A stretch of DNA of 24,464 nt from an uncultured Bacilli bacterium (GTDB taxonomy: Bacteria > Bacillota_I > Bacilli_A > RF39 > UBA660): NCBI GenBank assembly GCA_947586295.1, contig CANPXQ010000001.1, positions 1 through 24,464 on the forward strand. Reading direction: 5' to 3'. Both the position numbers and the translations under genes were made by a program. The notes under the pieces are model-generated. The model was not told where the DNA came from. It made no database searches and saw only the letters and a program-made list of their open reading frames with translations. This document shows positions 1-24,464 of this stretch, one piece after another. Every line of letters starts with the position of its first letter. The first letter of the stretch is position 1.

Positions 1-73
1 GAGTTGGTGAAGTGGTTAACACGGTAGATTGTGGCTCTATTATGCGTGGGTTCGACTCCCACACTTCGCCCCA
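1..73 (+). tRNA. tRNA-His(GUG), about 4 nt of the 5' end lie outside the window
   Basis: Anticodon arm GTAGA-TTGTGGC-TCTAT with GTG at 31-33, T-arm GTGGG-TTCGACT-CCCAC, C discriminator and encoded CCA at 71-73; closely resembles Bacillus-type tRNA-His. Confidence 0.96.
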
Positions 74-83
74 GTTTTTTAAA

Positions 84-110
84 AATATCCGGATTTTACG
101 GATTTTTTAT
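84..110 (+). terminator. Rho-independent terminator of the tRNA
   Basis: ATCCG(87-91)/CGGAT(99-103) stem followed by a T-run. Confidence 0.7.
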
Positions 111-127
111 TTTTTTAAAATACTTCT

Positions 128-155
128 TGCCAAGATCTTTTATAAATACTATAAT
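128..155 (+). promoter_or_regulatory. sigmaA-type promoter of the HNH gene
   Basis: TTGCCA(128-133)-N16-TATAAT(150-155); SD AAGGAAGG upstream of ATG 208. Confidence 0.6.
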
Positions 156-207
156 AATAACTACATTCGTTTATTTTAACATTTAAAATTAAAGGAAGGA
201 AAAAATA

Positions 208-594
208 ATGGATACAAATACCCAAGAAATATTAAAGCAAATGATTTTAATATATAAACCTAATGGCTATGATTGGATGGGTGCCCCTATTACCGAAGAT
301 AATCCCTTGACATATCATCATATTGTAAAAAGAAAAAATGGCGATACTACAATAGAAAATGGAGCCTTACTTACCAAAGGTAGCCATAAAAAACTTAATT
401 CTTTAGAACATCATTATCCCGATTTATTTGCTGAATGGCAATGGTTATTTTATGCCATAAATATATCGCAAACACATCCTCTTTTACCATATGTCGAAAT
501 GATGACGGAACTAATGGATGAAACTAATGCTTTAATATATCATAAAAAACCTATTACAAGAACTAGACAAATTATAACTTATCCTGAAAAGTAA
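208..594 (+). CDS. Small stand-alone HNH-family (beta-beta-alpha-Me) nuclease-like protein, 128 aa
   Basis: Motif LTYHHIVKRKNGDTTIENGALLTKGSHKKLN fits HH...G...N...H; no CxxC zinc knuckles; good SD. Confidence 0.72.
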   Translation: MDTNTQEILKQMILIYKPNGYDWMGAPITEDNPLTYHHIVKRKNGDTTIENGALLTKGSHKKLNSLEHHYPDLFAEWQWLFYAINISQTHPLLPYVEMMTELMDETNALIYHKKPITRTRQIITYPEK

Positions 595-617
595 CTTGGA
601 TCTACCAAGTTTTTTTC
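593..617 (+). terminator. Rho-independent terminator after the HNH gene
   Basis: AACTTGG-ATCTA-CCAAGTT followed by TTTTTT. Confidence 0.75.
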
Positions 618-622
618 ATTTA

Positions 623-652
623 GTATAAAATATAATATTTATTACCAAAATA
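623..652 (+). promoter_or_regulatory. Candidate forespore sigmaG-type promoter of the LigD-like gene
   Basis: GTATA(623-627)-N18-CAAAATA(646-652) matches the B. subtilis sigmaG consensus GNATA-N17/18-CAWWHTA. Confidence 0.45.
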
Positions 653-666
653 ATAAAGTGAGATAA

Positions 667-2028
667 ATGACAAATAGTTTAAAAAAATATCAAGGAAAAA
701 GAAACTTTAATAAAACTAAAGAACCTAAAGGTAGTGTTATTAAAAGTTCTAATAAATTACGTTTTTGTATCCAACATCACATAGCTCGAAAAGATCATTA
801 TGATTTTCGTTTAGAATGGAATGGAGCCTTAAAAAGTTGGGCCATCCCTAAAGGTCCATCTTATGATTATACCACTAAAAGACTGGCGATTATGGTAGAA
901 GATCATCCGCTAACATACCGGCATTTTGAAGGGACAATTCCTCAGGGAGAATATGGAGCAGGAACAGTAATGCTATGGGATGAAGGATACTGGATACCTA
1001 CAACAAAAATAAATAATTCTTTTAATATGTCCAATTTTAAATTTATTTTAAAAGGAAAAAGATTAAAAGGCTTATGGACAATGATACATTTAAAGAATAA
1101 TAATTGGCTTTTAATAAAAGAAAAAGATAATGTTAAAGGCTTTAAAAATATAAAGAGAATTAATAAAAGTATAAAAACTAATCGTACAATGAGAGAAATT
1201 ACTAATGAAGAAAATTTTCCTATTTTAACTAATCCTCAGAAAAAAATAACTAATAAATATACTAAAGAAGAAATATTTAATTATTATAAACAAGTGGCTT
1301 TTAGAATGTTACCATATATTGAAAATCGTCTTATTAGTGTAATTAGAGCACCATCAGGAATAAAAGGTGAAATATTTTTTAAAAAACATTTAGAAAATAA
1401 AAATCCGGGTATTAAAAAAATAAATTTACCAAGTGATAAGACTTTAACCGATTATTATTATATAACAAATATTTATGGTTTATTAAGTGAAGTACAAATG
1501 AATAGTTTTGAATTTCATCCCTGGGGTAGCAAAGTAAACGATTTAGAACAAGCTGATATTTTAGTATTTGATTTAGATCCCGATAAATCTCTTCCTATTA
1601 CCAAACTTCGTCAAGGGGTAAAAGATTTAAAAAGTATTTTAGATAGTTTAAACTTAAAATCCTATCTTAAAACAAGTGGTGGTAAAGGCTATCATATTCT
1701 TGTTCCTCTTAAAGTTAAAATGTCTTGGCAACAAGCCCGAAATACAGCCCAAAATATTGCTTTATTAATGGAAGAAAAATGGCCCCAAAAATATACCAGT
1801 AACATTCGTAAAAATAAACGTCATAAAAAAATATTTATTGACTGGATTCGAAATACCAAAAGTTCCACATCAGTTGCCCCCTATTCCATACGTTTAAGAA
1901 AAAATTTGCCTGTTTCTATGCCTATTAAATGGAGTGAGTTAGATAAAATAAAACCCAATGAAATAACAATGGAAGAAGCTATAAAAAGATTAAAAAGAGT
2001 TGATCCTTGGAAAGATTTTTTTGCTTAA
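667..2028 (+). CDS. LigD-derived 3'-phosphoesterase (PE) + primase-polymerase (PolDom) fusion with no ligase domain
   Basis: PE motifs QHHIARKDHYDFRLE, SWAIPKGPS, VEDHPLTY, YGAGTVMLWD (aa ~30-180). AEP motifs VFDLDPD, KTSGGKGYH, IFIDWIRN (aa ~187-453). No KxDG ligase motif and no room for a ligase domain. Confidence 0.92.
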   Translation: MTNSLKKYQGKRNFNKTKEPKGSVIKSSNKLRFCIQHHIARKDHYDFRLEWNGALKSWAIPKGPSYDYTTKRLAIMVEDHPLTYRHFEGTIPQGEYGAGTVMLWDEGYWIPTTKINNSFNMSNFKFILKGKRLKGLWTMIHLKNNNWLLIKEKDNVKGFKNIKRINKSIKTNRTMREITNEENFPILTNPQKKITNKYTKEEIFNYYKQVAFRMLPYIENRLISVIRAPSGIKGEIFFKKHLENKNPGIKKINLPSDKTLTDYYYITNIYGLLSEVQMNSFEFHPWGSKVNDLEQADILVFDLDPDKSLPITKLRQGVKDLKSILDSLNLKSYLKTSGGKGYHILVPLKVKMSWQQARNTAQNIALLMEEKWPQKYTSNIRKNKRHKKIFIDWIRNTKSSTSVAPYSIRLRKNLPVSMPIKWSELDKIKPNEITMEEAIKRLKRVDPWKDFFA

Positions 2029-2049
2029 GTCATTGCTTTTTGATATAAT
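2021..2049 (+). promoter_or_regulatory. sigmaA-type extended -10 promoter of the glycosylation cassette
   Basis: TTGCTT(2021-2026)-N17-TATAAT(2044-2049) with TG at 2041-2042. Confidence 0.6.
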
Positions 2050-2072
2050 TAACTCAAAAAGGAAGAAAGTAA

Positions 2073-3869
2073 ATGAAAAAAAAGTTTTTATTAATAATTA
2101 AAACATTTTTAACTATATTGGCCTTCACTCTTAATTTAACTAATAGTAAAGATATTATTAATATTAATAATCCCTTAAAAGTCAGTGTCATTTTTATTAT
2201 AATTACAAGTATCTTTTTTTATCTTTATTACCAAAAATATCAAAAATTAAATTTAAAAGAACCATTACTATTTAAATTATTAGCCTCTATTTATAGTATA
2301 TTTATGCTTATAGGGAATAGTTATAAAGCTGTCGGTAACTACTCTTTAATATTGGGAAATTATAAAGTATTTTTAATTTCTATATTAATGTTTTTAGGAT
2401 ATTATTTCTTATTTAGTAGTTTAATTACTTTTATATATGAAGAATTAAAAAAGAAAAAGTTTAAAAAAAAAGATCATAAATTAATAGATTTTGTCTTTAA
2501 TAAACATCCTTTTCTAGCGACTTTTTGTCTACTATTTTTACTATATTTACCCTATTTAATTGCCTATTATCCAGGTATTATATCTCCTGATCCAAGTTTT
2601 CAAATTGAACAATTTCTAGGAATTAAAACCAAATATAGTGATTATAATATTATGTTAGATGAAAACGTAACTATAACAAACCATCATCCTGTTTTACATA
2701 CTCTTATAATTGGTTCTTTTGCTAAATTAGGAATAAAAATAGGTTCTTTTAATTTAGGAATATTTTTTTATACCCTTATGCAAACCATCGCTCTTATTTC
2801 ATTATTTAGTTATATTATCTGGTATTATAAAAAAATAAATACTCCTTTAACTATTAGAATTATTACTTTATTAATTTATGGTTTAGTGCCTGTTTTTCCT
2901 TTTTATGCCGTATCGACAGTTAAGGATGTCTTTTTTACCATCTTTGTTATTTTATATATTATTCGTTTATTTGATTTAATAAAATTTCAAAACTTTAATT
3001 GGCAAAATTTATTTATTTTAACTATTTTAATGCTTTTAATATCTTTATTTAGAAATAATGGTATTTATCTAGTAATAATGTCTTTTCCTTTTTTATTCGT
3101 AGCTTTTCCAAAAAAAATATTAAAACTATTAGTTACTTTCTTAATACCTATAATAAGTTACTATAGTTTTACGAATATTCTTCTTCCTTATTGGAAAATA
3201 ACGCCAGGCAGTATAAGAGAAATTTTATCAATTCCTTTTCAACAAACGGCAAGATACGTAAAATATCATAATGCTGATGTTACTGATGAAGAAAAAATAA
3301 TAATAGATAAAATATTAGAATATGATACTTTAGCTACACGTTATAAACCAAATATTGCAGACCCAGTTAAAAACAAGTATAATAAATATAGTACCAATGA
3401 AGATTTAAATAATTATTTTCAAGTATGGTGGAATCAATTTCAAAAACATCCTGGTACTTACATTAATGCTACTTTCGCTAATACATATGGTTATATTTAT
3501 CCGGATACTCATAGTTGGTATATATATAATAAATTTTATCCCTATTTAAATGATGTAGGTATACCATATCATTATAATAACTTAGATACTTGGCGAAATA
3601 TACTTTATTATTATGGTTCAGCTTTTCCTTATATTCCCGTTATTGGATTACTTGTAAATATTGGATTTGCTACTTGGCTATGGATGTTAATTTTTACATA
3701 TATTATTAAATTAAAAAAATACAAATATTTAATAATTATATGTCCCGTTATTTCTCTTATACTGGTTTGCTTTGCAAGCCCCGTTAATACTTATTTTCGC
3801 TATACTTTAGGTTTTGTATTTTCAATTCCCTTAATTATGGCGATTTTCATAAATTTATTAAAGGAGTGA
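2073..3869 (+). CDS. Polytopic membrane protein, DUF6020-like; probable GT-C (GtrC-type) glycosyltransferase
   Basis: Many TM segments, YYPG..SPD and NHHPVLHT motifs, large external loop; directly upstream of GT2 and GtrA genes. Confidence 0.65.
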   Translation: MKKKFLLIIKTFLTILAFTLNLTNSKDIININNPLKVSVIFIIITSIFFYLYYQKYQKLNLKEPLLFKLLASIYSIFMLIGNSYKAVGNYSLILGNYKVFLISILMFLGYYFLFSSLITFIYEELKKKKFKKKDHKLIDFVFNKHPFLATFCLLFLLYLPYLIAYYPGIISPDPSFQIEQFLGIKTKYSDYNIMLDENVTITNHHPVLHTLIIGSFAKLGIKIGSFNLGIFFYTLMQTIALISLFSYIIWYYKKINTPLTIRIITLLIYGLVPVFPFYAVSTVKDVFFTIFVILYIIRLFDLIKFQNFNWQNLFILTILMLLISLFRNNGIYLVIMSFPFLFVAFPKKILKLLVTFLIPIISYYSFTNILLPYWKITPGSIREILSIPFQQTARYVKYHNADVTDEEKIIIDKILEYDTLATRYKPNIADPVKNKYNKYSTNEDLNNYFQVWWNQFQKHPGTYINATFANTYGYIYPDTHSWYIYNKFYPYLNDVGIPYHYNNLDTWRNILYYYGSAFPYIPVIGLLVNIGFATWLWMLIFTYIIKLKKYKYLIIICPVISLILVCFASPVNTYFRYTLGFVFSIPLIMAIFINLLKE

Positions 3870-3873
3870 AAAA

Positions 3874-4803
3874 ATGAAAAAAATTGCAGTTTTAATACCT
3901 TGTTATAATGAAAGTAAAACAATTGAAAAAGTAATTAAAGATTACAAAAAAGCGTTGCCGGATGCCGATATATATGTATATGATAATAATTCGACAGATA
4001 ATACTGATAAGATAGCGAAAAAAGCCGGAGCTATTGTTCGTTATGAATATCGCCAAGGAAAAGGTAATGTCATTAAAACAATGTTTAAAGATATTAAGGC
4101 TGATTGTTATTTAATGATTGATGGCGATGACACTTATCCCGCGGAAAACGCTCGGGAAATGTGTGATTTAGTATTAGAAGGAAAAGCAGATATGGTTATT
4201 GGCGATCGTTTATCAAGCACTTATTTTGAGGAAAATAAACGTCCTTTTCATAATTTCGGAAATAGTTTAGTTCGTTTTTTAATTAATAAGATTTTTAAAA
4301 ATAATGTTAAAGATATAATGACCGGCTATCGAGCTTTTAGTTATGAATTTGTCAAAAGTTTTCCAATTATTTCCAAAGGTTTTGAAATAGAAACCGAAAT
4401 GACTATTCATGCCGTCGATAAAAATTTTAAATTAAAAGAAATTCCTGTTACCTATCGTGATCGACCAAAAGGGAGTATTTCTAAACTAAATACTTACTCT
4501 GATGGTTTTAAAGTTCTAAAAACAATTGGTATTCTATTTGCCGAATATAAACCTTTAATGTTTTTTAATATTTTAGCGCTTATGTTCTTTATTATAACTT
4601 TATTTTTAGGTATACCACCATTTATAGAATATTTTAAAACAGGATTAGTATTAAGATTCCCTAGTTTAATTGTAGCATCTATTTCTTTAGTAATTGCTAT
4701 ACTTTTATCTATTACGGGAATAGTTTTACAAATAATAAACAAAAAACATAGAGAACTTTATGAATTATATTTATTAAGTATAGGTGAAGCAAATGATAAA
4801 TAA
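3874..4803 (+). CDS. GT2 polyprenol-phosphate glycosyltransferase (GtrB / DPM1-like)
   Basis: VLIPCYNE, VYDNNSTD, IDGDDTY (DxD), GFEIETEMT; two C-terminal TM helices. Confidence 0.9.
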   Translation: MKKIAVLIPCYNESKTIEKVIKDYKKALPDADIYVYDNNSTDNTDKIAKKAGAIVRYEYRQGKGNVIKTMFKDIKADCYLMIDGDDTYPAENAREMCDLVLEGKADMVIGDRLSSTYFEENKRPFHNFGNSLVRFLINKIFKNNVKDIMTGYRAFSYEFVKSFPIISKGFEIETEMTIHAVDKNFKLKEIPVTYRDRPKGSISKLNTYSDGFKVLKTIGILFAEYKPLMFFNILALMFFIITLFLGIPPFIEYFKTGLVLRFPSLIVASISLVIAILLSITGIVLQIINKKHRELYELYLLSIGEANDK

Positions 4804-5191
4804 ATTTTTTAAAAATAAATTAATTCAACAAATTATAAAATTTGGTATTGTAGGAGGTACAGCATTTGTTATTGACTATGGCATTTTTACAGTTTTAAGT
4901 CAATTTCTACATATTCATTATTTAATTGCATCTATTATTTCTTTTAGTATATCCGTTATATATAATTACATTTTAAGTATTAAATGGGTATTTAATGTTA
5001 ATAAAAAACAAACAACAAAAGATTTTTTAGTTTTTATTATTTTAAGTGTAATTGGTTTAGCTTTAAATTCTTTAATTTTATATATATCGGTTGATTTAAT
5101 TCATATTCACGAAATGATTGGTAAAATTATTGCAACAGCAATTGTTATGGTTTACAATTTTATTACTAGAAAAATATTTATTGAAAAGTAA
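4793..5191 (+). CDS. GtrA-family flippase (start probably ATG 4793)
   Basis: KFGIVGGTAFVIDY, NYILSIKWVF, four TM helices; SD AGGTGA at 4782-4787. Confidence 0.9.
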   Translation: MINKFFKNKLIQQIIKFGIVGGTAFVIDYGIFTVLSQFLHIHYLIASIISFSISVIYNYILSIKWVFNVNKKQTTKDFLVFIILSVIGLALNSLILYISVDLIHIHEMIGKIIATAIVMVYNFITRKIFIEK

Positions 5192-5238
5192 TTTTTATTA
5201 CTTTTTTTTTAAATAAAAATAACCATTAGGTTATTTTT
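5184..5238. terminator. Two back-to-back terminators between the convergent gtrA-like and ABC genes
   Basis: AAAAGTAAT-TTTT-ATTACTTTT plus T-run (5184-5210); AAAAATAACC-ATTA-GGTTATTTTT (5215-5238). Confidence 0.7.
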
Positions 5239-7786
5239 ATTCGCTTCTTAAAGCTTCTACTGGGTCTTTGCGACTAGCATAACGGGATGGTATTAATCCT
5301 GCAATAGCAGTTAAACTAACACTAATAACAATTAATATAATTGCTCCAGCATAAGGTAATATCGCCACTTTAGAAATATCTGTAAGTGAACGTATAACCA
5401 TATTTATAGGAATATTTAATATAATAGTGACAATGATTCCTAAAATTCCAGCAGCTAGTCCTTCAATAATAGTTTCGGCATTAAAGACGCGGGAAATATC
5501 TCTTTTACTTGCACCAATGGCTCTTAAAATTCCTATTTCTTTTGTTCTTTCTAACACTGAAATATATGTTATTATACCTATCATTATACTAGATACGATT
5601 AAGGATATTGCTACAAAAGCCATTAAGACATAACTAATAACATTGACAATCGTTGATACCCCACTTAACATAACCCCGACAACATCAGAATAATTAATAA
5701 CATTTTCTTCTTTTTGCAAATCTTCTTGATTTTGATTATATTGTTTAATAATATCCACTATTTTTTCTTTACTTTCAAAATCTTTAGGATAAATATTTAT
5801 AGTGGTCGGATTATCTAACTCAACAGAACCTAATTCTCTTAAAACATCTTCGTACGTTGCTCCAGCTTGTTCCGTATATGTTTCAATTAATTGAGCTAAT
5901 TCTTCAGCACTTAAACTATTCAAATACATTTGTTGTTCTTTAGATAAATCTTTTATATCAAAAGTTTTATTATCACTAAATTTTAAACCAGTTAAAACAT
6001 TTACTTCTGAATTTTGTTTTTGTTCTTCAACAATTTTACTAGAATTTATTTTATTTATAACATATTCTTCTAATTCTTTAGTATAAAAAACTCCGCCTTG
6101 GTTCATTGCCGAAGCTACTTTAGAATCTGGAGAAGGTTTTACAATACCAACAACTTTTAATTCTTCAGCGTCTTGTAATTTTTTTAACATATAATTTTCA
6201 TCATTTTGTTTGTTTATCCATCGACCATTAACTTTTTCATAATAATCCGTATTTAGTAACAATTTAAATTTTAAATTTAATAATTCATCGATTGTATAGG
6301 AAGAAGGATTAACAGTAAACTCTTCCCCATTCATAATCTTATGATAAAATTCACTTAATTCATTACTATCTTTTAAACCTAAAGCGTATAAAGTATAATC
6401 TAATATTTCATTATTTTCATCTACAACCAACACAATTTCATTATATTTTTTTGGCCAAGATCCTGCGACTACATCATACATTTCTTCATTTAAAGTAGCA
6501 TTATCAAACATCTTTTCAAAAACATCACTAGACATAAACATATTCGAATACTCATTTGACATACCCAAACTATCCATAACCGTATTAGGATTTACTTGCA
6601 ATACTTCATCGGTACTATCCTTATATAATTGCAAATTTAAATTATAACCATAACTAATAGCGGAAGTATTATTTTTTATATCGGCATTATTTTCAATATA
6701 TTCTTTAAATAATTTTAAATTATTATTCTTAACTTTAGCTGTCATCGTATTTAACATTGTACTTATCATATCATTAGAATGAATTAATGAATCATCGTAT
6801 TCCTTTTTATCTTTATTAGTCATTGCACTTAAAAAATCTTGCATCTCAATGGAGGTTTTTTGCACAATTAAAGGATAACTTGATAAAGTTTCTTGTTCTA
6901 CACTCGTAATATATTCTTGTACCCCATTAGATAAAGATAAAATTAAAGCAATACCTATTATACCAATTGAACCAGCGAAAGCCGTTAAAATAGTGCGACC
7001 TTTTTTCGTCATCAAATTATTTAAACTTAAAGATAAAGCAGTTCTAAAAGACATTGAAGTTTTTTTATCTTTACTATAAGGTAATACGTCATCTTCTTCG
7101 GGATTACTTAAATAAGGATTAGAATCATTAGTTATTTCCCCATCTTTTAAATTAATAATTCGCGTGGAATAATTATTTGCGAGTTCAGCATTATGAGTTA
7201 CCATAATTACTAATCTTTTTTGAGCTACTTCCTTTAATAGTTCCATAATTTGGGTACTAGTTTTACTATCTAAAGCCCCTGTAGGTTCATCCGCTAAAAG
7301 AATATCAGGGTCATTAACCAAAGCCCGAGCAATGGCCACTCTTTGCATTTGGCCGCCAGACATTTGATTAGGTTTTTTATACATTTGGTCTTCCAATCCA
7401 ACTTCTTTTAAAACCTTTTTAACTCGCGAAACCCTTTCTTTTTTATTAACTCCCGATAATGTTAAAGCTAGTTCTACATTTGCAAAAACACTTTGATGAG
7501 GAATCAAGTTATAGCTTTGAAAAACAAAACCCACGCGATGATTACGATATGTATCCCAATCACGATCTTTAAATTTTTTAGTACTCGTTCCATTAATAAT
7601 AAGGTCTCCTGAAGTATATTGGTCTAAACCCCCTATTATATTTAATAATGTCGTTTTACCGGAACCAGAAGGTCCTAAAATAGAAACAAATTCATTTTGG
7701 CGAAAAACTAAACTAACATCTTTTAAAGCTTTTTGCTTTATATCATCAGTTATATAAGTTTTATTTATTTTTTTTAATTCTAACAT
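5237..7786 (-). CDS. MacB/FtsX-type ABC transporter, fused ATPase-permease
   Basis: Walker A GPSGSGKTT, signature MSGGQMQRVAIAR, ILLADEPTGALD, C-terminal ERTKEIGILRAIGA FtsX segment. Confidence 0.93.
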   Translation of the reverse strand: MLELKKINKTYITDDIKQKALKDVSLVFRQNEFVSILGPSGSGKTTLLNIIGGLDQYTSGDLIINGTSTKKFKDRDWDTYRNHRVGFVFQSYNLIPHQSVFANVELALTLSGVNKKERVSRVKKVLKEVGLEDQMYKKPNQMSGGQMQRVAIARALVNDPDILLADEPTGALDSKTSTQIMELLKEVAQKRLVIMVTHNAELANNYSTRIINLKDGEITNDSNPYLSNPEEDDVLPYSKDKKTSMSFRTALSLSLNNLMTKKGRTILTAFAGSIGIIGIALILSLSNGVQEYITSVEQETLSSYPLIVQKTSIEMQDFLSAMTNKDKKEYDDSLIHSNDMISTMLNTMTAKVKNNNLKLFKEYIENNADIKNNTSAISYGYNLNLQLYKDSTDEVLQVNPNTVMDSLGMSNEYSNMFMSSDVFEKMFDNATLNEEMYDVVAGSWPKKYNEIVLVVDENNEILDYTLYALGLKDSNELSEFYHKIMNGEEFTVNPSSYTIDELLNLKFKLLLNTDYYEKVNGRWINKQNDENYMLKKLQDAEELKVVGIVKPSPDSKVASAMNQGGVFYTKELEEYVINKINSSKIVEEQKQNSEVNVLTGLKFSDNKTFDIKDLSKEQQMYLNSLSAEELAQLIETYTEQAGATYEDVLRELGSVELDNPTTINIYPKDFESKEKIVDIIKQYNQNQEDLQKEENVINYSDVVGVMLSGVSTIVNVISYVLMAFVAISLIVSSIMIGIITYISVLERTKEIGILRAIGASKRDISRVFNAETIIEGLAAGILGIIVTIILNIPINMVIRSLTDISKVAILPYAGAIILIVISVSLTAIAGLIPSRYASRKDPVEALRSE

Positions 7787-7866
7787 TATATACCTCCTTT
7801 TTAATTTTATAATAGTTATGTGAAAATATTATGAAAACTCTTCCTAATGTTACCATTAAAATGTTT

Positions 7867-7902
7867 AAAAAACAAGCAGTTTATTATTTACTACTTGTTT
7901 TT
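7867..7902 (-). terminator. Terminator after lysS
   Basis: AAAAAACAAG...CTTGTTTTT inverted repeat with A/T runs on both sides. Confidence 0.6.
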
Positions 7903-7906
7903 ATTA

Positions 7907-9376
7907 TTAATCTTTAGATTTCATCATTGGGAATAGGACGACATCTCTAATAGAGGGTTGATTAAATATAATCATCATTAGCCGATCTATTCCAAAACCT
8001 AATCCAGAAATTGGGGGCATTCCTTGTTCCATCGCTAGTAAAAATGATTCATCCATTTCCATCGTTTCTTCATCACCTTGGGCTTTGGCTTTAAGTTGAT
8101 CTAGAAAGGCTTGTTTTTGAATAACAGGATCAACTAATTCGGAATAAGCCTTACATAACTCTGTACCGGCCGCTAAAACTTGAAATACATCAATAATGCG
8201 ATTATCTTTATCATTACGACGAGCTAAAGGAATCAAAACAGCCGGATAATTATATATAATCGTTGGTTCAACAATATTAGCCCTAATTAATTTTTTATAA
8301 CTAAAATCTATTATTTGGCTTAATGATTTATATTCTTCTAATTCTAAATCTGTAAATATACCTTTATCAATAATTTTTTGTTTTAACTCTTCAGGATCCG
8401 TAATACTTAAAAAATCAAACCCTAATTTTTTAGTAAGTTCATCAACATAATTTATTCTTGGCCATTCATCTAAACCAAAATTCAAAACATTTCCTTGATA
8501 TTCTATTTGTGTTGTACCAACAATTTCTAATAATAACCCTTTAATAAATTTTTGATAGAATTTGATATTATCTTCAAAATTCCAATAAGAAGCATACCAT
8601 TCAACTTGGGTAAACTCTTGAAGGTGTTCACTATCCATTCCTTCATTACGAAAACATTTAGCCACTTCATATACTTTATCATAACCAGCCGCAATGCATT
8701 GTTTCAAGTATGTTTCCGGAGCAATTCGCAAATTACAATCCATATCTAAAGTATTATGATGCGTATAAAACGGTCTCGCACTAGCCCCACAAACTGCATT
8801 TTGTAAAATTGGTGTTTCGACTTCCAAAAAACCATTTTCATTTAAAAATTTATGAATATAAGCATATAATTTACTTCGTCCTAAGAATACTTTTCGGGCT
8901 TCTTCATTCATTATTAAATCTACATACCGTTCCCGATATTTAATTTCTGTATCGGTTAAACCGTGGAATTTTTCAGGTAATACGCGTAAAGCTTTTCCTA
9001 AAAATTCAAAATTTTTAACACGTAATGTTTTTTCCCCAGTTTGGGTTGTAAAAATTTCTCCTGAAGCTCCAATAAAATCCCCAACATCAATTAGTTTTTT
9101 AAAGAAATCATATTTTTCTTCTCCTACTTCATCTACTTTAAATTCTAATTGCATATCACCTTCAATATCTCTAATTCTTACAAAAGACAATTTTCCCATT
9201 TTTCTAGCAAAAACAATTCTACCAGCTAAGCGAACATCTTTAGTACCATCATCTAGTATTCGGGCTTCCCTTAAAGAATGCGTTTTTTCATATCTTTCAG
9301 GATAAGGATTAGTATATTCTCTTATTTTTAAAAGTTTTTCTCTTCGAACTAATTCTTGTTCATTATATTCTCGCAT
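7907..9376 (-). CDS. lysS: Lysyl-tRNA synthetase, class II
   Basis: N-terminal OB anticodon domain (RKMGKLSF), motif 2 FRNEGMDSEHLQEFT, motif 3 GLGFGIDRL. Confidence 0.97.
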   Translation of the reverse strand: MREYNEQELVRREKLLKIREYTNPYPERYEKTHSLREARILDDGTKDVRLAGRIVFARKMGKLSFVRIRDIEGDMQLEFKVDEVGEEKYDFFKKLIDVGDFIGASGEIFTTQTGEKTLRVKNFEFLGKALRVLPEKFHGLTDTEIKYRERYVDLIMNEEARKVFLGRSKLYAYIHKFLNENGFLEVETPILQNAVCGASARPFYTHHNTLDMDCNLRIAPETYLKQCIAAGYDKVYEVAKCFRNEGMDSEHLQEFTQVEWYASYWNFEDNIKFYQKFIKGLLLEIVGTTQIEYQGNVLNFGLDEWPRINYVDELTKKLGFDFLSITDPEELKQKIIDKGIFTDLELEEYKSLSQIIDFSYKKLIRANIVEPTIIYNYPAVLIPLARRNDKDNRIIDVFQVLAAGTELCKAYSELVDPVIQKQAFLDQLKAKAQGDEETMEMDESFLLAMEQGMPPISGLGFGIDRLMMIIFNQPSIRDVVLFPMMKSKD

Positions 9377-9404
9377 ATTTCTTCACCTAGAAATATTCTA
9401 ACAT

Positions 9405-9442
9405 AAAAAAACAATCTTAGAAACCTAAGATTGCTTTTTTTT
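9405..9442. terminator. Terminator between the sortase-substrate gene and lysS
   Basis: CAATCTTAG-AAAC-CTAAGATTG flanked by an A-run and a T-run. Confidence 0.75.
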
Positions 9443-9443
9443 A

Positions 9444-10010
9444 CTAAATCTTATACATTTTATTGTTTTTCTTAGTTACATAGTAGGTAGCAAAAGCCAC
9501 ACCAAGACCGCAAGTTAAAACTATAATTGGTAGAGCAACTCCAGTACTAGGTTGTTTTTCAGAAACTATTTCCTTTTCTACAACTTCGTATCCTTCTGGT
9601 TCAAATAAAATATCACAATCAACTAAATCAACTGGTTTAGTAATTGTAAGTGTTCCAAATGTTATAGTTTTATCACTTACACCTTCAGTGTTGTCACTAT
9701 AAAATAGTTCTACATTTAATGGATCATTTGAAAGTAAAGTCCATCCGGCAGCAGGTTTAAATTCTCCAACTTTAATTTTATCAGTTGCTTCTCCTTTTAC
9801 TCTTGGTGTTACTTTAAATTTTAAAGATGTAAAAGTGTGCGTATTGTTTTCTAGTTTTAATGTATAAGTTTGCGTACACATTCCTTCTTCATCATAGGCA
9901 CAATCTCCAGTCTTTTCAAATTTAAAATCTAGCTTTTCAGCAGCAACTCCTGCAACACCAATTGTTATTCCTAATAACCCTACTAGCAAAAAACTTAAAA
10001 ATTTCTTCAC
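9444..10010 (-). CDS. Secreted cell-wall-anchored protein with QPSTG sorting signal (GTG start)
   Basis: N-terminal signal peptide, beta-rich domain, C-terminal QPSTG + hydrophobic helix + KKNNK basic tail. Confidence 0.75.
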   Translation of the reverse strand: MKKFLSFLLVGLLGITIGVAGVAAEKLDFKFEKTGDCAYDEEGMCTQTYTLKLENNTHTFTSLKFKVTPRVKGEATDKIKVGEFKPAAGWTLLSNDPLNVELFYSDNTEGVSDKTITFGTLTITKPVDLVDCDILFEPEGYEVVEKEIVSEKQPSTGVALPIIVLTCGLGVAFATYYVTKKNNKMYKI

Positions 10011-10138
10011 ACAACATCTCTCCTATCTCTATTATGTCTAAATTATATCATAAAAATACAAAAAACAACATATTTTTTACAATTTTATATTAAAAAATGT
10101 AAATTTGTGTTATTATATTAATGATAATAGGTGAAGAG

Positions 10139-11704
10139 ATGAAGAAAATTCTTATTATAATTAATGATAACAATTTGATATTTAAAGAAAGAAAAAAATT
10201 AAATAATGAATATAAAAGTATTATCAATACCAATGTGATAAGCTGTAATGAACTTCTTTTTTCCGAAGATTATATGAAGGAAAATCCTAAAATTGTTACT
10301 ACCTTTTTAATTGAACTTTCTAAAGCCAATAAAATAGATACAGCTATCATTGAAAATGATGATCTTAATTTAATTGTAATGGATGTTATTAAAAACAATC
10401 CTTATATATTAAATTTAATATTAAAAGAGGATATACCTTTAAATTTTAAAACTTGTGAAAAAATAACGGAATCACACATAAAAAATTTAAATTGTTATAA
10501 CCTTCAAGAATTTATGTTAGAAATACTAGATAAATACCATATTTTGGTAGAATCCCGAAGCGAAATATTATTTCCTTCTAACTTTATGAAAGGCAATAAT
10601 TTATCTAGTTATTCTTCTTTATTTTATAAAATAACTATTCATTTAACTTTACCATTTAATAATGCCGATGAAGAGGACTTTAAAACATTTATCAAAATAA
10701 ATAAATATTTAAAATATATTCACGTAAATGCTGTTAAAAGAAGTGATTTAGAAACAATTGTTGAGATATTAAAAAAATATAATAAAAAAAATATTCACAT
10801 TTTAATTAATGAAAACATAAATGATTTAAGTACCATTGAATATTTAAAAAATTATAATAAAAAACATAGTAAACGTCAAAAAATATATTTTAAAATCTGC
10901 TACAGTGATAGTTACTTACAAGAAAACTTAATAAAACAAACTAATACCAATATATTAAAAAGTTGCGGATTAATAATTATTTTAATTATTGGGGTAACTT
11001 TTAGTTATGTCTTTTATGATAATTACCACTCAATGCAAAAAGTAACGACAATACAAGAAAATTTAAAAAAAGTAATTGAAATAACGGACACCGAATCAAT
11101 AATTGCTAAATTAGATGATGAGATAATTAAAGAAGAAAAACCTTTAAATGAAGAAGTAGCGAAACTTTTGAGCATCAATCCCGAAGTTGTCGGATGGCTT
11201 ACAGTAAACAACACCAATATTGATTATCCCACGGTTAGGGCTAATAATAATGAATATTATTTATCTCATAATATTTATATGGAAAACGATGCTAATGGTT
11301 GGGTTTTTACCGATTATCGTAACGATCCTATAGAACTTAATGATAATTTAATAGTTTATGCTCATAATCGTTACTATAGTGGTGTTATGTTTGGGACTTT
11401 AGCTAATACTACTAAAAAAAGTTGGTATGGCAAAGAAGAAAATCAAATAATTACTTATAAAACATTAAATGAAACATATCATTATAAAATATTTTCAATA
11501 TATAAAATATATAAGACTAATGATTATATTGCTACTTCCTTTACCAGTACAGAAGCAAAAGACATATTTTTCAATAAATTAAAAGATCGGAGTATATATA
11601 ATTTTAATGTTCCAGTAAATGGAAATGATAAAATATTAACTTTATCTACTTGTGCTGATGAAAATAATCGGATAGTAGTTCATGCTGTACTACAAAAGGA
11701 CTAA
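10139..11704 (+). CDS. srtB: Class B sortase with a ~275-aa N-terminal extension (start probably ATG 10139)
   Basis: C-terminal VGWLTVNNTNIDYP, YAHN, TLSTC and downstream R catalytic motifs; TM helix precedes the domain; SD AGGTGA at 10129-10134. Confidence 0.85.
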   Translation: MKKILIIINDNNLIFKERKKLNNEYKSIINTNVISCNELLFSEDYMKENPKIVTTFLIELSKANKIDTAIIENDDLNLIVMDVIKNNPYILNLILKEDIPLNFKTCEKITESHIKNLNCYNLQEFMLEILDKYHILVESRSEILFPSNFMKGNNLSSYSSLFYKITIHLTLPFNNADEEDFKTFIKINKYLKYIHVNAVKRSDLETIVEILKKYNKKNIHILINENINDLSTIEYLKNYNKKHSKRQKIYFKICYSDSYLQENLIKQTNTNILKSCGLIIILIIGVTFSYVFYDNYHSMQKVTTIQENLKKVIEITDTESIIAKLDDEIIKEEKPLNEEVAKLLSINPEVVGWLTVNNTNIDYPTVRANNNEYYLSHNIYMENDANGWVFTDYRNDPIELNDNLIVYAHNRYYSGVMFGTLANTTKKSWYGKEENQIITYKTLNETYHYKIFSIYKIYKTNDYIATSFTSTEAKDIFFNKLKDRSIYNFNVPVNGNDKILTLSTCADENNRIVVHAVLQKD

Positions 11705-11718
11705 TTACTTAGCCCTTT

Positions 11719-12450
11719 TTATTTTTCTATCAAATCACTACTATACCAATAATATTTTCCGTTTTCCATTTTAAAAGTATGTTTATATTTTACCAATTTA
11801 TCTGGTTTCGTAATCTTTTCATTTTCATATTTTACATTATTATTTTTCATAGTCATTCGCTCATCATTAAAACATTCTTGAGTCTCTTTATTACATTTGC
11901 CAAAATAATCATAAATAACTAATTCTTTATTACTATTTATTTCAAAACCATCAAGGCTATGATATACATAATATTCTTCTTTTTCAATATTATCATTATA
12001 AATAGATATTATTTCAGTATCTTCATTATAGATAGCTTTTAATTTATTATCTATTCTAAAATCTAAATAATAAATATTTACATTATTGCCAAATATCGTA
12101 TGAATGGCATCATTAAAGTCATTTATAGGTATTTGTGCTACTTCTTCTTCAAGATGATCATTATTAATAACTATTTTATTATTATCTTTTAAATAATTAT
12201 AAGCCGTAATTAATATATGTTCATAGCTTAAATTATTATATTTAGTAAAGTATCCATTATAGAATCCATACTTTTCGGCATATTTATTTACATATAAATT
12301 TTGATATATATTATTTACTTCACTTTCAGAAATATTTTCTTTCTTTTCCCTATTTCCTTCAAAATTAAATAGCTTAAAGAAAATAAAAATAATTAAAATT
12401 ACCGTAACAGCTACAATTAAAATCATTACCGTTTTTTCTTTCTTTGGCAT
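11719..12450 (-). CDS. Hypothetical protein with N-terminal membrane anchor (start ATG 12450 or GTG 12459)
   Basis: Long ORF, N-terminal hydrophobic helix, SD AGGTGA; candidate promoter TTGTCT(12496-12491)-N17-TACTAT(12473-12468). Confidence 0.75.
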   Translation of the reverse strand: MPKKEKTVMILIVAVTVILIIFIFFKLFNFEGNREKKENISESEVNNIYQNLYVNKYAEKYGFYNGYFTKYNNLSYEHILITAYNYLKDNNKIVINNDHLEEEVAQIPINDFNDAIHTIFGNNVNIYYLDFRIDNKLKAIYNEDTEIISIYNDNIEKEEYYVYHSLDGFEINSNKELVIYDYFGKCNKETQECFNDERMTMKNNNVKYENEKITKPDKLVKYKHTFKMENGKYYWYSSDLIEK

Positions 12451-12483
12451 TACTATCACCTATTTTTATAGTATCAAAAAATA

Positions 12484-12511
12484 ATAAAAAAGACAAGTTA
12501 TTTAACTTGCC
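12484..12511 (-). terminator. Terminator of the 12760-14163 gene, built on the downstream repeat copy
   Basis: Minus strand GGCAAGTTA-AA-TAACTTGTC followed by TTTTT. Confidence 0.75.
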
Positions 12512-12525
12512 ACAATAGGTCGACA
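12500..12525 (+). repeat. 26-bp direct repeat, copy 1 (intergenic)
   Basis: ATTTAACTTGCCACAATAGGTCGACA, identical to 12758-12783. Confidence 0.98.
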
Positions 12526-12758
12526 TGTAGGTTTGTCAAACATATGTGACAGCGTATATGGTTGGCAAACCTACACTGTGCATTTTATCTTCTTTGCATA
12601 GACATTATGCCGAGAAAACACTAAAAGTTAGGCAAGTTATGATATAATTTTTTAATTTGCAGTATTATTTGCTGCCTTTCTGCAAATCAATCATAACTTG
12701 GGTTCCTGACTTTTAGTGGCAAATTGGAATATTGTCACACTTCTATGTAAAATGCACA
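12526..12758. mobile_element. 233-bp non-coding, highly self-complementary insertion (MITE/REPIN-like or structured ncRNA)
   Basis: Hairpin 12526-12575 plus rod 12577-12758, both starting TGT and ending ACA; boundaries coincide with the direct repeats; no meaningful ORF. Confidence 0.6.
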
Positions 12759-12783
12759 TTTAACTTGCCACAATAGGTCGACA
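12758..12783 (+). repeat. 26-bp direct repeat, copy 2 (last codons and stop of the 12760-14163 gene)
   Basis: Identical to 12500-12525; encodes CRPIVAS-stop on the minus strand. Confidence 0.98.
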
Positions 12784-14163
12784 CGTATATCCTTTACTAG
12801 TATAATATGTTCCTATTTCACTATAATTAGTTGGAAAAGCATTATTCCCAGATTCCATATCCAATGTTTCTTTTGGTAAATCAGCTTTTATAGTAATTGT
12901 ATAATTAGCATCATCATAAGTAGCAGTACCGGTAATATTATTATAAGTTAATACACTATCTTTATTTACAGCTACAGTATTATATTCTTCTAAAGTATCA
13001 AATTTAAATGTATATAACCGATATGCATAATTTATATATTGATAACCATTACCACTTTCTTCATTAGCTCCCATAGCAATAAAATCAGTAGTAGTATCAT
13101 TGGTGCAACTTAAATATAATTTTATTGGGGTTTGTAAAACTATCAATTTAGAAGTAACTATACCTTGTTTACCTGAAGCACTAGTTACCGAAATATTAAT
13201 TTCATATTGACCAACCGCAAGAAGATAACTAGATATATTAGTATCAGCTTGAGCAAAAGCATAGGTACATTCTTCTTCGCTACAAGAATCTTCAACAATG
13301 AAATCTTCAGCTTTAAATTCTCGAGTTTCATTTAAACTAGCGAATACTTCTTTGGCTGTTGCTGTAGGGACATTATTGTTAATTATGGTTACATTACCAC
13401 GATGCGTTACTCCATCATTACAAGTAATAGAATATTCATAAGTACCTTCTTTATTAATATTAACATTTGTCGTTATTAAATTACAATTTTTAGAATCTGT
13501 ACCACTTATAGTAGCATAATCATTTATATTAGTAGATAAAGGCGTATTTATTGGTAATTCTAAATTATTTGTCTTAACATCAATGTTCGATTTTTTACCA
13601 CTTGCAGTTTTACCTAAAGATAAATAATAATAAACACCATAAGCAATAGCTCCCAGTAGAACAACAATTAGAATAATAAATAAAACTTTATTCATTGGTT
13701 TTTTCTTATTGCCATTATTAGAATTTTGAGGTACTTCAACTCCCATATTTTCAACTTTTTTGGCTTCAACAAAACCATTACTATTACTATTTACATTGGT
13801 ATTAGCACTATAACTCATTGTTCCGGGTATAGGTTGAGGATAAGGTTCATAATTCATTGACCCATTTTCCAAATTATTATTAGTTGTATTAGTATTAGCA
13901 GTATTCACTGGGTTTTGATTAGCCACATTTGTCTCAGGCGTTATATTAGTTGCTAAAGTTGGATTAACTGGATCATTTAAACTTTCTTCAGCCACAGGCG
14001 TTGGTATAGGGTTAACTCCCCCATTATTCAAAGAAGGGTTTACAGGTTCAGTTTGAACACCAGTATTCACCACAGTTGGTTGTGGGTTTTCAATAGTACC
14101 CAAAGATGTCGAATTTAAGGATTCGACATTAGAATTTTGATTATTTTGATTTTCATTATTCAT
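12760..14163 (-). CDS. Type II membrane surface protein: N/P/T-rich disordered N-terminus, one TM, probable Ig-like extracellular repeats
   Basis: ~155 aa low-complexity N-terminus, TM VLFIILIVVLLGAIAYGVYYYL, beta-rich repeats (GTYEYSITC, GQYEINISVT) with paired cysteines. Confidence 0.7.
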   Translation of the reverse strand: MNNENQNNQNSNVESLNSTSLGTIENPQPTVVNTGVQTEPVNPSLNNGGVNPIPTPVAEESLNDPVNPTLATNITPETNVANQNPVNTANTNTTNNNLENGSMNYEPYPQPIPGTMSYSANTNVNSNSNGFVEAKKVENMGVEVPQNSNNGNKKKPMNKVLFIILIVVLLGAIAYGVYYYLSLGKTASGKKSNIDVKTNNLELPINTPLSTNINDYATISGTDSKNCNLITTNVNINKEGTYEYSITCNDGVTHRGNVTIINNNVPTATAKEVFASLNETREFKAEDFIVEDSCSEEECTYAFAQADTNISSYLLAVGQYEINISVTSASGKQGIVTSKLIVLQTPIKLYLSCTNDTTTDFIAMGANEESGNGYQYINYAYRLYTFKFDTLEEYNTVAVNKDSVLTYNNITGTATYDDANYTITIKADLPKETLDMESGNNAFPTNYSEIGTYYTSKGYTCRPIVAS

Positions 14164-14213
14164 ATAATCAGCCCCTTTATTATCAAAACTATACTTAAAT
14201 TATACATTTTTAA

Positions 14214-15533
14214 TTATAATTTTGCAACTATATTTTTAAATTCATCCCCACGATCTTCAAACTTGGCGTAAACATCTTGACTAGAGGAAGCTGGAGATAA
14301 TAAAACTACTTCATTTGCTAAAACATTTTGATTTATTTTTGCTAATGCATCTGCTAAACTATAACATAAAAAACATTCTTTATTAACACTTTTGGCATAT
14401 TCACCTACTCTTTTTGTTGTAGAACCTATAGCATAGATAGCTTTTACATTAGTTATATATTCATCTAATTCGTGAAAATCTTGGCCTCGGTCTAATCCTC
14501 CTAAAATAAGATGAACTGGACAATTAAAGGTTTTTAAAGCCGTTATTGTGGCTTCAATATTCGTTGATTTAGAATCATTGTAATAGCGAATATTATTCAC
14601 TGTTCTAACCAATTCTAAACGATGTGCTACTCCCGCGAAATTAGCAAAAAAATCTTTTATCGTTAAAGAATCCCAGGCAAAGTTTTTTATTACTAACAAA
14701 GTCGCTAGAATATTTTCATAATTATGATCACCTTTTATTTTTATTTCATTTAAATCCAATACTTTTTCTTTATCTATGTATATACCATCATTATTATAAT
14801 AATTTAACTCATCATTAAAATATATTCTTTTACTTAAAATATCTTGACTAATTTCCAATACATCATTATTTTTTTTATTTAAAATTGCTATATCACTTTG
14901 ACTATGCTTATTAAATATTTTTTTCTTCGCTAATTTATAATTTAAAAAACTGCCATGATAATCTAAATGAGCCTTAGATATATTAGTAATTACCGCAATG
15001 TCGGTTTTAAAATTTTTTAAATCATTTAATTGATGATCAGATAATTCTAATACTAAAATATCATTTTCTTTTACTTCATTAATTATTTCACTTAAAGGAT
15101 ATCCAATATTTCCCCCAAGTTTTACAGGCAACCCTAATTTTTTTAAAAGTTCATAAATCATTGTTGTAACTGTCGTTTTACCATTTGAACCTGTTATACC
15201 AATTATTTTTATATTTTGAGGCAAATAATTATATGCTACTTCTAATTCATTTACCATAGTTATTTTTAAATCATTTATTTTTTTTACAATTAAACTAGTC
15301 GCCATTATGGCGGGATTTTTAATAATCACATCATATGAAGAGTTAATTAAGTCTATTTGTTTATCGGTAATGATAATTTTTATTCCTAACTTTTTTAATG
15401 TTTCTTCGTCTTGTTTATTTAAAGGACAAATATCCGTTAAAGTTATATCATTATTTTTTCCAGCAAGGAGCTTACAAACTGCAATTCCACTTTTAGCAGC
15501 ACCTAAAACTAATATTTTTTTATTTTCATACAT
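14214..15533 (-). CDS. murD: UDP-N-acetylmuramoyl-L-alanine:D-glutamate ligase (start probably ATG 15533)
   Basis: VLGAAKSG, GITGSNGKTT, GGNIG, ELSDHQL, YYNDSKSTN, LLSPASSSQD; promoter TTGCAT-N17-TATAAT upstream. Confidence 0.95.
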   Translation of the reverse strand: MYENKKILVLGAAKSGIAVCKLLAGKNNDITLTDICPLNKQDEETLKKLGIKIIITDKQIDLINSSYDVIIKNPAIMATSLIVKKINDLKITMVNELEVAYNYLPQNIKIIGITGSNGKTTVTTMIYELLKKLGLPVKLGGNIGYPLSEIINEVKENDILVLELSDHQLNDLKNFKTDIAVITNISKAHLDYHGSFLNYKLAKKKIFNKHSQSDIAILNKKNNDVLEISQDILSKRIYFNDELNYYNNDGIYIDKEKVLDLNEIKIKGDHNYENILATLLVIKNFAWDSLTIKDFFANFAGVAHRLELVRTVNNIRYYNDSKSTNIEATITALKTFNCPVHLILGGLDRGQDFHELDEYITNVKAIYAIGSTTKRVGEYAKSVNKECFLCYSLADALAKINQNVLANEVVLLSPASSSQDVYAKFEDRGDEFKNIVAKL

Positions 15534-15593
15534 TTTTATCAACTCCACTTAAACATTATATTATTTCTCCCTATAATATGCAATTTTTTATTT

Positions 15594-15626
15594 AAAAAAA
15601 AGATTAGTTTAAAAGGATAACTAATC
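15594..15626 (-). terminator. Terminator after hsp20
   Basis: GATTAGTT/AACTAATC stem followed by a T-run on the minus strand. Confidence 0.65.
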
Positions 15627-15995
15627 TATTTCAATATATTTTCGTGTTTCTTTTTCTTCTTTTTTAGGAATTTCTAATTTTAAAATACCATCATTAAATT
15701 TAGCTGTAATATTTTCTTCATCCATATCATCTAAATGGAATGTTCTTTCCATTTTTCCATAAACTTTTCTTTCCCGATGAAGATATTTTTTACTTTCTTC
15801 TTCTTTCTTATTTAATTCAGCTCTTATAGTGATATTTTCTTTATTACATTCAATTTTAATATCTTCTTTTCGATATCCTGGAACATCCATTTCAATGTAA
15901 TATTTACCATCTTTTTCATAAATATCACATTTCATCTTTTCTTCTAAAGACATATCGCTTAATAAATCATCAAAAAACATTCTACTTGGTAACAT
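15621..15995 (-). CDS. Small heat-shock protein, Hsp20/alpha-crystallin family
   Basis: DIYEKDGKYYIEMDVPG, RER..YGKMERTF, AKFNDGILKLEIPK. Confidence 0.95.
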   Translation of the reverse strand: MLPSRMFFDDLLSDMSLEEKMKCDIYEKDGKYYIEMDVPGYRKEDIKIECNKENITIRAELNKKEEESKKYLHRERKVYGKMERTFHLDDMDEENITAKFNDGILKLEIPKKEEKETRKYIEID

Positions 15996-16084
15996 AAATA
16001 ATCATCTTCCTTTCTTTTTTTATATTCCCAAAGAATTATTTCTTAGGTGTTGATTTATTCAACAATAATAATATAACACTATAA

Positions 16085-16111
16085 TTAGCACTTGTCAATA
16101 GTAAGTGCTAA
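16085..16111 (-). promoter_or_regulatory. CIRCE operator (HrcA site) overlapping the hsp20 promoter
   Basis: TTAGCACTT-N9-AAGTGCTAA vs consensus TTAGCACTC-N9-GAGTGCTAA; minus-strand -35 TTGACA (16098-16093) and TG-extended -10 TATATT (16075-16070). Confidence 0.92.
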
Positions 16112-16948
16112 TTATTTTAAAATAAAATTAAAATCAATAAATTTTATTTTATATTTTAGTTTTTTTATTTCTTTTTTTATTTCATTTTCTTTTTTTATTA
16201 ATGTTCGAATTTTCATATCATCATCTACTGCTATTTCAATTGTTGCTTGATAATATGAGCCACTTTTAATTAAAAATGAATCACTATATAGTAACTCCTT
16301 ATTGGCATTTATAATTTTAGCAATTGCACTTTTTATTTCTAAATCATTTTTATCGACACCAATTAAAGAAAAAATATTATCATTAATTATTTTTAAGCCT
16401 TCCCATAATATTAAAATACTTATTCCTAAAGACCCTATCAAATCAATCATTGGTAAAAATTGACCTAACACAACAATTATTAAAACTACAGTTGAAGATA
16501 TAACATCAATAAATGATTCTCTTGCAGAACTTATAAGTATCTGACTACGATTTTTTTTACCAACTTGATATAAATAATTACTACTTAAAGTTTTTAAGAA
16601 AATAACAAAAATAATAACATAGATAACATTTAAATTAGGAGCCATATATTTTAAATTAAAAGAATTAAATATTGTAAAACAACCGACAAATAAAACTAAA
16701 AAGCCAATTAACATTTGCGAAATATATTCAATTTTACCATAGCCAAAAGGATACCTTTTATTAGCTCTTCTTTTCGAAATTTTAGCGCTTATTAAAGCAA
16801 TAATATCCGTTATGAAATCACAAATAGAATAATACCCATCAGCAATTAAAGTATAGCTGCCATAAATAATACCCCCACATATTTTTAAAAATGATACTAT
16901 TATATTTATTAAAATACTAAAATATAAAGCTCGACTCTCTTGTTTCAT
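16112..16948 (-). CDS. Cation diffusion facilitator family transporter
   Basis: KRRANKRYPFGYGKIE loop, 6 TM pattern, C-terminal cytoplasmic domain. Confidence 0.88.
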   Translation of the reverse strand: MKQESRALYFSILINIIVSFLKICGGIIYGSYTLIADGYYSICDFITDIIALISAKISKRRANKRYPFGYGKIEYISQMLIGFLVLFVGCFTIFNSFNLKYMAPNLNVIYVIIFVIFLKTLSSNYLYQVGKKNRSQILISSARESFIDVISSTVVLIIVVLGQFLPMIDLIGSLGISILILWEGLKIINDNIFSLIGVDKNDLEIKSAIAKIINANKELLYSDSFLIKSGSYYQATIEIAVDDDMKIRTLIKKENEIKKEIKKLKYKIKFIDFNFILK

Positions 16949-17034
16949 TTTTAACCCCTTACCTTTAATAATAATTTACCATATTTTAACAACATTTTCA
17001 AATTTCCTTTGTTCATAATAATAAGGGAGGGAAA

Positions 17035-17253
17035 ATGAAAGAAGAAAATAAAATATTTACATCTAAAGATCTAGCCTATTTATCCGATATTTTTAATTGG
17101 AATTTAATAGCTAATCAAAAAATTGACTTTTTTCTAAAAAATACGACCGACGAACAAGTAATTGAATTATTTACTAATATTAGTAATATGCATAATGAAT
17201 TTTGTGAAAAAATTATTAATATTTTAAAAAAATGGGAGAATAAGAATGGATAA
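17035..17253 (+). CDS. Small ferritin-like spore-coat-associated protein
   Basis: TSKDLAYLSD...H pattern of small sporulation proteins found upstream of Coat F genes; strong SD GGGAGGG. Confidence 0.6.
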   Translation: MKEENKIFTSKDLAYLSDIFNWNLIANQKIDFFLKNTTDEQVIELFTNISNMHNEFCEKIINILKKWENKNG

Positions 17254-17494
17254 ATTATTTTTAATGGATATTTTAGAAATGGAAAAAAATATGGCCGTTA
17301 ATATGACTTATGCTTTAAATGAAGCTAGTAATGATATTTTATATCAAGAGCTTTACGATATATTTCAAAGTATTAGTGAAATGACTAAAGAAATATTTAA
17401 CCTGGCTTATAATAAAAATTATTACCGTTTAACCAAAGTAGATAATTCAAAAATTAACGAAACAATAAATAATTTAAAAGAAAAATTAAATTAA
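17246..17494 (+). CDS. Coat F-domain spore protein
   Basis: D.L..EK......ALNEASN..L......EIF..AYNKNYY pattern; overlaps the upstream gene; terminator AATAGG/CCTATT at 17493-17514. Confidence 0.7.
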   Translation: MDKLFLMDILEMEKNMAVNMTYALNEASNDILYQELYDIFQSISEMTKEIFNLAYNKNYYRLTKVDNSKINETINNLKEKLN

Positions 17495-17512
17495 TAGGAA
17501 ACCCCTATTTTT

Positions 17513-19060
17513 TTAATTGATTAAATCTTCTTCTAATTCAGCAATCTTTTCTTGTAGTTCTTGTATTTTTTCAATATATTTATTTTTTTCGTTTGCTAAT
17601 TTTTCATTTTCGGCATACAAATTTGCAATTTCTTCTTGATATTGGTTTTCCATTTTTTCTAATTCATTTTCATATAATTTTTGCGTATATTTTAAACAGT
17701 TATTTTTTAAAATTTCAATATTTTTAGAACTAGTTTCAACTACTATATCAATTGTTTGCAATTTATCATAACTATAAAAAGTTTTATCTTTTAAATTACT
17801 AATAATCATCTTAATTATCCGAGGAGTATTATAGCTATAAGAATAATTTGTATAAATAGTATTATTAGCACCCAAATTTACAACAACTTCTTGAAAATCA
17901 GGATAATAAAAAATATGATATTTTAATTCATCAGTTAATGTTTCATTAACTTTAAAAGTTAAATTACGTCTATAACTATATAAATCATCATTATAATCGC
18001 TTAAGTATAAATCATTTTGCATTTTAAAAGTATAAGTTTCTTCTTTATTTAAGATATTTGTAGGAATATCATCGACAAATGAATAACTAGTTATTTCATA
18101 TGAAAAGATAGCTGAAGAACTAGCAAATAAAACTAAACTTATAAAAAAGATAATTAAAAGGCTTTTATAATGGGTTGGTTGATTAAATAGCCAAGCAATA
18201 TTTAAATTCAAAAAAATACCTACAGTTAACACTAAAGAAAAGGATAAAATTATTAATCCTATTATTATTATGCCTTTACAAGCTGCGATAATTGTTAACA
18301 CTAAAATAAAAACTAAGAATATAAAAGTAAAACATAAAGCTAAAAAAATAATAAATAAAATTAATTTAATTCCCAAGTTAGCTATGCTTCCTAAAATATC
18401 AAATAAAACAAAATTTCTTTCTTTAGTTTTTTTAATTTCTTTAACTTTCACATTTTCTACTTTTTCAGTTAGATTAACGGCCTTTTCTTTAATAATCTTT
18501 CGTTCTTTGGAATTATCCCATACATCTAAATACCGCGTTTTATAAAAGTAAATTAAAATACATATAAAGAAAACAAAATATATAACATTAATAATAAAAT
18601 AACATAAACTAATTAAAGCATTACTTACAGAATATCCTATTCTTAAGGAAATAAATAATTTTTCTACTAAATTATTTAAATATATAAATGGAATTTTGCA
18701 TAAAAATAAAATAAATATAAGTAAGAAAAAATCCAAAAAGAATTTACCTATTTCCTTACCATTCATATTTTTAAACATTGTTATACTTTTTTCAAACATT
18801 TCAATAATAGTGTAAACTAAGTTGCTAAAATTATTTTTCTTATGTTCAATATTATTTTTAGTAATTTCATCATTCGTTAAATCATCTAAACTTACATTAA
18901 ATATTTTACAAATAGATAATAGCTTATCCATTTCAGGATATGTAGTACCTGATTCCCATTTTGAAACTGCTTGCCGAGATACATCTAATAAATCTGCTAG
19001 TTGTTCTTGACTATACCCCTTTTCTTTTCTTAACATTTGAAGCTTTTCACAAAACTTCAT
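17513..19060 (-). CDS. XRE-family HTH protein fused to a multi-TM region and C-terminal coiled coil (start probably ATG 19060)
   Basis: LRKEKGYSQEQLADLLDVSRQAVSKWESGTTYP; SD GAGGTGA at 19072-19066. Confidence 0.85.
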   Translation of the reverse strand: MKFCEKLQMLRKEKGYSQEQLADLLDVSRQAVSKWESGTTYPEMDKLLSICKIFNVSLDDLTNDEITKNNIEHKKNNFSNLVYTIIEMFEKSITMFKNMNGKEIGKFFLDFFLLIFILFLCKIPFIYLNNLVEKLFISLRIGYSVSNALISLCYFIINVIYFVFFICILIYFYKTRYLDVWDNSKERKIIKEKAVNLTEKVENVKVKEIKKTKERNFVLFDILGSIANLGIKLILFIIFLALCFTFIFLVFILVLTIIAACKGIIIIGLIILSFSLVLTVGIFLNLNIAWLFNQPTHYKSLLIIFFISLVLFASSSAIFSYEITSYSFVDDIPTNILNKEETYTFKMQNDLYLSDYNDDLYSYRRNLTFKVNETLTDELKYHIFYYPDFQEVVVNLGANNTIYTNYSYSYNTPRIIKMIISNLKDKTFYSYDKLQTIDIVVETSSKNIEILKNNCLKYTQKLYENELEKMENQYQEEIANLYAENEKLANEKNKYIEKIQELQEKIAELEEDLIN

Positions 19061-19147
19061 ATTCATCACCTCGCTCAAAATATAATATATTCTACTTAGT
19101 AGCACTACCAACTTTGAGTTGTTTTTTGTTAATTTTAAGTTGCCTTC

Positions 19148-19903
19148 TTATTTTTCTTTACGTTTTTGAATATGATAAGCTATAATTAAAGCTAAACGAT
19201 GAGGTATTAATCTAGTACCAAATAGAGCTAATTTCATTTTTAAAGTTGGAACTATAATCATTTTATTTTTAAACATTTTATTTATAGCATAATCGGCAAC
19301 ATAATAAGGGCTTATCCCTTTAATAGCAAATTTACCTTGAGCAACTTTGTTAAAATTAGTATTTACAGGGCCCGGACATAAAGCCGAAATATGAACATTA
19401 CTTTTCGCTACACGCAATTCTTCATTAATCGCCATAGTTAATTTTGTAACATAGTTTTTAGTAGCATAATAAGTGCTTAATCTAGGTCCAGCCATAAAAC
19501 CTGCACTACTACACACATTTAAAATATAACCGGAATCTTTTTTAATAAAATCTTGTAAAAATAACTTGGTTAAAATATGATAAGCTTTAATATTTAAATC
19601 AATCATTTCTAATTCTCTTGATAAAAGAGTTTTACTAAATTCTCCAAATAATCCAAAACCAGCATTATTAATTAAAATATCAATATTTTCTTCTTTAACT
19701 AAATCATATAATTTATAAACATTTTGAACATTTAATAAATCTAAACATATTATTTTTATATTATCATTATTAAGTTCTTTTTTAACTTCTTCTAATTTAG
19801 TGGCATCTTTGCTAGTTAAAATTAATTCATAATCTTTATTAGCAAGCGTTTTAGCCATTGCTTTGCCTATACCACTAGATGCTCCCGTAATTAAAGCTTT
19901 CAT
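19148..19903 (-). CDS. Short-chain dehydrogenase/reductase
   Basis: TGASSGIG, NNAGFG, YYATK; start overlaps the ppaC stop (TGATG). Confidence 0.92.
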   Translation of the reverse strand: MKALITGASSGIGKAMAKTLANKDYELILTSKDATKLEEVKKELNNDNIKIICLDLLNVQNVYKLYDLVKEENIDILINNAGFGLFGEFSKTLLSRELEMIDLNIKAYHILTKLFLQDFIKKDSGYILNVCSSAGFMAGPRLSTYYATKNYVTKLTMAINEELRVAKSNVHISALCPGPVNTNFNKVAQGKFAIKGISPYYVADYAINKMFKNKMIIVPTLKMKLALFGTRLIPHRLALIIAYHIQKRKEK

Positions 19904-21516
19904 CAGTTATCCTCCATTACACCTAAAATTGAAGGTAAAAAATCTTTTTTACGACTAACAATTCTAGGAATAAATATCCCTTCAAAAATTTCATTTAAGC
20001 CAAAAGCTTCTTTAATTATTAATTCACTTTCCTTATTATAGATTACATATGAACCTTTTCTAATAATATCGGTTATAAATAAAGCAATCGTTTTATATTT
20101 ATCACTCATACCATTTAAAATGGTAACAAAATTATCCGTATGTTTTTTTATATATTCATAATCCATTGACATAACTTGAGCAATACCAATTGTTACATCT
20201 TCGACATTATAAGCTTTAAAATCACTTAAAATAATTTCTTTTTCCGTCATTTGTGAAATATCGCTAGCCGCTTTAAACATTTCTAATCCATATTTATCGA
20301 TAGATATTTTAGCACTAGCCGCTAATTTAACTGCAGCAAATTTATCATCTTCGGTCGTGGTTGGTCCAGTTAATAATAAAGTATCTGATAAAATGGCAGA
20401 AAGTAATAATCCCGCAATATTTTTAGGTATACTAATTTTATTTTCATTAAACATTTCATATATCATTGTTGCCGTGCAACCAACTGGTTTACTTCGAAAA
20501 TTAATAGGAATATTTGTTCCAATTGCCCCTAAATTATGATGATCTATTATTTCGACAATTTCAGCTTCTTCTATTCCATCTACACTTTGGGCAAAATTAT
20601 TATGATCTACTAAAATAACTTTTTGTTTTTCATAAGTATTAGGTCCAGTTAATCTAATTAAACCTAAACATTCGCCTTTATTATTTATAACAGGATAATT
20701 TGTATGATTAATTTTGTGTATCATTTGACGAAAATCTTGATAGCAATCTTCATTATTTACAGTAATCGGATTATGATTAGTATTAATACTTTTAATGTAA
20801 TTCGCTAATAAGATTTTATTGCTTATTAAATAAGAGCCTAGAGAAGTTTCAATAATATTTATTCTATTATTCTTAGCCTTTTCTAATAATTCTGGGTTTA
20901 TAGAACTATTAAATGGTAAGATAATTAATTTTACTTTAGAATCAATGGCATAATCTAATACTCGATAACGATCTCCCACAATCAAAATATCATCTTTATG
21001 TAATTCAATTGTGTCAAAGAAATCTTTTGATTTCATTCCTACAACCATAATATTACCTTTAATAGTATCATCATATTTGGTTATTACTGTAGCTTCTAAT
21101 GTATTAATAATGTTTTCTAAAGTTGTATCAATTTTTTCTTTATCTCCATTTATTAAATATTTCGCTAGTTCTTTTAAAGTTACATATCCTGTTAATTTTT
21201 TTTGTTCATTAACTAAAGGAATTGCCGTAATATTATGTTTTTGCATTAAATTAAAAGCATCATTAATAGAAGCATATTCATTAATATAAGCTTTGTGATC
21301 ATATTTAATTTTTTTTATTCTTACTCTAACATCATTTAAATAATTAGGTACAGGAACATTAAAATAATCTAAAACAAATTTTGTTTCATTATTAATATTT
21401 CCTAAAACTTTAGGAATACATTTTTCCCCCAGCTCATTTTTTAAATATGCTAAAGCAATACTTGAACAAACACTATCTGTATCTGGATTTTTATGTCCAA
21501 AAATAAATGTTGCCAT
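19903..21516 (-). CDS. ppaC: Mn-dependent family II inorganic pyrophosphatase with CBS-DRTGG insert
   Basis: GHKNPDTDS, VDHN, IIDHH, AILSDT, SRKK; internal CBS / VGDR / CBS region. Confidence 0.93.
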   Translation of the reverse strand: MATFIFGHKNPDTDSVCSSIALAYLKNELGEKCIPKVLGNINNETKFVLDYFNVPVPNYLNDVRVRIKKIKYDHKAYINEYASINDAFNLMQKHNITAIPLVNEQKKLTGYVTLKELAKYLINGDKEKIDTTLENIINTLEATVITKYDDTIKGNIMVVGMKSKDFFDTIELHKDDILIVGDRYRVLDYAIDSKVKLIILPFNSSINPELLEKAKNNRINIIETSLGSYLISNKILLANYIKSINTNHNPITVNNEDCYQDFRQMIHKINHTNYPVINNKGECLGLIRLTGPNTYEKQKVILVDHNNFAQSVDGIEEAEIVEIIDHHNLGAIGTNIPINFRSKPVGCTATMIYEMFNENKISIPKNIAGLLLSAILSDTLLLTGPTTTEDDKFAAVKLAASAKISIDKYGLEMFKAASDISQMTEKEIILSDFKAYNVEDVTIGIAQVMSMDYEYIKKHTDNFVTILNGMSDKYKTIALFITDIIRKGSYVIYNKESELIIKEAFGLNEIFEGIFIPRIVSRKKDFLPSILGVMEDN

Positions 21517-21554
21517 ATTTCACCTTCTAACTTAAAAAGCAATTTATACCTAAG

Positions 21555-21580
21555 GAAAAAAATAATCGTATTGCTACGAC
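21555..21580 (-). terminator. Terminator after the 21580-21984 gene
   Basis: Minus strand TAGTCGTA-GCAA-TACGATTA followed by a T-run. Confidence 0.75.
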
Positions 21581-21984
21581 TACTTCTTCATTTTTTTGTT
21601 CATTTCAGTAGTATTTTTCCAAATCATAATCATTATTAAAATACTTTCAAATGATAATCTTAAGACTAAATTTCCAACTGTTAAAACTAAAATAAAGCCT
21701 AAGAAATTAGAACCAATTAAAACGAAAGAGTACAAAGTAATAAATATAGTTAATACTACGTAAAGAATTTTTAATAAATCTTCAATTAACATTTTTTTAA
21801 AATTAAAAAATTCTTTTAACCAATCTAAATATTTATTATTTGTTTGTTTTTCATTCTTTAAAAAGAAGAAATAGAAACAAACACCACCAATAATTGAAAG
21901 AATCAAAGCAACAATTAACCATATAGCTGCATTGGTTAAAGTAGATACACTATCGTTTACTGGTTGTTCATAATAATAAGGCAT
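21580..21984 (-). CDS. Small hypothetical membrane protein (DUF4282-like)
   Basis: Three hydrophobic helices, FFNFKKMLIE motif, SD AAAGGAG. Confidence 0.65.
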   Translation of the reverse strand: MPYYYEQPVNDSVSTLTNAAIWLIVALILSIIGGVCFYFFFLKNEKQTNNKYLDWLKEFFNFKKMLIEDLLKILYVVLTIFITLYSFVLIGSNFLGFILVLTVGNLVLRLSFESILIMIMIWKNTTEMNKKMKK

Positions 21985-22111
21985 AAACTACTCCTTTCTT
22001 ATTTTTATTATAACCTAAAACCTTTTTTTTCAGTATATAAAGTTTTTAAAAAAAGCTATTATTTGTCAAAAATAGTGTAAAATAAAAGTAAATAATATAA
22101 AATTAGTTCCC

Positions 22112-22140
22112 TTGTATTAAGTAGAAAAAAGTGTTAAAAT
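22112..22140 (+). promoter_or_regulatory. sigmaA-type promoter of uvrB
   Basis: TTGTAT(22112-22117)-N17-TAAAAT(22135-22140) with TG extension. Confidence 0.55.
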
Positions 22141-22198
22141 ATTCACTAGCTTTGAACTAGTTATATTATTAAGTTTTAATAGTAAGGAGTTCGGTATA

Positions 22199-24142
22199 AT
22201 GTTTAATTTAATTTCCAAATATAAACCTAATGGTGATCAACCAGAAGCTATAAAAGAATTAGTAGCTGGTATAAATGCTGGCAAAAAAGAACAAGTTTTG
22301 CTTGGAGCAACTGGTACTGGTAAAACTTTTACAATAGCAAACGTTATTGCTCAAGTTAATAAACCAACTTTAGTCTTAGCCCATAATAAAACTTTGGCAG
22401 GACAACTTTATGCGGAATTAAAGGAGTTATTTTCCAATAATCACGTAGAATATTTTGTTTCTTATTACGATTATTATCAACCCGAAGCCTATGTGCCAAG
22501 CAGTGATACATATATTGAAAAAGATGCTTCTATAAATGATGAAATTGATGAATTAAGACACGCCGCCACCTCCGCATTAATAAACTATCAAGATGTTATA
22601 GTTGTAGCTAGTGTATCTTGTATATATGGTATTGGGGAAAAAGAAGAATATAAAAATAATATGTTAATATTAAATATTGACGATAAAATAAAAAGGAATG
22701 ATATCCTAAATAAATTAGTCGATATGACATATGAACGCAATGATTTAGATTTTCATCGTGGATGTTTTAGAGTAAGAGGAAATAATATTGATGTTGTTCC
22801 CATCAACGAAAGGGCTAAAGGAATTAGAATTACTTTAGATGAAGATACTATAGAAGCTATTAGTTTATTTGATCCTTTAACTGGAGAAATTACAAATCAT
22901 AAAAAAAGTATTACTATATCCCCGGCGAGTCATTTTGTAACGAGCAAGGATAAATTACAAATCGCTATTACACGCATTGAAAATGAACTTAAAGAGCGAT
23001 TAGAAGAATTAAAAAAAGAAAATAAATTTATTGAAGAACAACGGTTGCGTGAAAGAACTAACTATGATATCGAGATGTTAAAAGAAACTGGATACTGTAA
23101 TGGAGTGGAAAATTATAGTCAACACCTAGCGTTAAGAGAAGATGGCGAAACGCCAAGCTGTTTAATTGATTTTTTCCCAAAAGATTTTTTATTAATTGTT
23201 GATGAATCACACGTAACTCTTCCTCAAGTTAGAGGAATGTATAATGGCGATCGTATGCGAAAACAAACATTAGTGGATTATGGTTTTCGTTTACCAAGTG
23301 CTTTAAATAATCGTCCTTTAACATATGAAGAATTTGAAAGTAAAATAAATCAAGCTATTTATGTTTCGGCAACACCAGGAGAATACGAATTATCTAAGAC
23401 AAATAATATATATGTTGAACAAATAATTAGGCCAACCGGGTTACTTGATCCTATTATTAAAGTTAAACCAACATATGGCCAAATAGATGATATTATTAAT
23501 GAAATTCGCCTCCGTAAAGAAAAAAACGAAAGAGTTTTAATAACAACTTTAACGATTCGAATGAGCGAAGAATTAACAAATTATTTAAAGGAATTAAATA
23601 TTAAAGTTGCTTATCTTCATAGTGAAATTAAAACTTTAGAAAGATTAAAAATTATTCACGATTTAAGATGTGGTATATATGATTGTGTTGTAGGTATTAA
23701 TTTACTACGTGAAGGTTTGGACATTCCGGAAGTTAGTTTAATTTGCATTCTTGATGCGGATAAGCAAGGATTTTTAAGAAGCACACGGAGTTTAATTCAA
23801 ACTATAGGTAGATGTGCTCGAAATAGTAATGGTGAAGTTATTATGTATGCCGATACTGTTAGTGATAGTATGAATGAAGCAATAAAAGAAACACTAAGAA
23901 GAAGAACCATTCAAGAAGAATATAACAAAAAACATCATATAAATCCTGAAACTATTCAAAAAGAAATTAAAGATGTTATTTCAAATGAAATTGAGAAAAA
24001 AGAAACTAAAAAGAAATTAAATAAGGCCGATAAAGAAAAAATGCTTATTCAAATTGAAAATGAAATGCAACAAGCAGCTCGAGAGTTAGATTTCGAAAGA
24101 GCTATGGAACTACGCGATATTTATTTTGAACTTAAATCTTAA
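22199..24142 (+). CDS. uvrB: Excinuclease ABC subunit B
   Basis: [21 protein letters not shown] beta-hairpin, [20 protein letters not shown]-terminal UVR domain. Confidence 0.98.
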
Positions 24143-24149
24143 TTTAAAA

Positions 24150-24464
24150 TAAAAATCCACGCCTAAAAGACGTGGTTTTTCGCTAAGGCCTATAAGGCCG
24201 ATTACTGGCGGCCTCCATTTGGAGGCTTTTTTAGTCTGCCAATTGCCTTTGACTCTCTTACTTACCTGTAAACGGGTCTTTATATTCTTTCATACTTCTT
24301 TTGTCTAATAATCTATCTTCTGTTTCTTGTTCTCGAATATATTTTTTGATTGTATTTTTGTTCGCACCTACTGTGCTCACAAAATATCCTTCTGCCCAAA
24401 AATGTCTGTTTCCATAGTTATATTTCAAATTGGCATGTTCTTCAAATATCATCAAACTACTTTT
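24150..24464 (-). mobile_element. 3' (right) part of an IS200/IS605-family element
   Basis: tnpA 3' end followed by three hairpins; the outermost, CCACGTCT-TTT-AGGCGTGG (minus strand), resembles a subterminal end palindrome. The exact end is not determinable. Confidence 0.85.
24258..24464 (-). CDS. tnpA: IS200-type Y1 (HUH) transposase, C-terminal part; truncated by the window edge
   Basis: NLKYNYGNRHFWAEGYFVSTVG...IKKYIREQ with catalytic Tyr; frame stays open to position 24464. Confidence 0.95.
   Translation of the reverse strand, partial: KSSLMIFEEHANLKYNYGNRHFWAEGYFVSTVGANKNTIKKYIREQETEDRLLDKRSMKEYKDPFTGK

Follow-up and report, generated by a model that had tools for sequence, protein, structure and literature searches.

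A probable IS481-type MITE with a ~25-bp target duplication at a gene end in an uncultured Bacilli genome

In the window (the whole 24,464-nucleotide stretch of uncultured Bacilli DNA analysed here), a 233-bp insert separates a 467-aa gene from its terminator. It is highly likely that this insert is a MITE, an internally deleted copy of an uncatalogued IS481-type IS of rabbit-gut Bacilli that duplicated ~25 bp of its target on insertion. According to the proposed mechanism, the MITE would have kept both transposase-recognised ends, lost the transposase gene, and been moved by transposase that full-length relatives in the same genome presumably supplied in trans. Strand transfers staggered by ~25 bp, followed by gap repair, would have duplicated 25 bp of a target that spanned the last codons, the stop and the terminator 5' arm of the host gene, which would be why both the gene end and the terminator survived. 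AT-rich stretches between genes would be favoured as sites, and ACTTGC would be weakly and symmetrically preferred 3–8 nt outside each cut. Transposition itself is probably of the copy-out-paste-in type via a circle, as the analogous IS3/IS481 superfamily suggests. A conserved ~185-nt rod module, carried by IS and MITE alike, would have extended the left end in this Bacilli lineage.

The insert at the gene end and its mobility

An exact flanking repeat had been claimed for this locus, and ATTTAACTTGCCACAATAGGTCGACA is indeed found at both 12500-12525 and 12758-12783, with a period of 258 nt (the repeat grows to 30 nt if one mismatch is allowed). Since the outer left end reads TGTGC in all relatives, the element itself corresponds to 12526-12758 (233 bp) and the duplication to 25 bp. 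The duplication proper therefore occupies 12501-12525 and 12759-12783, with the 26th matching A being the terminal base of the element. The features of the locus are as follows.

11719..12459 (-): downstream host gene, 246 aa, no Pfam match
12492..12511 (-): intrinsic terminator-like hairpin and T-run of the 467-aa gene, now 258 nt further from the stop
12501..12525 (no strand): target site duplication, IRR-side copy; supplies the terminator 5' arm (12504-12511); the empty allele has a single copy of the repeat
12526..12551 (+): IRR, transposase-distal end of the parent IS; TGT tip, TTGTCAAAC, GTGACA at positions 20-26
12526..12575 (no strand): 50-nt hairpin of IRR and its internal inverted copy IRR' (12556-12575), from the inverted-repeat match
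12576..12587 (no strand): internal junction, a C and then IRL' (TGTGCATTTTA, the inverted outer left tip)
12603..12734 (+): rod-shaped module (tail core), from covariation, G.U asymmetry and covariance-model matches
12733..12758 (-): IRL, the parent IS's outer end on the transposase-proximal side, reading TGTGCATTTTACATAGAAGTGTGACA in - orientation
12759..12783 (no strand): target site duplication, IRL-side copy; contains the final 7 codons of the 467-aa gene, its TAA stop (12762-12760) and 1 nt more
12760..14163 (-): host gene, 467 aa, ending ...CRPIVAS-TAA within the 12758-12783 copy

The genes at the locus all lie on the - strand. The terminator arms read GGCAAGTT-AAAT-AACTTGTC from 12511 to 12492 (-), followed by the T-run, and this was the sole terminator-like site found in the region. 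The original prediction had assigned one repeat copy to the gene end with its stop and the other to the terminator 5' arm; both were located. It had also held that gene end and terminator were left intact by the insertion, which is supported. The 467-aa protein is rich in Asn and Pro at its N-terminus; a single hydrophobic helix lies around residue 170, and the C-terminal domain spans ~280 aa. A Pfam scan of this protein gave no match; a role as surface protein is plausible. An outward promoter-like site is seen at 12539..12512 (-), combining the TTGACA of IRR, a 16-nt spacer and a TATTGT within the duplicated target, and faces the restored terminator and the downstream 246-aa gene.

As had been claimed, the insert has TGT...ACA termini and no ORF, and it is non-coding. 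The accompanying statement that it lacks a long terminal inverted repeat is only partly right: the two ends share the TGT tip and a GTGACA block (positions 20-26), with 17/29 positions identical; as a sequence pattern, this is a typical bipartite IS end. As ssDNA, the insert forms a pair of neighbouring hairpins, one a rod of 182 nt and the other 50 nt long (-44.9 kcal/mol, z = -6.6 for the fold).

The window genome is represented by an 879-kb assembly of 120 contigs (26% G+C, coding ~91%). A second complete copy of the element, 100% identical, was found on contig C3, and six more contigs have element ends at their edges; in all, this genome has ~6 identical copies of the MITE. The own-genome repeats differ in sequence at each locus, with lengths of 25 bp (C1, the contig of the window), 25 bp (C3), 24 bp (C9/C100) and 25 bp (C8/C90). 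To find the empty allele, Logan contigs of four gut-metagenome runs were compared with the locus. Two runs yielded contigs (1207 and 1810 nt) that omit exactly 258 nt, with flanks 99–100% identical, a joint ambiguity of 26 nt and one repeat copy retained. Word depth was ~98 in the element interior versus 13–16 in the flanks, in agreement with roughly 6–7 copies. The runs containing DNA of this locus are mainly rabbit-gut and other gut metagenomes, and include one RNA run. A circle junction was not seen among the assembled contigs, in which rare forms drop out.

Hence, the insert has the attributes of a MITE, one that is mobile and was active recently: it is short and ORF-free, its ends and tail match those of full-length ISs, it is multicopy with a separate duplication at each copy (24–26 bp, compared to 25–27 bp for the parent ISs), and empty sites exist. 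A non-autonomous mobile element had been proposed, together with searches for further copies bearing their own flanking duplications, for an empty allele and for a transposase sharing the ends. All three were positive: the copies in the same genome, the empty allele in two gut-metagenome runs, and the transposase in the form of a full-length IS with a 310-aa ORF. That the flanking repeat arose by chance is contradicted by 19 independent insertions, each with its own 24–27 bp repeat, and by the natural single-copy empty alleles.

The same genome (G000) also harbours a second family, with ends 83–92% identical to those of the MITE. These ends lie at the edges of at least seven contigs on the IRR side (C21, C59, C62, C63, C77, C101, C105) and at least four on the IRL side (C2, C33, C44, C55), and pair up through repeats of 25, 26 and 25 bp. 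The 77-nt end of this family still codes for a transposase C-terminus, RDYF(N)KLK-stop. An rve-type transposase gene was not found in the assembly of the window genome, whose shortest contig is 2.5 kb. The coding remnant nevertheless indicates that full-length or near full-length copies are present, with their interiors lost below the 2.5-kb contig cut-off; the second family is probably a full-length IS of the same family. Within this strain, the MITE is presumably mobilised in trans. The second IS breaks the assembly at a minimum of 11 contig ends and, together with the MITE, accounts for a visible share of MAG fragmentation. The MITE and its larger sibling interrupt the assembly of these ~1-Mb gut genomes at many places.

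The parent IS and its composite left end

The parent IS, found full-length in genome G035, is 1079–1237 bp long, has the same ends as the MITE and carries a 310-aa ORF. Its end motif is present in 14/36 other species sampled in the genus and in 0/24 other genera. Pfam matches on the 310-aa ORF are rve, rve_3 and HTH_29. The NCBIfam model IS481 (NF033577) is the best match by a wide margin, covering nearly the whole profile (E 8e-62) with 209.3 bits, slightly below the curated cut-off of 224 bits. The IS21, IS3 and ISNCY_2 models score far below IS481 (53 bits for ISNCY_2), and at E <= 0.01 no IS30 model appears among the NCBIfam matches. Actinobacterial IS481 transposases (24–26% identity) align with the ORF at the DDE triad and at the KPYTPKHNGKVER block around the catalytic E. 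IS481 elements are ~1–1.3 kb long, and the TGT...ACA termini, imperfect terminal inverted repeats and length of the parent IS fit this family. The original prediction had been unable to assign a type; the shared ends and the NCBIfam and Pfam profiles now point to a deletion derivative of an IS481-type IS. The likeness to the IS481 family comprises a single ~310-aa ORF, an N-terminal HTH, an rve-type DDE core with conserved KPYTPKHNGKVER motif, TGT...ACA termini and a length of ~1.1–1.2 kb. In contrast, the duplications are 24–27 bp here, and the left end bears a rod module and an internal inverted junction.

Relatives 66–100% identical are common in 'uncultured Bacilli/Tenericutes' gut MAGs (rabbit, goat, mouse, human), and relatives 45–56% identical occur in Saccharibacteria and Clostridia. 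A search of a large protein collection gave 7851 matches at E <= 1e-20. The best 120 clusters of these are almost all unnamed and mostly located on 1.0–1.5 kb contigs, as expected for a collapsed repeat; judged from these clusters, the transposase clade is abundant and essentially unnamed in public data. A 56%-identical relative on a Faecousia MAG contig (L075, 1632 nt) has ordinary inverted ends (TGTAGGT...) and lies directly after a long GCAAG...CTTGC palindrome, which matches the Bacilli half-site motif described below. Janibacter terrae (L110-L116, L127) contains seven copies of a canonical IS481-type element of ~1181 bp, located within or adjoining a palindromic repeat, GCATTCCCCTAGGGGAATGC, similar to the ends of the element itself. 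No simple target duplication was visible at these seven copies, which served as a method control.

It is improbable that the element belongs to the IS1202 family, in the subgroup with 27–28 bp duplications, rather than to IS481 proper. S. pneumoniae IS1202 and its relatives do share very long duplications of nearly the same length class, and IS1202 ends also combine a TGT tip with a second conserved block near position 20 (bioRxiv 10.1101/2022.12.17.520857). Furthermore, the IS1202 transposase is an IS481/IS3-related DDE enzyme (bioRxiv 10.1101/2022.12.17.520857), and one published tree places the IS1202 group inside IS481 (PMC10045372). However, IS1202-family transposases are 400–500 aa long and the elements 1320–1990 bp (bioRxiv 10.1101/2022.12.17.520857), compared to 310 aa and 1.08–1.24 kb here. 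The subgroup with 27–28 bp duplications is described as having a ~30-aa insertion just before the catalytic domain (bioRxiv 10.1101/2022.12.17.520857), which was not seen in a comparison with actinobacterial IS481 transposases. The profile scores likewise favour IS481 (209 versus 53 bits for ISNCY_2, a model that may not represent IS1202). The duplication lengths (24–27 bp, mode 25 bp) overlap ISfinder's 24–29 bp for the subgroup but not its 27–28 bp mode.

In transposase orientation, the long form of the IS reads IRL, tail, IRL', a single G, IRR', ribosome-binding site, tnp and IRR. IRL begins with TGTGC and has GTGACA at positions 20-26. The rod-shaped tail (186–201 nt) ends in IRL', the inverted first 11 nt of the element, and IRR' is a perfect inverted copy of its last 17 nt. 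The resulting GCACAG-TGTA(A/G)G is found in 19/19 IS or MITE copies examined. IRL and IRL' covary between copies (TGTGCAG/CTGCACA, ...CAA/TTG..., ...CGA/TCG..., ...CAT/ATG..., ...CGT/ACG...), and 19/47 predicted pairs of the tail stay paired through changes on both sides. In full-length ISs, ~50 nt separate IRR' from the tnp start codon downstream of it, and IRR follows the tnp stop. The window MITE corresponds to the long form minus tnp, with IRR (identical or near-identical to the ends of full-length ISs) and IRR' left as the 50-nt hairpin, which marks the site of the parent transposase gene deletion. On the + strand, IRR'-C-IRL' is arranged like an abutted-ends (circle-type) junction.

The 57 free IRR-type ends are without exception true right ends, indicating that no extant copy uses the internal junction as an end and that the mobile unit is the composite. 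Solo core ISs (IRR'...IRR, no tail) were sought among the 57 free IRR ends and 19 internal copies, and none was found. A natural short form (L064 2903-3985, L065 2903-3981; 1079–1082 bp) has its tail reduced to a 46-nt hairpin of IRL, loop and IRL', with the 1-nt junction kept, and is flanked by 25–26 bp duplications. Hence, the stagger does not depend on the rod core. At L145 (G073:C6, ~1469-1660 (-)), a tail that has both the outer IRL and the inner IRL' is followed by unrelated DNA and not by an IS core. No duplication flanks this tail, which may be a solo tail or a recombination remnant.

IRR contains a perfect TTGACA 8 nt from its tip. The outer IRL has TA(T/A)AAT 8 nt from the tip in most full-length variants, while L064 has TAAGAT and the window MITE TTACAT. 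Tips abutted with 1 nt between them, as in the internal junction, would give a 17-nt spacer. The predicted TTGACA-17 nt-TA(T/A)AAT arrangement is the classic circle-junction promoter design, and in this respect resembles the circle-junction promoters of IS3, IS30 and IS110.

Duplication length and target choice

Boundaries were set without assumptions, by seeking the DNA just beyond the right end again upstream of the element. A duplication was found at 19/24 mapped insertions, with lengths of 24 bp (one site), 25 bp (13), 26 bp (four) and 27 bp (one), the mode being 25 bp. These 19 sites consist of twelve full-length ISs in other MAGs (25–27 bp) and seven own-genome sites. The other five insertions, all full-length copies, show no duplication of any length; some copies of IS1202 relatives also occur without a duplication, for which recombination between copies has been invoked (bioRxiv 10.1101/2022.12.17.520857). 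A 45%-identical Saccharibacteria element, which has ordinary terminal inverted repeats and no tail, is flanked by a 25-bp duplication with one mismatch.

The 24–27 bp seen at 19/19 duplicated sites is outside the ISfinder range for IS481, in which duplications are 2–15 bp, mostly 6 and some ~15 bp (PMC10045372). Within the IS1202 group, classes of 5–6, 15–17 and 24–29 bp are known, and the eukaryotic IS481EU elements produce ~4, ~15 and rarely ~25 bp (PMC10045372). Discrete classes of ~5, 15 and 25 bp recur across IS481, IS1202 and IS481EU (PMC10045372; bioRxiv 10.1101/2022.12.17.520857), spaced one helical turn apart (PMC10045372). The parabasalid IS481EU elements resemble the present ones in their IS481-like transposase, TGT...ACA termini, non-autonomous derivatives and ~25 bp class (PMC10045372). 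They differ in that 24–25 bp duplications are rare (single copies) and stand beside 4 and 15 bp within one family (PMC10045372), whereas all duplications found here are 24–27 bp and the host is bacterial. A literature search, ISfinder records aside, found no report of a prokaryotic IS481-type element with ~25 bp. Long duplications being a known discrete class of the IS481/IS1202 superfamily, the analogies to IS1630, IS1634, Cas1 and att-core recombination that had been drawn for this locus are superfluous.

AT-richness is common to all 19 mapped sites, whose duplications are 79% A+T, and the inspected sites are intergenic or at gene ends. A position profile was computed from 107 unique flanks (80 after clustering of near-duplicates), and displays a signal at fixed positions 29-33 from each IS end. 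T31 is present in 56/80 flanks (p = 3e-7, Bonferroni 7e-5), G32 in 23/80 (p = 6e-7) and C29 in 21/80, while TTG occurs at positions 30-32 in 18/80 flanks compared to 1.3 expected. As the signal is seen on both sides independently, the data support a symmetric consensus GCAAGT-N2-[25 bp]-N2-ACTTGC, with a weak ACTTGC motif located 3–8 nt outside the duplication on both sides. A sequence preference at this distance outside each cut implies that the complex contacts ~40 bp of target. In its extended versions (CTTGACAA), the motif is similar to the TTGACAA present in the ends of the element itself; by inference from this likeness, the end-binding domain of additional subunits might also hold the target.

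Targeting of terminators, as the original prediction had it, would imply that the transposase recognises the hairpin structure. Such structure-directed targeting of terminator-like repeats has reportedly been seen for IS1630, and in three insertions (C1, C3, L057) a terminator is cut, one duplication boundary falling just before its 3' arm; L062 and C62/C55 lie just after a terminator. In these three cases, though, the CTTG(C/T) of the 3' arm equals the half-site, a motif that is also found at non-hairpin sites, and most sites are without a hairpin. The folding energy of empty sites did not differ from that of 1500 random intergenic windows of the genome (p = 0.31; own-genome sites p = 0.60), and empty sites no more structured than random windows leave hairpin targeting unsupported; the sequence motif fits instead. 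In addition, intergenic survival bias in a ~91% coding genome would alone enrich terminator regions. We thus consider recognition of hairpins unlikely. IS1630 of Mycoplasma fermentans, an IS30-family element, makes ~19–26 bp duplications near terminator-like repeats in a small AT-rich genome of the wall-less type. It differs from the present element in transposase family, and in the hairpin preference, which is unsupported here.

Three further readings would remove the IS481-type MITE altogether or give its rod another task, and each is very improbable. Were the long exact repeat the core of an att-like recombination of a circle, or the product of Cas1-type integration, its sequence would not be expected to differ at every copy of an identical element; moreover, an empty allele with one repeat copy exists and the associated gene encodes a DDE transposase and no recombinase, making this the most remote of the three. 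The strongly structured nature of the insert (z = -6.6) would suit a resident ncRNA, a local tandem duplication, or a 50-nt hairpin acting as REP/REPIN moved by a RAYT. Multiple copies with different flanks and the empty allele speak strongly against the first two, while REP/REPIN was rejected on finding that the hairpin arms are IRR and IRR' of a DDE IS, flanking tnp in full-length copies. The ncRNA reading is contradicted for the whole insert, and the rod core may yet be an RNA. There is similarly scant probability that the rod is a guide RNA that, like a bridge RNA, picks its targets through base pairing. The transposase-proximal end does bear a structured non-coding module, and at the window locus 9 nt are complementary to the flanking repeat, yet this match was reached by 50/500 shuffles and is absent in other copies, i.e. 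at chance level. Identical MITE copies also occupy unrelated targets, and short-form ISs without a rod still give 25–26 bp duplications.

The kind of element described here, an IS481-type MITE and its parent IS, is known. Relative to the literature found, what is new is the uniform ~25-bp class in a small prokaryotic IS481-type enzyme, the symmetric target motif outside the duplication, and the composite left end with its RNA-like rod. The clade provides a clean natural dataset on how IS481/IS1202-type transposases make discrete ~5, 15 and 25 bp duplications. With a small 310-aa enzyme, a uniform 25-bp stagger and a symmetric sequence preference, it lends itself readily to structural and biochemical tests.

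The rod module as a candidate RNA

The rod consists of a closing stem P1, a conserved internal loop, the covarying stems P2 and P3, and a conserved 4-nt bulge. Its invariant 15-mer is present in 27/56 genomes of the genus, often without any IS end. A covariance model found the rod in 29/56 genomes of the genus (1–6 copies each), in 1/13 genomes of other genera of the family and in 0/137 other genomes of the class; the rod family is thus confined to the genus and one sister genus. Free-standing rods are 130–160 nt long (L131 1500-1636 (-), L134 1357-1516, L139 1374-1516, L148 1368-1531 (-), L155 1500-1661 (-), L160 1382-1516 and others). They have a closing stem UUAU.CC / GG.AUAA, a conserved internal loop and a 12–14 bp stem with abundant compensatory changes (12/18 modelled pairs), beyond which come the conserved 4-nt bulge, another stem and a tip that varies. 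When the insert and eight free-standing rod loci were scanned against Rfam, chance-level matches and tRNAs were all that was returned.

RNA folding is better on the strand antisense to the transposase in 36/36 distinct copies (mean difference 8.9 kcal/mol, Wilcoxon p = 2e-7), and G.U pairs number 143 on the antisense strand versus 44 on the other. Such asymmetry is the signature expected of selection on RNA, or ssDNA, of the antisense strand. The favoured strand in the window is +, antisense both to the parent transposase and to the flanking host genes. Searches in both orientations gave no consistent promoter at a fixed distance ahead of the rod, and most copies have a poor -10 region at the internal junction. 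Antisense RNAs of the IS10 RNA-OUT type offer a parallel, in that a structured RNA-like module occupies the transposase-proximal end, with signs of being read antisense to tnp; the rod differs from RNA-OUT by also existing without any IS.

The rod may represent a new RNA family, a candidate linked to a DDE transposon. We can tentatively go further and suggest, while regarding this as doubtful on balance, that the IS481-type lineage carries a functional RNA of ~130–160 nt (the rod), antisense to tnp and beside an inverted abutted-ends junction, and that the same RNA, present or absent between genomes and multicopy, is free in about half of the species of the genus. It could then be either a mobile RNA gene captured by an IS, or a new RNA restricted to this lineage, with a regulatory or assisting role for a DDE transposase. 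No earlier prokaryotic IS481-type group would then combine, as this clade does, a uniform 25-bp stagger with a symmetric motif outside the duplication.

Free rods tend to adjoin the 3' end of a co-oriented gene, between convergent genes. One is located inside a tRNA cluster, on the tRNA strand, at a site occupied in three species (L193 (G018:C13), L194, L195) and empty in a fourth (L196, G015:C6 8330-8924). The occupied alleles display a degenerate ~20-nt direct repeat, AAATATTT..TTATTTATT, which overlaps the first bases of the rod. Systematic flanking repeats were sought around free rods, and the tRNA-cluster site is the only one to show one. These ~1-Mb genomes are rich in small repeats: the region L134 900-2000 (G011:C1) is pieced together from four or more other families of short repeats, all of them multicopy in the genus, with segments at query positions 240-453, 692-789, 783-894 and 985-1035.

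Follow-up and report, generated by a model that had tools for sequence, protein, structure and literature searches.

A probable ssoA/palA-type single-strand origin at the end of an IS481-family insertion sequence and its derived MITE in gut Bacilli

A short mobile element in the genome of an uncultured Bacilli bacterium very probably carries a single-strand origin of the ssoA/palA type, judging by its motifs, its fold and its likeness to plasmid origins. The element was found in a stretch of 24,464 nucleotides (the window; contig CANPXQ010000001.1), where a first-pass annotation had pointed out a rod-like structure of 182 nt as a candidate structured RNA. The rod does not stand alone as an RNA gene but forms the left-end module (12577–12758) of a 233-bp MITE (12526–12758), which comes from a 1.2-kb insertion sequence (IS), most likely of the IS481 family, and the putative origin is the core of the rod (12605–12731, + strand). 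This core most likely functions as single-stranded DNA and not as a transcript. The ssoA is a known DNA signal; what is unusual, and recurring, is its context at the end of an IS481-family IS and its MITE, and a literature search returned no description of an sso as part of an insertion sequence.

Structure of the rod and likeness to plasmid origins

All five helices that had been folded by hand were recovered in place. The closing stem of the rod joins 12577–12587 to 12748–12758 (11 bp, TGTGCATTTTA/TAAAATGCACA), followed inward by 12597–12601/12743–12747 (CATAG/CTATG), 12619–12632/12705–12718 (14 bp, one G-T included), 12633–12643/12690–12700 (CAAGTTATGAT/ATCATAACTTG) and 12655–12662/12680–12687 (ATTTGCAG/CTGCAAAT). 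Comparison with shuffled sequence, which the annotation had proposed for both strands, favours the rod on each: the minimum free energies as RNA are −60.9 kcal/mol (z −7.7) for the + strand and −56.4 kcal/mol (z −7.2) for the − strand, with 0 of 200 shuffles equal in either case. The minimum-energy fold holds four G-U pairs in the rod and three more in the adjacent hairpin 12526–12576.

The homologues used for covariation were 19 distinct copies with a mean column identity of 71%, and their consensus structure has 45 pairs. Paired cells amount to 96.6%, against 37–41% when the partners are slid by one to three columns, and both sides have changed in 20 of the 45 pairs, against 3–6 after sliding; none of 500 shuffles matched these values. 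The closing stem 12577–12587/12748–12758 itself covaries (both sides changed in 6 of 11 pairs). Compensatory changes thus preserve the helices in diverged copies, as the first reading had expected of a genuine structure, and the rod is real and selected. Arm-to-arm correction of a palindrome in DNA could act as a selection-free source of apparent covariation.

The preference for the + strand noted earlier is backed by the wobble cells across the homologues (63 G-T vs. 6 A-C on the + strand) and by the fold energies, both of the consensus (−34.0 kcal/mol on the + strand vs. −29.0 on the −) and of the window core folded as single-stranded DNA (−27.0 kcal/mol, z −6.1, vs. −23.6, z −4.6). Since the structure was predicted on the + strand, the wobble asymmetry is supportive, not decisive. 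Both flanking ORFs lie on the − strand, so the + strand is antisense to them, as had been stated.

The stems vary among the 19 copies, and three features are nearly or fully constant: TTATGCCGAG-AAAA (with T at the gap position in one copy and C in the last run in another), a bulge G together with the two pairing C's 3' of it, and A(A/T)TTGGAATA. The core is composed of the RSB motif, two covarying helices, a GGTT bulge (12701–12704, + strand), a variable apex (12644–12689, + strand) and the 3' arm. The RSB motif (12605–12618, + strand, TTATGCCGAGAAAA) stands at the foot of the 5' arm and is a 14/14 match; the published RSB is 5'-TTATGCCGAGAAAATTT-3' (PMC4598088), and the window reads TTATGCCGAGAAAAC at this place. 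The TTATGCCGAGAAAA is common to all 19 IS copies, the palA of pT181 and the IS-free copies. Its imperfect partner is the 3'-arm motif AAATTGGAATA (12721–12731, + strand), in which AATTGGAATA (12722–12731) is invariant in seven aligned sequences, six from gut-Bacilli contexts and one from pT181, and the A at 12721 varies (two IS copies and the IS110-type copy have C). By alignment, a GGTTCC bulge is common to the window copy and pT181, in register.

A covariance model, R2, was built solely from the IS copies. It matches pT181 at 3772–3925, directly after the mob gene (33.9 bits, E 3e-6), with model positions 30–161 aligned to palA; we take this stretch to be the position of palA, the pT181 record having no sso annotation. 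The model also matches plasmid-like contigs of Streptococcus suis, S. mitis and Staphylococcus (33–49 bits) and Rep-adjacent copies (68–69 bits), always on one strand. The exact pattern of the two motifs occurs in at least 120 stretches of species-representative genomes, many of which are small contigs of Staphylococcus, Salinicoccus, Macrococcoides and Streptococcus. A blastn search of the PLSDB plasmids with the rod gave short chance matches only, BLAST being too insensitive for a 14-nt motif plus structure. One defining feature of such origins, the motif CS-6 (5'-TAGCGT-3'), is absent from the apical loop of the window copy, where it would be expected (TTTGCAGTATT), whose apex is TTTGCAGTATTATTTGC; a 5/6 match to it (TAGCAT, TAGCTT, TAGCTA or TAGCCT) is found in 9 of the 19 IS copies, and pT181 has TAGCGA at this position.

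The RSB has been described in the palA/ssoA of pT181 and also in ssoU, ssoT and ssoW, and the ssoA of about 160 nt folds in single-stranded form, is recognised and primed by RNA polymerase and is active in one orientation only (PMC5703833; PMC4595007). With the ssoA/palA of pT181, pE194, pMV158/pLS1 and pSELNU1, the window core has in common an imperfect palindrome of about 130–160 nt with the RSB low in the 5' arm and, judging by wobble pairs and fold energies, a favoured strand; with that of pT181 it also has in common the AATTGGAATA 3' arm, the GGTTCC bulge and the covariance-model match. In contrast to plasmid origins, it lies within an IS or MITE in the chromosome, its closing stem is built from the terminal repeat of the IS, and CS-6 is missing from the window copy.

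The rod had also been compared with 6S RNA in size and layout. This likeness is functionally apt, because ssoA hairpins too are bound by RNA polymerase as promoter mimics and template a short RNA (PMC5703833, PMC4595007). Hairpins of this kind and 6S RNA are alike in size, in a rod with internal loops, in open-promoter mimicry and in a short product RNA, but the rod has no sequence or model match to 6S RNA, is multicopy and mobile, and most likely has DNA as its active form. The search for 6S or any other Rfam family, with E up to 10, left the rod with a best E of 2.7 among snoRNA and miRNA noise (E 2.7–8), and the true 6S RNA of the genome lies elsewhere (C22:2882–3062, − strand, RF00013, 53.9 bits). 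Identity as 6S RNA was therefore rejected and the layout suited to RNA polymerase binding retained. A single-strand origin is active only in one orientation and in the form of folded single-stranded DNA, which would explain both the strand asymmetry and the resemblance to 6S RNA.

The MITE, its parent and other carriers of the core

The 233-bp MITE (12526–12758, + strand, 5'-TGTAGG...GCACA-3') is a non-autonomous IS481-family derivative: it has no transposase, and both of its ends match full-length elements of 1.2 kb. It is flanked by a 25-bp target-site duplication, the left copy of which (12501–12525, TTTAACTTGCCACAATAGGTCGACA) overlaps an arm of the terminator hairpin 12492–12511, and the right copy of which (12759–12783) includes the stop codon (12760–12762, − strand) of the ORF 12760–14163. 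At 12526–12554 (+ strand, read as TGTAGGTTTGTCAAACATATGTGACAGCG) lies the right terminal inverted repeat of the parent IS (IRR), whose − strand carries, 8 nt from the tip, a TTGACA that faces outward. An inverted copy of the IRR tip (12562–12575, + strand, TTGGCAAACCTACA) pairs with 12526–12539, and the resulting 51-nt hairpin 12526–12576 is the remnant of the deletion of the transposase gene. The single C at 12576 (+ strand) is the spacer between this copy and an inverted copy of the left-end tip (12577–12587, + strand, TGTGCATTTTA), which pairs with 12748–12758; the junction ACA-C-TGT is present in every copy examined. The left terminal inverted repeat of the parent (IRL) occupies 12733–12758 and reads TGTGCATTTTACATAGAAGTGTGACA on the − strand, and in full-length copies its positions 9–14 are TAnAAT, facing inward. 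One alternative of the first-pass annotation, a MITE with 11-bp terminal repeats, was thus right in the type of element and wrong in its limits, since 12748–12758 is a true terminal-repeat tip and 12577–12587 is an internal inverted copy.

The source MAG (G000) has 879 kb in 120 contigs, each of at least 2.5 kb, with 26% G+C. A second, identical 233-bp copy (C3:11898–12130) has a different 25-bp duplication, and further copies interrupt the contigs C8/C90, C9/C100, C17 and C110. The paired contig ends C8/C90 and C9/C100 have flanks of 24–25 bp in common, as expected for insertions that split the assembly. In three other species of the genus, MITE copies of 72–97% identity each have their own duplication of 25–26 bp; the MITE insertions with duplications of 25–26 bp are those at C1, C3, C8/C90, C9/C100, G012, G013 and G027. 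The element is mobile and generates target duplications of 25–27 bp.

The same ends bracket a transposase of 310 aa in G035:C60 and in many MAGs of gut Bacilli and 'Tenericutes' from rabbit, goat, mouse and human. The best NCBIfam family of this protein, by far, is NF033577 (IS481; 209.3 bits, below the cut-off of 224), and its matches to the Pfam families rve, rve_3 and HTH_29 pass their cut-offs. Read along the transposase gene, the 1.2-kb parent has the left terminal repeat TGTGCAnTTAnAATAGAAGTGTGACA, the rod core, the inverted left-tip copy (11 nt), one base, the inverted right-tip copy (16 nt, TGTAGGTTTGTCAAAC), a stretch of about 45 nt that includes a ribosome-binding site, the transposase gene and the right terminal repeat ending ...GTTTGACAAACCTACA; its right end is ...CAAACCTACA and its left end TGTGCA..TAnAATAG. 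This order puts the rod after the left terminal repeat and ahead of the transposase gene; the rod has one and the same orientation in 19 of 19 IS481-type copies. The transposase gene of full-length copies is located between the two repeats that match 12526–12539 and 12562–12575. Perfect duplications of 25–27 bp are found at the outer ends in 11 of 16 full-length copies and in none at the inner repeat, which places the rod inside the IS. In the window MITE the transposase gene and its flanks have been deleted, and the + strand of the rod is antisense to the absent gene. An IS30/IS1630 parent, suggested by the long duplications, was ruled out by the transposase family, and a REP/RAYT origin of the 51-nt hairpin by its arms, identified as the IS481-type repeats found on either side of the transposase gene in full-length copies.

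TGT...ACA ends with duplications of about 25 bp have been recorded in the IS481/IS1202 group, and discrete duplication lengths of about 5, 15 and 25 bp for IS481, IS1202 and IS481EU (PMC10045372; bioRxiv 10.1101/2022.12.17.520857). For IS481 proper, ISfinder gives duplications of 2–15 bp, whereas the present clade has 25–27 bp, and its left end adds to the pattern of IS481, IS1202 and IS481EU a single-strand origin and an internal inverted copy of both termini. The palindromic MITEs Correia/NEMIS, RUP and ERIC are likewise short, multicopy, hairpin-forming and intergenic, and are likewise mobilised in trans by a related transposase; in contrast to them, the hairpin of the window element derives mostly from a replication origin with plasmid homologues, not from terminal repeats.

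The core is not restricted to IS481 elements. A model search across the genus found it (model positions 30–163; similarity hits only) in settings without IS481 ends: directly past the stop codon of an IS110-family transposase (NF033542, 221.6 bits), in the neighbourhood of a tyrosine integrase and a replication gene with Rep_OBD, between genes of three species in what is presumed to be a tRNA region, and at other sites. Homologous cores adjoin Rep_OBD and integrase genes (L143, 69 bits), Mob_Pre (five loci) and RepD/Rep_trans (L294); this Rep/Mob association holds for the homologous cores and not for the window copy, a chromosomal MITE. Among 80 loci examined, the transposase-type neighbours were two of IS481 type, five of IS110 type, one of IS3 type (OrfB) and one of IS21 type (IstB), with five HTH_38 proteins as putative further cases. 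Next to IS110-family transposases, which are mutually 36–100% identical, the core starts 7–16 nt past the stop codon.

Some elements do not have the core. Intact IS481-type copies without it are L061, L064 and L065, one of which has a fresh 25-bp duplication, and the core was probably lost through central deletion of the palindrome. As intact copies of both the IS481 and the IS110 type exist without it, the core is dispensable. The origin, though dispensable, is an integral part of elements of the IS481, IS110 and other IS families, and the MITE has retained it.

Several further occurrences were observed. The IS110-family elements with an ssoA-like hairpin come from gut Bacilli and Clostridia (L160–L172, L215, L255, L268, L286 and L310), and the hairpin lies about 170 nt inside their right end (...TTGACACATTATAGTTGGTCTC); L173 and L174 have no hairpin though they are close relatives, and L165 has a mini version. 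Hairpins of the ssoA kind also stand 3–21 nt from ORFs with HTH_29/HTH_28 or HTH_38 domains only (L246, L247 and L285, of 466–469 aa, L279, L295 and L320), and these neighbours may be diverged IS1202- or IS30-like transposases.

Possible roles of the origin

From what is established for such origins, the + strand would fold into this hairpin once single-stranded, and the host RNA polymerase would bind the RSB as a promoter mimic. On the folded sso the polymerase would produce a short RNA that primes synthesis of the complementary DNA strand. The relatives of IS481 presumably transpose by copy-out-paste-in, a route that circularises and displaces one strand of the element, which then has to be converted to the double-stranded form. 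Circular or abutted-end intermediates are used by IS481, IS110, IS3, IS21 and IS30.

The origin may therefore act in cis during copy-out-paste-in transposition of the IS and its MITE, which is the role we tentatively prefer. Its task would be to start the second strand on a + strand that has been displaced or circularised. The fixed orientation in all 19 IS481-type copies counts for such a role. The MITE lineage retains the hairpin with compensatory changes, and as a MITE needs only cis-acting sequences, this retention counts for a role in cis. Furthermore, the same origin recurs at IS110-family transposases and beside IS3-type and IS21-type genes. No single-stranded intermediate was observed, and a circle or tandem junction (right end, 0–30 nt, left end) was not found in metagenome contigs holding seven element copies, a collection so small that the missing junction is uninformative.

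If the two termini are joined through a 1-nt spacer, the segment 12562–12587 (inverted right tip, one base, inverted left tip) complements them exactly. Such a segment could serve as a splint and keep both ends of the single strand side by side. With the TTGACA 8 nt from the right tip and the TAnAAT at positions 9–14 of the left end, a 1-nt spacer would give a junction promoter with a spacing of 17 bp.

The IS481-family context hints at a single-stranded DNA stage for the family. It is more doubtful, though possible, that the IS481 clade and other hairpin-bearing, circle-forming IS of Firmicutes would all pass through a single-stranded circle whose second strand is primed by RNA polymerase at a built-in origin; the families meant are IS110, IS3, IS21 and perhaps IS30. 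Second-strand synthesis in copy-out-paste-in transposition is poorly understood, and a conserved, orientation-fixed origin at an IS end offers a testable handle on it, which predicts the displaced or circularised strand, the start of priming and the involvement of the host RNA polymerase. A known parallel is ICEBs1, also a chromosomally integrated mobile element with a plasmid-type, orientation-specific single-strand origin; however, ICEBs1 replicates and transfers through single-stranded DNA by a relaxase-driven rolling circle, whereas the carrier in the window is a DDE transposon for which a single-stranded stage is only proposed.

A serious rival to this role is that the origin is a passenger without any part in transposition, either a selfish palindromic cassette that settles in harmless non-coding parts of IS elements or a cargo that pays only when the IS or MITE reaches a rolling-circle plasmid or a conjugative element and supplies it with a host-adapted origin. 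This is quite possible, given that the core is dispensable and that neither a junction nor a single-stranded form has been seen. The core is optional in both IS families and occurs in many unrelated contexts, including sites beside presumed tRNA genes and beside housekeeping genes. Presumably, IS110-family elements move as double-stranded circles, and these would have no need of such an origin. Moreover, sso modules are known to be shuffled among plasmids, and the RSB was originally defined as a recombination site (PMC5703833). A passenger does not readily account for the orientation relative to the transposase, which is fixed within each IS family, nor for the compensatory upkeep of the hairpin in a chromosomal MITE lineage, where a benefit at the plasmid level cannot act. 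Its recurrence in IS481, IS110, IS3, IS21 and perhaps IS30, all families of circular or abutted-end intermediates, also speaks against it. That the MITE copy is instead a decayed origin, an inert palindromic remnant kept by recent descent and arm-to-arm correction, is unlikely: CS-6 has been lost in the MITE subfamily, a relative (G027:C47) has a central deletion and mini versions exist, but the RSB and the 3' arm are invariant, the bulge and the helices are kept across copies of 70–80% identity, and the copies of the source genome are identical and recently mobile.

It is quite improbable that the rod works as a transcript, be it a 6S-like polymerase decoy, an antisense or leader RNA on the transposase or a stabilising 3' UTR, even though both strands fold strongly as RNA. 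Read-through on the − strand is likely, the terminator of the upstream gene lying beyond the MITE, and in full-length copies the rod lies between the −10 box of the left end and the transposase start, so that it would be part of a transcript from the junction promoter. A contig of 305 nt from an RNA library spans the whole MITE at another locus (depth 2.7), but it is strandless, possibly DNA carry-over, and hence uninformative. Against a transcript stand the lack of an Rfam family, the separate 6S gene and the favoured strand, which is antisense to the transposase and to both neighbours and whose internal promoter-like site has no conserved −10. The invariant motifs of the rod are exactly those of a plasmid DNA origin, and we know of no such RNA from plasmids with this origin. 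The remaining alternative, a bridge, seek or guide RNA that directs insertion in the manner of IS110, had been raised in the first-pass annotation as a guide or bridge-type scaffold and is very hard to believe. The same core does occur in the non-coding end of 'RNA-guided' IS110-family transposases (NF033542, 221.6 bits), and 9 nt of the insert are complementary to the duplicated target at the window site. However, identical MITEs sit in five unrelated targets and the complementarity (p ~0.03 here) is missing at the other four (0/4), the loops stay constant while the stems vary, contrary to what programmable guides would show, the transposase of the parent is a DDE enzyme, and the core is optional in IS110 elements; the scaffold was rejected on these grounds.

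Whatever the role of the origin, ssoA hairpins range well beyond plasmids, and in the annotation of gut Bacilli MAGs they can be mistaken for new RNA genes. A MITE with a host-adapted origin may also alter the host range or stability of recipient plasmids.

Insertion site and further repeats

In the window, the MITE sits between the stop codon of an ORF of 467 aa (12760–14163, − strand), for which no Pfam match was found, and the terminator hairpin of this ORF (12492–12511). Through the target duplication, the stop codon and one terminator arm are now present twice, so the gene retains its stop and its terminator has been displaced by 233 nt. As the terminator is now beyond the MITE, the − strand of the MITE is probably transcribed as a 3' UTR. 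A hybrid promoter-like site (12512–12539, − strand) combines the TTGACA of the MITE with TATTGT of the flanking duplication (16-nt spacer, 10/12 matches) and points at the ORF 11719–12459, with the old terminator intervening. An outward promoter at the internal junction was considered and rejected; its −35 is good, and its −10 is without the conserved final T in nearly all copies.

Eleven contig ends of the source MAG are 83–90% identical to the MITE ends (C55, C2, C44, C33, C77, C59, C101, C63, C62, C21 and C105). They probably represent a second, full-length IS481-type subfamily, whose body of 1.2 kb is below the 2.5-kb contig cut-off of the MAG. The end of C6 and the start of C61 stop within ...TAATGCGACTTTATGCCGAGAAAAC, an sso-bearing repeat that is not the IS481 MITE and resembles G074:C26. 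Palindromes of 43 nt, consisting of the IS left-end tip and its inverted copy only (TGTGCAGTTATAATAAATGTTACACATCTATTATAACTGCACA), are identical in three species at unrelated loci (G006:C19:905–947, G025:C18:4706–4748 and G022:C15:415–457), without obvious target duplication. Elsewhere, L143 (G017:C23, 1346–3053) and L144 are integrated elements of rolling-circle type, in which the ssoA (69 bits) precedes a structured leader, after which come a Rep_OBD gene and a tyrosine integrase, with large surface or phage-like proteins encoded upstream.
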